Part shown: piece after piece, positions 1 to 64,000 of the stretch | How the letters are laid out: the number at the start of each line of letters is the position of its first letter | Numbering within the stretch: the first letter of the stretch is position 1 | Sequence record: MH791414.1 | Length of the DNA stretch: 64,000 bases | Strand: one strand, 5' to 3' | Notes under the pieces: generated by a model | Database searches by the model: none | Seen by the model: the letters and a program-made list of their open reading frames with translations, nothing else | What the model was told of the DNA's origin: nothing | Translations under genes and position numbers: made by a program

Positions 1-2
1 AT

Positions 3-257
3 TTAGTCAAACCGAATTGTGGAGTTTTTGAAGAACAGACCAGAACACACCGCCCCTTCCACTCGCATACCACTCGCGATATTGGTTGCTTCAAACCCCG
101 TACTAAAAAAGTCTTTTTCATCACAGGACAAGAAAGAATATCCAGTGATACGAATATCAGTATAACCATTTTTAGACAGAGTATTTCGGGCACCATCAGC
201 ATCGGTACAACCAGATAATGCCACAACCATCAACAGACTTGCAATAACTTTTTTCAT
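3..257 (-). CDS. small phage lipoprotein
   Basis: Signal peptide with lipobox (MKKVIASLLMVVALSG-C); SD GGAG upstream; first gene after the promoter at 290-317. Confidence 0.8.
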   Translation of the reverse strand: MKKVIASLLMVVALSGCTDADGARNTLSKNGYTDIRITGYSFLSCDEKDFFSTGFEATNIASGMRVEGAVCSGLFFKNSTIRFD

Positions 258-289
258 TTGTATTCTCCGTTTCGTTGTTTACGGGAGAC

Positions 290-317
290 ATCTTATCATC
301 TGTACTCCCAGTGTCAA
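290..317 (-). promoter_or_regulatory. sigma70-like early promoter
   Basis: TTGACA (317-312), 16 bp, TGA-TAAGAT (extended -10, 295-290), with A/T-rich UP-like tract upstream. Confidence 0.7.
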
Positions 318-641
318 CAATTTTTTAAGATTTTTTCAGTCGGTCTTGGATGACCTCATCGAGACAAGCCCCGCCGTTGTACCATAAGGCGCTAAACTCT
401 ATGGTCCCATCATCATTATGTGTGATGGAGACATCCCCATATGGGTCAAGATCTACCATATCCAAAACTTGATAAACTTTACCATGTAGGATCATGAACT
501 TTTCGTCGTTTTCCCAGTCCATTTCGTAGAACTGTTCAACGTATGAATATCCTTCATCTGGAACGATACCACGACCACGTAGAAACGTTTCCGCAGAAAC
601 CCCCAAGGGAAGGATTTTACCCTTTTTAAACTCCATCTCGC

Positions 642-1115
642 TCATTTGTTTGTCCTGATAAAATAGTTGTACATACTATGTGATTTGTCATTAGTGACTT
701 CTTCTTTAAACCAATAAGGAACATTATCAAAAGCTAATGCTTGTTCCACAGTTTGAAATTCAATTTCCGCATATACGAATGGGAAATCTTCCATCAAATC
801 CAATTCGATGGTTACATCTCCATATGGAATTTTATACCTAGTTTTTCTAACTGGTTTGCTATTTTGGGAATTGATAATTCCCCAGAAGACATCACCGTCG
901 ATCTCGTCTTCTAGTTCTTCACGGTTAATTCCGGTTCCTGTTTTGATCGTCTTGATATAGGAATTCCACCCATGGAATGTTTCCACGTGGCGATATCTAA
1001 CGCCATCAATATACCATTGTTTTTGATATTCTAGGTCTTCTTCGAATTCGTCAATCATTTTCCAAGGGATGAAAGGTCGGTCAACAACCCACTTACGTTC
1101 TATTTCACGCGCCAT
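642..1115 (-). CDS. CYTH-domain protein (triphosphate tunnel metalloenzyme)
   Basis: N-terminal ExExK (EIERK), RxR, KxK, RKTRY and AEIEF motifs. Confidence 0.8.
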   Translation of the reverse strand: MAREIERKWVVDRPFIPWKMIDEFEEDLEYQKQWYIDGVRYRHVETFHGWNSYIKTIKTGTGINREELEDEIDGDVFWGIINSQNSKPVRKTRYKIPYGDVTIELDLMEDFPFVYAEIEFQTVEQALAFDNVPYWFKEEVTNDKSHSMYNYFIRTNK

Positions 1116-1369
1116 TATTCACACCGTAATGTTTTTTAAATTCATCTTCTGACAAAATCATAGTGTCATCCCACCCATTATCGTTTACATATCTCAGAAT
1201 ATAGTCCCCTTCTGTTACTGGGAGTTTTCCGATCATACAACGACCTTTGGCGAATGGACTACGGTCTTTTTCAAAACCGTGTGCTAGACCATAGAAATAA
1301 TTTTTTATTTGTTCGATACCTTCTGAACTATAAATGAATTGGATAGCATAGGGATTTTCGGGATATTTC

Positions 1370-1870
1370 TTAAGACTGTACTTTTTCATGTACCTTTACC
1401 TTCAAATTTTGCATGTGTATTTCTTCGTATTCCCAATGAATAGTATCCTTCTCAATATTACGATCATACCAACCGCAATATACATGGACATGTTCTTTGA
1501 GAGTATTGATAAGGTCATTATTATCTAATTCCCCATCGGTTGGAATAGATACGATTGTTGTGTTTTCTCCATTCCAACATGGATACTCACACCAAAGCAT
1601 GAAATAATTTTGTTCTTTCTTTCCTTTTTTGTAGTATCCGATTGTATTCTGAATAAATTGTAAAGGATACGACAAAAGAATAAAGGGCCAAAATAAACTC
1701 AAAAATCCGATGAACTTCCAAGAACCGGGAGCGTTGATAGGAAATTTATGATCTAACTCACCGAATTTTTTATAACGATACCATTCGTATGAATATACAC
1801 ATACCCCGAATAAAATCGATATACCAATATACCCGGCGAGTGCATATAAAATATAAAGGAGATAAGTCAT
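1370..1870 (-). CDS. membrane protein, hypothetical
   Basis: Two hydrophobic segments (res ~3-28 and ~53-71). Confidence 0.55.
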   Translation of the reverse strand: MTYLLYILYALAGYIGISILFGVCVYSYEWYRYKKFGELDHKFPINAPGSWKFIGFLSLFWPFILLSYPLQFIQNTIGYYKKGKKEQNYFMLWCEYPCWNGENTTIVSIPTDGELDNNDLINTLKEHVHVYCGWYDRNIEKDTIHWEYEEIHMQNLKVKVHEKVQS

Positions 1871-2135
1871 TTTTCTATCACCGAATCGAGGACCGGGTTC
1901 GTATATTCCACGAATTCATATCCGTGCATAATGAAATATGAAGTATCCTCAAAAGGAGTATACCCATTTATTTGAACTACATCACTACCAAGAAATCCAA
2001 ATTCAAATTCATCATCTGGTGTGAACTGTACAAATATGTCATGAACGACCCTTGCTTCTTGATACCCTTCTTTAATTTCATCACAGATAAGTTCCATGAA
2101 TTTATCGTAATGTTCGTCACTTTTAAATTTATATT

Positions 2136-2426
2136 TCATTTTTCCACCAATTCGTAGGTTTCCATAAAGATATCTGGTTTACAAGGATAGTGTTCGCCAT
2201 GAACACCCCGAATGATCCAGTCACCGACCGATGCGGTTACGTTCCCCTCTAGGGTGAAAATTTTAAATTTGTTTTGGTCTTTTTTAACGTAATTTTGATA
2301 TTCATCAAAAGAACTAAACCATTCATCAAACCTTGGATGTTTACCAGTGAACTCCAAAACTTCTGACAAGTTTTCACCTGTCCATTTAATGGCTTCTATG
2401 ATAACCGGTTTTTTTCTAAAAAGCAT
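2136..2426 (-). CDS. conserved phage hypothetical protein (KKPVxIEA...TLEG...GDWII...YPCKPDIF family)
   Basis: Characteristic motif string of a widespread phage family, recognised from memory. Confidence 0.7.
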   Translation of the reverse strand: MLFRKKPVIIEAIKWTGENLSEVLEFTGKHPRFDEWFSSFDEYQNYVKKDQNKFKIFTLEGNVTASVGDWIIRGVHGEHYPCKPDIFMETYELVEK

Positions 2427-3815
2427 ATTAGTTTTCCTTAATAAAAGACACTACAGAATCATAACCAAGCAAAGCATTAATATAAACTTCACCTCGTTCC
2501 GAACCATGAAAGATCATAGATAATACTGTTTCAGTATCGATTTTGAAATGGTATTCAACACGTGGGATTCCGGTTTCAATGTTTTTTACGGAAACATCAA
2601 TATCACCTAAATGTTCTTTCCGGAGAAGTTTTAAAGATTGTGCGATAGTCGATTTATGGACTTCTCCCATGTTACCCACTGCTTTATAAAACGCATCCTC
2701 TTGAACCAACCGGATACCTTTTTTGGCTTTGAGGATAATCTTTTCAACCCCTTGGGTTCTATCATAACTCATACGATGGTTCATTTAATAGTCTCGCTTT
2801 TTGAAAGTTAACTTTACTTTCCAATTGACATGATCAAATAATGAGAAATTCCAACATAAGAGTTCGTAACCAACCTCGTTTGCGCAAATTTCTGCATCGT
2901 TGAGAACATCTTGAATGATATATTCCCACATTTTCCCTTCATACTTTTTAAACCCTGCGTTTGGGAATAAAGTTTGTAGACTAGTAGCATCAACTACAAC
3001 AATTTTATCTTTCCAGAGCGTCATAATCAATCCCACCCAAGTTTTTGAATACGAACCAGATCACCAACCTCAACCGCGTTTTCCAACATAAAGCGATGAG
3101 TAATGCAGAAACCCTCTTCGCCGAATTGTTGAACTGCAACCAACACCCGATCCGGGTATACATAGTTTCGAGTAACTGCACCGGTTAGACCGGCACTTTC
3201 CAAAATACACATGATGTCGTCACGATAAACAACACTAGAACCACGACCAATAAGACGTTGGATGAAATCATAATCAGTCATAAATATTCTCCTTATACAC
3301 ACAAAATTGCGTGAAGCATATTAATATAAACCGGATAATAATCTTGCTTGTGGCATTCCTTTACTACCTGTGCATGATCATACCCGTTCATCATCCAACT
3401 GTCAACAGTTGCTTTATCAATTGGTCGATGTGGGTTACCAGAAAGACGGACAATGATCGTGTGTGGTGATTTGTAAATGACCCACTCATTATGACCTACC
3501 ATAGCCTTTCCATTTTTGATGATCTCTTTTCTGATATCGTCTTGAATGTAGTCTAACATTTTCAACCCTCTTATTTCTCTAGATATACTTCAATTGCAGC
3601 AACGACTTGGGTGATTTTGTCACATTCACTAGTAAGGGTGTTGATTTCCTGTTCATAATGACTTCGGACGTCATCCGGAATCACTATAGATAACGAGTTG
3701 ATGACCTCTGAAATCGACTCGATCCGGACCTTTTTTTCGAAGTAAAGATCACTCATTACGTCTTTGATGAACTGATATTCCATGGTTTTCCCCTTTTGTT
3801 TAGTTTACGAGATAC

Positions 3816-3843
3816 ATTTTACACATAAAAATAAAAGGGTCAA
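3816..3843 (-). promoter_or_regulatory. sigma70-like early promoter overlapping a terminator
   Basis: TTGACC (3843-3838), 16 bp, TAAAAT (3821-3816); SD AGGGG before ATG at 3783. Confidence 0.6.
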
Positions 3844-3864
3844 GTGATTTCTCACAAGACCCTT
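3835..3864 (-). terminator. intrinsic terminator after 3869..4198
   Basis: AAGGGTC...GACCCTT stem with inner GTGA/TCAC pairing, followed on the minus strand by TTATTTTTAT. Confidence 0.65.
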
Positions 3865-3868
3865 AAAA

Positions 3869-4198
3869 TTATTTCTTCAACATCCCCGCCAGCTTATGCC
3901 GAGCAAGGTTCATGCTTTGTTGTGTATCTGCTTGGGCACGTTTCCAAGTCACTTTACCGAAATCCTCGATAGGACTGATGTTAACTTTGGAATCTACGTT
4001 TTCCTTAACCCAACGCTTCCATTCTGCTTGTTGCAGTTCGTAATATCGCTTTGCCTCTCGCATCCCGGCAGTGTTCATTTTAGCCTGAACAGAGTCTAAC
4101 ATAGTGATATATTGTTGAACGATCCGGTTATAGTCTTTCGCGGTTTTCTTCTCAAAAGCCTCGTCAATGCGCTCAAAGAATTTTTCATTCGATATCAT
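3869..4198 (-). CDS. putative internal head (capsid-packaged) protein
   Basis: N-terminus MISNEKFFERIDE ends in an I-x-E gp21-type cleavage motif and resembles that of 4480..5031; basic mature part. Confidence 0.45.
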   Translation of the reverse strand: MISNEKFFERIDEAFEKKTAKDYNRIVQQYITMLDSVQAKMNTAGMREAKRYYELQQAEWKRWVKENVDSKVNISPIEDFGKVTWKRAQADTQQSMNLARHKLAGMLKK

Positions 4199-4487
4199 TA
4201 TCTTCTACCTCTTCGTCAAAACTCTCCATATATTCTAAAGGATTGTACCCAGAAATGGAAGTCCCCAACAGAGAAACCAACCATTCGATTTTTTCTTGGT
4301 CGTCTGTCACAACTTCTAGGTCCGACTCGTCCAGTGTTCCATACACTTCAGAATGTTTACCTAGGATCTCACCAAAATAAACCCGATGACCAATTCGGCT
4401 TTCAATTTCTTTACTGTTAGCAACGAATAGTCCTTCTACGCTACCCTGCCGACCACAGTCCCAATAAAACCGATAAAGCTTAAACAT
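4185..4487 (-). CDS. conserved phage hypothetical protein
   Basis: YWDCGRQGSVEGLFVA...YFGEILGKHSEVYG motif family; acidic. Confidence 0.6.
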   Translation of the reverse strand: MFKLYRFYWDCGRQGSVEGLFVANSKEIESRIGHRVYFGEILGKHSEVYGTLDESDLEVVTDDQEKIEWLVSLLGTSISGYNPLEYMESFDEEVEDNDIE

Positions 4488-5031
4488 TTTCAGTATCCTC
4501 TACATCAAACACAATAATATCATCTACATCTTGACCGATAAGATCTTTGGCTTCATTCAGCATACCTTGGAACTCTTCAGACAACATAAGTTGCTCTACC
4601 AAAGCTTCCATCAGAGCTTGTTTTTGCCCAGCACCCAACTGTTTCTGGGAGATTTTACCACCAGTACCTTTCGGCATAACAGTTACAAAATTAACCTCGC
4701 GACCCTTTACAGAAGCTACAACAGATTGGTTTTCGCTTTGACTATGGAACATGTAAGTACCAGACTTTATCTTGTTATCTTCGACATGCTTAATCATTTT
4801 GCGGGCGAATGATTTCCAATCTTCTGCGCTTTTATCGCTACGCCGTTGAATACTGCGGGCTTGTGCGTGAACCGAACTTTGCACCTTATAGGCACCGACG
4901 CGCATTGATACCGGTAGTTTTGCTTTTTTACTCAGCTCAAATTCTTGATCTTTTGTTAAAGTGACTACTTGATTTCGAGATAGCTGCATACTCTCATCAA
5001 GTCTTTTGAAAAAACTCTCAGCAGTGATCAT
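4480..5031 (-). CDS. putative internal head protein with BECR/RelE-like core
   Basis: True start probably ATG 5031 (SD AAGGA). N-term MITAESFFKRLDE, core HAQARSIQRR...FVTVMP, tail with repeated L-x-E and an acidic end. Confidence 0.45.
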   Translation of the reverse strand: MITAESFFKRLDESMQLSRNQVVTLTKDQEFELSKKAKLPVSMRVGAYKVQSSVHAQARSIQRRSDKSAEDWKSFARKMIKHVEDNKIKSGTYMFHSQSENQSVVASVKGREVNFVTVMPKGTGGKISQKQLGAGQKQALMEALVEQLMLSEEFQGMLNEAKDLIGQDVDDIIVFDVEDTENV

Positions 5032-5064
5032 TTTCAATCTTTCCTTTTTCGTTATTAGTATATG

Positions 5065-5071
5065 TATTTAG
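5065..5071 (-). promoter_or_regulatory. late-promoter-like motif CTAAATA
   Basis: Variant of T4 late TATAAATA, just downstream of a terminator and about 34 nt before ATG 5031. Confidence 0.55.
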
Positions 5072-5081
5072 GATAAAAGAA

Positions 5082-5097
5082 AGGGGCAAGTGCCCCT
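5082..5097 (-). terminator. intrinsic terminator
   Basis: AGGGGC/GCCCCT stem followed on the minus strand by TTCTTTT. Confidence 0.7.
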
Positions 5098-5100
5098 AAT

Positions 5101-5259
5101 TTAAAACAGGTTTGAATAAAATTCCGGTCTTAGAACGAAGATCTCAAAGAGGAAGCCCATCACAATAGCAACAAAAAACGAAATTTTCTCTTTTTTATTT
5201 TTGCTATAGAGCATACCCAACCCACATAAAAAACCAAACAACCATAACATGAAATTCAT
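5101..5259 (-). CDS. 52-aa membrane protein (below ORF-track cutoff)
   Basis: Manual translation MNFMLWLFGFLCGLGMLYSKNKKEKISFFVAIVMGFLFEIFVLRPEFYSNLF; SD GAGGTG. Confidence 0.6.
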   Translation of the reverse strand: MNFMLWLFGFLCGLGMLYSKNKKEKISFFVAIVMGFLFEIFVLRPEFYSNLF

Positions 5260-5266
5260 AAACACC

Positions 5267-5407
5267 TCAACTCATAGCAACAAAGGCCAACCCAGAGAGA
5301 CCAGACGCAACGTATCCGATGGTACAGGCTGTTTGTACGTTAGCACGCACTGACCGAACAGAACTAACGAAGAACACAGCACACATAACACCAAACAATA
5401 CAGTCAT
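5267..5407 (-). CDS. 46-aa membrane protein (below ORF-track cutoff)
   Basis: Manual translation MTVLFGVMCAVFFVSSVRSVRANVQTACTIGYVASGLSGLAFVAMS; SD AGGAG. Confidence 0.6.
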   Translation of the reverse strand: MTVLFGVMCAVFFVSSVRSVRANVQTACTIGYVASGLSGLAFVAMS

Positions 5408-6235
5408 TTAATCTCTCCTAATCAATCAACAAGTACATTGTAGTATGTCTGATTTGAGAAATCAACGGGTTTTTGGCCCCCGGTGTAAAATAAAATTGTT
5501 TCACCTAGGTTCTTGGATGGTAGTGGTAGTTTGTTTAGATAACAATTCCACCTAACGCCATCTGGACAATCTGCATATTTCCAAATCCATGTTATGATGT
5601 CATTCATTTCATATTTTTAACCTTTAGTTTCCCACAACACGAGCATCTAAGATCGTACCTAATATAAGATATCCATCCCGTTATTGTAGTATCTTTTACT
5701 TCATAAGAGTTTATTACTTTATACTCGTGGACACCAAAAAAACACCACCACTTTTTGTTCATTTTCCAAACCTGACATCAGATCCACGTGGTAATTTTGT
5801 GATGTGAATGACACCGAAAATCGAAACCCGGATTTTACCCTTGTCATTCTTACCCCATACAACACTTTTGGCTAGTTTTGTTTCGATCTTACCTTTAACA
5901 TCGAACCATACAGACCACAACTTCCATTTTAATTGATTCCAATCAAACATCTTTTTTAACTCCTTCGGACAGAATATGTCCCATGTTTTTATGATGGGTC
6001 GCAACCCCAGATTCTTGAACGATTAAAACGTGACCAACTTCGTTTTTAAGTGAGTTGATATAAACTTTATCAAAAATGTTATTATATGTAGCCATACAGT
6101 TCTGTGTGTAAACTTTACAACCTATATACACAAACATTTCTAGGGAAAGATTCCTCGTCAAAGAAACCCCCTCAGATTCGATAACGGCTTTTGTTTTATC
6201 CAAAATCTTGTAAAAATCGCGACCTACTTGCATAA

Positions 6236-7396
6236 TTACACCTTCAAGAAATCTTTATGTTGAATTTGTTCTTTAAATATATTATCGAAACCTAGTAACT
6301 CAGTCAACCGATTTCTACATGCAATGACGTTATCTTCTACTATGTCAAATCCATAAAGATTGTGGGCGATATCTTCCGGGTTATGACCTAGCTCCAATCT
6401 CTTTTCTGCGATGCGATATAGGATGTTTCCATCTCCACACGCCGGATCGAGAAAAGACCCGTCCCAGTTAACAACCCTCGATAGTAACATATCCGTTACA
6501 ATGTTAGGTGTAAACACCTCATGAGTTGATTTCTGACGCTCTATGTCAAACTTTGACGCTACCCTATTCTTATCCACTATGTGGGTCCCTGAATGATATT
6601 TCCCACGTGATTCTACATCGTAGTAAGGTAAGATTCCCATATAGTCACAAATCCATTCACGAATAGTTGGGAGTGGTTTGGATAGATCTGGGTATGGTAC
6701 TGATGCAAGAGTACCAGAATCTAGATGTTGATTATTCTTATATAGTGCCAAGAACACCCTAGCATAATCGGATTTTATATATTCTAAGAACTTGTTAGCT
6801 TCCTCTAACGTATCAAATCCGTAATGATGCCATTTAAGGTTTGGTTCTGTTTCTACTTTGTATTCTTTTGGAACCATTGTAAAGAAATCAGAGTTGAACC
6901 TCTCTCCGGAAATCGGTATATGACCACGAATCAACCCAATATTTACGAAATAGTTTCCTTTTGGGTTTTGATTATCCAAAAGGTTTTTTGAAACCGGTAA
7001 TACGTCATACAGTTTTTTAATCTTTGTTCCGAAATAGTTGAGTTCGTCAACCTTCATCCGATCTCGACCATTTGTCATAGGTCCATATACCTCGATATAC
7101 CCATCATATGGCAACTTACAGATTGTGTGAGTTATAGATAACGGGACAAACAGACCAGCAGAAAAATATAGGTTACCATCAATGAGTTCCATTGAAGTCA
7201 TATTCTGGCTAATTATCTTTTTGAAGTCAGTCACCCGTTTCTGTTCTCTAACTGGACGACGATTAAAAAACGGTGCTGATGGATGGATACACACGATCTC
7301 TTTCGAAATTGTGTGTGCCTTATTGAAGAAATCTAGATGAAGGTTTCTTAAATAAGGTGGATTCATAATAACATAATCAAACATTCGATTATTCAT
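6236..7396 (-). CDS. DNA amino-methyltransferase (N6A/N4C), circularly permuted gamma-type motifs
   Basis: FDYVIMNPPY (motif IV) at the N-terminus; EVFTP (X), FLDPACGDG (I), YGFDI (II) and DFL (III) at the C-terminus. Confidence 0.8.
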   Translation of the reverse strand: MNNRMFDYVIMNPPYLRNLHLDFFNKAHTISKEIVCIHPSAPFFNRRPVREQKRVTDFKKIISQNMTSMELIDGNLYFSAGLFVPLSITHTICKLPYDGYIEVYGPMTNGRDRMKVDELNYFGTKIKKLYDVLPVSKNLLDNQNPKGNYFVNIGLIRGHIPISGERFNSDFFTMVPKEYKVETEPNLKWHHYGFDTLEEANKFLEYIKSDYARVFLALYKNNQHLDSGTLASVPYPDLSKPLPTIREWICDYMGILPYYDVESRGKYHSGTHIVDKNRVASKFDIERQKSTHEVFTPNIVTDMLLSRVVNWDGSFLDPACGDGNILYRIAEKRLELGHNPEDIAHNLYGFDIVEDNVIACRNRLTELLGFDNIFKEQIQHKDFLKV

Positions 7397-7414
7397 TTTC
7401 TCACCAAAAGGAAA

Positions 7415-7428
7415 GGGGGTTTCCCCCC
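7415..7428 (-). terminator. intrinsic terminator upstream of the MTase
   Basis: G5/C6 stem with 3-nt loop, followed on the minus strand by TTTCCTTTT. Confidence 0.55.
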
Positions 7429-7664
7429 TCGTTTATTCAACTTTATCAATTTCACCAATAATACTTTCAACAAACCCCACTAGGGAATGGAAATCCCCAA
7501 ACAAAGCCTCGTCCACTTCTTCGATAAAAAACACTTTTCGAAATGAATCATATTTCACATGTAGGTCTGTAACCATAAAGATATTATAATCACGCTTCAT
7601 ACGAACAGTTACTTTGCAAACCGGTACGTTTTCCATGATTTTTTCGATATTGATATTGTACATA

Positions 7665-8132
7665 TTAGTATTCCTCGTCAGTTGTTAAGATTGTAATTAC
7701 TCGGTCTTGATTTCTAACAATTCGTACATCGTCTGGGGGATTTTTTACATACTCCCGAATCCGGACTTGTGCGTTTATATCCAGTATACCATATTTTACC
7801 ATGTACCAAACACAATACATATCTCGGTCTTTTATCGTAAACTTCGGATATTCATTTTGAAGGATCCTATCATCTATTGTGATATTTTCAATTCGTTGAA
7901 AGTACCTGACAATAAAATGATCGGTTAGGTTTAATACACCAACAGTTCGCCATGTGCTGTATTTATAATTATCTTCGATCCTCCCACCAAGATAATCCCC
8001 CGGTCGTAATGTGTGCTCAACTTGTTCTAAGATCCTATGAGCGTTTGCAATTTCGTCATTTATCAACTGGATCTGTCTATTCATTCTAGCAATTTTATTT
8101 GGGGTTGCTCCCTTCACTCTACGTCCATTCAT
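7665..8132 (-). CDS. hypothetical protein, N-terminal coiled coil plus possible BECR-like domain
   Basis: TDHFIVRYFQR and C-terminal RVITILT resemble the H-x-x-x-R-x-x-Q-R ... VxT pattern. Confidence 0.4.
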   Translation of the reverse strand: MNGRRVKGATPNKIARMNRQIQLINDEIANAHRILEQVEHTLRPGDYLGGRIEDNYKYSTWRTVGVLNLTDHFIVRYFQRIENITIDDRILQNEYPKFTIKDRDMYCVWYMVKYGILDINAQVRIREYVKNPPDDVRIVRNQDRVITILTTDEEY

Positions 8133-8458
8133 AGATACTCCATTTGGGTTTTAAACTACTTCTAAATGGTCTATGCAAAATACCACATTTGATGTTTCAT
8201 TGTCAATATCCACCGATTCAGAAATAAAACATCCGATAATAGATACACTTCCGATCTTACTGGATACGACTGCATCAAATTTTCCGCCAAAGGATAATAG
8301 AAAGTCTGCTTCATCTTTACTAATTACAGCTTCCCAATTTTTGACAAAACTTCGACCCATACATCCAAAATGTGGAAGTAGATCTTGCTGTATAGTTGGA
8401 TACCTTTTAATAACAGAACTTATTTCCTTATATCCCTTTATATCTATCTTAGCTAACA

Positions 8459-9145
8459 TCACCAACCTTCCATCGGAAATTCCAAATAAACTTGTGCATT
8501 TTGACGAATTTCATTAGTGATCTTTTTTACCCGGTCTGTATTACGACTTACTCGACCAAACCAGCGCCAACCATTACCGACAGTTTTTGACCCGGTATGC
8601 CAAGTTTGCCAATCAAATTGAAGCAACGTCCGATCCGGTGCAGTATGCATTACCAGTTCACCACTGTCAATCTTTTCTAAAACTTCTTTATGCCATTGAC
8701 GATAGATCAATTCACCGTCAGGAACCTGAGTAAATTCAGATTCTCCAATTGCGAAGTGTGTGGGGCAAATATCCGCGTTAACGAGTCCTAGAATGTGTTC
8801 TGAGAGATATCGGGGGTTGTCGTAATCTGGTTGTCCAGCTGTGATGAAGTGTTGCCCTACGGGGATATCAGGGCGTGGTACGTCATCGTGATGATAACCG
8901 GGTATTGCCGGATACCATCCGGGCATGAGCATATGAACACGAGAATCGAAAACTACATCGTCGTATTGCCACTCTTTGGGTAACTTTGCAATGAAACTTC
9001 GAGTAATCGGTCCACCATGTATAATTGCAAAAGCAAGATCGCAGTTGAAGAACATTGGTTCATTTTTGATTTCGTCGTTAGACACATTTGTAGCAAACGA
9101 ACCACGATTTTGGAATTGAGAATTAAAAATTTTTGAACTTTTCAT
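8459..9145 (-). CDS. 2OG-Fe(II) dioxygenase-like protein
   Basis: H-x-D (GYHHDD), distal His (TWHTG) and downstream Arg (WRWFGR). Confidence 0.7.
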   Translation of the reverse strand: MKSSKIFNSQFQNRGSFATNVSNDEIKNEPMFFNCDLAFAIIHGGPITRSFIAKLPKEWQYDDVVFDSRVHMLMPGWYPAIPGYHHDDVPRPDIPVGQHFITAGQPDYDNPRYLSEHILGLVNADICPTHFAIGESEFTQVPDGELIYRQWHKEVLEKIDSGELVMHTAPDRTLLQFDWQTWHTGSKTVGNGWRWFGRVSRNTDRVKKITNEIRQNAQVYLEFPMEGW

Positions 9146-10392
9146 AGTTTACTCCTTAAAACGTCAAGTAAAAAGCATAGATTCCAATGGATATCCCAAG
9201 GATCGACATGCAAACAACCGCCGTATCCATAGTAGACCATTTGTGGGGAGCTTTGTCAACAAGAATATCAAAAGTATATTTCTTCATTTTTAATCTCAAT
9301 CTCGAACGTTGAAATAGTCGTCACCATAGTCTTCTGTAAGTGCATCGTGTTCACTACGGTCGAATAATTGTACCTTAACTTTTGTAGAGATACTACCACA
9401 ATTATCACGATGTTCCACATCTACCCAGAGACTAATATTTTCCTTGATATACCGCACCAAAAATTCCTGATTTTGGGTAACCCAGTTTTCGTAAGCAACA
9501 TCTTTTTCGTTAGCCATATATTAAACCTCTACTTTGATAATTTCATAACCGTAACCGAGATAACCAAGCTCTTTCTGCATCGCAGCAGCGCGTCCTTGCG
9601 CTTGGAAATATGAAGCACCGTCGTACTGGTTCATGGTCTCAATGAATACCGCAACCACATAGTCGAACGAATCCGGGCCGTTTTCGATTACTGCGTGGGC
9701 CTGACGAAACTTGACCCCTTTACGAATGGTTGACTTTGCTTGTTCCAGCTTGGTCTTGATTGCTTCGTTCATCATAACTTTAGTATCCATGGTTATCTCC
9801 TTTTGTTTCGACAATGAGAGTATCCCATGATTGGGATACCCTGTCAACTGAAATAGTAAATTTCTTTTGTATAATCGAAATCTGGTTCGACCATCCCTTC
9901 GATGTAACCTAGGATCCACCAACTAAGATTCCCATCTTCTTCATCTGGGGACCAAAATTCGTTAAGGTCGTCCACGCGAAGATCGAACTCATATTGTGAT
10001 TTCCAGATAATAACCGCCCCATTACGATCTATGGTAATGACAAACTTCTCACCAATAGACGCCGGTACTTCAATTTCAAGTCCGTTTCTAATAGTTACAG
10101 TTTGTTGATATGGGGTATATTTCAGCTTCATACTTTACATCCAGTCAATACAACGATCTCATAGTCTTCTAGTGGAAAACCTACGTCTGGGTCTGAATAC
10201 CCAGTATCAATATCACGGCGAATCTGTCCACGATTTAAAACATACTGGATGTCCAGATAGTTAGGGACACACCACACATTATCCGCATATTCATATTCAG
10301 TCAAATTATATGTGGTTTCACCATCTATAAAGCTAGTAAAAACTTCCCACCCGGCAAATTTTCCAGTTTCTTTGTGAGCCAACGCAAACATT

Positions 10393-11325
10393 TTAACCTC
10401 CAAAAGGTCTAAGCATATGTTCATTTTTCAAAAACAAAGAAAGATAGTTTTCGCCTTTCTTGTTCTGTTCATCGTAAATCTGGATAACTTTTGTATAATT
10501 CTCCCAAGCATATTCACGGAACCAGCCGGATGTGATAGAGGTACAAACTTTTTCTAAAGCCATTGAGAAAGCCTGACCGGGGGAGAGCTTACCGGGAAAT
10601 GGGATTATAGACCGCTCTAAAGCCAAAACGCAAGCTTCTTCGTACACACCAAACAGCTTTGTTTGTTCTTCGCAATCAAAGAATTTTTGTTTTGATGTCA
10701 TGACTTCTTTACCATCCATCATGTAATTGCGATAGGCTGGTTTATCTTTTACTGCAATTGCTTCATGAATGGAGTCGTGGTCTATCGTATAGATATCATC
10801 TTTGAAAAAACTTTGTTTATCAACATTTAGCTTAGGATGACCATAATTCAAAGTCTCATCTTGTCGTTTTATATAAATTTGGTTTTCAATATCATTCATG
10901 ACTACACCGTGATCACGAAGATTATGAATCGTTTTCATAGTTTTTATGAAATTTCGTGTATTCTTCTTATATCGATGTGCCATTTTTATTGCTAAAAGAA
11001 CACCAAGAGGCGCATTCTGGATCACCCCATGTTTATTACCTAGGTAATTAGCAATCATATCATCAGAGGAACCGGGTTCGATGATATAGGCTTCGTGGTA
11101 GCAACACCGGGATTTCCCATCGTCTACAACGAAGGCACGGACGTTTTTAGATTGAACTCTAACGGGCCTTCCCATCATCAATTCTTCATATTCAGTCCAT
11201 TCCTCATCTGTTGCAATGAAGTCATAATCCATGTCTTTGTTTGGTACAAAATTATATCCAAGAAGAGTTGATAGCCCTTCTATCTCTGCGCGTGATCCTA
11301 TCTGAATCATTACCATACACCTCAT
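10393..11325 (-). CDS. putative nucleotidyltransferase-fold protein (conserved phage family)
   Basis: N-terminal IGSRA...DMDYDFI resembles the GS...DxD signature; conserved DHDSIHE and TSITSGWFRE segments; true start probably 11316 or 11310 (SD GAGGTG). Confidence 0.55.
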   Translation of the reverse strand: MRCMVMIQIGSRAEIEGLSTLLGYNFVPNKDMDYDFIATDEEWTEYEELMMGRPVRVQSKNVRAFVVDDGKSRCCYHEAYIIEPGSSDDMIANYLGNKHGVIQNAPLGVLLAIKMAHRYKKNTRNFIKTMKTIHNLRDHGVVMNDIENQIYIKRQDETLNYGHPKLNVDKQSFFKDDIYTIDHDSIHEAIAVKDKPAYRNYMMDGKEVMTSKQKFFDCEEQTKLFGVYEEACVLALERSIIPFPGKLSPGQAFSMALEKVCTSITSGWFREYAWENYTKVIQIYDEQNKKGENYLSLFLKNEHMLRPFGG

Positions 11326-11329
11326 AATA

Positions 11330-11345
11330 GGGGGTAACTACCCCC
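11330..11345 (-). terminator. GC hairpin / weak terminator between the peptide genes and the enzyme gene
   Basis: GGGGGT/ACCCCC stem, 4-nt loop, only TATTAT downstream. Confidence 0.5.
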
Positions 11346-11355
11346 CTTTATTCGT

Positions 11356-11574
11356 TTAGCAGCTACTTTCTTCCCAGACGTGGTTATCATCCTCGTCTAC
11401 AGTAAATCCTTCACCACCTTCACCATAACAAGAACTGCTCAACCAATCCTCGAACCGAATCTGACCATGTTCAATTTCCATACCATAATCATTCTGGCTT
11501 GCAAGTTCTCGTACTTCTTTAATCTTTTCCGCCAGTTCTTTGGCTTTTTCTATCAATTCTTGACTACGTGCCAT
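11356..11574 (-). CDS. 72-aa peptide with WLSSSC and terminal WEESSC motifs
   Basis: ORF track; SD AAGGA; helical N-terminal half, acidic Gly-rich C-terminal half. Confidence 0.75.
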   Translation of the reverse strand: MARSQELIEKAKELAEKIKEVRELASQNDYGMEIEHGQIRFEDWLSSSCYGEGGEGFTVDEDDNHVWEESSC

Positions 11575-11592
11575 TTTTATTTCCTTTTAATT

Positions 11593-11877
11593 TTAACATT
11601 CATCACTAGAGCTGACCCAAACGCCAACATCATTTACTTCATCACCCCAACCACGATATTCGCCAGCAGGATAATATGTTCGACCATACCCATAATCACC
11701 AACAGAGAAAACAACATTCTCCTTATCTGCAATAATGGTTGCAATATCTTCTAGCTGTTGTGACAGATACAGGGTGTTTTTAATTTTAATATTACCCGGT
11801 ATTGTCTTATTTTCCAATTCCAATTCCAGTTTTTGAATTTCAGATTTCAGTTTCTGGATAGATTCGTTAATTTCCAT
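11593..11877 (-). CDS. 94-aa peptide ending WVSSSDEC
   Basis: ORF track; SD AGGA; coiled-coil N-terminus, Gly/Tyr-rich C-terminus. Confidence 0.75.
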   Translation of the reverse strand: MEINESIQKLKSEIQKLELELENKTIPGNIKIKNTLYLSQQLEDIATIIADKENVVFSVGDYGYGRTYYPAGEYRGWGDEVNDVGVWVSSSDEC

Positions 11878-12394
11878 TAATTTTCCTACTCATTTACTAT
11901 TACATGGATAAAAGTTTCGTTTCTGTCAAATTGTACTGATGCATTGTATCCTAAATTGCATAAATGTGCAACAAATTGTGATACACTACCAGATTTCAGT
12001 TTCAAAGCGCTTGGATAAAAAGATTTTGCCATTTTATTGTCAGAAAGAAATTCCGACACCATTAAACTCATTGCCTCTTCGAAATTTTGGTTTTGGTTCT
12101 TCTTAATTTCTTTGAATAGATCTCTACTTTTCATTTTTCAATCCATATAATCATTGTGGTTATAATACTTTTGATAAATATTAACTGGGATATATTCGTA
12201 TCCGTCAATTTCATAAAATTCAAAATTTACGGAATTAAATACGGTATCAAACCCGTCTAACCATACATCGGTGTGACATCCATGTACATGAAGACTACTA
12301 ACCTCATAATACCGATATAACTCCAAATCGCGACACTTATCTTTATCTCGGTCATACCCAGCATTCGGGTTGGTAAATTGTGCGTATAAATTCA

Positions 12395-12907
12395 TCATTC
12401 TACCTCAACCTCGATAGAAAAGTCATTACCTGCTAAGGTAGAACCGTAGACTTTTTCATCGTTTAGATAAATATAAACTCGACCACCATCGTAAGATAAT
12501 TTGATATTTTTTACGGATGTGTTTTTGATCTCAGATCCCACAGTATGTTTTGCAACATTATATTCGTGTGATTGATAATGTGTTCTAACTTGGGTTTTAT
12601 CAGAAGCTCCATAGTTAAAACGTCGTAAACCTCGTTCCAACTCTTTTTTGGTCAAGCTATTACGGATCATATCAGAATTAATACTTTCTCGAAATTCTTT
12701 TTCTGATTTAAATTGTCCTGCGTAATTCTTGAGAAATCCGAAGAAAAACGAGCTAGTGATATGCTTACTTGTATGGAGTTCCAACGTTTTGGGCATAGCA
12801 TACATAAAAGCCTGTTTTGCTGCTCTATTCCCCTGTTCTGGACCAGTACACAGATGGAAACCCGAACATAAGTCGTCAAAGTCAACTTTCATGGTTCTTT
12901 CCTGCAA
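12395..12907 (-). CDS. STAS-like (DUF4325-type) domain protein
   Basis: CTGPEQG...ITSSFFFGFL matches the remembered STAS-like SSF motif. Confidence 0.5.
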   Translation of the reverse strand: MQERTMKVDFDDLCSGFHLCTGPEQGNRAAKQAFMYAMPKTLELHTSKHITSSFFFGFLKNYAGQFKSEKEFRESINSDMIRNSLTKKELERGLRRFNYGASDKTQVRTHYQSHEYNVAKHTVGSEIKNTSVKNIKLSYDGGRVYIYLNDEKVYGSTLAGNDFSIEVEVE

Positions 12908-14751
12908 TCAAAAGAACAATCCCAACAATAACCGGACTGAAAATCAGTGACCCAATAACCCAAGCAAACGGATTTCGATTATATACATATGCGGCAGCTG
13001 CTACCAACAAAGTCATAACAATAAATAGAGGATCGAATATGTACATAATTTATTCCTCACATTGGAAAAATTGTTTCAATTCCCAATCGTACACGCATAC
13101 GCTAAATGGCAAATATCCACCTACATATTTTGCAAAGAACATATACCCTTGTGGTTCTTTTTGGAAAGGATCCTCGGTGACGAAAATATCTTGTTTGTTT
13201 TCGTTTGCAATACGGAAGATATCAACCAATTCTTTGTTAAGTTCCAAAATTTCATCGTCAATAGCCGAATTCAGAAAATCTTGTGGTTTGGTCATAATAA
13301 CTTTTTTCATTTTTTCATAGCCTCTTGTTGAGTTTCAATAATGCGGAATTTTTGAAGATTCGTGTTTTTGGAAAAAATCATGGGTGATACCAAACCGGTT
13401 TTAAAATTATAGGTTGAGATTACAGACCCGGTATCTATGTTAACACCATACCCAGACACACCACAAGTCATAATCACCCCAGATGCAAAATTTTCCCCTT
13501 GTACCCATTTACCTTCTAATGCAGCGTCGATTGCTTCATGCATATTCAGATTATACATATAATTGTTCCTTTTTTACTGTTGTGGGTATTTTGGGTGGTA
13601 TTCAGTAACCCAACTACATTGATACACTTTCTTTTCAACGATATCGTATTTGGTTGGGATCATATCCCGCCCAAATACAAAAAACATACACATCCAACCG
13701 ACTAACATACATTTGTAATACCATTTAAAACGGTCTTTATATGATATTGTCGCAATGAGTGCAATTATAATGGGGAGAATCAACCCCATTGTGGTTATAC
13801 CAACCGCCCACCAAAGACGCATCACCATCAAGTCTGTCATGTTAAACTCCTTATGAATTATTTCATCTTACTAAAAACAACGAGCATATCGTAATCGGAT
13901 TCTACTGGGTTACGCCAACATTCATTAACGCCATCCCAGATCCTTGGTCCGTGTATGATTGGATTATACTGATCTTTTCCAGAATAGCAAGCAATCAAAC
14001 CCAATTCTTTTTGGACCTTGGATGAATTCAACCATGCTAAGTGTGCAGACCCAAACAAATTTGAAAAATGATATACATCTTGGTGGTCTTTGTGATATGC
14101 GACAATGTAATATTGCCAGTCTTTTCCTAGAAACATTTTACTACCTCTTACTCTATACTAACAATCATTCTGCCACCACAAATTTGATTTCCAAACCGGA
14201 ATAAAATTCATTGTCAAGGTCAACCGGATACCACCCAGATTCCCAATATTCGATTGATCCTTTTTCGTTTATTTTCCAGTTTTCGGATTGGACACACCCG
14301 GTATTATCTACCCAAACCGCAACGAAAACACCGCTATCTGGTAAAATATTAGTCAGTCTCATATTATATTCCTTACCATACTTATTAAAAAGCCTGTACA
14401 CATATGGTACAGGCTTTTTCTAAAAGGTCAAGCGTTATTCATATACAATGACGGTTTTTTCTACCGGGAACACTTCTGGACAATCAATTTCGTCTGGTTC
14501 GTACTCATATGGACTTTCGTCTTGACATTCTGTAGAACCTTCAGACCAACCAGTCCGATAGAACTTGGTTACGCCCTCTTGTGTTACCGAAAATACTTGG
14601 TCATAAAACGTACTCCAACGACTCGTATCTACAATATCTTTTTCTACAGATTTAACAATAGTAGGAACTTCGAAACCATAATCCCCTGCTTCCAGATTCA
14701 TGATCGATTCGTATACCATATCTACCAAAAATTCTTTTTGAAATTTCATTT

Positions 14752-15939
14752 TTAATCTTTCCATTTATTTGGAACAAATTGTTCCGGATATTTACAAATT
14801 ACTTCCATAATAGCAGGGACAAGTTCAAGGTTTGTTCCTTGAAACATCTTCATCGCAATATTAAAGAACATCTGTTCATTTGCGAATGCACCCTTCATAT
14901 GAATCGCATACTCTCGGCGTTCCATACCAGAACATTTTGCATACTCTTCCTTTAGTTTCTGATATGCATTCCCAGCAACACCAATTACATGGTCTTCAAA
15001 ATCTTTGATCTTGGTAAGGGAATTAACATCGTCGATAAACAGTTGACGTAGATCATCAGACGCCCCCTTAGCAACACAGCAAACCAGCTCTTTGTTGTTG
15101 GTGATAGAATCCTTGGTCCGGTGTAGTGCAACGTAAGATTCGGTTTTCACCTTAACCCGAGTACCATCTTTAAATACCAGAATATACCCTTCGATACCCT
15201 TATCTTTATACATATTAGCAACTGCTTGCTCGATATTAGTACCTTCCACAAACATAAACTGATCTACGGAATATTTCAGGAAAACCGGAGACCGAAGAAG
15301 TTCGTTATTAGGGTAATACTCCCCAGTTTCACGATGCCGAACGTTCAAGATCTTCAGGCTTTCTTGCGGGTACAGAATAACGATTTGATTTTTTGGAGAG
15401 CACCATTCCAAATTCACAGTATAACCCGCATCTTCACAATCTTGAATAAACCCCATCAGGTCCTCACGATCTGGGTGATACAACCAACGGTTTGCATCGT
15501 TCGCCTGTTCGCTATGGAGTGACGTTTTACTCTTCAGAAGATAATTAGTACGGACGTTATCAGAAGGATCAACAAAATGGTATGAACTCATCAGACTACC
15601 ATCTGCTTTATCTTCATATCGATCAATATTGTCATATTCCAGTACAGGCTTTTGAAGTGCGGAGATACCACCATCCGTGATGTTCCAAGCTTGACGTTCA
15701 GCAAGGTTGAAAAACTTCTCCATAGGACGGCTGGCAATTCGATATGGTTCACCATTGACCATCTCAAACATGATACCACGACATTCTAGAGCGTCTGGTA
15801 GCATCCATTGGGTAAGACCGGCAATATGGTAGGAAAATACCCGCATATGATTACCAAAGGATGTGTAATGGTCTACAAAGAAGAAATATTTATCCTCTTG
15901 GTTACAAAGATTAATAAGGTTGTTGTACAATTGTTTCAT
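14752..15939 (-). CDS. rnlA: RNA ligase 1
   Basis: ECRGIMFE, SRPMEKFFN, K-x-DGSL (EDKADGSL), LKSK, EGY and KVKT motifs of T4 Rnl1. Confidence 0.93.
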   Translation of the reverse strand: MKQLYNNLINLCNQEDKYFFFVDHYTSFGNHMRVFSYHIAGLTQWMLPDALECRGIMFEMVNGEPYRIASRPMEKFFNLAERQAWNITDGGISALQKPVLEYDNIDRYEDKADGSLMSSYHFVDPSDNVRTNYLLKSKTSLHSEQANDANRWLYHPDREDLMGFIQDCEDAGYTVNLEWCSPKNQIVILYPQESLKILNVRHRETGEYYPNNELLRSPVFLKYSVDQFMFVEGTNIEQAVANMYKDKGIEGYILVFKDGTRVKVKTESYVALHRTKDSITNNKELVCCVAKGASDDLRQLFIDDVNSLTKIKDFEDHVIGVAGNAYQKLKEEYAKCSGMERREYAIHMKGAFANEQMFFNIAMKMFQGTNLELVPAIMEVICKYPEQFVPNKWKD

Positions 15940-17042
15940 GTTTTAAATCCCGTCTAAATTTGAGTATGTTTCATCGATACAATCTTGTAGCTTTTCCAAA
16001 CCAATTTCGTGAACGATATCCGATAAACTATTATTGATGACCAATTCTTGGATCAATTCCGATAGGTCTACCCCTTCTAGTTCAACAAAAACCCCATTAT
16101 CACAATACTGGCTTTGTTGCCAAAGGGAAACTAACGCATCACATTTAATTTTAAGATTCATAGTCAACGCATCCACATATTTACAGTATTCATGTCTTCC
16201 AAATCCTGTTCGGAAAGCTCAAATTTTTCATCACCTCGGTTTACTGCCTCAATTGCGTTCTTTGTGAGGATTGCCAAACGAGAAAATACATCGTGATATT
16301 TTTGTAGTTTTTCTATATCTTCAATTTGTTGTACTTCTACAATCATAAAAAATCCTTGATTAGGTTATATTCATCATAAGAGAGTTCTATGGACTCGACA
16401 TACTTGGAATGTTTAACAATCTCATAGATTTTATAATAAACTTTCCAAGTTTCTTCGTTAAGGTGGTTCATAACATCCGGTGAACTAAAACACCACATTT
16501 CAGTAAGTTCGCTAGTTTTTAGAATTAATTTCATGGACGTTTCCTTTGTTTAATTCGTTCTTGGATCCGGGCTATCGCCTCTTCTCGTTCATTAACATTT
16601 AAGGTGTAACCAATTTTCAACATATGCATATATTCTCTTTCTTCCTCAGTAAGAAAATCTAATGCAGTGTACCAAAATTGTTGACCACCGACACGAGAAG
16701 ATAAATATTCTGTTAGCCTTTCTTGGGCAACGTCACCCACACGTTGGATTTCCGATACAACCCTTTCTCGACCTAGGTTTTTGAATAACGCATTGGCTTT
16801 ATCTTCAAAATACATATTAACCCTCCAAATCCAACCAAAAGAACTTGTTCTTTTTGAAAAAGGTTTTCCTTTCGTCTTGGCTCATATTCAACACTTGGTG
16901 TTGGAAAATATTAGACTTCCAAGATGGAGACGGTTGTGTGAATTTATGAGGTAGTTCACCTAACTTATAACAAGATTGTGACAATACTTCATATATTGGA
17001 AGACCATTTTCGATATCATAATTCTTAATATCCATAATATTC

Positions 17043-17348
17043 TCATATGTCAAATAGCTTGTCTAAGGAAGGTTCAAATAGTTTATTGACAACGTAGGCT
17101 AAAATATCTGCATGACATTTCTTAGGCTTACAGCAGCAACCAAGTCGTTTTCCTTCCAATTCTTTAAAATCAGCTCTGGTTAAATTTCCAGATCGTATTT
17201 GTTTCATCAAGTAATTTTTATATTGTTCTAGAACAACATCACGATCTTCTTCTTTCTTCAAGAAGACCGGGTTTCCCCATTTTGACGGACGCATAACAAC
17301 AACATCACATGGTTCCTTGTTGATGTTTACAGCCACACATTTTTTCAT
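17043..17348 (-). CDS. DUF4326-like protein
   Basis: RPSKWGNP...L.GKRLGCCCKP..CHADIL. Confidence 0.8.
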   Translation of the reverse strand: MKKCVAVNINKEPCDVVVMRPSKWGNPVFLKKEEDRDVVLEQYKNYLMKQIRSGNLTRADFKELEGKRLGCCCKPKKCHADILAYVVNKLFEPSLDKLFDI

Positions 17349-17565
17349 TATTCGATTTTATAAACAGTTCCGCTTTTGGTAGAAACAGAGACAAGTACAT
17401 CATCTTCATATTCCCACCCAGTAATAACGGAAGTTGTGATCACCGCACCATCAGTAAACCGACCCAATTTGTCATCGTATATGGTTCCGATCAATTTCTT
17501 TTCAAAGAAAGGATGTGGTTGTACATCCTTCAAAATAGCATCGTGCATTTTAATACCTCGGTTGT

Positions 17566-17940
17566 TCAATTTTTGTTAAAATGTATGTTCCATCGTGGGT
17601 TGATCGATTCGATGAGTTGTCTTTCTTCCCAATATAGACTCATACTATCATCAACTTTCCGAACATACAACCACAAATTTTTACCACTACTGATAAAGTC
17701 GGTAATTATTTTGTTCTTTTCTACATTGCTCTGTTTTGGGTTTGCCCAGTTAACCACGTTTCTATAAGTATCAAACCTCTTCCATAGGTCTTTTGCTTGA
17801 CCTATGTACATGACTTGGTTCCCGTAGACAAACGCATACAGAACGTTTTGGTAGAACGTAGGGACAAGGAACTCTCTTGACAATAGCCCTTGTTTATCTA
17901 ACCCCATTTTCGCGACTTTTTTAAATCCTTCCAGCTTCAC
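17566..17940 (-). CDS. denA: endonuclease II (GIY-YIG)
   Basis: LYAF...YIGQAKDLWKRFDTY...EE..LI...NPRWNIH aligns with T4 DenA; start reassigned to GTG 17940 behind SD AAGGAG; lies between td and rnlA as in T4. Confidence 0.85.
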   Translation of the reverse strand: MKLEGFKKVAKMGLDKQGLLSREFLVPTFYQNVLYAFVYGNQVMYIGQAKDLWKRFDTYRNVVNWANPKQSNVEKNKIITDFISSGKNLWLYVRKVDDSMSLYWEERQLIESINPRWNIHFNKN

Positions 17941-18962
17941 CCTTACTCCTTTGTCGAATTTTTGAGGTCCGACAAAGACGATGATACGAAACTTGGTTTG
18001 AAACCAAAGCCAATAGCATATCCATAATTTCACTCATATGGTCGTCAATGTCAAGATCTAGATTTTGTTCTTTACAAAATTTAATAAAAGAAGGTTCTAT
18101 TACCGTCATATCTGGGTCCGTTGCTAGTTTACTAAGACCCAACAACTCTGTAACGAATTCCTCACTATCTTCAATGTTTTTCAAAAAAGAAAATCGAGAA
18201 TCAAGGTCTTCGTACATAATTTTCATTAGTAGATTACCATGTGTATTCCAAGTACAAAATTCGTTATAAAAGAAGTATTTCATTTTTTATCCCTTTTTGG
18301 ATTGACGGATCATCTTATACTTTGTGAATTCGTAATTCATCACAGAAACCAGAATTTGGAAAATTTGATTCCGCAGTACCGGGCTAAATGGGATTTGTTG
18401 GTATTTCTCTTCTGGATAAACCCCAAAGCAATTACAATAATCCACGTGCATTTTATACAGTATAGAATCATTATGGCACGTATTATAAAAATGATCAACC
18501 ATTGCTTTGGTATATTCGCCACCAGACATATCATCAAATGACTTTACAAAAGGCTCTAATACCACCTCGATCATATTTGCGAGTTGCTGACCGTGTTTAG
18601 TCTGAACACCAAGATCATCAATATAGTTCATTTTTGTTTTCTCCGATTAACCCGATAATCCAGTCTTACATTTGCTGCCCACATAGTCACCTCACCAACA
18701 AAGATTTCGTATGCCTCGGTGTAATAATCGGGGTCCCTAACTTCGGTGATACCTGTGTTTTCGTGCATAGCGATAACTTTATACAAGTGGTGTGATTCCT
18801 TAGATAGTTCACAAACCATATTACACACAAAATAAAGAAGTTCAGGACCTTCCAGATCTGAGACCCCGGATTCCTTCGCATAATCTAGAATATACAAAGA
18901 ACACACCCGGTTAAAATCAAAACCCTTGCTGTTCAACATAAACATATTTTCATCAAAGAAAA

Positions 18963-19481
18963 TCATTTCATCATCCTTATAGCCTCGTCGGCTTTCTCTT
19001 TAGATAAACCTTCCCTATGGATCTTGACCAGTTTTTCATGGTCGTATTGAAGGTCATCAATAATAACGTATTTATCAACGCCGTGTTTCACCGCGTACTC
19101 TTCTGCACAAGTGAACCGGTATGAACCACCACCAGTATAATCTATAACACCGTCCAATTTCAACCCGGTAACACGAGTGAACATATGAGAACCAACACAA
19201 TCAACATTACCACCATTAAACCAAGAACTGATACCAATCAATTTCACATCATCATAGGCTCTCAGAACGTCATACAGGTTGTTTAGCATCCATGGGCATA
19301 TAAGGTATATGATCCCACCACAAACCTCCCATACGGCTTCTGGTGAGACGTATGAATCGACAATGTTTGTGTGAGTCATTACGGAAGTTTCATAGTTATT
19401 CAGGGGTCCGTCAACGTCTAGAAATACGAATCTAGTCATATCAACTCTCAGAGTAAACTTCAACGCCATAGGTTTCACCAT
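18963..19481 (-). CDS. HAD-superfamily phosphatase (RNA-repair associated type)
   Basis: FLDVDGPLN, ISSW and YVIIDD motifs. Confidence 0.75.
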   Translation of the reverse strand: MVKPMALKFTLRVDMTRFVFLDVDGPLNNYETSVMTHTNIVDSYVSPEAVWEVCGGIIYLICPWMLNNLYDVLRAYDDVKLIGISSWFNGGNVDCVGSHMFTRVTGLKLDGVIDYTGGGSYRFTCAEEYAVKHGVDKYVIIDDLQYDHEKLVKIHREGLSKEKADEAIRMMK

Positions 19482-21152
19482 TTAAAAAAATGGTATGTTG
19501 GAGTTGTCCAAAATATTGGACAATCCGGTCAATTGTGTCTAGGTTGACACCATTCATCACAAGTTCCCACCGGCTAAACCCAAATTCAGATTCTTGATAA
19601 TAAGTCTTGAACTTAACTTCTGTCTTAACTGTTGCCAACATGGACGCAATATTATGAAGAACCAATTCTTCTTGTGGTACAGATACACCATCTGCTTGCT
19701 CGACATAAGCAAACGTAGTTCCTCCGGTTTCTTCTTCTGCACCAGAAAAATCGTCCCAAATATTAATATAAATTTTTTTCATACCAAAGTCCCACCCTGA
19801 AGTAGATACATAACTTCTTCTGAATTGAGTTTACTTCGTATGGAATCAATCTTCTCTTTTCGAAGAATATCATCCCAATCCTGTTTCTCATTCACAAATT
19901 TGATGTTATCGCAAAGCTTAAATGTCAGTTTACCCAGATCTTCGTGGCATACCGTAATCATTTTGTATGCGATTGTAGATACGGTGTGTGTTGACCCATA
20001 AGTTTCCATTGCCAATTCTTTGGCTAGTTTATGGTTATCAGAGTACATAGCCACATACCCGTCAAGAGATCTGATTTCTCTTACATCATCCCGAATAGTA
20101 ACGGTTGCATTACTTAGCTTTTTCATTGAAGTATTCCTCATAGATATTATCAAAAATAGAAATAGATTTTTCTTTTAGTCTATCTGAAAATGGTTTGAAT
20201 GTATACCATTTACTCCAAAAAGAAAATTCCGAATTGTCGATCTTTCCTTCTAAAAGAAAGTTATCAGCTGGAATTGGATTGTAGAAGGAACCACTCAACC
20301 AAAAAGTAACATAATTTGAAATATGAGAAAAACTCATATACATGATACGGTTATCCGGATTTTTTCGGTTTTTACATTCCAGACGACGAATCTTCTTTCC
20401 AAGGACAACTTCCTTTTCAAAACCCATATTCATGATGTGAGTTTTGAAATACCGTTTTACATCAAATCCAGTGTCTTGAACTTTCCAGTAAAGCTTTTCT
20501 GCCTCTTCTACCAATCGGACAAGGCTAACTTTGTCTTGACCCAAGCTAATAGCTTCAACAAATACCGGCTCGATATCTGCATTTTTTATAAGGAGGTACT
20601 TAGTTTGGGTTTTCCCAACAACAATTGAAAACTCATAATCCCAGAGGTCGAAAACTCGACACCGAGAATCACATCTCAGTTTAGAATTGATCGCAGATTC
20701 GTATTTTGTTTTATATTCTAGCATACTTTTGATGCCAATCATAGACAACATCAAACAAACCGGTCGTCCATATTCATTCTGGGTATCTTGATTGTATGTT
20801 CTAATCATTAGTATTCTTCTCCATATGGAACATTGATATCATCTTCGAGAACCTTTTCACCATACTCAGTCCACCCACGATCCCAAGTATACACGATTTT
20901 ATCTTGTTTTTTACTCAACACATCGGCATAAACTTGGAGACTTTCAGAAAAAGGAAGATCTTTGAGGTCGTCTTTAGTCAAGTGATAAGAACGGATATCA
21001 AAATCGTCTCCATATTGCTGGGACATTTTACGACAAAAACTTTCGACATCCCACATTTTAGGTTTAGTCTCGGCCATCGTCCAAACAACACCACCCTTAA
21101 AAACAACAATTAACGTTTTCATGATATTCATCCTGCTGTAATTTGTATTGTC

Positions 21153-21181
21153 ATGATAAACAAAAGTCCCAACCGTGTCAA
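21153..21181 (-). promoter_or_regulatory. sigma70-like promoter overlapping the td terminator
   Basis: TTGACA, 17 bp, TATCAT. Confidence 0.7.
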
Positions 21182-21193
21182 CAGCTGGGACTT
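21164..21193 (-). terminator. terminator after td
   Basis: AAGTCCCA/TGGGACTT inverted repeat followed by TTGTTT. Confidence 0.65.
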
Positions 21194-21198
21194 AAAAT

Positions 21199-22053
21199 TT
21201 ACGAGGTAAATGGAATTTCCAGTTTACCGTTGTGTTTGTAACCTACAACCTTGACAATATCATCAATTTTTGTTGATTCATCAAGTACATAGTTGAGGTC
21301 GATACAACGGTCGTCGAACACGAGTTCTGGAAAATTATCGTGCCTCGGAGATCTGTGAAGAAACTCAAATCCTGCTTCTAGTTGGTTTTCGTATATGTGG
21401 ATGTTGTTCATCACGTGCATTACACTACCAACCTTATGACCGGTGATCTTAGCCATCAGACAAAGAAAAAACCACGATTGGAGCATATTAGCCGGTCCAC
21501 CAAGAAGAATATCTGTACTACGTTGATACGAGGTCAGATAAAGGACATCTCCGATAAGGTGGAATTGGTGCATCATCATACAAGGACGTAAACAACCTTC
21601 GTTGAACCGGGATGGATCCCAAAAGGTAATAATTTCCCCTCGGTTATCAACCCCTTTCTGTAGATCCTCATAGACATCCCAAAGAAGGTCGTATTGTCCT
21701 TCTTGGTTCCCGAAATCTCGGGCAATCGCCCCATAAACATTCCCCATATCATCCTCACCCTTTCGGTTTGGATTAGCGAGCCATGCTTTTGTTTCGTTTG
21801 CGTTTGCGTCCCACGTGTGGGTCCCCAGATCTCGGAATTGTTTTGCGTTGGTATAACCCCGAAGATATCCAACAAATTCCGCAATAAACATTTTAAAAAA
21901 TACTTGCTTACGGGAAATCATTGGGCATTGTGTGTACATCATAACCGCAGCGGGGAAGGTTCTACAATTAGTTTTTGTTCTGTCGTTGTAGATATCAACA
22001 CCATGGCGATATACAGTTTCGACTATTTTGTAATACGATTCTTCAAAATTCAT
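21199..22053 (-). CDS. td: thymidylate synthase, no intron
   Basis: LRPC, YQRSTD, NIHIYENQ motifs; the WDANAN...WLANPNRKG insert resembles the Vibrio/Pasteurellaceae-type ThyA. Confidence 0.95.
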   Translation of the reverse strand: MNFEESYYKIVETVYRHGVDIYNDRTKTNCRTFPAAVMMYTQCPMISRKQVFFKMFIAEFVGYLRGYTNAKQFRDLGTHTWDANANETKAWLANPNRKGEDDMGNVYGAIARDFGNQEGQYDLLWDVYEDLQKGVDNRGEIITFWDPSRFNEGCLRPCMMMHQFHLIGDVLYLTSYQRSTDILLGGPANMLQSWFFLCLMAKITGHKVGSVMHVMNNIHIYENQLEAGFEFLHRSPRHDNFPELVFDDRCIDLNYVLDESTKIDDIVKVVGYKHNGKLEIPFTS

Positions 22054-22337
22054 CAGAAAATAATCCCAGATTCAGAACGATTAAAACCACCACTACCAAG
22101 TTGGTTTGACGCTTCTTTTACCGTATCAAATTGTTCATAGAGAGTAGTCATAGCCAGTTGCAATTCCGTAATTGCTTTATGGTGTGATTTGATCGTATCT
22201 TCCATAATTTTAATATTTTGTTTTTGGTTTTCTGTCTGGTTATAAAGAAGATCTACCATATGATTTAGAACAAACAAGGATTCATCGGTTGTTAGGTCTT
22301 CTTTAGTCAAAAGTTCATTAATTTCCATTTCTACCTC

Positions 22338-22859
22338 TTATTTTTTAAATTTTGTATATACTACATTTAGTCCTTCGCACGTGACTAATTTTTGAACTTC
22401 TTGGATGTTCATATTAGATGCGATCTCTTTTGTGAAATCTGAGTCCAGAAGAACATCGCAATGATAAGGTGGTGGCATAGTTGCACAAGAAACAACAGTC
22501 ATGTGTACTTCTTCCGCTAGGTCATAAAACTGATACAACATAGACGGTCCACCAATAACGCAATAATCAACATTCTGGTTATCTGTCATGTGGGTTTTAA
22601 GAAGTTCCAGATCGTCAAATATCAAATCGGGCTTCTGTCCACTTCTGGCGTATACTTCTTGTGTGGATGACAGAACTATATTCAACCTGTCTGGAAGTAG
22701 CTTAGGGAGCGATTCAAACGTATTCCTACCCATTACAACAACCTTATGTCGGGTTACGTCTTTAAATTTATTCATATCTTCTTTCAAATGGGGCCACGGC
22801 ATAGTACCGTTGTGTCCAAATTGAAGCTGTTCACCAACAGCAAAAACTAATGAAATCAT
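22338..22859 (-). CDS. frd: dihydrofolate reductase
   Basis: MPWPH..EDM..FK, VMGRNTFES, LPDRLNIVLS, VIGG. Confidence 0.95.
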   Translation of the reverse strand: MISLVFAVGEQLQFGHNGTMPWPHLKEDMNKFKDVTRHKVVVMGRNTFESLPKLLPDRLNIVLSSTQEVYARSGQKPDLIFDDLELLKTHMTDNQNVDYCVIGGPSMLYQFYDLAEEVHMTVVSCATMPPPYHCDVLLDSDFTKEIASNMNIQEVQKLVTCEGLNVVYTKFKK

Positions 22860-22884
22860 TTTATCTACCTTAAAAGAATAAAGT

Positions 22885-22907
22885 ATAGCACGGATTGACC
22901 GTGCTAT
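22885..22907 (-). terminator. intrinsic terminator
   Basis: ATAGCACGG/CCGTGCTAT 9-bp stem followed by ACTTTATTCTTTT. Confidence 0.7.
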
Positions 22908-22913
22908 TAATTT

Positions 22914-23090
22914 TTAATATGTACACTCATAACAAGAAAACATGTATTTACTTTCTTGTCTCTGATCTGGGTTCTTAATCTTAATGGGAACACCACAAAG
23001 ACAAGTGTCTTCCCAAGGAAGACACCGATGTTTCTTGTTATCTACCCCAATACATCGTATTAGGTTGTTTTCTATTTCTTCTTTTGTCAT
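22914..23090 (-). CDS. 58-aa Cys-rich protein (below ORF-track cutoff)
   Basis: Manual translation MTKEEIENNLIRCIG...HRCLPWEDTCLCG...SCYECTY. Confidence 0.6.
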   Translation of the reverse strand: MTKEEIENNLIRCIGVDNKKHRCLPWEDTCLCGVPIKIKNPDQRQESKYMFSCYECTY

Positions 23091-24486
23091 GGTTTCAAAG
23101 TTTCATCCATTTTAGTTACATCGAACAGATATACAGCCGGATATTCGCTTACGTAATTATCACATTCAAAACCAAAATACATGCTATCGCGTGATACGTC
23201 CCGGTTTGTTACTTGCATGGAATATATCTCACCATCCTTCATGTAGACAATAAGCCAATATTGTCCTTTCTCTTCAAAGAAGGTTCTCCATGGGTATTCT
23301 GTATAATCGAATTTGTACTTGACATTAGTCATAATGCGCTTTTGATCTGCATAGATATAATTCAGGTTCATTCTACTTCCTCCAAGCAAACCTCAATGAG
23401 ATCCCAATATTCTTTACTCGTGTAAGGTCCATCAAACATCAAAATTCCATCATACGGGTCGCCGTAATTGTCAATACTAATATTCCTTGCCTTAACACCA
23501 ACCCAAGAAACTGAATACACTTCTATTACGTCACCAACACCAACTATGTGAGAATCTTTAATTGGGGTGGTGATTTTATATTTCTTGCCTGCTTCGATCA
23601 TGATTTATCCTTTTTGTTTCGTGAATGCATACTAAGAACAAATAGTAGCATGATGAATTGTGCAATCAACATATTATTACCATATTCTACCATAACACCG
23701 GCCACGGTCATAATAATTGACAAAACAACAAAGAAAAGACACAAAACCAGTTCGTGGATATGATGGGCAAAACGAGTCAGAGACAACGAGGCGGCTACGT
23801 TTAAACTCCCCATCATAACAATAACACCTTCGATCATAAAATTCTCCTTTATACTTTTACAAAAAATGATTTTTCATATTCTGTGATGAAAAAATCTTGA
23901 CCACCTTTCGAAACCCAAAACCCACCAAGATCTTTATAATAGTCCTTGTGGTGAATTCGGAATGGTTCCATACCAACGATACCAGCAAATAAAAGATTAT
24001 GGACGTCTGTTTTTGGAACTTCTGATACGAATTGATTCATTGCTTCTACTGATTTGAATTTATACACGGTTAATCCTCATACGATTTACGGATTCGAACT
24101 GATATTTTTGCTTTTACCCCATAAGGCCCGCCGTGATGTTCACGCCACCAGTCTCGCGCTTCAATCATCGCTTTTGACCGGTTACACCATCCGTCTAAAT
24201 GGACTTCGAACGATTCACCTTTGATTAATGCGTTACTTCCGTAGGTTGACATGTCTGGTGTGAACTTTGCAACCCAATTATGGCTCTTATTGGATGGCTT
24301 TTTCTTTTTCTTTATCCCGAGTGCGGATTCTACCTTCGAGAGTTTACCACGAATCATTTCACCGTCGATGATTGTATAGAAATCACCGTTGTTGAGAGTT
24401 CCAATCCGTTCATCCAACATCATGAAAGAACCATCATTCATTTGGGTTTTAATCAACATGATAATCTCCTTGTTCCTACAAACACT

Positions 24487-24515
24487 ATATTAGGGAAGTA
24501 CCGCCACAAAGTCAA
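24487..24515 (-). promoter_or_regulatory. sigma70-like early promoter
   Basis: TTGACT, 17 bp, TAATAT; SD AAGGAG before ATG 24459. Confidence 0.7.
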
Positions 24516-25492
24516 TAAACTTTTGAAAATAAATCCAGAACCGCAGAAGTTTTTGCTTTTGCCTCAACTTCAAGACAACCCAAAGCAGACAGAATTTTAG
24601 CTTGTTCAATGACCATGGAGTTATCGATAAAATCGCTATGTGCTCTGGATACTTGGTCTACTTCCCGGCTTTGTGAAATATGGAAAAATGGTGTTTGGTT
24701 TCCCCAAGTGGAAATAATTCTCTTGAATGTTGTTGATCCTACATCCAAATATTCGCCAGTCATAACAAGATGGTGATGGCAGTCGTACAACATCTTGATA
24801 CCATATTTCTCACAGACAGACAAAGTATTTTGAGTATCCCCGGTGAAAATCTTACCGTTTTTATCACTGTTCTCGAAAGACAACCATGGGATAAGGTCTG
24901 AATATTGACCGTTATCAAATTCGGGGAGGTGATCTAAGTTGCCTTCCAGATGGATATTGATGCACGATTTGTCAAATGTAGTCAACCGTTCCATAAAATA
25001 TTTGTGATAAATCAGAGTGGCAAATGATTGATTCCTTGTATCTTGGCTAACAGAGTTGATGATCACAAACTGGTCTGGGTGAGTAGAAACTACAATGTTG
25101 TGTGAGTCAATTACTTTTTTGCAACGATTAAGTAACATATCCACCACGGATAACATGTCCGCGTCATAAAGAGACCCCAAAACAGGATGATCAAACAGCG
25201 GTAGAAGGTCGGAACTGACCCGCAAAGCGTGACATTCGGTTGGCATACCAGAAACAAAAACCAGTTGGTTATACAGGGCATTAAGATTTTGTTTAACTTT
25301 AGGCAACAACTTTGCCTTTAGTTTGATGGAATTTTTAGATACTACATCCAATGTAAGTAGTGATGGGTCATCAATCCCACAGATTTGCATCATACTTTTT
25401 CGGGTAACTGTACCCATTTTTGTATCTTTATGGGCGGTAAAAGTGGATTTAGACTTATCAAAAATCCCAGTCATACAAACAGTGCCAAGCAT
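24512..25492 (-). CDS. uvsE: UV-damage endonuclease (UvsE/UVDE family)
   Basis: RVSSDLLP, HPDQF, ENSD, DCHHH, HISQ and RAHSDF motifs. Confidence 0.85.
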   Translation of the reverse strand: MLGTVCMTGIFDKSKSTFTAHKDTKMGTVTRKSMMQICGIDDPSLLTLDVVSKNSIKLKAKLLPKVKQNLNALYNQLVFVSGMPTECHALRVSSDLLPLFDHPVLGSLYDADMLSVVDMLLNRCKKVIDSHNIVVSTHPDQFVIINSVSQDTRNQSFATLIYHKYFMERLTTFDKSCINIHLEGNLDHLPEFDNGQYSDLIPWLSFENSDKNGKIFTGDTQNTLSVCEKYGIKMLYDCHHHLVMTGEYLDVGSTTFKRIISTWGNQTPFFHISQSREVDQVSRAHSDFIDNSMVIEQAKILSALGCLEVEAKAKTSAVLDLFSKVY

Positions 25493-25536
25493 TTAAAAAC
25501 CCTTTACAACATAATGTGGATGTATAATAACAAAAA

Positions 25537-25556
25537 GGGTTGACCTAAGTCAACCC
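25537..25556 (-). terminator. intrinsic terminator
   Basis: GGGTTGAC/GTCAACCC stem followed by TTTTT. Confidence 0.75.
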
Positions 25557-25917
25557 CATTTTTATTGGATTCCCTTTATTTCTCGGACGTCATCAAACGT
25601 TCCACCATTCAACAGGCAAGTTACAACCTTTTTCATAACAGATTTTGTTTTGTTATTGATGGGAATATATCCAACTAGATCGTAATAACCGCTTCCATCG
25701 AATTCTAGGATTTCAACTTGTTGATTTTCTTCGTTGATACAAGTGGTGAGATAATACAGATTATGCGATTCTGGGTCGATATCGTCGCTTAGAAGCTGGT
25801 CAAACAGACCAATACAATTATCATCATATCCCCAATCAATTGTATCTTCAAACAGTTTGTCAAATTTAGTGGATTGTTCTTTAGTCATTTTAGCCATATA
25901 TATCATTCCAATTAAAC

Positions 25918-25935
25918 GGGGATGGTAACATCCCC
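25918..25935 (-). terminator. terminator after the NAMPT-like gene
   Basis: GGGGATG/CATCCCC stem followed by GTTT. Confidence 0.65.
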
Positions 25936-25946
25936 AGAGAGTTTTA

Positions 25947-27482
25947 TTATTCTACCAGACCAGCGAGAGCGCGGGCTTTAACATCCTTCCAGATTTGGAA
26001 GTTAACAAACTTACCGTCGCGGAAAGAAAGTTTCAATTCACCAGTTTCAAATTGTTCCATGGTTTGGTTTTCATACAGAACATATTCGCCGTTTTCCTTC
26101 TCTACTCGCAGCAGACCCCGAGCGGATTTTTTGCTATCCAGAGCGGTTTTCGGGTTCTTCTGCATGGACACATGAAGGTCATCGATAATGGAGTGAGTAC
26201 CCTTGATTGCAATGGAGTAGCTATCGCGAGAAGCATTCTTGAGGAAGCCCCAGCTACCAACACCCATCAACACGTTAGAGATACACCAGCCACGAGCAAT
26301 CATACCTTGTTCGATCTTGTCTTGCATTGCACCATCAATCGCCTCACCGTAGATGATCCCGATTTTCGGATTCAGTACACGAAGACCCTTTTCATTGACA
26401 GTACCACCGAAGGTATCCCACAAAATTTGCAGAGTGCCTTTGCGTTCGAGTTCATCGTCAGACTCATCATCACCCACGATAACCTCAAACGGGGTTTTCG
26501 GGCTACTGTCAGGACGAACTACAAACTTACACAGACCCAAGGAATCCGGGGTACGAGCTTCGATTTCAGGTTGCAGGGCTGCCAGATCCGAAGAGATAAA
26601 CCGATAGTAATCTTCAGAGTCAGAAACGTAACTCAGGATCCCGGTCGGATACACGTTGACCAGAAGGTCACGGACACTCTCACGCTCGGCATGTTCGAAG
26701 CCAAGAACGTTACGGTAGTAGGCGATACGCTGGGTTGCGGTTGCATGTTCAAACGCATTCACAGAGCACCCAATCAGCTCATTGTCGCTGTTTGCTCCAT
26801 AGTAGTCTTCGATATAGTCGATTGCCCAACCAGTGTCAGTACCTGCACTAAACAGCATATGACCCATACCGGAGATAGTGGAATCCTCAATACCACGATG
26901 TCCGCGAGCAGCAAAACAGTGGAATGCGATTTCAAGCCAGAAATCCGGAGCACCAGACCGTTCCATCCACTTCATGGCGGTTTTACGGTATTGACCAGAA
27001 ACCATCGCAGCATTACTCATGGGCCAAATCATTGCGCTCAGGTATGTTTCCAGATAGTTAACCAGCCAGAAGAATTCATCCAGAGTGTTGTTGACTACAA
27101 ACAGGGGAATACCCATGTTTACCCAGTTACCTTCTTCGATAGAGCGAACTTCTACCGGGAGGTAACCAAGGTCATGAAGCTTCTTCATTGCTTCAACCAT
27201 GGATTTACCGTGTTCCGGACCAATGGAGTTTTTCAGACGACGGGCAAAACGCTTAACAACCTTCTCTTTGGATTGCTTGAAGAAGTTTTGGTCCCATTGC
27301 TCTACCAGATGAGCCAGCGCATATTGCAGACCAAAGAACACCATCTTACCGTTAGAATCAATTACGTTTGCGTATTTGTCTGAACGTGGGGTCATGTTGG
27401 AAAACACTCGGGTTGTACCCTTGCAATATTGATCAATATGCGACCACTTGTAGAAGTCAGACGTCATGTGTGGATATTTCAT
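25947..27482 (-). CDS. nadV: nicotinamide phosphoribosyltransferase-family protein (NAMPT; possibly Namat of NARP1)
   Basis: SDFYKWSH, FFGLQY, HCFAARG, EH, VSDS, VRPDS, IYGE and GVGS motifs. Confidence 0.9.
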   Translation of the reverse strand: MKYPHMTSDFYKWSHIDQYCKGTTRVFSNMTPRSDKYANVIDSNGKMVFFGLQYALAHLVEQWDQNFFKQSKEKVVKRFARRLKNSIGPEHGKSMVEAMKKLHDLGYLPVEVRSIEEGNWVNMGIPLFVVNNTLDEFFWLVNYLETYLSAMIWPMSNAAMVSGQYRKTAMKWMERSGAPDFWLEIAFHCFAARGHRGIEDSTISGMGHMLFSAGTDTGWAIDYIEDYYGANSDNELIGCSVNAFEHATATQRIAYYRNVLGFEHAERESVRDLLVNVYPTGILSYVSDSEDYYRFISSDLAALQPEIEARTPDSLGLCKFVVRPDSSPKTPFEVIVGDDESDDELERKGTLQILWDTFGGTVNEKGLRVLNPKIGIIYGEAIDGAMQDKIEQGMIARGWCISNVLMGVGSWGFLKNASRDSYSIAIKGTHSIIDDLHVSMQKNPKTALDSKKSARGLLRVEKENGEYVLYENQTMEQFETGELKLSFRDGKFVNFQIWKDVKARALAGLVE

Positions 27483-27501
27483 ATTTTAATTTTCCTATTG
27501 T

Positions 27502-27508
27502 CTAAATA
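27502..27508 (+). promoter_or_regulatory. late-promoter-like CTAAATA for the homing endonuclease
   Basis: 16 nt between the motif and ATG 27525; SD GAGGT in between. Confidence 0.6.
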
Positions 27509-27524
27509 AAGTTAGAGGTATTAT

Positions 27525-28487
27525 ATGTCAAAAGATTTTGTAATTACAAGAAAAGATATTGAATTTATTGGTTCTGAATTTCCAACACCCCAAGGAGGAA
27601 CAATCACGGTTACCGGTGTACATGGTGTAGATAAAAACAGAACTAAAATATTCACATCAACTTGCTCCATTTGTTCTAAGGATACAGAGCTATATCCCAA
27701 CGAGTTTACTTGCTTAAAAGACCATCTATTAAAAGGTTCTGTTCCTTGTGGATGTTCAAAAAACCCTTCTTTAAATGAAGCTCAAAGGATAATTCTCATA
27801 AACAGGATACTATCCAAAGAGAAGTATTCTTTCAACCACTTTATATCTGGTTACGAAAATAAACATTCTAAATTTTCTTATGAATGCCCGGAACATGGAA
27901 CACAAATTACAACCTATAACAATTTCAATAAAGGTAGACGTTGTTTAGAATGCTCCAAAGACAGAAAACGTCTCACAGATGCTGAAAATATTATGGTATC
28001 GTGTTGTGAAAGTCAAGGTTTAAATTTTATCGATTTTAAAGATGGTTATAAAAATGTCAAATCGAAGGTCATTTATAACTGCCCAAAACACGGAAACCAT
28101 ACCACAGAATTTCGAATTTTAAAATCTGGTCATGGGTGTCCTGCATGTAAATATACAGGGTTTGACGTTCATAAGCAAGCATTTTTATATCTTGTAAGAT
28201 GGAAATCCCAATCTGGAAAAACTTGGTTGAAGTATGGAATAACAAACAACCCAGTGGAATTTCGTATAAAAAGACAACAACAAACCCACGAATTAGAAAC
28301 CGGTGAATTTATAGAATATGAAATTCTTCATACCAAAAAAGGATTGGGGTCTGATATCAAATCAATAGAGTTGTTAATCAAACGTCAATTCCCACATTCC
28401 GGTATATCAAAATCAGAAATGTGGGACGGGTATACAGAGACATTAGAAGAAAAACATCTATTTGATATTTTATCAATAATTAGTTAG
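27525..28487 (+). mobile_element. free-standing homing endonuclease (Zn-ribbon repeats + C-terminal GIY-YIG-like domain)
   Basis: Repeated CPxHG...G..CxxC modules; C-terminal LYLVRW...LKYGIT...R...GYTE; only convincing plus-strand gene in the window. Confidence 0.8.
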
Positions 28488-28741
28488 CCGACTTCGGTCG
28501 GTTTTTTCTTAAAACACAGAATAGCCAGACCAATAATAAAGTCTAAAAATCCAGTAATAGCAAAAAACAAAACGGAATACATGATAAAGCTAGGCCAAAA
28601 ACCAACAAACGCAGTTCCCAAAACCGTGAACGTTGCACCTGATGGAACCAAGATAAAAAACAACGCTATGAGTGCCAGACCAATCAAGGACGCAATCGCA
28701 CCAGACTTCAAATAATCATCTCTAGACATATAATTCTCCAA
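28484..28741 (-). CDS. small membrane protein
   Basis: Mostly hydrophobic 85 aa; stop overlaps the homing endonuclease stop. Confidence 0.6.
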   Translation of the reverse strand: MENYMSRDDYLKSGAIASLIGLALIALFFILVPSGATFTVLGTAFVGFWPSFIMYSVLFFAITGFLDFIIGLAILCFKKKPTEVG

Positions 28742-28972
28742 TCAGTTTAATTCACCAAACAATAAAGACCCAACCGCGATATTATAAACGAAACTTTTGA
28801 TTTCTTCATCAGAAGATCCAGAATTTTTCATTTTTATCATAACATCTCGGACTTTTTGATTTTTTGTTACAAGATCGATTCTCTCGTTTAGGATAGACAT
28901 CATTTCTTCGCTCATAAAATCCTCATGAATTAGTCGGGAATAGGTGGCTGATCAATCAACCACCGTAAGACT

Positions 28973-29002
28973 ATACTAGCATAGACAATCTTCTTGAGTC
29001 AA
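28973..29002 (-). promoter_or_regulatory. sigma70-like promoter
   Basis: TTGACT, 18 bp, TGC-TAGTAT extended -10. Confidence 0.55.
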
Positions 29003-29011
29003 CAAAAAATA

Positions 29012-29809
29012 TCAAACGGTCCAATCATATTTGCAATATACGTTATCGATAAATTCAGAAAGATTCTCTTTCGCATTGTAAGAGAAAATACCATGGGTTA
29101 CATACAGATCAACCCGTTTTGCTCCGGCTCCCTTCAACACCTTACCAAGGTTGAGGAAAGAACGACCACCATCACAGATATCATCAACAATCAAAAGACG
29201 TTTTCCCATCACATCCTCATTGAATCGTGGGTCACTCACGACACCAGTTTGAACGTCACGTGTCTTCATAGCCTCGATAACCGGAAGGTTTACAGCCTTT
29301 GCTTGTGGGTAGATTTTTTTCAATGCACCCGCATCCGGGGATACAATTGCGTCATAATTTCGATGACTTGTTCCGCTCCAACACCATTGTTTTGTAACCT
29401 CAACATTATCAATTAGGGCAGTTGATACGTCAGAATGTGGGTCATCTAACACAACTTTATCATACTTCAAAGAATTGATAAAGTTACAGAAAACACGAAG
29501 CGACAAACTTTCTCCGTCGTTCATAACCCGGTCTTGTCGCGCATATGGAAGATAAGACAATTCCAGACGGTATGTAATATTGTTCCCAGCGAACCGACGG
29601 ATAGCGTCAGTCAAGATAGCTAGTTTCATGATATCACCATCATAAATTTTAGCCTTTACCACAATAAGATCAATTCCATCATAACCGAAATCTGTCATTT
29701 CTTTTGGAAGAGTGACGTTCCATTCTCCACCGGCAAACCGTTTAAAATCAATATCAAACCAATTATAGTGGTTTGGACCGTTCATAAATACTGTATACAT
29801 AATAAACAT
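29012..29809 (-). CDS. prs: ribose-phosphate pyrophosphokinase-family protein (possibly Adps of NARP1)
   Basis: FAGGE, YLPYARQDR, DPHS, SPDAGA, IVDDICDGG and VTHG motifs. Confidence 0.88.
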   Translation of the reverse strand: MFIMYTVFMNGPNHYNWFDIDFKRFAGGEWNVTLPKEMTDFGYDGIDLIVVKAKIYDGDIMKLAILTDAIRRFAGNNITYRLELSYLPYARQDRVMNDGESLSLRVFCNFINSLKYDKVVLDDPHSDVSTALIDNVEVTKQWCWSGTSHRNYDAIVSPDAGALKKIYPQAKAVNLPVIEAMKTRDVQTGVVSDPRFNEDVMGKRLLIVDDICDGGRSFLNLGKVLKGAGAKRVDLYVTHGIFSYNAKENLSEFIDNVYCKYDWTV

Positions 29810-29826
29810 AATAACCTCAATAAAAA

Positions 29827-30285
29827 TTAAAGTAGATCTCGAATATCACCCAAGATATCAACAAACTCAGATTCTGTCAATATGGTATTTGTGGGATCTT
29901 TACATCCCATGGTATGGGTCAAATCTCCGTCTTTGGACATTTCCAAAGCTTTTCTGAATTTTGGGCACTGTTCAAACATGGAAAGATACGCATTGTAGAT
30001 CAGACCGTCATATGCATCAGATAACCGATGCATAGGTTGTCCCTTATAATACAAGGTCTGTTCTTTTTTCCAACCCTGAAATTTCTTCCCCATACGATAT
30101 GCCCCAATACCATCCAATCCATAAAATTGTTCTGCTTGGAATGGGTCGGCACACTTTAGGGACTGTAGGAAAGCCTCAATACATCTGTATTTGATACCAT
30201 CAAATGTAAAATGGTGTTCATGTAGATTCGACAATGTTCTCTCTACGAAATCACCACTACCAGAGTATATATCATAGATTTTCAT
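29827..30285 (-). CDS. 30.3: NADAR-domain protein, T4 gp30.3-like
   Basis: EAFLQSLK...Q...F.GL.G..A...TILTESEFVDIL aligns with remembered T4 gp30.3. Confidence 0.78.
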   Translation of the reverse strand: MKIYDIYSGSGDFVERTLSNLHEHHFTFDGIKYRCIEAFLQSLKCADPFQAEQFYGLDGIGAYRMGKKFQGWKKEQTLYYKGQPMHRLSDAYDGLIYNAYLSMFEQCPKFRKALEMSKDGDLTHTMGCKDPTNTILTESEFVDILGDIRDLL

Positions 30286-32005
30286 TTTTAAAGAATAAAA
30301 AAGCTACAGATTTCAATTCCCCATTTTCGATCATCCTACCCATAGAGAAGTCTGTATATGAGGTAATATTTTCAACTGCCTGACCCATTCGATAGATATG
30401 TTCCAGCATTTTTGATTTGTCTTTTAATTCAAACCGAATAACCCAACGGGGTTGACACCCCAAATCGGCACGTGTGTATTCTGTGATTGAAATATGAACA
30501 TGATCCCGTAGGGTTTTCAGATTTGTTGGTTCGAACCATTCAACACATTGAGCTTTTTTCTGGATTGTCGCGATTACTCTCCCCAAAACAAATTGGTTGG
30601 TGTAGTCGTTTTCTTTGTTAACAATTCTCTCACCAAACGCATCAATTTCGTTTTGAAAAAACTTTCTTACATAAGTAGAGATTTTCATAATATTCCTTAA
30701 TTTAGAAGGTGTCCGTATTTATTTTGGATATTATCATAGTCGTCACCGTATTGACAAGACTTATCTTTTGCCAATACGATTTCAGCCGAGATGAATCGTT
30801 CGAAATATCCTGTAATAAACCAAGTAGAGATTTTTTGACGCTTGTCCTTGTCTACCCACATCATCATATCATCATAGATATCGTCACTCGTAGCCCAAGG
30901 CATTTTTTGAAGGATTTTCTTTAGATTATTTTCTTTATCTTTAGTCAATCCCCAATCATTGAATGCGTTATAGAATTCGATAAACTGCATCAACTCTTCA
31001 TACCCGGTCAATGCATCATCATATTGCTTCCAAGCAATACCAAGGGTATCAGAAGTTTCATATGATTTGAAGCTATCCCCAGTGACATAATTAACTTTAA
31101 TTTCATAGTGCATTGTATTATCGCTCGTTAAGGATTTTTCTTACTTCGAGTGAATATTTATCTCGCTCTCGCTCGATTTCAGAAATATTGTTTTGGATCT
31201 TTTCCATCTCCAACGTATATGCGTGGATCCGGTCATTGAATTTTTTCATATCGCAACGAATAATATCAAAAACTGACACTTCTTTTTCAGTTTTTTCAAC
31301 AGATTCGTCAATGTTTTCATTCTTATTCGTAGAAAGTGTGTTGTAAAAAACGATGGTAACTCTGTCCACACCTTTTTCAACGGTTCGAGTAACCGAGATT
31401 GGATAGACCAACATGTTTTCTGCTACGTGTGAAAACACCTTGTAAAAATATCCCATGACTTTCATATGACCGTAAATATTAACATTTTTGTTATAAATTG
31501 CAATTTTATGATTACCATGTATGTCAGTAGACCGATTAATACAAATCGAATTAGACATCCTGAAAGAGGTAGGTTCAAAAGGACCTTTATTTTTTGCCAC
31601 AATGCGACCAACCCGAGCAATAAACGCACCCATAGTGTTGTAGTTTGCCAGATTAAACACTGGCGCATCTAGACCAACACTAACATTCTTTAGAAGAACA
31701 GACCCATAAACGTCGGTCATGTTCGAGAAATAGTTACTAAGATACTTTATAAGATTTTGGTTTTTCATTTTTATCTCCTTATTTTTCTACTTTATATTCG
31801 ACTTTCTCACAACGAAGGCTCTCCAACTCGAATAATTTTGTTGTCTCTTGTTGGAGTTTAAGATCGCATACAGATTTTGTTGTTGCTAGTTCTACTTGGA
31901 ACTCCTCACAAACGATTGTGTTGTTTTCGGAAATTACACAAGAGGTAAGAATCAAAGCAAACAAAGTTTCCATATTATATTATCCTCGTTGTTTTCTATA
32001 TGGAC

Positions 32006-32034
32006 ATAATCCCAGATCTAGACCCCACTGTCAA
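32006..32034 (-). promoter_or_regulatory. sigma70-like promoter inside the 3' end of ORF 32018..32221
   Basis: TTGACA, 17 bp, TGG-GATTAT; SD GAGGA before ATG 31973. Confidence 0.55.
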
Positions 32035-32221
32035 GCACAAATTTGTGCTTGCAACGGCGGCATTTCATATCACAATTTTGGTTTAACCAACTAACTAATT
32101 GTACTTGTTCTGTTGAACAATTAGGACAAATAGGTTTCATAGAACTAATGGCTCGACGTCGTTCAACTAACTTTGAAATGTCTTCATCAAACTGAATTTC
32201 ATCAAAATGCATTTTATACAC
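32018..32221 (-). CDS. small Zn-ribbon protein
   Basis: CPNC and CRRC pairs. Confidence 0.65.
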   Translation of the reverse strand: MYKMHFDEIQFDEDISKLVERRRAISSMKPICPNCSTEQVQLVSWLNQNCDMKCRRCKHKFVLDSGV

Positions 32222-33299
32222 CCAAAAAAGAAAAAACGGTAAGAAGATTTTACCCTCTTACCGTACAAAGTCAACAATTATCTTTTCTTAGTTCTGATAT
32301 GATCCATCTGGCTAAATCTCTTCTATACTCACCGTATTTCCCAACGTACATAGTCTTATGCTTTCGCATCAACTTATAATACTCGTCGGGTTTCAGATGA
32401 CTACAAGATTTAATCGGGTATCCTAGAACACCAGAGTATTCAGGCCAAGTAACGAACGTCTTTTGTAAAACACCATAAATGGTGCCAACAAAAGATTTTG
32501 TTCTATCTGGCATGATAGAGTTTTGCCTTTTCTTCAAATCATAATAAACGTTAGAACAAAGACCCGCAGAATGTCTATAGTCACTAAAGTCATTCATTAA
32601 CGCAGTTTCTAGCGACTGAATTATAGCTTGCTTTATATTTTTCATTATTCCGACCTCTCTTAATGAGAGGGGAGCCCCATTCGACTCGCCCGGTAATTTA
32701 TACAACTACCGTTTTATTTAGGGTAGGAATATTCCTACAAGATTAACCACCGCGTCGAACATACCCCACACCACCCCAACCGGGAAGAATACAGCAGCAT
32801 AAAAACGATAATATGCCTCGGCTGGTTCACCGGGAAGATAGATCATTGTGTGTACGTTGTACAACCAGAAACCAAACCAAATAAAAAAGGGAATTACATG
32901 TTTAACTGCAATACGGACTATGAAATTGAAAATATTGACAATCCACATAATAATTCCCTCTCTTTTCCTCAGTATCTGATTAGATTATCTCAGGTTATGG
33001 TCTTTAAGTCAATAGGATTTTTTGATAAAAACATCATAAAGAACTTTAACCAAAACTACAGGCCACGCCAGAGTCCAGAACAAAAACGCGAAAACGTATC
33101 CAAGGATTCGAACTTTCTTAGGATCTACACCACAATCGATGCATTCTTGTTGGATACGTTCAAACTCTTTCTTCCCTTTCACCAAATAGTCTTTATCGGC
33201 GGGAGCTTTACCAGTAATGACCTTATCGAACTCAGCGAATGCAAAGACTGCGATTACAGCAAAAATTACAGCACCGATAACATAAATTGTATACATATT

Positions 33300-34271
33300 T
33301 TATTTTCCTTCAGTAATGATGATATCGCGATAATATTGATAGATATAGTTATTCCAGTATTCCATATCAACTTGTTCTGGCATACCGTTTTTTGCAGCTT
33401 CAAGAGCCGATGCTTCTGCAAGATCCATGATGTGTTCCAAGTACGGTTGAACCTCAGTATTGAAATCCAACTTACCTTGTTTTACATCCTTGATATATGA
33501 TGCATTTCGTAAAGGGAATTTGAGGTCACCTGTTGTATAGATTTCATAAAGCTGTTCTGCCCCACGAATCGCGTGACTCATCGCCTTCCAATCGATACCG
33601 GTAGAAGCCTTTTCAGCTCTCGCACCATACTCCGCTTTGATCTTCAAGATTTGTTCAACAAATTCAGAATAACGGATCCCAAAAAGATATTTACGACCAA
33701 GAACCTCATAATAGTAAACCAACTGGTGTGACGGGTCAACAAATTTCCCAGCAATCAAATTTTCACTTTGTGGCATACCAGAAACTAATGACCCAAGCCG
33801 GTCGTTTCCATATTCGGACACCGGACGATTCTCGATGAAGGATAACACAGAATTCAATTCTTGTAGCCTAGAACCCTTCACGCCGTATTTCGACGCCTGT
33901 TTACGTACATACCCTAGGTATGCTTGCATCTTTGTCGTATAGAAGCTTGTACGCTGTTCCCGAAGATGTTGAAATACAGGATCACAAGAGAGAATCATGT
34001 TTTCTGGCGCATGAAGCATATCGATAGCGGCGGTTTCACCCTTCGCAGCCATTTGGATAAATTTCTTAAGAGAAAAATATTCCCGGTCAATATCGTCAGA
34101 TGTGTTTGCTTTTCCTTTAGCCCCGGTATCTCGATGGTATACTTCTTTAGTACCCATAATGATCTGTTGTGGGGAAGGAATAAATACACCCTTATAATCG
34201 GTGTCACTCTCTGGTGTATCCGTACCATAAAGACGGGAACCAAAAACACATTCGTAAATTAGTCTACTCAT
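33300..34271 (-). CDS. nucleotidyltransferase, T4 NrdC.11/RlaP-like
   Basis: FGSRLYGT.TPESDTDYKGVF signature; DWKAMSHA. Confidence 0.85.
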   Translation of the reverse strand: MSRLIYECVFGSRLYGTDTPESDTDYKGVFIPSPQQIIMGTKEVYHRDTGAKGKANTSDDIDREYFSLKKFIQMAAKGETAAIDMLHAPENMILSCDPVFQHLREQRTSFYTTKMQAYLGYVRKQASKYGVKGSRLQELNSVLSFIENRPVSEYGNDRLGSLVSGMPQSENLIAGKFVDPSHQLVYYYEVLGRKYLFGIRYSEFVEQILKIKAEYGARAEKASTGIDWKAMSHAIRGAEQLYEIYTTGDLKFPLRNASYIKDVKQGKLDFNTEVQPYLEHIMDLAEASALEAAKNGMPEQVDMEYWNNYIYQYYRDIIITEGK

Positions 34272-35695
34272 TTGTCAATTTTATCCTTTGTAGATTTACG
34301 GAGCCGTCATAATCAACATATTCTACGTTGACTAATACGTGGTCCCCATTATCTTTAAATGAATGTACCTTAAAAGATAATTCATCTAGATTAAATCCAG
34401 TGGTTCTTGTAATACAATGCATAAAAACTGATTGCATCGTATTACCGCATTGTTGCCACGCCAATTTCATTTTCAACTCTCATCTTTAAACATATACCCA
34501 CCACAGGTGTCCATGAACCCACGAGTACCACGGTTTTTCCACTTCCGGAAACCTACACGAGTTACATCGAAATTGTGTGACCGTTGATTACGAATGATAG
34601 AAACGTCAGTCTTGTTTACATAAAATTTACATTTTCCACCACAAAACGTGACAAGTACACCACCAAATTCATCAAAATAAAGCTCATATTTTCCACCATA
34701 ATTGATAGCGGTATAACCTTTACTACCTGATGTAGTTCTAGACCACATTATGTGATTTGCAATTCGCTTTGCCATCACAAATGATACAAAAATATTTGCG
34801 TATACGTGATAAAATCCACGAGACCCATATTTACAACCATTGGCAGGGACCAGTCCCATATGTTGCATAATAGTAGAAAAAAGTTATATCTTTTTCATTT
34901 ATCCAATCCCCAATCTACCATATAACCTTGATTTTTTAGAAAATTATCAACCATAGAACATACCATATAAAGATTAGATACGTTTGTGGTTGGTGCAACA
35001 ATTTCAAAATCATTTATGGTTTCTGTGTGTTCGTTAAAACGGACTTTATGTGACGATTCAAGACTTCCCATTTCACAACGAAACGTATCTAAAAAATCAC
35101 GCCATGACTCACACTCATAATCATTTTCCAGAATTACAGAAAACCCTACACGATAATGATGATCTATTTTTACATTTGTCATAAAATCAAGAGGGTTCAT
35201 AAACCAACACCCCAATATATCGAGTTCCGCGCTCTGTATAATCTGATACCTCGTAACCGAATTCTTTCAAAAAATCGATGAACCCGTCAATCACATCCGG
35301 AGAAACACGATGCAGAATGTTTTGTGGGATATCAATATAATCTCTTACTGTATCGATGATATCTCGTGTACTAACAGGGACATCAATCATACTGTAACTT
35401 TCGATGATTTTTTGCTTGTAGCAAGCACAAAATACATCAGGGTAATACTGTGAAATATTTTTAAGCAAAACCTGATAATCAGCTTGACATTTAGCTTTCA
35501 ATTCGTTTGCATGTACCATAGTCATACATACCTCTCTTAACGCATCTTACGTTTCTTACTTTAAATTCTGACATGATCACATCATAGATTCGTGCTTTAC
35601 GACCATATTTCGCAATCAGCATTTCCAGTGAGATTTTCATATCAGAACTCCTTGTGTTTCGACAAAGAGAGTATCCCACATCGGGATACTCAGTG

Positions 35696-36451
35696 TCAAT
35701 TATTTTTTTGCAAAACAATACCAAAAGAGAAGGAATATGACCGGTCTGCCTCAACACAGTAGATATCAATGAATCCGTGTTCACTGTCGATAGTCACTGT
35801 GAATTTTTCCGACCCGTTATCTCTAACCATCTGGTCGTATGTCAATTCATCTTCGAAAAAATCCTTTCGCAGAACGGAATCATAAAATGTCATGGAGTTT
35901 CCATCACCGTCCCAACCATCCCATTCCTTAATAAGGTTTGTTTCATACCCTAATGTGTTTGTCTGCCAGACAAAAAATTCGAGGTCAGAAAGGATCCGGT
36001 TAATTTTACATTTAGTGATGTGGGTGTTGTCCAGTTGGTCCAGTTGGTCAACAAAATCCCAGAAGTTTTTGTCCATATATTGAACAAATTCTGTTGGGCT
36101 ACCACGGCTAGTATAACGATCCATGAAAATTTCTTTCAAAGCATTGTTTTCGTTTTCAGCCCAGATTGAATGACGTTCATCTACTTTCTTTTCTGGGTAA
36201 ACTAGATAGATATCAATCCCCTGATCCACCAGACCCTGAATTACTTCCGGATGGGTAGAAACAAAAAGAAAGTCTACTTCGTCCCGCTTAATCTCATCAA
36301 AAATAGCAGAAAGGTAGTTATCCGGAAATTGGTCTTTGTTGAATTCAGACGAATCCAGATCTTTTACTTTATATTGAACGAATTTATTGTTTTTCGTCAG
36401 AAAGGATTTCCCAGAACCGGGAAATGCACTATATACTTTAACTTTACTCAT
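35696..36451 (-). CDS. P-loop protein with additional C-terminal domain
   Basis: SAFPGSGKS Walker A at the N-terminus. Confidence 0.6.
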   Translation of the reverse strand: MSKVKVYSAFPGSGKSFLTKNNKFVQYKVKDLDSSEFNKDQFPDNYLSAIFDEIKRDEVDFLFVSTHPEVIQGLVDQGIDIYLVYPEKKVDERHSIWAENENNALKEIFMDRYTSRGSPTEFVQYMDKNFWDFVDQLDQLDNTHITKCKINRILSDLEFFVWQTNTLGYETNLIKEWDGWDGDGNSMTFYDSVLRKDFFEDELTYDQMVRDNGSEKFTVTIDSEHGFIDIYCVEADRSYSFSFGIVLQKNN

Positions 36452-36887
36452 CTTCCATCTCTCTGTTTCTAAAGGCTATAAAGCTCTCGATATAACCTTT
36501 AATGTTTTCCCGACCAATCGGGTTTTGTGTGTGATAATAAATGTGTTCCGGAAGTTCCAGATTATCATATTGCGCAATATCAATCAAATACTTAGCACAA
36601 GACAATCCATTATATTCTACACCATCTTCATCAAAATCCGCTAGATCATGGTCAAAGCTGATGTACTTCGGGATCCCGTTATTCCGGATCTCTTCTTTGA
36701 ACTCTGCGTAATTTCGAACGATTACCCATTGAATATCGTGATCGTAATTCATCCAAAACACATCAGACGGGGTTCTTTCGTCATCAATGAAAATACCCCG
36801 GAATTTTTTACTCAGGTGCTGATTGACTCGATACATCCCAATCAAAATGATGATCAAACCAATCATAGAGAGTACGTAACCAGTCAT
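36444..36887 (-). CDS. cyclic-phosphate-processing receiver-like domain protein with N-terminal TM helix
   Basis: FIDDER, ISFDHDL, HTQNP motifs. Confidence 0.7.
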   Translation of the reverse strand: MTGYVLSMIGLIIILIGMYRVNQHLSKKFRGIFIDDERTPSDVFWMNYDHDIQWVIVRNYAEFKEEIRNNGIPKYISFDHDLADFDEDGVEYNGLSCAKYLIDIAQYDNLELPEHIYYHTQNPIGRENIKGYIESFIAFRNREMEDE

Positions 36888-36903
36888 ATCAGTTATCCTT
36901 ATC

Positions 36904-37311
36904 CTACGGTCGAAATGCTTGTTTGGTAACTACCAACTCCCGGTCTCCGATAATATCAAAAACCTCTGTTGGGATAGCAGTTAGAACATCCACGAAAACG
37001 TGGGTTGCATCCGGAACTCGTTCGAGTGCTTCGACCAGTTGTTGCTTGAGTCCGTGCTGACCGTTAAACAACGCACCACCTTGAACAGATGAAACGCACA
37101 TTTCAAAAGTAAACGAGTCCGGGGAGATGAAATCGTTGATCCGAGAGAATGCGGCGTGTTCGTCCATCTCTTCTGTAATCACGATAATCGGGCTCACCAT
37201 AACTTGTTGGGCAGCTTTAGACAAAAGACGGGTGGTTTTGCCAGACCCAACAGTACCCATAATCAGTTCGTAAATCATTTTATTTTTCCTTTTGTTCGGT
37301 AGTCCAGCCAA
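36904..37311 (-). CDS. short P-loop protein
   Basis: GTVGSGKTT Walker A; FVD Walker B-like. Confidence 0.55.
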   Translation of the reverse strand: MAGLPNKRKNKMIYELIMGTVGSGKTTRLLSKAAQQVMVSPIIVITEEMDEHAAFSRINDFISPDSFTFEMCVSSVQGGALFNGQHGLKQQLVEALERVPDATHVFVDVLTAIPTEVFDIIGDRELVVTKQAFRP

Positions 37312-37786
37312 ATTTGGCAGCGGTTGCGCTAAGGCGGTAAAATCCTTCTTGATATTTGAAGGAACGTTTCATATCTTTGTCCGTGACACCCTTCAAGCGA
37401 CGGAGGTCACTATTATGGCGGAAGTCACACATTTTTACAAGACAAGCCATCCGGTTGGATTCGATACCTTGTAGATATTCCTCATAAACATCTGGATTAG
37501 TGTAATCCAAGCCATGTTTCTTAGTCAAGAAAACAATAGATTTTACAACTTCCGGGTCGAAACCGTATTCTAGTAGGTCTTCTTTGCACGAATGTTGAAC
37601 ATCTTCCAGATAGTCATGAAGAATCGCAACCTGCTTCAGCTGGTCTGAGGCTTTAGGACCTAACTTACGACATACTTCCATACAATGTTCAAAGTAAGGA
37701 CGACCACCTCGATCCAATACCGTAGCAAACGCATCAGCAGCCAAGCTATAAGCAATTGCGGTCATTTTTGCTTCATGATTTTTCAT
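37280..37786 (-). CDS. HD-domain hydrolase, SpoT-HD/Mesh1-like (small alarmone hydrolase candidate)
   Basis: PYFEH, ILHDYLED, LVKMCDFRHN. Confidence 0.8.
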   Translation of the reverse strand: MKNHEAKMTAIAYSLAADAFATVLDRGGRPYFEHCMEVCRKLGPKASDQLKQVAILHDYLEDVQHSCKEDLLEYGFDPEVVKSIVFLTKKHGLDYTNPDVYEEYLQGIESNRMACLVKMCDFRHNSDLRRLKGVTDKDMKRSFKYQEGFYRLSATAAKFGWTTEQKEK

Positions 37787-38250
37787 AATTTACATCTCCC
37801 ATTTAATAGTATGAAATGGCTTATTAATTCTCAGTTCTTCTTTTAAACTTGAGGGTAGTTCTTCACCATGTGTAATGTATTCCCTCAATGTAGGACCTTG
37901 CCCAAGCTTACCATAAAAAGGTCCACGACTAAAACAAGTACCAGCTTCTATCACGAGATATTCCCCGTTGTATCTACGGCTAATATAACGACCGGTAACC
38001 AATTCAGGAGAATACGTATTTGCTTGGTAAGTGACTCTCATAGATGACCTCGCATCAAACTGTAAATCCATATTATCAGTTTGGTGTTGGCTGGTCAACA
38101 ACTATTTTCATATCATGACCAATTCTTGCAGTCGGTCGGTTTAAATTACCCTCTACGTAATCATACATATTGGACTCGAATCGTTGTTTTTCCAGTTTAT
38201 CATGTGAAGCAGAAATAAAAAAGCACAACGCGATTGCAAAGAAAACAAAC

Positions 38251-39312
38251 TTACCCATTAAATTTTACCTCTCGTACTGCGGTTTCCCAGCTTACCCAAC
38301 CATATTTTAGGTCTTGGTAGGCAACCCTGTCCTTATAAAGTTGATCGATGCGTCGCTCACGTTCAAACATAATCAGACGACCTAGATCCTTCCCAGTAAC
38401 TTCTGGGAACGTCTCAGAAGTTACTGAACGATACGCCTTAACTTGCTCTGCGTCAACCATTCCTAGTTCCAAAGCGACTTTCAACATGGGGGTGTCCTGA
38501 TCACCACGACATTTCTTGATAAGCTCAAATTCCGAACCTTCAAAAAACCAGACATCAGCGAACATTTTAAATTCGTTGGGGATCTTGTATACCTTATCCA
38601 GATTTTTAAAATCATCTCTGGTTTCGCATACCGTACACAGAAAATATGGAAGTGTTGCATTATATGTGGAATTCCCACCATAATATTCCGTAAAACCGAA
38701 TGCTTCTAGCATATCACAATCGCGAATGAAATTATAGAACTGGTTGAAAGTTCCATCATCATGGATTTTACACAGCTCTTTAAACATACGCTCTCTGGGG
38801 AGATTGGAAAGAGCCCCAGACTTAACCATGGTTTCGATTTCCTTCATGGTATCGTCTTCAATTTCAAACTCATAACGACAAGCAAACCGGATCCCACGAA
38901 ATACACGAAGTGGGTCATCTCGGAATGCATTTACGTTTACCATACGGATTTTCTTGTTGATGAGGTCTTTAATTCCACCATACGGATCAATATAGCTTTT
39001 AGTTTCATCGTCGTATGCAATCGCGTTAATGGTAAAATCTCGACGATACAGATCCTCGATGATAGTTACATCCGGACCAAAAGCGACTTCAAAATCGTTG
39101 TAACCAGACCCGGTTGAAATTTCTGTACGGGCCATGGCTAGTTCTTCACCGTTGTGGAGTAGATACACCGGGAAGTGTTCGCCAACCTTTTCATACCCAC
39201 AAGAATCCATTTCTTCTACAGTGGAACCAACGATAACCCAATCCCGATCATGAACTTCACGACCTAGAATCGAATCCCGAACCGCACCACCAACCAAATA
39301 TACTTTACTCAT
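38251..39312 (-). CDS. cca: tRNA nucleotidyltransferase (CCA-adding enzyme)
   Basis: YLVGGAVRD, DRDWV, ARTE, EDLYRRDFTINA, FRDDPLRVFR, ER motifs. Confidence 0.93.
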   Translation of the reverse strand: MSKVYLVGGAVRDSILGREVHDRDWVIVGSTVEEMDSCGYEKVGEHFPVYLLHNGEELAMARTEISTGSGYNDFEVAFGPDVTIIEDLYRRDFTINAIAYDDETKSYIDPYGGIKDLINKKIRMVNVNAFRDDPLRVFRGIRFACRYEFEIEDDTMKEIETMVKSGALSNLPRERMFKELCKIHDDGTFNQFYNFIRDCDMLEAFGFTEYYGGNSTYNATLPYFLCTVCETRDDFKNLDKVYKIPNEFKMFADVWFFEGSEFELIKKCRGDQDTPMLKVALELGMVDAEQVKAYRSVTSETFPEVTGKDLGRLIMFERERRIDQLYKDRVAYQDLKYGWVSWETAVREVKFNG

Positions 39313-39953
39313 TTACCACCCCGCAAATTTTCCATGGTAGTCCTTAGAGACGAAATGATCTAAGTACCCTTTATGAGCTTTGATACTACCATCTTTTTTA
39401 TCTTCATACAAGGCTTTAGTCATCAAATCATAGAATTCATGACCGGATACAGTTTTACCCATTAAAAGGTAGTCGCTCGACGTCTCCGAAATATTCCATT
39501 GAGAGAACCAAGTCCTAGATTTTACTTCCGTGATTTCATAACCGGCTTTACCTAGTGCATTCAACACTTTTTGTGGTGTTGAACAAATCTTCTTGTACAT
39601 CTTCCATTCATTGTATGTGCCCATCAGAAGGGCGAATAAAAACAAACAGAGGATACCAATAGAAAATTTAACCAGTGGGTCAAGAAACATGGTTATACCT
39701 CTTTATTATCAAAATGGGCTCGAAGATCACACAAGGCGATATATGCTCCGCTATCAATCATCACAGATTCGTAATGCTTGAAATCGCAAGCATCATGAAG
39801 TTCTTTGAGGTCTCGATATACAGAGTAAAGAGAAAATATGTCGCTAAGAAACATATGTTTTACTGGGTAAGTTTCCCAATTAAAATCCTTCAGGGACTTC
39901 AACAGTTCATTAACTGTTTCGTATTTTACGCTTACGTTCATATCTATCTCCTA

Positions 39954-40181
39954 TTAGGCGCGGCGGGATTTCTTGACAACAACGGTAGTAGAAGGTTGTT
40001 CACCGCGACGGCCTTTGCGAGTCAGTACCATGGTTTCTTTCTTTCCGGAACTCGGTTGAACTTCGACAGTACGAGCCCAGCGTTTTTCGGAACCTTGACC
40101 GTTGTCGGTCATTTTACCGAAGGAAGCTTGACGAGCAGTAGCGCGGGAACCGAAGAACATTTGTACGTTAGTCATAGTCAT
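39954..40181 (-). CDS. small basic early protein
   Basis: First gene after a strong promoter; K/R rich. Confidence 0.7.
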   Translation of the reverse strand: MTMTNVQMFFGSRATARQASFGKMTDNGQGSEKRWARTVEVQPSSGKKETMVLTRKGRRGEQPSTTVVVKKSRRA

Positions 40182-40216
40182 TTCCTTTTTGGTTTGGGTT
40201 TTCTCTCTACGGGATT

Positions 40217-40245
40217 AGTATCTCAAAACAAGGATCTGTCGTCAA
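40217..40245 (-). promoter_or_regulatory. strong sigma70-like early promoter with UP element
   Basis: A-tract UP, TTGACG, 17 bp, TGA-GATACT. Confidence 0.75.
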
Positions 40246-40275
40246 CACTTTTTTTCAAAATAATTTTCCAAAAAC

Positions 40276-40302
40276 AAAAAAGCCCCAATAAAGGGGCTTT
40301 TT
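40276..40302. terminator. bidirectional intrinsic terminator
   Basis: AAAAAAGCCCC/GGGGCTTTTT. Confidence 0.8.
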
Positions 40303-40306
40303 AAGG

Positions 40307-40537
40307 TTAACTACGGACTTTCAGGGCTTTGCGTACTTGCTCACCACTCAGAACAACCCCGTTACCTACGTATTGAGATTCTTTGTCCTTAACAAACTTC
40401 AGGACGTTCAGAGCCTTTTTCACCTTTTTGTCCAGAGACAGAGCGAATTGAGATTCTTTCTGACCACGGAATACTTTCTTTTGCTTCTTAACAGCTTCTA
40501 CTTTCTTTTGACCTTTGGACATTTTTATTTCCCTCAT
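40307..40537 (-). CDS. small basic protein at the T4 30.9 position
   Basis: Lys-rich; directly downstream of rIII. Confidence 0.5.
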   Translation of the reverse strand: MREIKMSKGQKKVEAVKKQKKVFRGQKESQFALSLDKKVKKALNVLKFVKDKESQYVGNGVVLSGEQVRKALKVRS

Positions 40538-40821
40538 TTAGCCAGATTTGCAACACGAGCACGAATCATGCTCACAACACGCGGGTCCAGTTCTTTAGCG
40601 TACTTCAGAACATCAACACCATGTACACCCAGAGCTTGTTCGATATCAAATTTGATTGCATCGTAAGCCGGGTTGGTGTCTTGTACAGAGATTGCATCAA
40701 GGATGACGCTATAAACATCAATGGAAGCACCGGAGTTTTCGTGACCAGCGTTAAACAGCTGGCGTTGCATATTCAGGGAATCAGAGGTGATGATATGCAG
40801 ATCATTAAATTTCTTAGACAT
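40534..40821 (-). CDS. rIII: RIII lysis-inhibition accessory protein
   Basis: QR...NAGHENSGASIDV...LKYAK matches T4 RIII (QRNAWNNGHENYGASIDV...LKYAK); adjacent to gene 31 as in T4. Confidence 0.85.
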   Translation of the reverse strand: MSKKFNDLHIITSDSLNMQRQLFNAGHENSGASIDVYSVILDAISVQDTNPAYDAIKFDIEQALGVHGVDVLKYAKELDPRVVSMIRARVANLAK

Positions 40822-40826
40822 TCAAA

Positions 40827-41204
40827 TTATTCCTTATCGGTATGAGTATAAACAGAGCGAATCGCGTTGTAATGACAGGTAACATAAATAGTATCTTTTC
40901 CAGAGTCTTCCTTGAGTTCTTTTCGAACGACTCGTGGATCCCACATCTTTGCAAAATGACCAGAACTTGGCAAAGCAACCTCAGCACCAATCATATTATG
41001 AAAATCTTGTGGGCAATTACCACCTACAGAAACGATAATCCCATGAGTCGGGATACCACCCTGTTTAGTTTGTTGTGCGGTAGAAAGAACGATACCCAAT
41101 TCGGATTTTTCTTCTTCACCGGCACGTTTGGCTTCACACATCAAAACGATATGGTCGCCCATAGCTTGAAAGCCTAATTTTTCAGTATTAACTTCTTTGT
41201 ACAT
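40827..41204 (-). CDS. 31: co-chaperonin for GroEL (gp31)
   Basis: AMGDHIVL...AGEEE.SE.GIV...P..G...SVG...VTCHY aligns with T4 gp31. Confidence 0.9.
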   Translation of the reverse strand: MYKEVNTEKLGFQAMGDHIVLMCEAKRAGEEEKSELGIVLSTAQQTKQGGIPTHGIIVSVGGNCPQDFHNMIGAEVALPSSGHFAKMWDPRVVRKELKEDSGKDTIYVTCHYNAIRSVYTHTDKE

Positions 41205-41288
41205 TTTTCAAAATATCTCTTTTCAGAGTTATTGACCCGAGGCTTTCACAAGCAGTCCCCATTTACTTAATCAGTATACCATACGTTT

Positions 41289-41618
41289 TTAGGAAACTGA
41301 ATTAATAATATTTGCTAGGTTTTTATCACCAACAGAAACCAGATTTTGAATCTTAAAGGTACGGAACTCTTTGAGGTCTGTATCAAAGAATCTAACCACA
41401 TCAGGATTTTCCTTACGAGGTTTACTATCTGGCTTACCTTCAGTTGGTTGACCGGTCGATTCAACAATAACGTCAACATTCAAAGTAGCGTTGCTTGCTC
41501 GTATAGTGCCATCAACCTTGGTAAATACCAAGTGTACCACATCTTTAAGAACTTCTTTAATTTTTTCTTTCACTAAAGTGCGACTTTCTTCACTTAGTTC
41601 ATTATAACTTACTACCAT
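41289..41618 (-). CDS. WYL-like SH3-fold protein
   Basis: FTKVDGTIR...TL...FFDTDLKEFRTFK. Confidence 0.7.
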   Translation of the reverse strand: MVVSYNELSEESRTLVKEKIKEVLKDVVHLVFTKVDGTIRASNATLNVDVIVESTGQPTEGKPDSKPRKENPDVVRFFDTDLKEFRTFKIQNLVSVGDKNLANIINSVS

Positions 41619-41632
41619 TTCTATTCCAACTT

Positions 41633-42157
41633 TTATTTTTTGATCCGAGAAACCCGAACCTCATAATTAGAAAAATCAATCACATTTTCACACTGTTCAA
41701 CCTCGATACCTTGGTCTTCAAGTGTTTTTTCCCATCCATCCGGAGATTTACTATACCTAGTATGATAGATCACCTTTTTAATACCGGCTGCTGCCATATG
41801 TTTTGCACAGTTAGAGCATGGGCTTAGTGATGTGACAAGAGTTGCACCATCTACGGACTGCCCGGTCCGGGCTGCGTAAAGCAGTGCGTTCATCTCACTA
41901 TGTACCACGTGGGTATTTGCCCAATCGCTATAGTCGTTTTCATATTCTGGATAGAGACGAACCTTTCCCCGCTGGAAACCAGCCCACCCCATAGATCTTG
42001 CATGTTCATCAGGGTTAACCCCACCCGCACGTGTACCGTTATACCCGGTAGAGATAACACGACCATCTTTAACAATAACCGTCCCAACTTTGTGACTCGG
42101 ACATTTACTTTCATTGCTAACGGCTAGTGCCATCGTCATAAGTGTTTTTATTTTCAT
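41633..42157 (-). CDS. cd: dCMP deaminase
   Basis: STGYNG, HSEMNA, SPCSNC. Confidence 0.95.
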   Translation of the reverse strand: MKIKTLMTMALAVSNESKCPSHKVGTVIVKDGRVISTGYNGTRAGGVNPDEHARSMGWAGFQRGKVRLYPEYENDYSDWANTHVVHSEMNALLYAARTGQSVDGATLVTSLSPCSNCAKHMAAAGIKKVIYHTRYSKSPDGWEKTLEDQGIEVEQCENVIDFSNYEVRVSRIKK

Positions 42158-42731
42158 TAGTTAATAGCCTTTTCACCAGTTTTGAATTGTTGTCCATGAC
42201 AGTAATATACAACACCTTTATCAAGGTATAAAGTAAAAATCTGAAAAGGTTGTCCAAAAGAGTTTATTACAGCTATCTCATATGAGAATTCAGATGTTTT
42301 TGAATACCCAACCATACACCCCATCGGGATTCGTTCCTGAAAGGAATGAACAAAACGCATAACTTCGTTTTGAAATACTTCATTTTCCATTATATACCAC
42401 TCATTTCTTATACTGAATATTTTCTATTTTACGAATCGTGAGTGTAGACCCGATTTGTATCCGTCTTCGGATCTCAGTTTGTGATAACCGTTCATATATA
42501 TCTGGTCTAAACCATCTACGTTTTACTAAAACTCCATTTTGGATCGTTTCTTCCAAATATGGAACAAAGATATCAACTTCGTATTTTTTTGCTTCTTCCA
42601 TAGTATTGAAGACCAACGCTCTTGCACCATGGAATAAAAGATGAGTTCTTCCGGATTCATCCGAATAAGTTAATGCAAACATTTTATGTAACCTCCATAA
42701 AAATAATAACACAGATAAGATTCTATGTTAA

Positions 42732-43295
42732 TTATTTACATGTATCAGGAATTCCATATACTACCTGCATCGTTTTATTAAGCCCCTTCAAATCAACCAC
42801 AATCGTTTTTGGATGTAGGGCTGGTGTGACGTATTGGATACTAACATAAGATGCTTCTACAAGCTGTTTATAGCGCCCAGAGCAAGTATTCAACTCACTA
42901 TAATCAAATAGTTTAAGAGCAACCGACGCATCAGAATTTCTGATTGTGTCAGGAACAGACCGGGTATTGGAGTTTTGAGCTGTATAAGAATACTTCTCAT
43001 CTTGCACATACATTATGATCTGTTCTTTTGGGTGAAACTCATTTTTCATGACAGTAATATTCATGTAAAACGCTTTGTTTCTTTGGATTGCTCCAACATG
43101 TAGCATATATGGAATATCGATATCATGCTCTTTATCTGGGTGTGGCAAATATCCAACTAGATGTAGGGTCTTATTGGCAGCCTTATCAGAAATAACATGT
43201 TCTCTCCAAACTCGGTCTGTGTCAAGTACCTCTGCACACAAAGGGAATGACATTAGAATTAAGAGAAGTATAGTTTTCATTATCCATTCGCCCAA
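42732..43295 (-). CDS. exported/periplasmic protein
   Basis: Signal-peptide-like MKTILLLILMSFPLCA; paired Cys near the C-terminus. Confidence 0.55.
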   Translation of the reverse strand: MGEWIMKTILLLILMSFPLCAEVLDTDRVWREHVISDKAANKTLHLVGYLPHPDKEHDIDIPYMLHVGAIQRNKAFYMNITVMKNEFHPKEQIIMYVQDEKYSYTAQNSNTRSVPDTIRNSDASVALKLFDYSELNTCSGRYKQLVEASYVSIQYVTPALHPKTIVVDLKGLNKTMQVVYGIPDTCK

Positions 43296-43744
43296 AGTCG
43301 ATTTGTGATTTCATCGTCCAGCTGTTTTTCTAGTTCGACGATGCGAGCCCGTAGGTCTTGGATCGTCGATTCCGGGTCTTCCATATCCATCATATGACGA
43401 ATGTTACCGGCACAATGGGTATTGATGACGTTTTTTCGAATTGCCCACTCGATTTCTTCTTTGTTAAGAAGAGACATGTTATCAGACAGATGGTCATATT
43501 TTGACATAAAAACCTCACTTCACGATTGGAAAAATTTCATGGTTTTTCGGTGTATTGAAGATTCCCCATACAGCCAAATCCCGAGATGGGGTTGGATACC
43601 CACGATACCAACGAAAATGGAAAAGACGACCGTTTACATACTTGTACAAAGCACCAAATTGATCTGTGTGGGTTGCTTGAGTCCGGAGGTAATCCCCCCG
43701 GACTCTCATTAAGGTTCTAGAAAATCCACCCAAAGGGATAAACA

Positions 43745-44656
43745 TCAAAAGTCCCCCGGTTGAACTTGCCAGCATTCCAGACCCATACCACGCCATGTTT
43801 TTACAACTTGGTCACGGTCATCAACACAGAAACAGACATTAAAACGTGGTGCGATATCACGCCAGAAGATTTCCTCTTTGATGATGTTATCAGGACGCTG
43901 ATCGCCTTTCTCACGTTGGAAGTGGGCATCGTTAGGGATCCCATGCTTATCATACCATTCGGCAGTTTCTTCCATACAAACACCATCACGACCGGAAACG
44001 TTGATGATCAGATAGCCTTTCTCTTTCAGGAGTTTTGCCAGCATAACCACATTTTCGCGGGGGGTGTCTTCACCGACCTTTGACCAGTCGAAAGCGTTGC
44101 GGTCGTTCTTTTCTGCGAGAGTCCCGTCAGTATCAAAGATAACCGCTTTGGGGAGAGACAGATCCGGTTCGTATTGCTTCTTGGTTGTTTCTTCACAAAC
44201 CCGGTCAGTCAGGTTACGGCGTTCAAATTGTTCATTGAATTGAGCAATCATACGATTAAGAACCACGTCACCAACCGCCCAACCACCACGAGTTTTATCA
44301 CGGCGTTTGAGTTCTTCTTCGGACACAGGGAACCAAATAAAAACAACTTCGTATCCCATATTTTCCAGATCTTTAACCATAACACCACGAAGATGTTCAT
44401 TCAGATTGGTATCTGAGATGATAACGTTTTTACCGGCTTCTGCTGCTGCTTTAACCTTACCACGGTTGACCTCGGTCACCAGTGCTTCACGATCCTTCCC
44501 GAAGTTATACGACTTCCAATTTTTGATTTGGAAGAGACTACGCCGAGTATCGTCGCGGTTTACGTTGACAGTTTTGCCTTGAGAGGTTTTTACCATTGCT
44601 TCGGCAAAGGTACTTTTACCGCTCGAACTTGCACCAATAGTGATATATGCGTACAT
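43745..44656 (-). CDS. pseT: polynucleotide 5'-kinase/3'-phosphatase
   Basis: P-loop GASSSGKS, NRDD.RR, SDTNL; HAD DTDGT, SGR and DDR motifs. Confidence 0.93.
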   Translation of the reverse strand: MYAYITIGASSSGKSTFAEAMVKTSQGKTVNVNRDDTRRSLFQIKNWKSYNFGKDREALVTEVNRGKVKAAAEAGKNVIISDTNLNEHLRGVMVKDLENMGYEVVFIWFPVSEEELKRRDKTRGGWAVGDVVLNRMIAQFNEQFERRNLTDRVCEETTKKQYEPDLSLPKAVIFDTDGTLAEKNDRNAFDWSKVGEDTPRENVVMLAKLLKEKGYLIINVSGRDGVCMEETAEWYDKHGIPNDAHFQREKGDQRPDNIIKEEIFWRDIAPRFNVCFCVDDRDQVVKTWRGMGLECWQVQPGDF

Positions 44657-45891
44657 AGTATTCCTTATTTGTATCTTTGTTTAAGATTTCTAATAGTATT
44701 ATCGTACTTTTCTTTGTAAGAGTCAATACAATTTTGTTCGGTTCCCAAACTTTTCTGCATGACGTTAAACATCGATCTGTGATGTTCTTCGATCTCACTA
44801 TAAGCTTCAGAGAAATATTTTTTAAGGTCTTGGTCTTTGCTTAATTGAGTTTTCAAATACTTAAAAGAAAATTCCAGATAAGCACCAAATACGCCCATGA
44901 CACCAGCAAGGTAAGGATATTTGATATTTTTCATGAACAAAGAACAAACCATCATATCTTTATATGATTGTCTGAGTTCAGAAAGCAGTGGGTTAGAGAA
45001 ACTATATACTGTTTCACATGCGGAGATCCACCGCAGTTCTTCTTTTTGTTTAGTAGTTGGACCAACCATAACCGACGGCGGATAAACCGAAGTAGTTTTA
45101 CAAAAATTTTCAAATACTGGGTCTGTAAATTCTTTAATCATAAGTTCCTCAATATTGTTCAGCTAATGACACCAATTTTAACGACTTCATATTCTTGGAG
45201 TTCTTCGAACCCTTTCCCTTTTTTGTGATATTCACTCAGTTCCGGGTCGGATGGTTCTGAATTATACCAAGGGGTGTCATGCTCACCGGAAAGAACACGT
45301 TCCAGAAATCCAACACGATTGGTGATAAAAGGAATAAAGCAATTAAGCTCAAAACAAGCTTGAACATCGTTCTGAAATTCTCCTTCAGACCCAACAGTAT
45401 GGATCCCAACGAAAACCCCTTCAGTACCTTTTTTACGAAGTGCATAAAACATAATTATTCTCCCAATACCTTTTCGAAGTTTTTTAACAAATCCGATATC
45501 CAACAAGGTTTAATGTCATTATGATAAACGGTTTTCATATAATTTAGCAATAGCCTTCTGGCGCTTTTCGCTATTGGTATGTTTGTTCCAAAGCAGGATA
45601 CATTCACCAAGACAGATCATCTCACGTTTGGTAAGTTTTTTAGAACAGACCAGTTCATAAAAAGCATCATTAACTTTATTTGCATCAATCTGTTTCGACA
45701 TGTTTAATCTCGTTTTTAATTATGTATCGGATCCGTTCTGCTATTGCTAGAACTTCCCAATATACAACTTTACGACATTGAATCCATTCACTATGGCATT
45801 TTTTGAATTCTAACGGGTCACGAAGATATAATTTAGCCATTTCTTGACAGTGACTTTCTGTTTCTTCGTTCTTAAATGGTTTGACCATGAT

Positions 45892-46149
45892 TTACCTCAG
45901 TTGAGAATCTTTACTTCCACGACGATTATAAAGACTGGGTTGTTTCTTGTCAAGGAAAGATTGACAAGAAATGCAATAATGTACCACCAACGCCATACGT
46001 CTTTTTTCGGGAATTCGATCCCCACATTCTCGACAATGTGTAGAAGATACACCATGGAATAAATTGGATCTGGCAAAATCTACCCCGTTATCAACGGTTG
46101 CCTTTATTGTGTCTTGAAAATTGTCACAACCACCAAATCCAACAGCCAC
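45892..46149 (-). CDS. TraR/DksA C4 zinc-finger protein (YbiI-like)
   Basis: CRECG..IP..RR...CISCQ; C-terminal YNRRGSKDSQLR as remembered for E. coli YbiI. Confidence 0.85.
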   Translation of the reverse strand: MAVGFGGCDNFQDTIKATVDNGVDFARSNLFHGVSSTHCRECGDRIPEKRRMALVVHYCISCQSFLDKKQPSLYNRRGSKDSQLR

Positions 46150-46932
46150 GATTTATTCCTCATCATACAATGGAGAATCAATGATACCAGATTCATATCC
46201 CAAAATATAGCTGTATGCAGTAGATGCGTCAACAAAACAGCCTAGCAATAATTTCTTTTTGTTTACTAACCGGATCTGGTCATTAAACAATACAATTTCA
46301 ACATCATATTTTTTACATTTTTCTTTTAAAGACAGATAATCAAATATTTCCTTCATACCATTTCCTTAATATTGTTCGATGATAAATTTTGGAACCATTA
46401 CACGATATGTTTCAAAATCTTCTAGCGTAGCATCTCGAATGACCTTTCCAAAAATATGAGTTGGGTCCTCAGACAAGAACGGGTATCCGCGAGAGATCAT
46501 CCCTCGCAAAATTCCAATGGTGTTTTGGTCTTCTTCATAAATATAACCAAGTGCATATTCGTTAACAACTATATAACGAACCTTTCGAATCCCGTTATCA
46601 TCGTACCACCGACCCATTTTTACTTTACCTCTTCCAGAACATCATCAAGCCAATCGAAATAATCTAGATCACCATCGAAGGAAGACGAAACATTATCAGG
46701 ATATGCGAGAATATAATCTCCGGAATGGTTTACGATTCCGTCAACCCAACTAAGGCCCGAGAACCAAGCCGCATCATGACCAACACCGGTTAGTGTGATT
46801 ACATGACCGAAGCAATCGCCGTGCTCTTTTGCTACTTCACCTACAATCCGAAAATTCTTACCAACTGAATATTTTTCCATTATATTTTCCTCTTTGTTTC
46901 TATTAATAATTTACAACATATTGAACAAGAGA

Positions 46933-47295
46933 TCAAACCATTTCGTAATTTTTTTCGTAAGTTCCGATGTTGATACGAACGTAGTAACCAGAATCGAAAT
47001 AGTCTGTCATCACATCACTTTTATCGTAGTTCTTGCTGTTCAGTGCAGCATAGACTTTAGCCATAACTTCGTTTACACGTTCATCCGTGGTGTTCTTCAC
47101 ACGATGCGAGAAGGAATCATAACCGTTTTTAGCAGCATCTTCACCGAAGATGGAGATGTCGAAATCGGCCTTCGAAATGGTCATGATGATCGTGGAATAG
47201 TTCTTGATAGCAAATGAAGCTTTCCAGTTTTTCGGAAGAACCTTTTTCACTTCAACAACCAAGGCCGCTTTCAGCTCTTTGTTCATGTAAGCCAT
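46933..47295 (-). CDS. LPD29-like domain protein
   Basis: NYDKSDVMTDYFDSGYY motif; start reassigned to ATG 47295 behind SD AAGGA. Confidence 0.6.
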   Translation of the reverse strand: MAYMNKELKAALVVEVKKVLPKNWKASFAIKNYSTIIMTISKADFDISIFGEDAAKNGYDSFSHRVKNTTDERVNEVMAKVYAALNSKNYDKSDVMTDYFDSGYYVRINIGTYEKNYEMV

Positions 47296-47328
47296 TTCTC
47301 TTTCCTTCTCTCTTGTTGGTACAGATGT

Positions 47329-47356
47329 ATAGTAACACAATGACGACCAAACGCAA
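47329..47356 (-). promoter_or_regulatory. sigma70-like early promoter
   Basis: TTGCGT, 16 bp, TGT-TACTAT. Confidence 0.55.
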
Positions 47357-47607
47357 TAGGTTATGGATAAAAATATTCAAAGTTACCATACAAAGATTCG
47401 CCATCCGTATCATAACAGATCTTAACATAACAAGGGTAGGTGGACGGTTCCTGATAACCAACCACATCAAAGTTGATTTTCGATTTTAGTTCCTTATCGT
47501 CATTTACCAAAACATAACCTAGCTTGGTGATATCTACATACATAAAATATTCCTTTTGTTAATTTTTACTTTTAAAGTCTAAAATAAGTTTTTGATGATG
47601 TCAAACA

Positions 47608-47631
47608 AAAAATCGCCCGAAGGCGATTTTT
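47608..47631 (-). terminator. intrinsic terminator with C(UUCG)G loop
   Basis: AAAAATCGCC-TTCG-GGCGATTTTTT on the minus strand. Confidence 0.85.
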
Positions 47632-48139
47632 ATTTAATGCAATCACAGTTCCGAAGGAATCTAACGTTTTGAGCAACAGTTTCTACATAGGTCTTGTTAG
47701 ACCCATAACCTGCATTAAAACTCTCAACGACTTTTCTCCAATTCCCACCACGAACTTTTTTCCAATAATCTAGCTCCATTAAAGCATAGTTGGCTGAAGA
47801 TTCCATAGAATTGATCAACTCATTTCTCAACTTGATTCTAGATCGATAAGACATTTTAGAACCAGTCAACTGCTCAATTCTTTTAGTTGTGGATCTCAGG
47901 TTGTTTTGAAAAACACCATAATCACCACTTTTCTTATTAATTAGGTTGACTCCGGCACGACTTTCAGTCAGGGCAATAGCCGCCAAGGTCAGACCGTAAC
48001 CAGATTCATTACCAAGCTCGTAAGCCCGTTGAATCGTGTAGATCTGATTTTCTGTCAACTCTTTATTTTCATATACCACTGCATTAGCAGTGAGCGAAGT
48101 AAGGGATAAAAGGATCCCAAAAAGTAAACCACTTTTCAT
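47630..48139 (-). CDS. vs.1: SLT/lysozyme-like transglycosylase, T4 Vs.1-like
   Basis: Signal peptide; AIALTES (catalytic Glu), YGVFQ, ESFNAG. Confidence 0.75.
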   Translation of the reverse strand: MKSGLLFGILLSLTSLTANAVVYENKELTENQIYTIQRAYELGNESGYGLTLAAIALTESRAGVNLINKKSGDYGVFQNNLRSTTKRIEQLTGSKMSYRSRIKLRNELINSMESSANYALMELDYWKKVRGGNWRKVVESFNAGYGSNKTYVETVAQNVRFLRNCDCIK

Positions 48140-48208
48140 CTTCGAAAAATTCCTCTATTGGTGAATAAGTGGACTTCATAACTCAAAGAGCAAAAGCCCA
48201 AGGTCTAT

Positions 48209-48215
48209 TATTTAG
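48209..48215 (-). promoter_or_regulatory. late-promoter-like CTAAATA inside an inverted repeat
   Basis: AGGTCTA-TTATT-TAGACCT (48201-48219), about 70 nt upstream of vs.1. Confidence 0.45.
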
Positions 48216-48335
48216 ACCTACCTAAACAGAGTATCACAAAAACAACATCAAAGTAAAGGTATTTTTAGTTTCACTTGCAATCAAACTATAAAGTTTCTAT
48301 AAGTATTTATATAGAAGATCTATAATTAGAAAAAC

Positions 48336-48379
48336 GATGAGCGAAGCGAATCCGCGTAGCGTGACTCACTTCGTTCGTC
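48336..48379. repeat. long imperfect GC-rich hairpin in an AT-rich intergenic region
   Basis: GATGAGCGAAGCGAATC pairs with GACTCACTTCGTTCGTC (17 bp, 2 G-T pairs, 2 mismatches) around inner CGC-GTA-GCG. Confidence 0.75.
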
Positions 48380-50263
48380 ATTTAAGGGGTCTAGAATGCT
48401 CTATAACGAATTCTATATTAGGATAGTACAATCCATAAGGTATGTCATATGAACGATTAATGTAGCCCCTTCAAGGTGGTATCCTTTGACGTATATATCT
48501 GATACTTGGTCTTCATATTGTTCGCTAACAAGACTTTCAATAATTGAAAACGTGCCAATTATACTTTCTTTTACTAGGTCGATCTCTTCATCAGACAAAA
48601 GGAAGTGTAATTCTTCACAATACATCTTTGCTTTTTGGCCTTGTGTCCCATTAGTTACGCTGTTTGTGCATGGGTTAATATAGAATTCCGTGGAACCGAC
48701 CAAATGCACAACAGTTTCATTAAACTGATCAATAACCATGAGAACCACCTACAAAATTTTCTACCCGGATTTCATTGTAATCCAGTTTTGCAATAACACA
48801 ACCACAAGATTCACAATTAGACAGTTCTTCCATGAGTGAATCTTTGTCTTTAGACGATCTTACCAAAGAATCAGCCTCATCTTCGCTAAGACGGAGAACG
48901 ATAACAACTCCATCACTAACAGACGACAGGGTGTTAATTACATCGATATTACTTGGTGGGATTACTTCCCAACCAGAAAAATCATAGTTCTTATTCAGTA
49001 AAATTTTAAGAAGCATATTTTATTCCCCAGTCATAGTTGCAACTTGTTCGATTACGCTGGCTGCCTTTTCGATAGACAGACCGGAAATGATGCAGTTGTT
49101 TTCTCGCCCAGTCTCATATTTAACTTTCATACCGGTATGTTTTGAAACTTGTTCCCCATTCATATCTGGATGGTGGAATCGAACGATAACATCAGAATCC
49201 AGAGTTCGACCCAATACGATATAAAAATGGATATCTTTATATTTTACGTTCGGCATTGTTTTGTTTTTAAATACTTCCGCATCTGGTAGTTCTACCTTCA
49301 GAATATCGATGGCCGCAGGAACCAGTTCATTGAGTTCTGCTTCTCGTTGTTCTTTCTTGAGTTGCCGTTCGAATTTTTTCAAGCGATTTTCTACATCGAT
49401 TTTAAGGTCATAGATAGATCCAAGCTCGGTCCCACTCGGTTTGTGGATGAACATACCATCTAGTTTCATGGTGACTTCTGGCTGATTCCAACCGTATGCT
49501 TTACAAAAATCTGATAGTGTATGACTCATATTTTTATCCTCTGTGTTTTTATATAAACAGTATATCAAACCAAATCACTGTTGGTCAACTCATTTTTAGA
49601 CAATTCAACAATAATTTTTACTGGAATTGTGATCGTATATACGGATTTTTTATCGGGGTCTTCTGATGACTTTTTAAAATCTACGTCAAACCCATTCTGT
49701 TCGAATTTTCCAAAAATGCTGGTGTATACAGAATCTTGAATACTCTCAGGACATTTGGAAATTTCATTAATAAAATCGTTAACGTAGTTAGTTGTAAACG
49801 TTGTAGATGTTTTTCTGTTACGGACCATACCATCCGTAATACATTCGTAAATCGTATTTACGGTTTTTGTGATCTCTTGATTACTTTTTGTCAAAATTTC
49901 TTTTGCAATATATGATGCGTTTACTTTATCCATTTTCACATCCTTTATAAAATTAACAGGTCGTGTATTTTGATTTCACCGAATTCAACTTCGATGTTAT
50001 CTTCTGCGTCGGGCCATCCAGATGAAGTTCGTACCCAAGCCCATTTATGGGGTATAGAGATTATAACTAAAACCTCCTTGTTTTTCATCTCATCTGTATA
50101 AATTTCTTTCAAAATCTCTTCTGCAAACTCATCACTGTAATTTTGAAAGTCTTCTACAGCACAACCATTGTTTGTGTATTCTTTTGTGTCAAATGTCATA
50201 GTGACCTCAAAGTCATCTAAAACACCATCTCCGATATATAATGTCATTTTGCTATAAATCATT

Positions 50264-50962
50264 TCAAAGACCTTTTCCTAAAAACCATGTCTGGCACAAT
50301 TTGAATTGGTTGGTAACGTGAGCATAGGATCCTTTACCGGTGTAGGAATAGAAGAATCTGTCTTCTGTTACATTACCGTATTTGACAATCAGAGACTCCC
50401 AAAGTGCAATTGCCTTTTTCGTTGGCTTGTACTTCATATAAGCCCCACTTGGTGCCTTTACTTCGGTATTATTTTTTGCAAACTTCAAAATCTGATCAGT
50501 AACAAGATGTTTGTATGCAGATGGCACGTCATCCATCACGTCAAGAGTTCGACCACTGCCAACTTTACATACCCGTAGTGTGTGATAAGTTGCACCTTTA
50601 CAACCAAGAGACATAGCAATTTTTCGCCAAGTATTGTCGTGTCCGGATTTATCACGAGTAACATAATCTACAAGGTGAGCGATTTCGTGAGGGATTGTTT
50701 CATTGTAGATGTGTTCCCATGCTCTTTCACAAGAAACCATCAGATCGATGTTGATCTTGAGATAGTATTCTCTGGAAGATTGTAACATCCCATTAACAAC
50801 ATCCATTTTGGATCGGTATCCAGCTCGGCCTGCTGACCTACCTTTACAGGTGGAAAACTTGTATTTTAAATCTTTCATTTGTGGGTAGATTTTTATGGCC
50901 TGTTCCATCACAACATCAATACGGTCCAAAACAAGCTTTTCTGCAATTGCCTTCAAATTCAT
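50264..50962 (-). CDS. SprT-like zinc metalloprotease
   Basis: AGRA, ETIPHEIAH (HExxH), GHDNTW. Confidence 0.85.
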   Translation of the reverse strand: MNLKAIAEKLVLDRIDVVMEQAIKIYPQMKDLKYKFSTCKGRSAGRAGYRSKMDVVNGMLQSSREYYLKINIDLMVSCERAWEHIYNETIPHEIAHLVDYVTRDKSGHDNTWRKIAMSLGCKGATYHTLRVCKVGSGRTLDVMDDVPSAYKHLVTDQILKFAKNNTEVKAPSGAYMKYKPTKKAIALWESLIVKYGNVTEDRFFYSYTGKGSYAHVTNQFKLCQTWFLGKGL

Positions 50963-50995
50963 GATTTCTCTCCATATCTCTTAGTCAACACAGAC

Positions 50996-51023
50996 ATCAT
51001 AACATAGAGAGAAATCAATGCAA
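50996..51023 (-). promoter_or_regulatory. sigma70-like promoter for the SprT-like gene
   Basis: TTGCAT, 16 bp, TGT-TATGAT; A-rich UP tract. Confidence 0.6.
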
Positions 51024-52500
51024 GCACTATTTTTTATAAATTTGAAAACTTGGTTGGCGGCATTCGCTTTCTTCGTCTCGGGTTTCGTTAGAGATAATGA
51101 CTGAGACTATCCCTTCCCTAGGGTAACCTTTAAAAGCCTTTACCCTACCGTGACAAAGCTCGCTACCAGACCCATATCTGGTATTGATGTACAACACAAG
51201 ATCACCGATTTCTATAGAACGACCGTCGATGTCTTTTGCAGAGAGTTCCATCGATTCACGTTCTTTCTTCGGGTCATACCGAACTAGAACTTCTTCGATT
51301 TTTTCACCCACATCCGGAATAATAACATAACAGGACCCGGACATTAACGTAAATTTAGGATTATTTTTCTTGCCTACCCATTTTAGACGACCATTAACGT
51401 AATATTTTGAATTATATGACGTTTCTCTAGAATAAGTCCTCCAATATAGAGTTTTGTGATTATCAAATTCCCCATCAACGGGTATGAATTTTGCAACACT
51501 ACCCGTATAATCCCCACGAGTTACATAAATGTAACAATACCCATGTTGTTTTATGTGTTCAACAACCCTGACCATGTTTATGTATTCTTCACTTTCCAAA
51601 AGTGACGACTCGGTTCCGAAAAATGAACCATGTACGCCAAATTTCGTTATCTTTTCCATTACATAGTTACCTTTTCGATTACATCGAAAAATTCAGCATC
51701 GTTTGGAATCACCAACGAAATTTCGGGTTCTTCTGTATCAAAACATTGATATACCGGGTCGAAATAAAAATCCCAGTTCTGGTCGATAGGTCCAAAAAAG
51801 AGGGTATATGGATCTTTCTCTTTTGGTGTGTTGCTACTGAAAGTGATTGTGATATTACACTTTTCGTAGTCTGTGTTTTTGATATCATTCATAACTTCAG
51901 TATGATAATCAATCGCGTTGTATATAGATTTGATATGATCCAGTTTGTGTTGTTCAGATTTATATTTCAGAACTAACTTATGACGTCTCATCATTTTTTA
52001 AATCCCAATTCTTTTATGTATTGATCCTTGACGTATTTGTCGAGGGTTTCATGATCGATACCATGCATAAATTGCTCTAATGATCCTGTAGAAAATATAA
52101 CAAGATTATCAATAAAATGCAATGTATCTTGGAAATTTTTGTAAAGTTGACCTTTCGCCAAGCTTACAATGAATTTTGATAAATTTTCTATATCTGGTTC
52201 CATATTGTGGATATAAATTTGCACAACCCTTCTGGATTGCGCTTTGTTTAATCTAAAATCACTCATTTGGAATATATCCATGTTCGTCTAGCATTTTACA
52301 TGCACTATATATCGTTAGCATATAAAATGCAACTTCAACCGGGATACCATGGACAGTTGTTTTATAAACAACGTCTTTTAGCATACCGGGAAGATTGTTA
52401 TCATAGATATCTTTTAGCGGGTCTTCCAAATGTTTTACTTGTGGATTAGCAGCCTTATATACGATATTGGTGATGTTAGCAACTTCAGTCCATTTCATAT

Positions 52501-52671
52501 TTAAATAATCTCCAAATCGGCATCCTGATGGATTTCTATGGGTTTACCGCAAAAATCACAAGTTGTCTTTTTTCCTCGCGGATCCACATACCAACAATCA
52601 ATTTCTTTTTTGCAGTGTGGACATACCACATAAATACCAGACAATCTTACACCAACTTCAGTTACTTTCAT
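52501..52671 (-). CDS. 56-aa Zn-ribbon protein (below ORF-track cutoff)
   Basis: Manual translation MKVTEVG...VVCPHCKKEIDCWYVDPRGKKTTCDFCGKPIEIHQDADLEII. Confidence 0.65.
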   Translation of the reverse strand: MKVTEVGVRLSGIYVVCPHCKKEIDCWYVDPRGKKTTCDFCGKPIEIHQDADLEII

Positions 52672-53093
52672 TTTGTAAATCCTTCTTTCGATATTTTACT
52701 TAGCAATCTGTTGTGGTAATCATTGAAGTTGATGGAACCACAATCACCATTTGTAGGCCAGTCACATCGTAAGAAAAATTGAGACAAAATATCTAAGATC
52801 TCTTCTCTCTCCCACGTATCCAGTCCAAATTTAGTAATTCGAGACAACAACTTTGTCTCATTCCCATAGATAATTTTAATCTTGTCAACTGGGATTGATA
52901 CGTCTACGTATTTTTCTAACGTATCTGATATTTTTTGATATACAATCATTTCAACACTCTTCGTTATCGCCATCACCAACATAAAAATAATGACAGCAGT
53001 ATTCGCAGTAAATACATTCGTTATTATCAATAAACACTTCACCAAAATCAACTCGACCACCACAATCAGGACAAGCAATAATTTTATTGATAT

Positions 53094-53675
53094 TCATACA
53101 AACTCCTTTAATGTTTCAACCATAGCATACCCATGCCAAGTTACTTCTGCAAGATCTTTTTCATACGTTTTGATGTTTTCTTTGGTGAACCAATATTCAT
53201 TTCGGTCCTTCTCTAACACGTTGACCCCGACATTTTCAAGCCGCTCAAAATAGGTTTTGCAACAGAACGGAATGAACCCACGTTTCAACCACACAACCCG
53301 ACCGTCCATAATCGCAGAAGTGAAAACTTTGTTAATTCTCAATTCTTCACAAATTGCAACAGAACAGGCCAACATTTCGTTAACTAATCCTTTACCTTTA
53401 AACTCATCACTGAGTACAAAGGTATCATGTTCAAAATACCCAGTATGAAGGTTGATACAACGGATCATACTGAGTTTACCAACACAGGACAAAGAAAATT
53501 CGTAGCTAGATCCTTCCTCTTTAGTGACAAGAAGTTCCATACGATGGCCCATCTCTGTACCAGAAATTTCTATGGCTTTTGCCGCGAATTTCATAAAATG
53601 CTTGACAATTATGTTAACCATCTTGCATGGAACAAAGCCGTTTTCGTCATCATAGTTTTCGTATGTAACTTTCAT
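53094..53675 (-). CDS. GNAT-like acetyltransferase
   Basis: FVLSDEFKGKGL (acetyl-CoA loop) and DG..VW.KRGF. Confidence 0.6.
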   Translation of the reverse strand: MKVTYENYDDENGFVPCKMVNIIVKHFMKFAAKAIEISGTEMGHRMELLVTKEEGSSYEFSLSCVGKLSMIRCINLHTGYFEHDTFVLSDEFKGKGLVNEMLACSVAICEELRINKVFTSAIMDGRVVWLKRGFIPFCCKTYFERLENVGVNVLEKDRNEYWFTKENIKTYEKDLAEVTWHGYAMVETLKEFV

Positions 53676-54725
53676 CGTACTACCTCGGAAAAGTTTATAA
53701 CCACAATTCTATACGAATGGTTTTTAAAGTCAACTATAATCGAATAAAAATTCTTTTACTTCGTCAGGTTTGAAAACCAAATCACCTTCAGTTTGAAAAT
53801 ACCAGTTGTTTGCATGACCTTGTTCCCAGTTCAAGGTAACAAGGAACACATCGTTATAATATGGCGGAGATCCCGGTTCTTTCGTTCGGATCACCAATTG
53901 AGCGTCGTATTCCATGTAAATGGATTCACACATGTATTCTCGAAACGGCTTCCATCCCAGAGAATCGTAATATTCGATCATATCCATTATCATTCCTCTT
54001 CTTCTGTGCAGTATTCACACACATCATCGATACCCCCATCAAGGGCACCACCACATTCTGGACAAAAACACACTGGTTGATAAATGATATCGATGATTTC
54101 CATAACTATTTCCTCATTGACTTAATTAGTTCGATTATCTCTCGTTCACCGTCAGCTTGTTTGATCAGATTATCCGCTTGCCAACGATAACTTGATTCCG
54201 TATCTACACAACGAGAATACACTTTAGAAAGCCACTGGTCAATACCTTTCTTGTAGGTTTTTTCATAATCGTTGCATTGGCCCAGTTCAATGAAATTTCC
54301 ATCAATTTCTGTGACCAAGTGATATCGACCACAATAGACCACTGAGAAGCACCCGAGTTGGTCTATTGGTTTTGAGTGGTCCATATGCTGATAAATCTTC
54401 ATTCTTCAATAACCTCACAACACACGCGACCCTCGTTGATATCTTCTGGTATAAAAAGGTTCATTCCAGCACCGTAATATTTCCCATTAAATTTTGTCCT
54501 TATCATCCCATCGGAATATGAATAGGTTTCAAGTTTTTTATCGGACTCGAAATCGTATTTCACACCAACACGGATATCTTGAAGGTAAGGAATGATAATT
54601 TTACATGATTCCAATTCTTCCTCATCAATAAACCGAATCATTTCTGCTTTTTGTTCTTCTGATGCAAACCAGACTTTATAACTAAACATATCTATATCTA
54701 ACATATTAATTCCTTAAAACGAAAA

Positions 54726-54745
54726 GGGAATCCCGAAGGATTCCC
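54726..54745 (-). terminator. intrinsic terminator with C(UUCG)G loop
   Basis: GGGAATCC-TTCG-GGATTCCC-TTTT. Confidence 0.85.
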
Positions 54746-54754
54746 ATAAGTTTA

Positions 54755-55711
54755 TTATACTTCTCTAGCATTAGTCAATAGGTTTTGTGACTTTTGACGA
54801 GAGATTTGGTTTTTACGACCACGCCAATGTTTACCACAATCTGTACATTTGTACTGTTTGAATTTACTGACTTCAGTATATGCGAATCCAGCATCTTCAA
54901 ATTCATGACTACCACAGGTACATGTGAATTTATCCGAATCTGTATACAGGGAGAAATTCGGGAGACGGTCAGACCAAGGAGCCAATTTAATATAAAGCTC
55001 TTGAAGGGAAACAATATCATCAATATTGTAATCTTTCATTTCATCCCATGCTTCAAGATTCCCAGCCATACATTCCTTCCAAAGCTCGAAACCGGGGAAT
55101 TTATTATGTTTCGATTTTTTGGTTTCTGTGCATAGTTGGTCTGTCATGTATTCAAGCTTACGAGATGTAAACCCAAATGTGCGTTTTGCGATCTCCATTG
55201 TATCGATGTGTCTGATACCAGAGAATGGTTTCATACCATGGATAATCATACGAGCGCGAATTTTTGGTACGTCGAATCGACGACCATTTTGATGGATAAC
55301 AATATCGGCTTCATCAAGAAGTTCCCAAAGAACTTTAAGCATATTGGAATCATCGGTAATATCGTTTTCAGCTCTTTGATCCATGTAAATAATATCTTCG
55401 CTATCAAACCATTTTGCAGCAAAACTAAGCAAATGCCAATCTTGTTGAATTTGATTTAGACCTACGTTTTCTTTGAAAAGTCGCCATACGTTTGCGAGAA
55501 TTGGTGCAGTTTCAATATCAAGAAGTAATACACGAGGACCAGTTTTGAGGTCATCGATAATATCGTTTTCCTTCATATATCGTTCATAGTAATAATTTAC
55601 AGAAGATTTAGAGATACCTAGAGCCTTGGCAATAGACCGTGATCCCATCTTCTTATTTTCCTTCATGTCAACGATTTGACCAATCAGGCTGTTATAATTC
55701 TTAACGGACAT
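54755..55711 (-). CDS. DEDD/RNase H-like 3'-5' exonuclease with N-terminal HTH and C-terminal Zn ribbon
   Basis: LLDIET, HQNGRRFD, YNIDD; SRSIAKALGISKSSV HTH; CTCG...CTDCG. Confidence 0.8.
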   Translation of the reverse strand: MSVKNYNSLIGQIVDMKENKKMGSRSIAKALGISKSSVNYYYERYMKENDIIDDLKTGPRVLLLDIETAPILANVWRLFKENVGLNQIQQDWHLLSFAAKWFDSEDIIYMDQRAENDITDDSNMLKVLWELLDEADIVIHQNGRRFDVPKIRARMIIHGMKPFSGIRHIDTMEIAKRTFGFTSRKLEYMTDQLCTETKKSKHNKFPGFELWKECMAGNLEAWDEMKDYNIDDIVSLQELYIKLAPWSDRLPNFSLYTDSDKFTCTCGSHEFEDAGFAYTEVSKFKQYKCTDCGKHWRGRKNQISRQKSQNLLTNAREV

Positions 55712-55741
55712 TCTTTATACCTTTCTTTTTGAATATGTATC

Positions 55742-55750
55742 ATTATAACA
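55742..55750 (-). promoter_or_regulatory. extended -10 promoter
   Basis: TGT-TATAAT; no clear -35. Confidence 0.55.
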
Positions 55751-55779
55751 TAATGTCCTCATGTTCTGTATAATATAAA

Positions 55780-55799
55780 GGGGTTGAATACTCAACCCC
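55780..55799 (-). terminator. terminator after rIIB
   Basis: GGGGTTGA/TCAACCCC followed by TTTAT. Confidence 0.75.
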
Positions 55800-55820
55800 A
55801 CATCTCATTTACAACTATAT

Positions 55821-57065
55821 TTACCAGCAATTCCTTTGGTTAAACTCATGGCTGACATCTTCAATAACTTCGTATTTCCAAGTACGAAGTTTGGCATGGT
55901 CATATCCACGAGGAATAGCGACCACGTGTTCAGGATTAACCTTACACAGAATAACCCGGTCATGTGGGCAATGGGAGTAATGCGGGATATAACTCTTAGC
56001 TGCCACATGGTAACCACTGGAACACTCATTATTTCGGTCTGGGTCTACTTCAAAAGGTAACATTTCTGGAACCGACCCGATTGAGTTATCTACACTATTT
56101 GTATAGATATCCAAATAATCGTTGGTAACCCGCTTGTATGCAAGGAAGTGTCCGTCTTCGGTGATCTTGATGTCGTTATGCTTCAGGAAGTCGAAAAGCT
56201 CATATACGGCTTCACGGCGAGGATTACGAACAAGGTTCTTCAGGAATTCAACCAAGGTAGAAACATCTTGACCGGCTTTCCAAGACTCTATAATTCTACG
56301 GGTCATATTGGTGTCCAGAACAACATCTTTATATGTCAGGATGTTACCCTCGATCTTGATATCCCCATTTACATAGTTTTCAATTGCTCGTTTGACGGAA
56401 ATTAAACCAACCGCTTTTTCTACATCATTTTCATAAATCAGAACATTCCGAGCTTCTTCGAATTTAGGATGGCTAGAATCTGCGGTATAAGCTTCCCCAT
56501 CAACATAGCAGTTAATGAAAGAATGTCCACAGTTCCAAGAACTCACGACTTCTTTTTTCGGTGGTTCAACTACAATTTCAATTTCGACATATTCGGTCGG
56601 AGTTTCTTTCACAAGAACAGAAGCAACCGCCTTTTCGTGTTTTTTCTGGATACCCTTATGACGTCGAACTACATCACCAACCGTGGAACGGGGAATACCG
56701 GTTTGTCGAGAAATCTCATTTTGACTAAGACCGGATTCGTGGAGACGAATGATTTTTTGATCTCGGGTTTCTTCAACCGGTTTATTTTCAGCGAAATCAA
56801 AATTTGCCGCATAAAAAATATCAATAAGTTTAGCCGGGGTTATTTCTAGAAGTTCGTCAGATTCAGATTGGAACAGCTTCATATCCGGAATATCGAAATC
56901 AAATTCCTCTTCTAGGATCATAACCAGTTCGATCACATCAAGTTCATCCAAACCAAGATCACCAAATGTGTCTGTAGGTTGAATAACATCTCGTTTTGTG
57001 AATCCAAATTCTTCAATCAATGCTTTATGAAACACTTCTGAAATATTTTCTTTCGTAATAATCAT
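55821..57065 (-). CDS. rIIB: RIIB protein with N-terminal ACP-like domain and HTH
   Basis: C-terminal core (FLKHNDI.IT.DG...YKRV...CSSGYHV...KVNPEHVV) is RIIB-like; follows rIIA; likely start ATG 57065 behind SD GAGGA. Confidence 0.88.
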   Translation of the reverse strand: MIITKENISEVFHKALIEEFGFTKRDVIQPTDTFGDLGLDELDVIELVMILEEEFDFDIPDMKLFQSESDELLEITPAKLIDIFYAANFDFAENKPVEETRDQKIIRLHESGLSQNEISRQTGIPRSTVGDVVRRHKGIQKKHEKAVASVLVKETPTEYVEIEIVVEPPKKEVVSSWNCGHSFINCYVDGEAYTADSSHPKFEEARNVLIYENDVEKAVGLISVKRAIENYVNGDIKIEGNILTYKDVVLDTNMTRRIIESWKAGQDVSTLVEFLKNLVRNPRREAVYELFDFLKHNDIKITEDGHFLAYKRVTNDYLDIYTNSVDNSIGSVPEMLPFEVDPDRNNECSSGYHVAAKSYIPHYSHCPHDRVILCKVNPEHVVAIPRGYDHAKLRTWKYEVIEDVSHEFNQRNCW

Positions 57066-57073
57066 TTTAATCC

Positions 57074-59356
57074 TCATTTGGATTGGGGGAAATCATCCCC
57101 CAACACATTTTTGTTAATTTCATCTTTCAGAACACCATCAATTGTAATATAGCTGAAATTTCTAGTTTTAGTAGTCATTAGAGTATATGCCATAATGTGG
57201 TCTTTCTTAAGTTTTTCTGTGAAATCTGTAATTTTTTGGGTTTGTTCCAACTTGACCTCAGAAACAATATTCCCATATTTTCCCATGTAGTCAGCAGGTA
57301 GGATAGTCTCACAATATCTAAACAGGCGGTCAAGGTAACCATCCCAATCTTTTTTAAGACTCAGTTTGAAATGGCTAATAATCTCTTCTGTATAATTATG
57401 TAGTGTTAAGTCATTAATGAAATAACCTACTTTATCTTTCGAGAATTGTTTTTCCAATTCACTTTGCATGATTTTGGAAATATCAGATTTATCCAATCTC
57501 TTCAGATTTTTATTCTTTTCGGCTTGTTTAGTATGTACCTTATTGAGTTTGAAAACATTCTCTTTAAGGATATCACTAACCATTGCCAAAATGTAATCTT
57601 CTACTTGAAGATTCATTTGTGTTTCGTCTGAGTCAACAACGTGTCCGTGGATCATACCCACATAATATCCAGAAAGGTCCTTGATGTCTTTTGAAACACA
57701 ATAAATCTCTTGAATTCCAGTGTTTGGGGAATGGTATTTTACGTTTGGTTTACCTGCCCTGCTTTCTACAGGGTTATTTTTTCTCCATTCCTTCCGGCGT
57801 TCAGATTGAAGTTCCTTTTCGCGAGCAATGATATCCGGTCCGTACTTTTCCCAAACCTTATTTGCATCAACAACTTCGATGTCATCTTTGTGATATCGTT
57901 TTGCGATCTCAACAAAGACGTCTTTAACGATTTTGGAAATCCTCTTATTATAATGGTTAGTATTGAAAACAATCATAGAACCATTATTAATGTAACCTTC
58001 TTCGTGAAGCTTCTTAAGCTTTTTTCTGTACCCACGTGCATCGGTATCAATTAATACCATCGCAGCATTCAAACGGAATTGGTTATATCTCGGGTCAACA
58101 AAAGAATCCATCACATAAGTATAAGCATCCGAAGAATACCGACTTGAATGATAAGCACGTTTTCGGTTGTAGATCCTACCGTTGGTTGTCCCCATTCCTG
58201 ATGTGCGATAAGTAGTGATATCTTTATTTTTTGGATCATCCTTAACAAGGGAAAGATACCTCAACCAAGGACTCGAAAGTTCAAAGGAATTATAGAACTT
58301 TTCCCAATCCTTCAACGATTTACCGTTGTGGAAAATATCATTACAGATTTTACTGAAAATAGAATTACCCTGATCAAGTTTTTTGATTGCATTAATCTTA
58401 GCTCTTGCGTCTTTTTGACCTTCAATCGCTTGATCTACCATCTTAATAACTTGGTCGTTATACGTCTGGAAATACGACTTCAAGGTTTCCATCGTATGTT
58501 TATCTAGGCTCAATTCTTCCCGGTTTGGTAGCATATTAACAGAACCCATCGGAAAATCTACAAATCGTTTCGCATGGGGCGGGAAGAATATTTCTGCCAG
58601 CGTATTTTCGAATACGTCTCGTGGGATTTCATAAGGAACACCACCCATCACCGCATACACACCAGATTTATATAGTTCTGGTGAAGAACAATCGTTATTC
58701 TCCCAATCTTTATAATTCAAAAGATCGATAGACATCCCTTTATAGTTCGGGTAATAACCGTTCTTATCAAATGTGAAGTACACATACTGACTTTCTTTGA
58801 TGAAGGTTGGAATATCATCTTCTTTAACCGGAATGACGATTTCAACGCCTGTAGGCTCGTCTGAGGGACCTTCGAACACAGGAACACAGTTTGGTTCACC
58901 GTCGTTCATATAAATGCTATAAACGGTTTTGGTGCCGTTAAAATAGGACGTTACGGTAAAGTTTGTAGTGTAGCAAAAAGGACTTTTCGAACCTAGACCA
59001 AATGCCCCGATAAAATCGTCTGATTGGTCTTTAGACGAAGCAAAATAAGTTGCGAAAAGTCGAAAAATATTTTCTTTATCAAGACCAATCCCGTAATCTC
59101 GAAGTTTCCATTGGAGATCCAGAATAGAAGGGAGAGTAACATCAAAATATTTTGGTGGACTGCCGCCTGCTAGTTCCAAGGCTTTATGACCATCGATAGC
59201 GTTACAGCTCAACTCACGAATAAAAGCACGGATCTTATACTTATACAACCCAGAAGAAAGAATTGTATAAGCTTTCTTGTTAAATTCCATCCCATAGGTA
59301 CGCCCTTCTTCCGTAGTCGAGCTATGGACCGGGGAGTGATGTTCAACCATTTTCAT
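57074..59356 (-). CDS. rIIA: RIIA protein (GHKL-type ATPase N-terminus)
   Basis: IRELSCNAIDG, RDYGIG, SK..SDDFIGAFGLGSKSPF. Confidence 0.92.
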   Translation of the reverse strand: MKMVEHHSPVHSSTTEEGRTYGMEFNKKAYTILSSGLYKYKIRAFIRELSCNAIDGHKALELAGGSPPKYFDVTLPSILDLQWKLRDYGIGLDKENIFRLFATYFASSKDQSDDFIGAFGLGSKSPFCYTTNFTVTSYFNGTKTVYSIYMNDGEPNCVPVFEGPSDEPTGVEIVIPVKEDDIPTFIKESQYVYFTFDKNGYYPNYKGMSIDLLNYKDWENNDCSSPELYKSGVYAVMGGVPYEIPRDVFENTLAEIFFPPHAKRFVDFPMGSVNMLPNREELSLDKHTMETLKSYFQTYNDQVIKMVDQAIEGQKDARAKINAIKKLDQGNSIFSKICNDIFHNGKSLKDWEKFYNSFELSSPWLRYLSLVKDDPKNKDITTYRTSGMGTTNGRIYNRKRAYHSSRYSSDAYTYVMDSFVDPRYNQFRLNAAMVLIDTDARGYRKKLKKLHEEGYINNGSMIVFNTNHYNKRISKIVKDVFVEIAKRYHKDDIEVVDANKVWEKYGPDIIAREKELQSERRKEWRKNNPVESRAGKPNVKYHSPNTGIQEIYCVSKDIKDLSGYYVGMIHGHVVDSDETQMNLQVEDYILAMVSDILKENVFKLNKVHTKQAEKNKNLKRLDKSDISKIMQSELEKQFSKDKVGYFINDLTLHNYTEEIISHFKLSLKKDWDGYLDRLFRYCETILPADYMGKYGNIVSEVKLEQTQKITDFTEKLKKDHIMAYTLMTTKTRNFSYITIDGVLKDEINKNVLGDDFPQSK

Positions 59357-60039
59357 TATTACAAATTCCTCATAAATTTATTAGACAACAGACAAAAATT
59401 GCTCAACTTCATCAGCAGAGAAGTGATAGATAAGACCATCGATTTCTTGTGGTTCGCCATCGATATCAATAACAAACTCGTTACCAGAAGCCCAAATATC
59501 AACACCGACCAAATAAAAAGTATCGATACCTTCTTTATCTAGAAAGTCTACGATTTTTTTATTACCCAAAGCACCAGACTCTAGAATTTCACCATAATTA
59601 ATGAATTCTTGCTTATGATTTTCGCTTTTGAATCGAAATCGCATATTATGCATTTTATTTCTCCATTTCATGGTCTAGATAAAGATCTAGCCATTCATTA
59701 GCCAGATCGTCAAGGTTTGGATTATCATAACCTAAAATCAATTTCCAATCAACCGTTTTTTGGTTTATAGATTTTTCATTTTTGATTGCTTCGTGTAGCT
59801 TCTTAATCTCGATTAGAACTTCATCAATCTGTTCAATATCGTTTTCTTCACAAAACGTCTTCCATTCTTGGATTTGAAGTCCATACCAAGAGTATAGCTT
59901 ATCACGAATAAACCAAACTGGTTTCTTTTTTCCGATGGATACAGTGTGGCTCACTTTTTTTGATAAGTCAGATAGATTAGATCTCATATTTTCACCATTG
60001 TATGATATTGGGGTTAACAATGTCAACCCCTTTAATATA

Positions 60040-62046
60040 TTACTCTTCGTCTTCCATCCAATCTTTTCTGAGGGAAGAGATTTTACCAAAGAACATTTCT
60101 AGGGATTCATCTGACTTCGTATCTACGTCAATCACCTCCAGATATGGGTCTCGAATACACTTCTTGTAATCTTCCAGCTTTAGCTGACCCAAACCTTTAA
60201 TGTGTTTATGTACCCAACCCTTTCCAACGAACTTTTTGTTGTTGAATTCGTTGGTATCATAACACCATACGGTTTCTTTACCTTTAGTGCTGATATACTC
60301 AGGTGTACGACATACCAACAACCGACCTTGATCGATGAAATGTTTCCAATACTTGTGGAACAGAGAAATTATCAATGGGCTGATATGACCTCGACCATCC
60401 GGATCCGCATCCACTAGAATAGCAACATAATCATAATTTGCAGATGTGTTTCGTCTAACCCCTGATTGTTGCCGATAATGCTTAACATTCGGACTCATTT
60501 CACGGATCCACTCAACCCCGGAGATTAAGTCCCTTGCTTGTTTCCAAACCCCATTTACAAGAACCTCGTCGTTTTCAGCAACAACTAAATCCCCGTTTCG
60601 ATAAAAGTCTCCCGGTGGTTGCTCTTTGTTTTCATCAAGGGGCATACCCATGATCGAAACGATCTCCGAGATTTCTTTATTCTTCATCACCTTGGCGATA
60701 TTGTCCTGTTTATGAACAGACAACAGTTTACCACGAAGTGGGAACCCGCCTTGTGTATCTTTATCTCGACTAGATGCAAAAAATCCAATTGCGGAATCAC
60801 CTTCTGTCAAGAACAGAGTTGTTTCAAAACCCTTTTTACCATATTTGTTTGCTGCAACGTGCTTTGGTACGTTAGAAGATAATGCCTTCTTTTGTGCCTT
60901 TGTTGCAAGTGCTTTTTCTATTGCATCACGCTTGGCAATTGCACTCTGTACAATTGGCATGATCACCGATTCGTTAGAGATAACCTTTTTGGCTAATGAC
61001 TTGAAGTCAATATCACAATGGTCCTTGATTTGACCGTTTGAGTTACTAAGTCTTTCTTTAGTCTGCCCATCGAATTTCGCACCAACGAAATTACGTAGAG
61101 AGATAAAAATCAAGGTATTTTCTTTAATACGAGCCTTGTTAATTTCGACTTTAAATTTTCTCTTGATCATAGGTGTTAGTTCATCACACAACCCGTTGAT
61201 CAGATATTCAACATGGTTCCCACCTTGTTTAGTGTGGACACCGTTCACATAGCTTAGTTGTCTGAATTCGTCAGAAGTTCCGATAAAGAAAGAACAATTA
61301 TCATTTTCAAAAACGATAGGGTCCCCGAAATCTGAAGAGAACTTTTTGAGCTTTGATTCTACACGTTTTTTGTTAAATGTAAACTTTACTTGTGGAAATA
61401 AAACAGACAGGATTTCCACACGAGAACGGATAACGTCTATTAGATCATCACAGATGTTAAAAACGCCAAACTTCCCGATCAGATCTGGTATAAATTCAAC
61501 TGTTGTACCCTGTTTCCCGCCTTTTGTTGTCGAATAGTCTTGATTTTCTGCGTTTTGGGTGCAATAGATTGTTACTGTGTTTTTCCCGTCGCATGTGGAC
61601 GCACGAAACATAGTCGAATATAGGTTTGTAAGTACAGACCCAACACCATTTTTACCAATCCCTTTTCTTTCTTTATCGAAGTTGCCACCGGATCGGGCGC
61701 GAGTATAACAAGCCAATGGGTAAGGGATAATCTCACCTTCTGGGGTTTCCACATCATACTGAGGGATCCCACGACCGTTATCCGCGATGGTGATGCGATT
61801 TTCTTGATCGTCGATTGATACATCAATTTTATTTGCAAATTTAAAATCAGTGCGGATTGCTTCATCTACAGAGTTATCAATAATTTCATCGATAATCTTT
61901 GCCATACCGGGAATATATCTTTTTTCTACGAATGTACCGTTATCCAAGACGACATGTGTCTCTTCAGATACAGACCCAATATACATATCTTCGTTCATAA
62001 AGATATGTTCATAATCTGATAGAATTTTACCTTCTTGTTCCTTCAT
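60040..62046 (-). CDS. 39: type II DNA topoisomerase large subunit, uninterrupted gp39+gp60
   Basis: EIIDNSVDE, DNGRGIP, GKNGVG, TEGDSA, PLRGK, DADPDG, KGLG; carries the T4-type NENDEV..NG insert. Confidence 0.95.
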   Translation of the reverse strand: MKEQEGKILSDYEHIFMNEDMYIGSVSEETHVVLDNGTFVEKRYIPGMAKIIDEIIDNSVDEAIRTDFKFANKIDVSIDDQENRITIADNGRGIPQYDVETPEGEIIPYPLACYTRARSGGNFDKERKGIGKNGVGSVLTNLYSTMFRASTCDGKNTVTIYCTQNAENQDYSTTKGGKQGTTVEFIPDLIGKFGVFNICDDLIDVIRSRVEILSVLFPQVKFTFNKKRVESKLKKFSSDFGDPIVFENDNCSFFIGTSDEFRQLSYVNGVHTKQGGNHVEYLINGLCDELTPMIKRKFKVEINKARIKENTLIFISLRNFVGAKFDGQTKERLSNSNGQIKDHCDIDFKSLAKKVISNESVIMPIVQSAIAKRDAIEKALATKAQKKALSSNVPKHVAANKYGKKGFETTLFLTEGDSAIGFFASSRDKDTQGGFPLRGKLLSVHKQDNIAKVMKNKEISEIVSIMGMPLDENKEQPPGDFYRNGDLVVAENDEVLVNGVWKQARDLISGVEWIREMSPNVKHYRQQSGVRRNTSANYDYVAILVDADPDGRGHISPLIISLFHKYWKHFIDQGRLLVCRTPEYISTKGKETVWCYDTNEFNNKKFVGKGWVHKHIKGLGQLKLEDYKKCIRDPYLEVIDVDTKSDESLEMFFGKISSLRKDWMEDEE

Positions 62047-62423
62047 TTTACCTCACTTTAAAAAACCATAACGTTTCAGGATCTCTACTGACTTTTCGTC
62101 ATCGAGAGAAACGGAGTTATATCGATTATTTATATTCAACTCTTTGTACATAGTATAATTGATTTCCGGAGGAACATGGATATAGTTTGTCAAAAAGAAT
62201 GCTGGTTCGTAATCGGCTTCGTAGCAGATGTAAGATTGGTTTTCAATAAATTTCAGATCGACCAACTTATATGATCCGCAAATATCACCATTGATACTTT
62301 TTGTACTTACCCAAAACATTCGAGCCGAGCAGTATGGTTTTTCTTTTAGGCGGTCTTTTGCGACCTCTACCAGTTCTGGCCTGTGTTGATGTTCAAAATT
62401 CATGTGTGTTCCTCAATAAAGAA

Positions 62424-62440
62424 AGGGGATAGTCTCCCCT
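62424..62440 (-). terminator. intrinsic terminator
   Basis: AGGGGA/TCCCCT followed by TTCTTT. Confidence 0.6.
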
Positions 62441-62991
62441 TAAATTTTTTCGAGATAATAACTAGAAGTATCTTTTGATTGGTCTTCTACCTTTGTTGCA
62501 ATGTAAAACGCCTGACGGCTACCATCTGCAACTATATAATATCGGTATACAATGTATTGATTGTATACATTTTTGGTATAGAAATAATCGTCACCAATGA
62601 TATATTCAAAGAATTCCTTTGTTAGATGAGATCCAATTATCACAGGTAGTTCAACATTAAGGTTACCGTTACCGGTCCCGCTGGATACCCTGACACGACA
62701 CGAATTTTCTATGGATGGTCTCACGAACCAACTATCTTTATTGAAATCAAATGGGTTTTCTGGTGATATTGGGAAATGTTTAATCGCCCATTCTTTAGCA
62801 ATTTCTCTATGCATTATTCCACCTTGGAGTATACAACAACCCCATCATATTGTTCATATTGACAAACCAAGGATCCGTCTTTGTAGAAAGACATGATGTG
62901 ACCATCTGCATCATAAGAAGTTTTGGATTCCACACCATCAGCATAAGCCAGTTCTTCGAATTCTTCTTTAGTGATATCTACCATCATTTTA

Positions 62992-63654
62992 TCATCCTCT
63001 TTGTGAATTTGGGTCAACATCCGTTGGGATTGGTTCTAACCCATACGAATATCGTTTTGAGTACAGCAACATCATAACATCCCTTGCTGCATCATGCAAT
63101 GAATTATGTTTTGTGAACCCCGGTAAACTACCTACCGGGAGCGGGCAATAAGTCACATCCCGAGATAGGTTAGATTCTATCGCAGTCCTAACTTCACGGA
63201 AATTGTTAAACATCACTGGCATGTTATCAGTTACTTCGTCATCTTTCAAGTGATAAACGCAACTAAACCAACTACGTAGCCAAACGACATCCATTTCACC
63301 ACGAGTCCAGATATGAGATTTCTTAAATTTAACACCGGTATCTAGGAAGAACTGTCTCAACTCTTCGGCGGATTCGTACAAAGACTTATCCTCAGATGAG
63401 GGTTTTAGGAGAAGTTTAGCAGCATCCCCCTGTTTTTTCCACCACGCCAGCGTACTCTGGCTATATGTTCTACCAAGATATTTTTGCGACTTGATGTTAA
63501 ATTTAAACTTTTTACCACATGCAACTAATTCATTAAAATTTGGAGTATTACTTGGATCCATTATAAACGGAATTATAGAAAATTCAACAAGAATCGCATT
63601 TTCAACTGTATTCAATGATTCGAAGTCGATTAGGTAATCTGTTATCGGGTCCAT
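62992..63654 (-). CDS. dexA: exonuclease A
   Basis: LIDFES, TLAWWKKQ, W.RG..D, HNSLHDAARD. Confidence 0.85.
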   Translation of the reverse strand: MDPITDYLIDFESLNTVENAILVEFSIIPFIMDPSNTPNFNELVACGKKFKFNIKSQKYLGRTYSQSTLAWWKKQGDAAKLLLKPSSEDKSLYESAEELRQFFLDTGVKFKKSHIWTRGEMDVVWLRSWFSCVYHLKDDEVTDNMPVMFNNFREVRTAIESNLSRDVTYCPLPVGSLPGFTKHNSLHDAARDVMMLLYSKRYSYGLEPIPTDVDPNSQRG

Positions 63655-64000
63655 TACGCTGTCCCCGAAGATCCAATCCCAGCATCACCACGAGAAGTAA
63701 CATTTTCAAACTGTTCAACACGATTAAATTTCAGTTGGTTGAATACCGGGATGAACACCATTTGACAGAACCGTTCCCCTGCTGGGATATGAAGAACCTT
63801 ATTGAAACTAATGGGGTCTTGTTCGTTTACGTAATGTTCATTTCGAACCTTAACCATGATTTCACCTTGATAGTTTCCATCAATCAGACCCACGGTGTTA
63901 GCCAACCGAGTATAAAATTTGAAACCAAGACCAGAACGAGGGAGGACCATGGCAGCAATACCAAGACCCGGAACACCAGTATCAAATTGGCTCATATCAA
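63654..64000 (-). CDS. dut: trimeric dUTPase, 5' end outside the window
   Basis: PRSGLG, GLIDGNYQGEI, ERFCQMV, RGDAGIGSSG; frame is open to the window edge. Confidence 0.9.
   Translation of the reverse strand, partial: DMSQFDTGVPGLGIAAMVLPRSGLGFKFYTRLANTVGLIDGNYQGEIMVKVRNEHYVNEQDPISFNKVLHIPAGERFCQMVFIPVFNQLKFNRVEQFENVTSRGDAGIGSSGTA

Follow-up and report, generated by a model that had tools for sequence, protein, structure and literature searches.

What is encoded by ASwh1_15, a small gene that the record of Aeromonas phage Aswh_1 annotates as 'hypothetical protein CC2 102', and where would its product act? The window (the whole stretch of 64,000 nucleotides that was analysed) is identical in sequence to bases 1-64000 of Aswh_1 (MH791414.1), a 229.7-kb T4-like phage of the Straboviridae (Emmerichvirinae, Ishigurovirus). 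A sequence-only reading had regarded the product as a candidate injected RNase (or RNA binder) with a basic BECR/RelE-like core, made as an auto-inhibited pro-protein and trimmed at both ends by the head protease. The features discussed below are collected in Table 1.

Table 1. Features of the ASwh1_15 locus (positions counted from the first base of the window).
Feature	Residues	Position	Strand	Remark
CDS ASwh1_15	183 aa + stop	4480..5031	minus	candidate internal (packaged) protein
Capsid-targeting-like leader	1-13, ending L-D-E	4993..5031	minus	predicted N-terminal gp21-type cleavage site
RelE/ParE-like fold core (predicted)	40-122	4666..4914	minus	two short strands, two helices, three-stranded meander
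Cluster of four L-x-E sites	140-160	4552..4614	minus	first site, E142, family-wide
Acidic C-terminal extension	143-183	4483..4605	minus	modelled helix, then short strand
Ribosome-binding site AAGGAAAG		5039..5046	minus	read directly from the sequence
Late-promoter-like motif CTAAATA		5065..5071	minus	40 nt upstream of the ASwh1_15 ATG
Terminator-like G+C hairpin, then T run		5082..5097	minus	stem of 6 pairs, 5 of them G-C
CDS ASwh1_13	109 aa	3869..4198	minus	second candidate internal protein, two genes downstream of ASwh1_15

The gene, its motifs and its family

The open reading frame is intact on the minus strand (the earlier reading had given no strand), running from the ATG at 5031 to the stop codon at 4480-4482, and the idea of a broken gene was rejected. 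No paralogue of the family was found in Aswh_1. The two core motifs from which the earlier reading had started are present in the protein, VHAQARSIQRR at residues 54-64 and FVTVMPKG at residues 115-122. So are the clustered L-x-E sites (LME, LVE, LSE and LNE, ending at residues 142, 146, 152 and 160) and the acidic C-terminal end (residues 168-183) that it had described, and a fifth site, LDE, ends at residue 13. Shuffles of the same protein gave an expectation of 1.6 [LI]-x-E sites versus the five observed (P = 0.013), and the gathering of four of them inside 25 residues had a P of 0.0008 by the same means. The charge is divided between the two parts of the protein: residues 14-142 have a net charge of +12 and a pI of 10.2, and residues 143-183 a net charge of -11 and a pI of 4.05.

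By tblastn, ASwh1_15 was matched in 35 phage records, all of them T4-like phages of Aeromonas and Vibrio. A profile search over 1.84 billion cluster representatives yielded 100 relatives, most of which are stand-alone proteins of 120-160 aa; wherever a member could be located (named phages and checked contigs), it lay in a T4-like phage. Conservation was counted in an alignment of 71 relatives (A3), with the exception of E142, which was counted over the 70 rows having a residue in that column. In ASwh1_15 numbering, His55 is invariant (71/71), followed by Arg63 (69/71), Trp72 (68/71), Ser97 (67/71), Thr117 (66/71) and Pro120 (65/71); Glu142 is kept in 69/70 and Glu13 in 60/71. Since VHAQARSIQRR and FVTVMPKG hold the most conserved positions of the family, both can be taken as its signature. 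The motifs are conserved across the relatives, and a chance pattern is excluded.

Profile scans against Pfam, NCBIfam and PADLOC gave no informative match for ASwh1_15 or its relatives, and PDB sequence searches with two profiles of the family found nothing. In PHROGs, the matches were phrog_18967 and phrog_17629, both of unknown function. Matches to YceG, Cas6f and DndD were weak and confined to this single sequence, and were taken as chance. The Pfam model of DUF4258 / Ntox49 (Colicin-like BECR) matched none of the 71 relatives at E <= 0.01, and did not match ASwh1_15 itself even at E <= 10. No sequence profile was found that links ASwh1_15 to RelE, RegB or DUF4258.

Predicted fold of the core and comparison with RelE/ParE toxins and RegB

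The AlphaFold model of ASwh1_15 has a mean pLDDT of 76, rising to 86-93 in the core, which contains His55, Arg63, Trp72, Ser97, Thr117 and Pro120. The leader is modelled with pLDDT below 50; residues 121-150 form a low-confidence linker, and a helix and a strand follow in the tail. When this full-length model was used in Foldseek, nothing significant was returned. We therefore modelled P0091, a compact relative, from 81 sequences (pLDDT 91.6, pTM 0.80). The elements of this model follow the order strand-helix-helix-three-strand-strand, as in the RelE-like group, whose topology has been described as a pre-strand, a pre-helix, a helix, a strand meander and a C-terminal extension (preprint 10.64898/2026.08.28.747851). 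That order is matched by both AlphaFold models.

Foldseek of the P0091 model against the PDB placed RelE, HigB2, ParE/PfiT, YoeB and Cami1 in about half of the top 50 positions, and members of the RelE/ParE superfamily in 10 of the top 12. PfiT, which is the toxin in the PfiAT pair, came first, and HigB2 had the highest TM scores (0.55-0.57). In a library of viral structures, an endonuclease of the T4 RegB type was matched with an E of 0.18. The best E was 0.013 with TM scores up to 0.57, and no match reached E <= 0.001; the fold is therefore supported, at a level below that which proves homology. It can be seen that structure prediction and Foldseek, which had been named as the check on the core, did return a RelE topology with RelE, HigB2 and ParE toxins ranking best, weakly. 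In these models the core of ASwh1_15 very probably has a RelE-like fold. The claim of a BECR/RelE-type core is upheld in part: topology and Foldseek ranking speak for it, and the lack of a significant Foldseek E or of a sequence-profile match speaks against it.

With the toxins of the RelE/ParE superfamily the ASwh1_15 family shares the order of elements, a basic surface and Foldseek TM scores of 0.4-0.57. In contrast to them, ASwh1_15 has no sequence similarity to these toxins and no antitoxin gene, and any inhibitor of it would act in cis. In addition, conservation is highest in the first helix and in the strands 'FxS' and 'xTV', and not at a C-terminal Tyr; in the RelE-like group, active-site residues are placed on the second and third strands and in the C-terminal region. 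The downstream gene ASwh1_14, which overlaps ASwh1_15 by 8 nt at an ordinary ATG/TAA junction, was considered as an antitoxin and rejected: it is a widespread, small, independent gene, present in 135 phage records that include ICP1 and SPbeta-like phages, it occurs in phage types where no member of the ASwh1_15 family was found, and the family has other neighbours in CC2, Aeh1 and vB_VmeM-32.

T4 RegB is a small basic RNase of RelE/YoeB-like fold, with His48 and His68 as catalytic residues (PMC3014915). ASwh1_15 resembles it in being small, basic and phage-borne with a predicted RelE-like fold, and in having His-x3-Arg-x3-Arg just after a strand, at the opening of the first core helix. The hhalign comparison of the family with the RegB alignment sets His55 on RegB His48 and Arg63 on RegB Arg56, with a probability of 1.4%, and the RegB HMM scored 3.1 bits on the ASwh1_15 open reading frame. 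On these two values and the missing Pfam match, membership of ASwh1_15 in the RegB family (PF10715) was rejected. A counterpart of the second catalytic His of RegB is absent from ASwh1_15. In 41/71 relatives a second His lies near the position of His68, one residue out of register, where ASwh1_15 has Ala; the relatives without it more often carry a His at position 96 (Fisher P = 0.011). In contrast to what is proposed here for ASwh1_15, T4 RegB is early and unpackaged, and it has neither leader nor acidic tail. The sequence likeness to RegB may thus serve as a lead only. Given a predicted fold of this kind, an active RNase role of ASwh1_15 is put forward tentatively, at slightly less than even odds.

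Leader, C-terminal tail and transcription signals

In T4, about 10 residues suffice for targeting to the capsid; positions 4 and 7 of the leader serve targeting and positions 8 and 10 processing, and gp21 cleaves after L/I-x-E (PMC9026906). The 10-residue leader of T4 IPII and IPIII (NC_000866) has Met at position 1, aromatic residues at 4 and 7, an aliphatic residue at 8 and Glu at 10, and a strict pattern of 10 residues was modelled on it. This pattern is followed by the relatives P0026, P0025, P0057, P0081, P0029 and P0108, among others; altogether it was found in 22/60 stand-alone relatives versus 1/616 background ORFs, and of the 2478 candidate starts across the Aswh_1 genome a single one has it. 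A loose measure, an aliphatic-x-Glu ending at residues 7-24, was passed by 54/60 stand-alone relatives versus 185/616 background ORFs (30%), and is therefore weakly discriminating. The leader of ASwh1_15 itself departs from the strict T4 pattern: it is 13 residues long, and its aromatic residues lie at 7-8.

Several features of ASwh1_15 recall T4 IPI, IPII and IPIII: a leader within their range of 10-19 residues, with aromatic residues and ending in aliphatic-x-Glu; a predicted mature form that is small and basic; a gene that lies among early genes and would yet need late expression; and a gp21/gp22 system in the same phage. Aswh_1 encodes gp21, gp22, gp67, gp68, gp23 and gp24 (ASwh1_219-ASwh1_222 are annotated as the gp21-type protease and the gp22/67/68 core), and all of these proteins except gp67 are rich in [LI]-x-E sites. 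One metagenomic relative of ASwh1_15 has a Peptidase_S77 gene 7 kb away and a Gp23 gene 4.5 kb away. The body of ASwh1_15 differs from those of IPI-III in showing no similarity to any PHROG of known function, and the protein differs from them further in its predicted RelE-like fold, its second Glu site, its acidic tail and its fused relatives. The body was judged not to be homologous to that of T4 IPIII (hhalign probability 1.7%).

The leader recurs in ASwh1_13, where it is identical to that of ASwh1_15 at 8 of 13 residues and ends in I-D-E. BLASTP aligned the two proteins over residues 1-16 only, and the body of ASwh1_13 is basic, helical and unrelated to that of ASwh1_15. The two thus resemble the T4 ipIII/ipII pair, in which the leader is likewise shared and the bodies differ. 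The genes are probably co-transcribed, since they lie on the same strand and no terminator-like site was found between them. In CC2, the homologue of ASwh1_13 (gp194) directly follows the member of the ASwh1_15 family.

No virion proteome of a phage carrying this family was found in the literature searched. Judged from the sequence evidence, ASwh1_15 is probably packaged in the head and processed at its N-terminus. The proposal of a pro-protein made for the head is supported indirectly on the N-terminal side, by the leader match, the presence of a gp21-type protease and the late-promoter motif upstream.

At the C-terminal side, the L-x-E cluster begins in the linker (pLDDT 56-65) and continues into a better-modelled helix. 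The context of E142 is the same in 69/70 relatives, with Met, Ile, Leu or Val two residues before, Val, Ile or Met one before, and Ser, Gly or Asn just after; the sites at E146 and E160 are retained in the close clade. The tail after the conserved Glu has a median length of 13 residues and is net negative in 97% of the relatives, and the core is net positive in all of them. A precedent for trimming at both ends is T4 Alt, a packaged enzyme that gp21 cuts at its N- and C-terminus (PMC9026906), although Alt is much larger than ASwh1_15 and unrelated to it in fold and chemistry. It is possible, from these sequence features, that the protease cuts a second time at the conserved Glu142 and that the acidic tail is removed or serves for docking. 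On the other hand, the strand directly before the conserved Glu is modelled within the sheet of P0091, so that Glu142 could have a structural role instead of being cut. C-terminal trimming of ASwh1_15 is a proposal with not quite an even chance of being right, and an inhibitory role of the acidic tail is plausible though less likely than not.

The motif CTAAATA precedes the Aswh_1 genes for gp24, gp23, gp22, gp67, gp20, gp19, gp15, gp13, wac, gp48 and gp34 at distances of 20-82 nt. It is depleted in the 64-kb early-region window (4 copies versus 12.3 expected, one of the four being that upstream of ASwh1_15), and is retained by the CC2 homologue of ASwh1_15. By its placement, the predicted late promoter of Aswh_1 is CTAAATA, unlike the T4 octamer; a late promoter of T4 type, TATAAATA, is absent upstream of ASwh1_15. 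The hairpin upstream of the motif (Table 1) closes the preceding early transcription unit. Late expression of ASwh1_15 is indicated at the sequence level only, by CTAAATA after a terminator. The gene itself sits on the early strand among small genes of early type. Because early genes on the early strand likewise surround the T4 ip genes (NC_000866), this location argues nothing on packaging.

Proposed role and competing explanations

The reading that we prefer, with a probability of about 0.5, is that ASwh1_15 is a T4-type internal protein which would be loaded into the head and injected with the DNA, and whose RelE-like core would most likely cut host RNA. Among internal proteins of the T4 type, a cargo of toxin fold is not known to have been described before. 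In the sequence of events that we envisage, late transcription of ASwh1_15 would start from a CTAAATA promoter of its own (this motif is seen, its use being supposed), and the 13-residue leader would direct the product to the prohead scaffolding core, as in T4 IPI-III, to whose leaders it is similar. The gp21-type protease would then cut after L-D-E13 and probably also at the hydrophobic-hydrophobic-Glu142 site and the L-x-E sites near it, so that the acidic tail is lost; before trimming, this tail may hold the protein inert in the producing cell. The mature basic protein (about 129 residues, pI about 10) would remain with the DNA and enter the cell together with it. There it would most likely cleave host RNA without need of a metal (mRNA on the ribosome, as RelE and RegB do) before phage genes are expressed.

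The relatives with additional domains suggest another role. In close relatives with a length of 273-305 aa, a further domain of 100-120 residues follows the tail; the domains of CC2 and of P0005/P0009 are distantly related to each other, and that of P0002 is unrelated and homologous to ASwh1_343, which stands alone elsewhere in Aswh_1. (ASwh1_15 and ASwh1_14 do not represent a split version of this long form, as ASwh1_14 matches none of the C-terminal domains.) In distant relatives the module forms the C-terminal part of enzymes, namely a SAM lyase, RelA/SpoT-type nucleotidyltransferases and a Zeta-like kinase. Even fusions without an N-terminal leader retain the tail and the hydrophobic-hydrophobic-Glu site; in the RelA/SpoT fusions no such leader is evident, which speaks against the preferred reading. 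Aswh_1 has a Zeta-like kinase with a T4-type leader of its own. The extra domains after the tail and the C-terminal placement on enzymes make a carrier role a rival to the effector role. The module might then be a packaged, non-enzymatic carrier or docking unit, or a binder of RNA, ribosomes or DNA, by which other domains enter the head; the L-x-E cluster would be a linker cut by the protease to release the cargo, and ASwh1_15 would have lost its cargo and kept the tail alone. We consider this unlikely. An invariant His with a near-invariant Arg, Ser and Thr, at about 25% identity, points to an active site more than to a docking surface; most members are free of any cargo; and in T4 about 10 residues are enough for targeting.

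Alternatively, ASwh1_15 might be an unpackaged, late cytoplasmic RNase or RNA binder of RelE/RegB type, which stands in for RegB and is tempered by its acidic tail. No homologue of RegB (PF10715) was detected in Aswh_1, the fold and the His/Arg spacing recall RegB, and the gene lies in early surroundings. However, the leaders resemble the T4 targeting sequence to a degree well in excess of background, ASwh1_13 shares the leader of ASwh1_15, the promoter motif after the terminator is of the late rather than the early kind, and the position of the T4 ip genes deprives the early surroundings of their force. It seems quite improbable that the protein acts only in the cell that makes it. A packaged protein could also be a ParE-like poison of the host DNA gyrase instead of an RNase, as PfiT is the top Foldseek match and several ParE structures rank beside RelE. 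The gap in rank that separates ParE from RelE/HigB2 lies within noise, and it is HigB2 that has the highest TM. To our knowledge, ParE toxins do not require a conserved set of His, Ser and Thr, such as the ASwh1_15 family maintains, and the gyrase target is the least credible of these explanations, with very little chance of being correct.

A wider proposal, which we regard as doubtful, is that the capsids of T4-like phages infecting Aeromonas, Vibrio and uncultured hosts contain RNase zymogens of RelE/RegB fold, which would be inhibited by the tail in the producing cell, activated by the prohead protease and injected to cut host RNA ahead of the first phage gene, and that the same module also shuttles SAM lyase, RelA/SpoT-type and Zeta-like enzymes into the head. 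Of all phage weapons, internal proteins reach the cell first. We know of roles for only two of them, T4 IPI* (an inhibitor of a restriction enzyme) and Alt. If the preferred reading is true, an RNase fold of toxin type in a widespread internal-protein family would represent a new class of injected effector, and two conserved protease sites together with enzyme fusions would amount to a natural zymogen control by the head protease. Delivery by the T4 capsid-targeting system would then be a general route, in use well beyond the T-even phages. The leader pattern and the late-promoter motif, used together, would allow a simple listing of candidate injected proteins in such genomes.

As a separate observation, the leader pattern and the late-promoter motif together also flag a J-domain protein and a Zeta-like kinase in Aswh_1.

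Leader-bearing genes of Aswh_1

The 13-residue capsid-targeting-like leader of ASwh1_15 is common to this gene and to the downstream gene ASwh1_13, the body of which is unrelated to ASwh1_15, basic and helical. The leader is also kept in the homologue of ASwh1_13 in Aeromonas phage CC2, where that homologue lies directly 3' of the CC2 family gene. ASwh1_13 is thus taken as a candidate second internal protein beside ASwh1_15. ASwh1_14, a small gene situated between these two leader-bearing genes, has the appearance of a passenger inserted there. It occurs in 135 phage records, and the phages concerned belong to many unrelated kinds, such as ICP1, SPbeta-like phages and jumbo phages of Erwinia.

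Two further leader-bearing genes were found elsewhere in the genome. ASwh1_277, which adjoins hoc, is the only gene of Aswh_1 with a strict T4-type 10-residue leader, and this is followed by a Zeta_toxin-like P-loop kinase domain (PF06414, 26.4 bits). In ASwh1_262, a leader ending L-L-E precedes a DnaJ J-domain (PF00226, 41.6 bits), and its homologue in Vibrio phage vB_VmeM-32 lies two genes from the family gene. ASwh1_262 is a possible packaged co-chaperone. The late-promoter motif CTAAATA stands 42 nt upstream of ASwh1_277 and 27 nt upstream of ASwh1_262.

Fusions and recorded lengths among the relatives

The metagenomic relative P0042 joins a Zeta_toxin/AAA_33-like P-loop domain, with Pfam matches under the curated cutoffs, to an ASwh1_15-type module. 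In another relative, P0002, the C-terminal domain is 45% identical to the product of ASwh1_343, a pair that illustrates how the module gains further domains by gene fusion. Recorded lengths differ as well: the Aeromonas phage 65 copy as annotated is without both ends, which may be a true truncation or an artefact of sequencing or annotation, and the 65.2 copy has 285 aa in the structure library.

Surrounding ORFs and CTAAATA copies

Just upstream of the terminator preceding ASwh1_15 are two tiny hydrophobic ORFs, with CC2 gp191 and gp192 as their positional counterparts; they probably encode membrane peptides. CTAAATA is depleted in the window (4 copies versus 12.3 expected), with three copies besides that of ASwh1_15. 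Among the ORFs that these precede, the 169-aa ORF has a start resembling a signal peptide and the plus-strand ORF contains CapR and DUF723 domains. Outside the window, the annotation of Aswh_1 splits the DNA polymerase into two CDS, between which lies a small ORF.

Coordinates of the features (window numbering, or MH791414.1 numbering with that of the outside stretches L005, L007 and L017 in brackets)
Feature	Position	Strand	Remark
ASwh1_13	window 3869-4198	-	109 aa, phrog_18704
ASwh1_14	window 4185-4487	-	100 aa, phrog_5848
Hydrophobic ORF	window 5101-5259	-	52 aa as annotated
Hydrophobic ORF	window 5267-5407	-	46 aa as annotated
CTAAATA	window 27502-27508	+	precedes ORF 27525-28487 (+)
CTAAATA	window 32715-32721	-	precedes 124-aa ORF, about 32271-32645 (-)
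CTAAATA	window 48209-48215	-	precedes 169-aa ORF, about 47630-48139 (-)
DNA polymerase	70583-73465 (L005 6583-9465)		
ASwh1_262	163157-164170 (L017 58-1071)	+	outside window
ASwh1_277	172879-173730 (L007 8879-9730)	+	outside window
ASwh1_343	about 203618-203839 (L007 39618-39839)	-	stand-alone small gene
Phage 65 family copy	NC_015251.1 about 178772-179206		annotated 125 aa

Follow-up and report, generated by a model that had tools for sequence, protein, structure and literature searches.

A predicted nucleotidyltransferase and small proteins with a common W-x-x-S-S-(x-x)-C terminus form a two-part phage cassette

As judged from sequence and structural models, many large lytic phages carry a conserved, phage-specific cassette of two parts, an enzyme with a nucleotidyltransferase fold and an array of small proteins that end in a common tag. 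The example analysed here lies in a window of 64,000 nucleotides from record MH791414.1, which derives from the T4-like Aeromonas phage Aswh_1. The first part would be a nucleotidyltransferase with a catalytic DUF7277 domain and a helical DUF7275 domain, and the second a set of very acidic, presumptively cytoplasmic small proteins, two in this phage and between one and six in others, whose bodies differ and whose C-termini share a Trp, two further residues, a Ser-Ser pair and a last Cys that follows either directly or after two residues. Where an almost unvarying terminal tag is tied to a single enzyme, the genome bears the signature of a system dedicated to modification or recognition, and the cassette points to an unstudied system of protein tagging or enzyme regulation. 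Every member of it is annotated as "hypothetical"; searches of the full-text literature with its Pfam and PHROG identifiers found no mention, and no description of the cassette was found in the literature searched.

The genes are read from the minus strand in the order 94-aa gene, 72-aa gene, G/C hairpin and an enzyme gene of 305–310 aa, and the two small genes, their tails, the hairpin and the enzyme motifs all lie where the first-pass annotation of this DNA had placed them. Open reading frame and translation define small tagged protein A (94 aa, ASwh1_31) at 11593..11877 on the minus strand, with the tag W-V-S-S-S-D-E-C immediately before the stop codon (11596..11619, minus), a representative of the 8-residue class W-x-x-S-S-x-x-C. 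Small tagged protein B (72 aa, ASwh1_30; 11356..11574, minus) has a single helix and carries the tag twice, in an internal W-L-S-S-S-C at residues 44–49 (11428..11445, minus) and a terminal W-E-E-S-S-C before the stop codon (11359..11376, minus) that belongs to the 6-residue class W-x-x-S-S-C. Both small genes have a Shine-Dalgarno-like AGGA/AAGGA 7–8 nt 5′ of the ATG. Between the protein B stop codon and the ribosome-binding site of the enzyme, folding places a G/C-rich stem-loop at 11329..11347. The enzyme (ASwh1_29) had been described as a protein of 310 aa, and the open frame 10393–11325 does have that length, with G10-S11, D33-x-D35 and D-H-D-S-I-H-E (182–188) in it, but its true start is probably 11310 (10393..11310, minus; 305 aa) rather than 11325 because GenBank annotates 11310, a GAGGTG ribosome-binding site precedes it and the homologues begin there. 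Numbered in the 310-aa frame, the N-terminal DUF7277 domain covers residues 6–94 (11044..11310, minus), and the all-helical C-terminal DUF7275 domain covers residues 109–294 (10444..11001, minus).

Pfam assigns both enzyme domains well above the cut-off of 27 (DUF7277 at 8.6e-16, 58.9 bits; DUF7275 at 7.9e-72, 241.5 bits), and the whole protein matches phrog_2141 (E 5e-116). Its AF2 model (pLDDT 88.8) has a polymerase-beta-type alpha/beta nucleotidyltransferase fold, and the sequence carries the polymerase-beta-like signature of a Gly-Ser turn, two carboxylates one residue apart and a third on a later strand: G10-S11, D33, D35 and E78 do not vary among 34 aligned homologues and recur in every N-terminus listed from a cluster of 65 enzyme loci, the jumbo-phage and Acinetobacter-phage forms included. 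Most of the top Foldseek matches in the PDB are nucleotidyltransferases (MenT1, 5uvd, Cid1, TUT4, the CCA-adding enzyme and Pol beta/lambda), the best being MenT1 (8an4; probability 1.0, E 2e-3), with which 171 columns align at an rmsd of about 6 Å and TM-scores of 0.30 (query) and 0.46 (target); in BFVD, viral poly(A) polymerase catalytic subunits rank next. The early description of the protein as nucleotidyltransferase-like is thus borne out by the modelled fold and the invariant residues, and the enzyme is predicted to be a catalytically intact polymerase-beta-fold nucleotidyltransferase.

The DUF7275 domain is the best-conserved part of the enzyme and the only stretch by which tblastn recognises distant relatives. 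It is rich in invariant Lys/Arg, His, Asp and Cys residues (K114, H117, K128, R154, H163, H183, D184, H187, C232 and C261). A role as an HD-type phosphohydrolase, which would have made the protein a GlnD-like transferase and remover, was considered and found no support, there being no Pfam HD match and no HD protein in the top 50 Foldseek matches. The enzyme gave no match to PDB sequences, either as a single protein or as a profile, and searches of enzyme and small proteins against the PDB (profiles included), NCBIfam and PADLOC returned nothing beyond the DUFs and PHROGs. Pfam AbiEii/DUF1814 was absent from 34 members of the enzyme family at E up to 5, and no HEPN or MNT Pfam family matched the cassette proteins. 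Comparison of the enzyme profile with E. coli GlnD, GlnE and Cca by hhalign gave probabilities of at most 0.6%, with single-sequence templates that limit the power of the comparison.

In protein A, a helical hairpin and a small beta-sheet are combined with a Gly-rich Tyr-Gly-x-Gly loop and the C-terminal tag. In its AF2 model (pLDDT 89.3, pTM 0.76) the helical hairpin is joined by a three-stranded sheet, the tag Trp and first Ser lie within the last beta-strand, and the final residues, modelled with low confidence (mean pLDDT 59), are probably exposed. A fold search with this model found no significant neighbour among PDB folds. Searched as a single sequence against a set of 5.8 billion proteins, protein A retrieved only its ZPAH1 orthologue, and further homologues required an alignment as the query; these number 1031 (991 representative clusters at 50% identity), and none has a Pfam domain. 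Neither small protein belongs to a Pfam, NCBIfam or PADLOC family. Both match phrog_899 (protein A, E 2.5e-14; protein B, E 1.8e-5), each across only the C-terminal 60–90 positions of a 221-position profile. The first-pass annotation had taken the pair for precursor-like peptides of the leader-core type, a description that does not fit proteins of 65–150 aa, the size range of the family, of which the type-A model is folded (pLDDT 89) with the tag Trp in its last strand; the small proteins are not leader-core peptides because they are predicted to be folded and are acidic.

The constancy of the tag stands out against the diversity of the bodies that carry it, which fall into at least five sequence types, several of them retaining the tag where the Gly-rich loop is missing. 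Among 144 representatives at no more than 50% identity, 135 terminate in W-x-x-S-S-x-x-C, and the variants retain a hydroxyl at W+4 (Ser to Thr). The 8-residue class ends 132 of the 178 family ORFs in related loci and the 6-residue class a further 35. When the family was searched with a profile from which the tail had been removed, 103 ORFs were found, and all except one (102/103) have W..S(S)..C at the C-terminus or within three residues of it. One extra residue follows the Cys in about 4% of members, and the terminal Cys is the sole Cys in roughly half of the members examined. The protein B sub-family occurs in 27 loci, and the three members listed, from different phages, all have the motif internally as well as at the terminus. 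A loose version of the tail pattern matches 3 of the 645 six-frame ORFs of the window, namely the genes of proteins A and B and an overlapping 41-aa ORF; a chance origin is excluded because this compares with about three tagged ORFs per enzyme locus, nearly all of them upstream and on the same strand.

Tight linkage between enzyme and tagged genes has been found in both directions and across unrelated phage groups, and it decisively contradicts the lack of conserved co-occurrence with W-x-SS..C peptides that would have counted against the first-pass annotation. Of 62 viral-contig loci in IMG/VR that hold a relative of the enzyme, 59 have one to six tagged ORFs on the same strand, on average about three, and 175 of the 178 tagged ORFs lie upstream of the enzyme on its strand. 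In the reverse direction, starting from the small protein, a DUF7277/DUF7275 gene lies directly downstream in four of four contigs, a sample of four because locus retrieval with the small-protein alignment gave T4-like loci only. The pairing is present in T4-like, Otagovirus, rV5-like, jumbo and other phages, and the same arrangement is seen in RB69, Otagovirus psageK4e and Acinetobacter phage KARL-1. It is also seen on five metagenome-assembled contigs filed as bacterial, which are the only enzyme matches in 185,579 species genomes and are probably phage DNA. Clustering of all ORFs from 66 loci revealed that the enzyme and the tagged families alone are common to different phage groups, and found no third conserved component across those groups; a 228-aa protein (window 8459–9145) accompanies the cassette in T4-likes only. 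Aswh_1 and RB69 carry the cassette at different places in their genomes, and T4 lacks it at the corresponding site, so that the linkage cannot be put down to T4-type synteny alone. The enzyme can also exist without tagged partners, since one T4-like locus has seven tRNA genes in place of the tagged genes and retains the enzyme. No tagged ORFs lie close to the distant DUF7275 relatives of Gordonia, Streptomyces and Vibrio ValKK3 phages. RNA ligase genes lie 1.5–3.5 kb away in the window and in a few other loci; a general link to RNA repair was considered and set aside, as an RNA ligase is nearby in very few loci and tRNA genes in 5 of 60.

The explanation favoured here, tentatively, is that the enzyme nucleotidylates the serines of the tag. 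The tag would serve as a common handle by which one enzyme recognises all of its partners, and the enzyme would move a nucleotide monophosphate, whichever the nucleotide, to the Ser hydroxyls (protein O-nucleotidylylation). This modification may switch on, switch off or otherwise mature small effectors that are made early and are probably directed at the host, and the terminal Cys could then offer a second group for recognition or reaction. Enzymes of the polymerase-beta fold transfer nucleotide monophosphates to a hydroxyl acceptor. The closest mechanistic precedent is the type VII toxin-antitoxin system HepT-MntA, in which the gene of a polymerase-beta-fold nucleotidyltransferase likewise adjoins that of a small partner, and MntA covalently (oligo)AMPylates this partner, HepT, on a hydroxyl (PMC7641770, PMC11586414). 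MntA is however a minimal nucleotidyltransferase, whereas the cassette enzyme has an additional DUF7275 domain of 200 residues, and HepT, a HEPN RNase, receives its modification at a Tyr inside the chain, in contrast to the acidic, C-terminally Ser-Ser...Cys-tagged partners of the cassette, for which Pfam gives no HEPN match and of which protein A is modelled as a helical hairpin and a sheet. Several observations count against nucleotidylation of the tag: MenT1, Cid1, TUT4 and the CCA-adding enzymes act on RNA 3′ ends; DUF7275 relatives without tagged genes exist, as does the T4-like locus with tRNA genes in their place; and the tag Trp and first Ser are predicted to be structural rather than free. 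A wider proposal, held with more reserve, is that the cassette embodies a new viral protein-tagging chemistry, in which a dedicated nucleotidyltransferase would recognise W-x-x-S-S-(x-x)-C on a diversifying family of small acidic effectors and covalently modify Ser, possibly with a follow-on reaction at the Cys. Many large lytic phages would in this way arm or time the factors with which they take over the host or counter its defences.

The first of these observations is also where a different explanation begins. RNA 3′ ends, not proteins, are the substrates of the closest solved folds (PMC10435456), and the enzyme might itself be RNA-directed, similar to MenT, CCA-adding or terminal-uridylyl enzymes, adding nucleotides to the 3′ ends of tRNA or other RNA, while the tagged proteins dock through their tails as antitoxin-like inhibitors or timers or as specificity adaptors and are not substrates. 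We regard this as the main rival, somewhat less probable than nucleotidylation of the tag; by such means the phage would take over or block host translation or mend RNA ends damaged by defence systems, with different bodies selecting different targets. It agrees with the ranking of solved structures, in which the top matches are all RNA enzymes (the tRNA-modifying toxin MenT1, then Cid1, TUT4 and CCA-adding) and the viral poly(A) polymerase subunits come next in the viral structure library, with the many invariant Lys/Arg of the helical domain, with the RNA ligase genes near some loci and with the phages that have the enzyme and no tagged genes. The placement of one or more small genes upstream of the nucleotidyltransferase is moreover the MenA-MenT gene order (PMC7450476), and in the MenT/AbiEii toxins it is the partner by which the enzyme is controlled (PMC10435456, PMC11375011). 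The likeness to MenT/AbiEii (DUF1814) extends from the best solved match to a bilobed nucleotidyltransferase with a helical C-terminal lobe and a small partner gene upstream, but the TM-scores are low, and the cassette enzyme falls outside the Pfam AbiEii family, which has a family-specific C-terminal motif IV (PMC7450476). The partners differ as well, having no antitoxin-type domains and occurring in arrays of one to six with W..SS..C ends, and the setting is that of lytic phages, whereas MenT/AbiEii belong to bacterial toxin-antitoxin loci. Also against an RNA-directed role are the rarity of RNA ligase and tRNA genes in the loci and the tagged proteins themselves: as many as six paralogues with an invariant Ser-Ser...Cys exceed the need of a simple inhibitor, and the conserved hydroxyls (Ser to Thr) and terminal thiol suggest chemistry over docking alone.

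Two further explanations turn on the tag itself. It may be a functional group of the small proteins, either a metal or redox site or a link between subunits made by the terminal Cys together with the Ser pair and Gly-rich loop, with the enzyme leaving the proteins untouched and making or altering a bound ligand derived from a nucleotide or merely sharing an early pathway. This would suit the predicted position of the Trp and first Ser in the sheet, adjacent in sequence to the invariant Tyr-Gly-x-Gly loop, and the frequency with which the terminal Cys is the only one; the weak neighbours of the helical hairpin are CsoR/InrS-type Cys-dependent metal or thiol sensors, although at E above 1 these are not significant. 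The explanation is nonetheless improbable, given that several types without the Gly-rich loop are still tagged, that the spacing from Ser-Ser to Cys is 0 or 2 and an occasional residue follows the Cys, all unusual for a rigid site, and that the sequence points to no ligand or metal. Still more improbable is a pathway like that of ribosomally synthesised peptides (RiPPs), in which nucleotidylated Ser would be converted to dehydroalanine by elimination, the terminal Cys would add to give a small thioether ring, and the modified C-terminal peptide might be released. A Ser-to-Cys thioether formed through dehydroalanine resembles lanthionine or aminovinyl-cysteine chemistry. Several paralogous "precursors" with a Ser...Cys end do adjoin one enzyme, the Ser and terminal Cys of the 8-residue class stand at i and i+3, and the internal tag of protein B could mark a processing site. 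The small proteins are however predicted to be folded with the tag partly buried in the sheet, the genes linked to them include no lyase, cyclase, protease or transporter and no other known RiPP enzyme family, Ser-Ser-Cys in the 6-residue class would make an implausibly small ring, and the cassette sits among the early genes of strictly lytic phages.

The stem-loop had been read as a trait of such peptide loci, a reading that its distribution does not bear out. It has a G/C stem of 6–7 bp with a poor U-tract 3′ of it on the gene strand, overlapping the ribosome-binding site of the enzyme, and the MFE of the 65 nt upstream of the enzyme start is -16.8 kcal/mol. A role for it as a conserved part of the system is rejected, a significantly stable upstream hairpin being present in only 14 of 64 related loci; because comparable hairpins are so few, its role is local and probably lies in transcript processing, transcript stability or translational coupling. 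The neighbouring genes likewise fail to bear out the earlier view of a RiPP-type locus, in that Pfam and PHROG found no known maturase, protease or transporter family among them.

Serine nucleotidylation of the tag can also be set against better-known systems. In the pairs GlnD-PII and GlnE-glutamine synthetase, an enzyme of the nucleotidyltransferase fold reversibly nucleotidylates a protein and so switches its activity; the cassette differs in that its enzyme has no detectable profile similarity to GlnD or GlnE and its partners are unrelated. In C-terminal tag systems, such as RiPP precursors and pairs of sorting signal and processing enzyme, many proteins share an invariant terminal motif tied to one enzyme. 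The cassette follows the same genomic logic, with several motif-sharing paralogous candidate substrates beside one enzyme (one to six tagged ORFs per locus), but differs in tag sequence, enzyme fold and viral cytoplasmic setting, and in having no protease, transporter or known maturase linked to it. The RlaP and CCA-adding nucleotidyltransferases of large phages, RlaP chiefly of jumbo phages, are of the polymerase-beta fold too, and some lie near an RNA ligase (PMC7824862); the cassette enzyme is by contrast a DUF7277/DUF7275 protein, its linkage to RNA ligase is not general, and no tagged partners accompany RlaP or the CCA-adding enzymes.

Study of the system could bring to light a new post-translational modification, a new mode of phage control over an RNA-modifying enzyme, or effectors of a new family directed at the host, and the 8-residue C-terminal tag might become a useful handle. 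The cassette is common: tblastn detects the enzyme in 732 of the roughly 50,700 phage genomes on deposit, the carriers including RB69-like Mosigvirus, JS98-like phages, Aeromonas T4-likes, kiwifruit-canker Otagovirus, Acinetobacter phages and jumbo phages. Laboratory and therapy-candidate phages are among them.

The window corresponds, with 100% identity and the same coordinates, to bases 1–64000 of the 229.7-kb genome of the T4-like Aeromonas phage Aswh_1 (Straboviridae, Ishigurovirus). In it the cassette lies about 3.4 kb from RNA ligase 1, on its downstream side, in a long series of small minus-strand genes, every one of which is annotated as hypothetical. The first-pass annotation had described two small genes with Ser-run/Cys ends, a hairpin and an enzyme frame with nucleotidyltransferase (NTase) motifs, and all of these were found as claimed: the gene for protein A (ASwh1_31; 11593–11877, minus; 94 aa), ending in W-V-S-S-S-D-E-C and a stop; that for protein B (ASwh1_30; 11356–11574, minus; 72 aa), with W-L-S-S-S-C inside and W-E-E-S-S-C just before its stop; a G/C stem-loop at 11329–11347; and the open frame of the enzyme (ASwh1_29; 10393–11325, minus), with G10-S11, D33-x-D35 and D-H-D-S-I-H-E at residues 182–188. 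Ribosome-binding sites precede the genes for proteins A and B alike. The enzyme frame exists over its whole extent, but the length of 310 aa first assigned to it should probably be revised, since GenBank places the start at 11310, a GAGGTG site precedes that position and homologues begin there, which makes a start at 11310 and a protein of 305 aa most likely. The hairpin is not conserved across related loci, of which only 14 of 64 have one. A six-frame search of the whole window with the loose tail pattern returned only one other ORF, a frame of 41 aa (14652–14777, minus) that ends in W-F-R-S-S-Y-Y-C and shares bases with both the last part of the RNA ligase 1 gene and the first part of ASwh1_41; this match is probably due to chance.

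The first-pass annotation had also asked whether homologues of the enzyme always travel with such peptides, and the association proved to be strong: 59 of 62 viral-contig loci with an enzyme relative, spanning T4-likes, 95–100-kb Otagovirus-like phages, ~150-kb phages and 350–390-kb jumbo phages, hold one to six tagged ORFs. Nearly all of these ORFs (175 of 178) lie upstream on the strand of the enzyme, with a median gap of 883 bases from ORF end to the start of the enzyme match. As for the three untagged loci, one has too little sequence upstream of the enzyme; another, in a T4-like phage (L012, 2618–3570), has kept the enzyme and carries seven tRNA genes in place of the tagged genes; and in the third the upstream relative is divergent and lacks the terminal Cys. 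In the T4-like locus the last few codons are all that is left of a tagged gene, and the divergent relative (L062, 3511–3801), a rare variant, retains the family architecture and two W..S-S-like motifs. The pairing is also seen in phage RB69 (ORF134c as the enzyme, ORF136c to ORF139c as tagged genes), Otagovirus psageK4e, Acinetobacter phage KARL-1 and five metagenome-assembled contigs that are filed as bacterial and are probably phage DNA. In the reverse direction, a look-up from four diverse small proteins found a DUF7277/DUF7275 gene directly downstream in 4/4 contigs. The more distant relatives that share DUF7275, which occur in Gordonia, Streptomyces and Vibrio ValKK3 phages, have no tagged neighbours.

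All-against-all clustering of the ORFs from 66 loci left the enzyme and the tagged families as the only ones common to different phage groups. The site of the cassette differs as well, lying between e.2 and e.3 in RB69, where T4 has nothing, and near rnlA in Aswh_1, and these differing sites indicate that it moves as a unit. The enzyme family is essentially viral: a search of one genome per species from 185,579 prokaryotic species yielded only five matches, and each of them lies on a metagenome-assembled contig of probable phage origin.

Proteins A and B both match phrog_899 through their C-terminal parts, and no Pfam family covers the small proteins. A profile search gave 1031 A-type homologues (991 representative clusters at 50% identity), all of 68–175 aa, with the match reaching the last residue in nearly all. 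The tagged family is strongly acidic (median pI 4.4, median net charge −8) and comprises at least five sequence types with the tag in common. An invariant Tyr-Gly-x-Gly loop marks the A type, and a tag that is internal as well as terminal marks the B type; the rest include a 65-aa type and a ~147-aa type. In the A-type model (pLDDT 89.3) a helical hairpin precedes a three-stranded sheet whose last strand is formed by the Trp and first Ser of the tag, the final residues being of low confidence; a fold search returned no significantly similar solved structure, and a deep search with protein A as a single sequence returned only the ZPAH1 orthologue.

Counted from its Trp, the tag reads W-x-x-S-S, followed by Cys and a stop either at once (the short form, 35/178 ORFs in the related loci) or after two residues (the long form, 132/178). 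When a small-protein profile was built after cutting off the tail, 102 of the 103 ORFs that it found nonetheless bore W..S(S)..C at the C-terminus or at most three residues away, and the sole exception is half of an RB69 gene with one frameshift, the two pieces having been read separately without joining the frames. This A-type gene is split by the single frameshift into ORF139c and ORF138c, the second of which is tagged, and its counterpart is unbroken in a close relative (L014). Among 144 representatives at no more than 50% identity, the exact 8-residue tag occurs in 135, the other forms being a Ser-Ser-Thr shift (3), one extra residue past the Cys (5) and absence of the terminal Cys (1). 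Since the tag keeps a pair of hydroxyls and a terminal thiol at variable spacing, its conservation seems to reflect more than packing, and chemistry or the recognition of a flexible end is suggested.

The enzyme comprises Pfam DUF7277 (residues 6–94) and DUF7275 (residues 109–294), belongs to phrog_2141 and has no sequence relatives in PDB, NCBIfam or PADLOC. An AlphaFold2 model from an alignment of 34 homologues (pLDDT 88.8, pTM 0.83) is closest to solved structures that are mostly NTases, headed by the tRNA-modifying toxin MenT1 (8an4; E 2e-3, probability 1.0, TM 0.30/0.46) and followed by an NTase-like fungal protein and then Cid1, TUT4, CCA-adding enzymes and Pol beta/lambda. In a viral structure library the enzyme's own family, giant-virus members included, ranks first and poly(A) polymerase catalytic subunits rank behind it. 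The alignment shows no variation in the Gly-Ser turn or in the three carboxylates D33, D35 and E78, and these residues recur in all N-termini listed from the 65-locus enzyme cluster, among them those where tblastn sees only the C-terminal domain. The large helical domain is highly conserved, with many invariant Lys, Arg, His, Asp and Cys residues. Judged by its structural neighbours and invariant catalytic residues, the enzyme is an intact polymerase-beta-type NTase with a large helical domain, which bears out the NTase-like assignment made at first pass. By sequence the enzyme belongs to none of the AbiEii/MenT, MNT, RlaP and HD-containing families, and an HD/GlnD affiliation was dropped when neither a Pfam HD match nor similarity to the single sequences of E. 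coli GlnD, GlnE and Cca was found. In one metagenomic phage contig (L092, 3002–3914) DUF7277 and DUF7275 are encoded by separate, consecutive ORFs, so that the enzyme gene there is either naturally split or broken.

Enzymes with the NTase fold transfer an NMP to a hydroxyl, and the tag offers a near-invariant, terminal and partly exposed Ser-Ser...Cys on small acidic proteins that are otherwise diverse, with a linkage to the enzyme that is tight, bidirectional and mobile. In HepT-MntA, a dedicated NTase covalently (oligo)AMPylates its small partner (PMC7641770, PMC11586414). Because of this precedent, the intact NTase, the near-invariance of the tag, the tight linkage and the chemistry of the fold, we tentatively propose that the tag is both recognition and acceptor element: the enzyme would recognise the small proteins by their tag and nucleotidylate its serines, and a set of early effectors would thereby be switched or matured. 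The main rival, only slightly less likely, follows the structural neighbours of the enzyme: like MenT (PMC10435456, PMC7450476), the enzyme would act on the 3′ ends of RNA, with the tagged proteins regulating or targeting it through their shared tail. A metal, redox or ligand role belonging to the tag itself is improbable, and a RiPP-like pathway of Ser activation and Cys addition more improbable still.

Pairs in which an NTase has its own small protein partner are already known, and the cassette is classed as a new form of them; if the chemistry of the tag proves new, the cassette would be categorically new. Existing catalogues list the enzyme family under domains of unknown function and the small proteins under a PHROG of unknown function, and nothing more. 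Full-text literature searches with the family identifiers and on phage nucleotidyltransferase, C-terminal cysteine, precursor-peptide and RiPP topics found no description of the pairing, and a review of jumbo-phage NTases covers RlaP, CCA-adding and Thg1 enzymes without mention of this family.

Several neighbours of the cassette deserve comment. The 228-aa ASwh1_24 (phrog_1843; 8459–9145, minus) has no Pfam or PDB relatives. Both in the window and in 18 T4-like loci (ORF132c in RB69) it lies on the downstream side of the enzyme, at a distance of 1–2 kb. It stays near the cassette in T4-likes despite differing genome positions and may be a third passenger there; Otagovirus and jumbo-phage loci lack it. 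The RNA ligase gene of the window (14752–15939, minus) is one of a few cases, in otherwise unrelated loci, of a ligase 1.5–3.5 kb from the enzyme; ligase or tRNA neighbours occur elsewhere in the loci L093 (2967–3614), L094 (9709–10237) and L080 (2016–2675), and a distant enzyme homologue in Gordonia phage Bachita adjoins a tRNA cluster. A general RNA ligase/tRNA linkage was dropped, as tRNA genes are near in only 5/60 loci and a ligase in few. For the denA (endonuclease II) region of the window (17566–17937, minus) GenBank gives no more than a misc_feature labelled "similar to endonuclease II", a sign that the gene may be disrupted. Finally, in an 84-kb phage contig (L089, 164–3493) the cassette lies ~2.5 kb downstream of ribose-phosphate pyrophosphokinase-like and NAPRTase genes, the latter interrupted by a LAGLIDADG-like segment, and this pair resembles a module for NAD salvage by the phage.

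What the first reader, a model, noticed from the sequence alone, without database searches (positions are those of the whole stretch)
56808..57065. Acyl-carrier-protein-like domain with Ser-to-Glu at the phosphopantetheine site, fused to RIIB
Seen: the first ~85 aa of RIIB read ...EEFGFTKRDVIQPTDTFGDLGLDELDVIELVMILEEEFDFDIPD, continuous in frame (no stop or Met) with the HTH and RIIB core. Established: E. coli ACP has ...[44 protein letters not shown], where the DSL serine carries 4'-phosphopantetheine. Here that codon is GAA (56945-56943), at least two substitutions from any Ser codon, so not a simple sequencing error. The domain cannot be loaded but keeps acidic helix II, the surface ACP partners bind (FAS enzymes, AcpS, SpoT, MukB); Glu could mimic the phosphoserine. 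Established: rIIA/B counter RexAB exclusion and are membrane-associated, mechanism unresolved. Inference: an ACP decoy tethered to the RII complex that hijacks or blocks ACP-dependent host or defence proteins. I know of no described ACP-RIIB fusion.
Basis: partly seen in the sequence, partly recalled or inferred. Interest (0 to 1): 0.88.

Follow-up and report, generated by a model that had tools for sequence, protein, structure and literature searches.

The report
Serine-less ACP domain on phage RIIB
The first 92 residues of this Aeromonas phage's RIIB protein are a real acyl-carrier-protein fold that has lost its cofactor-attachment serine, and ACP domains have been fused to RIIB several separate times in other phages, which links the still unexplained rII system to the host's ACP network.

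Summary
The window is Aeromonas phage Aswh_1 (Straboviridae, Ishigurovirus). rIIB (55821-57065, minus strand, 414 aa) begins with a 92-residue domain that passes Pfam PP-binding (32.3 bits; cut-off 20.8). It is 46% identical to E. coli AcpP over 54 residues and is predicted to have the ACP four-helix fold. The attachment serine is Glu41 (GAA, 56945-56943). The domain cannot be skipped in translation, and phage ZPAH1 has the same arrangement.

- **Recurrence.** ACP domains sit on RIIB in at least five independent lineages and several domain orders. Some keep a canonical AcpP-like DSLD motif under strong constraint. Others have E, D or G at the serine site, possibly N.
- **Within the Ishigurovirus clade.** The site varies (E, G, D, S). 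The domain evolves about three times faster than the rest of RIIB, but the acidic helix II stays nearly invariant.

My reading is a non-carrier ACP-fold docking module that works through helix II. Glu as a specific phosphoserine mimic is not supported. No paper describes an RIIB-ACP link. I class it as a new variant of known kinds, of moderately high interest.

The parts
55821..57065 (-). rIIB coding sequence, 414 aa plus stop. Order: ACP-like domain, HTH, disordered linker, RIIB core.
   Evidence: ORF list. GenBank annotation ASwh1_139 'rIIB protector'. PHROG 609 RIIB, E 5e-99. Precomputed PF26926 Phage_T4_rIIB in the near-identical ZPAH1 protein.
56790..57065 (-). ACP-like (PP-binding fold) domain, residues 1-92. 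Net charge -17, pI about 4.
   Evidence: PF00550 32.3 bits, above the 20.8 cut-off. PHROG 5934 ACP. PDB ACP hits. AF2 four-helix model and Foldseek matches that are all ACP. Charge.
56901..56945 (-). Helix II (residues 41-55, ELDVIELVMILEEEF). This corresponds to the ACP 'recognition helix' and is the best-conserved part of the domain.
   Evidence: DSSP on the AF2 models gives H41-55. Invariant D43, E46, L47, E52 and near-invariant D40, L42, M49 in 11 RIIB-fused copies.
56943..56945 (-). GAA codon for Glu41, at the position of the phosphopantetheine-attachment serine (E. coli AcpP Ser36).
   Evidence: Sequence. Alignments to ACPs. Codon comparison with relatives: phage 65 GGA, P0007 AGT, P0009 GAA, P0034 TCT, P0046 GAG.
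56655..56768 (-). Helix-turn-helix domain, residues 100-137. The wider region 93-150 is basic (pI about 10).
   Evidence: Pfam HTH_SB, HTH_23 and related hits at residues 100-140. AF2 helices 101-110, 115-122 and 126-136 with pLDDT about 95. pI.
56574..56630 (-). Disordered linker, residues 146-164, between the HTH and the core.
   Evidence: pLDDT below 50 in the full-length AF2 model.
55833..56543 (-). RIIB core domain, residues 175-411.
   Evidence: PHROG RIIB profiles. AF2 pLDDT mostly above 90. Invariant columns in 121 homologues. No match in the PDB.
57071..57075 (-). Shine-Dalgarno GAGGA, 5 nt upstream of the rIIB ATG. It overlaps the rIIA stop codon.
   Evidence: Sequence read directly.
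57074..59356 (-). rIIA (760 aa), immediately upstream and probably translationally coupled. It is the partner gene of rIIB.
   Evidence: ORF list. GenBank annotation ASwh1_140. The same rIIA-rIIB order is seen in related loci.

Best explanation
The N-terminal 92 residues of RIIB are an ACP-fold domain that no longer carries anything. It cannot receive 4'-phosphopantetheine. I propose it works as a tethered, strongly acidic docking module whose helix II plugs into a basic surface of the kind that normally binds AcpP.

The partner I think most likely is part of the RII machine itself: RIIA, a GHKL-type ATPase, or the RIIB core. On this reading the domain is a built-in, cofactor-independent ACP subunit, much as AcpP is a subunit of MukB and a serine-less ACP is a subunit of the Plasmodium Isd11-Nfs1 complex. 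Phages whose RIIB lacks the domain would then use host AcpP in trans, or none at all.

**Shown:** homology, predicted fold, loss of the Ser, in-frame fusion, recurrence of ACP-RIIB fusions, conservation of helix II, and fast divergence elsewhere in the domain.

**Inferred:** that helix II is the working surface, that it docks a protein, and who that partner is.

The general statement, that this is a non-carrier docking module tying RII to the ACP network, I put at about 0.65. The specific RII-internal partner I put at about 0.35.
For: **1. It is an ACP fold without the Ser**.

**2. ACP domains recur on RIIB in different positions.**
- Ishigurovirus clade: ACP-like, HTH, core.
- P0009/P0011: HTH, ACP-like, core.
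- L113/P0285/P0317: HTH, linker, ACP with DSLD, core.
- P0034: core, HTH, ACP with Ser.
- P0046: core, ACP-like with Glu.
- L117, an N4-like RIIB: core, ACP with DSLD, basic tail.

Sources. On a tree of 125 RIIB cores the trait needs 7 changes, and strongly supported branches force at least 5. Among the 80 best viral ACP-like loci, the only three ACP-bearing reading frames of 400 aa or more are all RIIBs.

**3. Every full-length member with a detectable N-terminus in the 12-member core clade (SH-aLRT 100) has the domain.** P0008 is a contig-end truncation. P0010 gave no significant match.

**4. Helix II residues stay invariant while the Ser site drifts** through E, G, D and S.

**5. Two contrasting constraint regimes.**
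- In group C the ACP domain is 52-60% identical among members and 56-60% identical to E. coli AcpP, while the cores are only 39-62% identical. The ACP identity itself is therefore under selection when the Ser is present.
- In the serine-less Ishigurovirus clade the domain is only 20-31% identical, against 63-84% for the rest of RIIB. That fits a partner that can co-evolve with the domain, as a phage protein can, better than it fits an invariant host site.

**6. The domain is flexibly tethered.** The full-length AF2 model has high pLDDT (87) but pTM 0.54, with low-confidence linkers at 93-96 and 146-164.

**7. Precedents.** A Ppant-less ACP acts as an essential structural subunit in Plasmodium (PMC8547962). 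ACP chains also appear inside large complexes among the fold matches: MukBEF 9gm6, complex I, the Ycf2-FtsHi motor and mitoribosome assembly intermediates.
Against: - No binding data of any kind exist. The tools could not run multimer prediction or return inter-domain contacts.
- Fast divergence after loss of the Ser is also what a decaying relic would show.
- The fusion is rare. Only 1 of the 80 best IMG/VR RIIB loci has it, and T4, N4-like and other cultured RIIBs lack it. Any general RII-ACP link is therefore an extrapolation.
- The strong AcpP-likeness and retained Ser of group C can equally mean that the domain talks to host enzymes. That favours the decoy or hijack rival.
- I know of no report that T4 RIIA or RIIB co-purifies with AcpP, and two literature searches found none.
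Confidence: 0.35

Rival explanations
1. Host-directed ACP mimic. The apo-locked domain occupies the AcpP-binding site of a host protein that accepts ACP without its prosthetic group. Candidates are the membrane acyltransferase PlsB, AcpS, MukB, or an unknown defence protein. Binding would either block that protein or bring RIIA/RIIB to it at the membrane.
For: - Helix II, the surface AcpP partners read, is the conserved part.
- The Aswh_1 copy is 46% identical to E. coli AcpP, with ELVM.LEEEFD..IPD identical.
- Group C fusions stay 56-60% identical to AcpP and keep DSLD, as expected if host enzymes must recognise them.
- RIIB expression is toxic to E. coli (PMC10312443).
- RII proteins are classically membrane-associated (my own knowledge).
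- Viral contigs also encode stand-alone ACPs with Ala at the Ser site, which cannot be carriers either.
Against: - The host AcpP-binding sites it would have to fit should change little, because AcpP is highly conserved (general knowledge; the Aeromonas protein was not examined). Yet the domain is only 20-31% identical among phages of one host genus, and helix III and the loops are not conserved.
- Many ACP clients need the Ppant or acyl arm. SpoT does not bind apo-ACP.
- Glu is not conserved as a phosphomimic.
- T6 RIIB is toxic without having any ACP domain.
- No target has been identified.
Confidence: 0.3
2. Decaying relic. An ancestral, loadable ACP domain of the kind seen in group C lost its serine and is now drifting without function. 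It persists only as a tolerated N-terminal appendage.
For: - The domain evolves about three times faster than the HTH and core.
- The Ser site is free to vary.
- In T4 the N-terminal segment of rIIB is dispensable, as shown by the classical r1589 deletion and the frameshift work (my own knowledge).
- P0010, in the same clade, has no detectable ACP-like domain.
Against: - The domain is retained in all other clade members over divergence that took the core to 63-75% identity.
- Seven helix II positions stay invariant or nearly so.
- The fold is predicted with high confidence from these divergent sequences.
- Phage genomes usually delete useless coding sequence (my own knowledge).
- Other serine-less copies arose independently and persist: P0046 was found on three contigs from at least two samples, and P0009/P0011 are a further pair.
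Confidence: 0.12
3. Intramolecular acidic mask. The domain (net charge -17) folds back on the adjacent basic HTH (pI about 10) and acts as a DNA mimic or autoinhibitor, released on a signal.
For: - The charges are complementary.
- An ACP-like domain sits next to an HTH in four of the architectures: the Ishigurovirus clade, P0009/P0011, group C and P0034.
- Flexible linkers flank the domain.
Against: - P0046 and L117 have the ACP domain but no recognisable HTH was noticed next to it on reading their sequences.
- Most RIIBs have an HTH without any ACP.
- AF2 gives no confident inter-domain packing (pTM 0.54).
- The model does not explain why an AcpP-like fold is recruited each time instead of any acidic segment.
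Confidence: 0.08
4. Variable N-terminal cap that hides RIIB from host sensors. Some defence systems fire on RIIB itself, so a fast-evolving appendage could alter recognition.
For: - T6 RIIB alone triggers the Lysobacter CARD/gasdermin system, and escape mutants map to rIIB (PMC10312443).
- The domain is the fastest-evolving folded part of RIIB.
Against: - It does not explain the repeated choice of an ACP fold or the invariant helix II.
- No RIIB-sensing system is known in Aeromonas.
Confidence: 0.05
5. It is still a carrier, loaded at another residue or with another group.
For: Some RIIB fusions keep DSLD. One clade member, P0007, has Ser at the site.
Against: - Aswh_1 has Glu at the only canonical site.
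- I know of no phosphopantetheinyl transferase that uses another position.
- The P0007 Ser codon (AGT) is two steps from its sister's Asp and looks secondary.
Confidence: 0.02

Closest known systems
Bacterial type II acyl carrier protein AcpP (E. coli, Vibrio harveyi 2l0q; Pfam PF00550, TIGR00517)
   Same: - Same four-helix fold.
- 46% identity over helices I-II, with a near-identical helix II to helix III stretch (ELVM.LEEEFD..IPD).
- Similar net charge (-17 against -15) and pI about 4.
   Different: - The Ser36 equivalent is Glu, so there can be no prosthetic group.
- It scores below the AcpP equivalog cut-offs.
- The loop between helix III and helix IV is about 7 residues longer.
- It is not free-standing but fused to an HTH and the RIIB core.
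Phage T4 / T6 RIIB (PF26926 Phage_T4_rIIB, PHROG 609), partner of RIIA; counters RexAB and triggers a CARD/gasdermin system
   Same: - Same HTH plus core, at 34-46% core identity to diverse T4-like RIIBs.
- Same gene order, rIIA then rIIB, next to topoisomerase II genes.
   Different: - The other RIIB loci and cultured-phage RIIBs examined have no ACP-like domain; the T4 and T6 sequences themselves were not read here.
- The function of the Aeromonas protein has never been tested.
Plasmodium falciparum mitochondrial ACP (Falekun et al. 2021, PMC8547962)
   Same: An ACP fold that has lost the Ppant serine, yet is retained as a protein-binding subunit independent of fatty-acid synthesis.
   Different: - It is a eukaryotic organellar free-standing protein with a known partner (Isd11-Nfs1), and its replacement residue is not Glu (Phe, as I recall it).
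- Here the domain is fused and the partner is unknown.
AcpP as a subunit of MukBEF (for example PDB 9gm6)
   Same: ACP acts as an accessory subunit of a DNA-handling ATPase machine. RIIA is a GHKL-type ATPase and RIIB carries an HTH (PMC7824862). The MukBEF ACP chain is among the fold matches.
   Different: MukB uses free host AcpP. No RII-AcpP complex has been reported. The analogy is an inference only.
Stand-alone phage-encoded ACPs (PHROG 5934 / 4154; for example the Vi01-like phage ACP)
   Same: These are the best viral profile and fold matches. Some viral copies are also serine-less, with Ala at the site.
   Different: - They are free-standing proteins of about 80-110 aa.
- They are not next to rII genes. 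In phage PhiSH19 the ACP gene is about 76 kb from rIIB, and none lies within 4 kb of rIIB in 80 loci.
- Most keep the Ser.

Membership tests
ACP / PP-binding superfamily (PF00550) | Sequence match to the family profile above its curated threshold | tested here: met
   32.3 bits against a gathering score of 20.8, residues 25-68. Also PHROG 5934 at 3.4e-13 and PDB ACPs down to 5.5e-10.
ACP / PP-binding superfamily (PF00550) | Four-helix ACP fold, with the attachment site at the N-terminus of helix II | tested here: met
   This is prediction only. AF2 helices are 5-20, 41-55, 61-66 and 77-92, with residue 41 first in helix II. The top 50 Foldseek PDB hits are all ACPs or complexes containing an ACP.
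Functional acyl/peptidyl carrier proteins | Conserved Ser in the D-S-L motif that receives 4'-phosphopantetheine | tested here: not met
   The motif reads D40-E41-L42, codon GAA at 56945-56943.
Functional acyl/peptidyl carrier proteins | Actual phosphopantetheinylation and acyl loading | not testable with these tools
   This needs intact-mass MS after co-expression with AcpS or Sfp.
AcpP equivalog (TIGR00517 / NF002149) | Score above the NCBIfam equivalog cut-off | tested here: not met
   TIGR00517: 46.6 against 70.45. NF002149: 45.9 against 106.
RIIB (PF26926 Phage_T4_rIIB; PHROG 609) | Match to the RIIB core profile | tested here: met
   PHROG 609 at 5.1e-99, residues 93-411. 766 homologues at E <= 0.001; all 120 listed carry PF26926.
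RIIB (PF26926 Phage_T4_rIIB; PHROG 609) | Encoded immediately downstream of rIIA | tested here: met
   rIIA is at 57074-59356 with an 8-nt gap to rIIB. The same order is seen in L086, L087, L113, L117 and L168.
RIIB (PF26926 Phage_T4_rIIB; PHROG 609) | Protection from prophage-encoded exclusion (Rex-type), or the r plaque phenotype when mutated | not testable with these tools
   This needs phage genetics. It is known only for T-even coliphages.
Ppant-independent structural ACPs (Plasmodium mACP type) | ACP fold with the Ser replaced | tested here: met
Ppant-independent structural ACPs (Plasmodium mACP type) | Stable binding to a defined partner without the prosthetic group | not testable with these tools
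   No multimer prediction or binding assay was available.

The most novel reading that the evidence does not exclude
The RII machine in general works with or on acyl carrier protein. In phages such as T4, RIIA/RIIB would bind host AcpP, or an AcpP client at the membrane, in trans. Several lineages have hard-wired that partner by fusing an ACP domain to RIIB, and the Ishigurovirus clade has then freed it from the cofactor. If so, these fusions are a Rosetta-stone clue to the 70-year-old question of what rII does. They would tie Rex escape and the membrane phenotypes to the lipid-synthesis and ACP network.
Probability: 0.15. Interest if true: 0.85.

Novelty: new variant of a known kind. Interest (0 to 1): 0.6.

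Why it matters
rIIA and rIIB are among the most famous genes in genetics, yet their molecular mechanism is still described as unclear in the recent papers read here.

An accessory domain that RIIB has acquired independently at least five times, always of the same fold, is one of the few sequence-level hints about what the RII machine touches. It yields cheap, direct experiments:
- Does T4 RIIA/RIIB pull down AcpP?
- Does the Aswh_1 domain bind RIIA, or a host ACP client?

It also adds a phage example to the small set of ACP folds that have given up the cofactor and survive as pure protein-binding modules. The searches turned up many more serine-less ACP-like proteins, both viral and exported bacterial ones, so such 'pseudo-ACPs' look like an under-described class.

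If instead the domain proves to be a dispensable relic, the finding shrinks to an annotation note for Ishigurovirus RIIB.

Tried and rejected
- **Region-restricted homologue search with residues 1-92.** It returned only ZPAH1. Too few shared words and a harsh database size made this a wasted search.
- **A separately encoded ACP next to rIIB, as a 'split' version of the fusion.** None was found within 4 kb in 80 IMG/VR RIIB loci. The one exception is a weak hit in L023 (E 0.008), which I did not follow up.
- **P0010 N-terminus as a degenerate ACP.** Not significant.
- **P0008 as a natural domain-less RIIB.** Rejected. The contig ends inside the domain.
- **Vibrio phage EniLVp02 RIIB as another fusion.** Rejected on reading the protein.
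- **Cultured N4-like RIIBs as carriers of the L117-type ACP.** Their matches stop before the ACP.
- **Sequencing or assembly artefact of an 'UNVERIFIED' record.** Rejected, given ZPAH1 and the whole clade.
- **Internal translation start that would skip the domain.** Rejected.
- **Glu as a conserved phosphomimic.** Rejected, given the E/G/D/S variation within the clade.
- **A second ACP-like gene in the window.** None.
- **PDB fold match for the RIIB core.** None, so the core gives no mechanistic clue.
- **Literature on an RIIB-ACP link, or on AcpP in anti-phage defence.** Nothing relevant.
- **Comparing RIIA proteins of ACP-bearing and ACP-less lineages for a matching extra region.** I considered this and did not do it, because RIIA C-termini are too variable for a clean answer.
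Full report
**What the window is.** The window is identical to bases 1-64000 of Aeromonas phage Aswh_1 (MH791414.1; Straboviridae, Emmerichvirinae, Ishigurovirus; host A. salmonicida). The GenBank record is flagged UNVERIFIED. Phage ZPAH1 is 98.6% identical across the gene. The finding lies at the 5' end of rIIB (55821-57065, minus strand, 414 aa). rIIB follows rIIA (57074-59356) after 8 nt, with a GAGGA ribosome-binding site that overlaps the rIIA stop.

**Checking the observation.** The quoted peptide and the GAA codon at 56945-56943 are correct.

The sequence evidence for an ACP relationship is:
- The N-terminus passes Pfam PP-binding at 32.3 bits against a cut-off of 20.8.
- It matches the phage ACP family PHROG 5934 at 3.4e-13.
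- It hits ACPs in the PDB (all 60 shown), best Vibrio harveyi ACP at 5.5e-10.
- It falls below the NCBIfam AcpP equivalog cut-offs. So it is an ACP homologue, not an AcpP orthologue.

The structural evidence is predicted only. AlphaFold2, run on an alignment of 11 RIIB-fused copies, gives four helices: 5-20, 41-55, 61-64 and 77-93 (pLDDT 79, pTM 0.71). In the full-length model most 10-residue blocks of the domain average 83-94; the loop block 61-70 drops to 68. All top 50 Foldseek hits in the PDB are ACPs or complexes containing an ACP. In BFVD the hits are phage ACPs plus the 'lysis inhibitor' of Aeromonas phage 65.2. Glu41 is the first residue of helix II, exactly where Ser36 sits in AcpP.

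The fusion is real. There is no stop, no Met between residues 62 and 254, and no SD-preceded alternative start. ZPAH1 and all relatives share the arrangement.

**Anatomy of the whole protein.**
- ACP-like domain, residues 1-92.
- Short low-confidence linker, 93-96.
- Basic HTH, 100-137.
- Disordered linker, 146-164.
- RIIB core, 175-411.

Mean pLDDT is 87 but pTM is only 0.54, so the domains are not confidently packed against each other. The core has no structural match in the PDB.

**Relatives: the domain is clade-wide and the serine site drifts.** Among the 120 best RIIB homologues, a custom profile finds the domain in 13 of the 121 sequences scanned (the 120 plus the query). Pfam finds it in 7.

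On a tree of RIIB cores, Aswh_1 sits in a 12-member clade with SH-aLRT support of 100. All full-length members have the domain, with two apparent exceptions:
- P0008 looks like an exception but is a contig-end truncation.
- P0010 has a long divergent N-terminus with no significant match.

At the serine position the clade shows:
- E (GAA) in Aswh_1/ZPAH1; E also in P0002 (codon not read).
- E (GAA) in P0009, and E in P0011 (codon not read). These two have the order HTH, ACP-like, core.
- G (GGA) in the phage 65 group.
- D in AS-szw.
- S (AGT) in P0007.

Parsimony favours an ancestral Glu. The AGT serine then looks secondary, because it is two steps from its sister's Asp. So the site is not constrained to be Ser, nor to be Glu.

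S, D, G, N and E are all residues favoured at helix N-termini (established knowledge on helix capping). That gives a simpler account of the spectrum than phosphoserine mimicry.

By contrast, D40, L42, D43, E46, L47, M49 and E52 are invariant or nearly invariant. These correspond to AcpP D35, L37, D38, E41, L42, M44 and E47. Overall the domain is only 20-31% identical between Aswh_1 and its clade-mates. The HTH is 71-84% identical and the core 63-75%.

**ACP domains were fused to RIIB repeatedly.** Outside that clade I found the following:
- **Group C** (L113, a 165-kb viral contig with rIIA upstream; P0285; P0317). The order is HTH, basic linker, ACP, core, with a canonical DLGADSLD motif.
- **P0034.** Core, HTH, ACP with Ser (TCT).
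- **P0046.** Core, ACP-like with Glu (GAG), tail. It occurs on three contigs from at least two samples.
- **L117.** An N4-like RIIB (PHROG 2886) with rIIA upstream. The order is core, ACP with DSLD, basic tail.
- **P0020/21/25.** A weak partial match with Asn at the site.

On a 125-sequence core tree the trait needs seven changes, and strongly supported branches force at least five. The different domain orders make independent gains the simplest reading.

In group C the ACP domains are 52-60% identical to each other and 56-60% identical to E. coli AcpP, while the cores are only 39-62% identical. There, being AcpP-like, Ser included, is itself under selection.

The fusion is nevertheless rare. 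Only one of the 80 best IMG/VR RIIB loci has it, and that one is phage 65. The cultured N4-like RIIBs matched align only upstream of the ACP, and Vibrio phage EniLVp02 RIIB lacks the domain on reading.

Two further samples bear on how specific the association is:
- Among the 80 best viral ACP-like loci, the only ACP-bearing reading frames of 400 aa or more are three RIIBs.
- Among 56 mid-sized proteins with AcpP-like domains, the only recurrent partner apart from AcpP's operon neighbours FabG and FabF is RIIB, seen twice.

**What it most likely does.** The following is shown:
- It is an ACP fold.
- It has no attachment serine.
- It is obligatorily fused to RIIB.
- It is flexibly tethered.
- Helix II is conserved while the rest of the domain evolves fast.
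- The association between ACP domains and RIIB recurs.

From this I infer a non-carrier docking module that works through helix II and ties RII to the ACP interaction network (about 0.65).

Two partners are plausible, and my data do not separate them.

(a) *An RII-internal surface*, making the domain a built-in ACP subunit. Fast co-evolvable divergence after loss of the Ser fits this. So do the precedents of a cofactor-less ACP subunit in Plasmodium (PMC8547962) and of AcpP as a subunit of MukBEF and other large complexes seen among the fold matches. RIIA is a GHKL-type ATPase and RIIB an HTH protein (PMC7824862), which makes the MukB analogy attractive. I put this at about 0.35.

Three points fit this:
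- Helix II is retained.
- Group C stays AcpP-like.
- Apo-ACP inhibits glycerol-3-phosphate acyltransferase more strongly than holo-ACP (PMC3896788).

Two points weaken it:
- The domain has low identity among phages of one host genus.
- Many clients need the cofactor; SpoT does not bind apo-ACP.

I put this at about 0.30.

Lesser rivals are a decaying relic (0.12), an acidic mask for the neighbouring HTH (0.08), a variable cap against RIIB-sensing defences such as the CARD/gasdermin system that T6 RIIB triggers (PMC10312443; 0.05), and a still-functional carrier (0.02).

**Comparison with what is known, and novelty.** It is a member of the PP-binding superfamily by sequence and predicted fold, but it fails the defining serine of functional carriers. 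It is a bona fide RIIB by profile and synteny. It behaves most like the serine-less structural ACP of Plasmodium, although membership of that functional class cannot be tested here.

I found no paper that links RIIB with ACP. Recent work still lists the RII mechanism as unresolved.

I rate it a new variant of known kinds, at interest 0.6. It is a rare accessory feature with no demonstrated function. Its repeated independent origin, however, gives a concrete and testable lead on a classical open problem.

Noticed in passing
L106:2971-3207 and 17 similar IMG/VR loci (L100, L107, L109, L111, L112, L119, L122, L126, L127, L131-L135, L139, L160, L161): Viral contigs encode stand-alone ACPs of about 80 aa with Ala at the attachment-serine position (EDLKGDALDAIELVMRLEEEFN). 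These still pass Pfam PP-binding. In L106 the gene sits between a MazG-like gene and a dNMP-kinase-like gene, with no fatty-acid enzymes nearby.
   Followed up: partly
Proteins P0182, P0153, P0194, P0151, P0147, P0192, P0171, P0174, P0230, P0154, P0159, P0133, P0260 and others (one search hit list): There are many bacterial or metagenomic ACP-like proteins of 110-140 aa with an N-terminal signal peptide or lipobox. They have Glu or Asp at the serine site (GADELD / GADDLD) and a lengthened loop before helix IV. They look like an exported class of pseudo-ACPs without the cofactor. Of the 185 domain hits among the best matches, 22 had E and 11 had D at the site. The query profile itself favours E, so this proportion is biased.
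   Followed up: partly
window 55833-56543 (RIIB core, residues 175-411): The RIIB core is modelled at pLDDT mostly above 90 but has no structural match in the PDB. Only the ACP part matches, and the HTH weakly. Its fold appears to be unsolved.
   Followed up: partly
window 54755-55711 (minus strand), and L085:1187-2143, L086:7236-8192, L087:7302-8258: The 318-aa gene just downstream of rIIB is annotated as hypothetical. It is conserved in the same position in related phages, and there it carries a Pfam RNase_H_2 (PF13482) hit.
   Followed up: no
window 57074-59356 (rIIA): The 760-aa RIIA gives no Pfam hit at all at E <= 1. The literature nevertheless describes RIIA as having an N-terminal GHKL ATPase domain (PMC7824862).
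   Followed up: no
L117:1360-3879: This N4-like RIIB with a canonical ACP domain ends in a basic tail that contains two similar segments (…KKAAKKGWDVLGIPDP… and …KKSAKKSWEILGVSEAQ…) of unknown nature.
   Followed up: no
L085:1-162 (protein P0008): A database RIIB of 305 aa that appears to lack the ACP-like domain is a gene-calling artefact. The contig ends inside the domain, and an internal Met was taken as the start.
   Followed up: yes
window 57075-57077: A second in-frame ATG overlaps the rIIA stop codon (ATGA). It would add four residues (MRIK) to RIIB. The annotated ATG at 57065 has the better-placed Shine-Dalgarno sequence.
   Followed up: partly
L023:6099-6365: This is the only ACP-like hit near, but outside, an rIIB gene among 80 RIIB loci. 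It is an 89-aa reading frame with E 0.008 and is probably chance.
   Followed up: no
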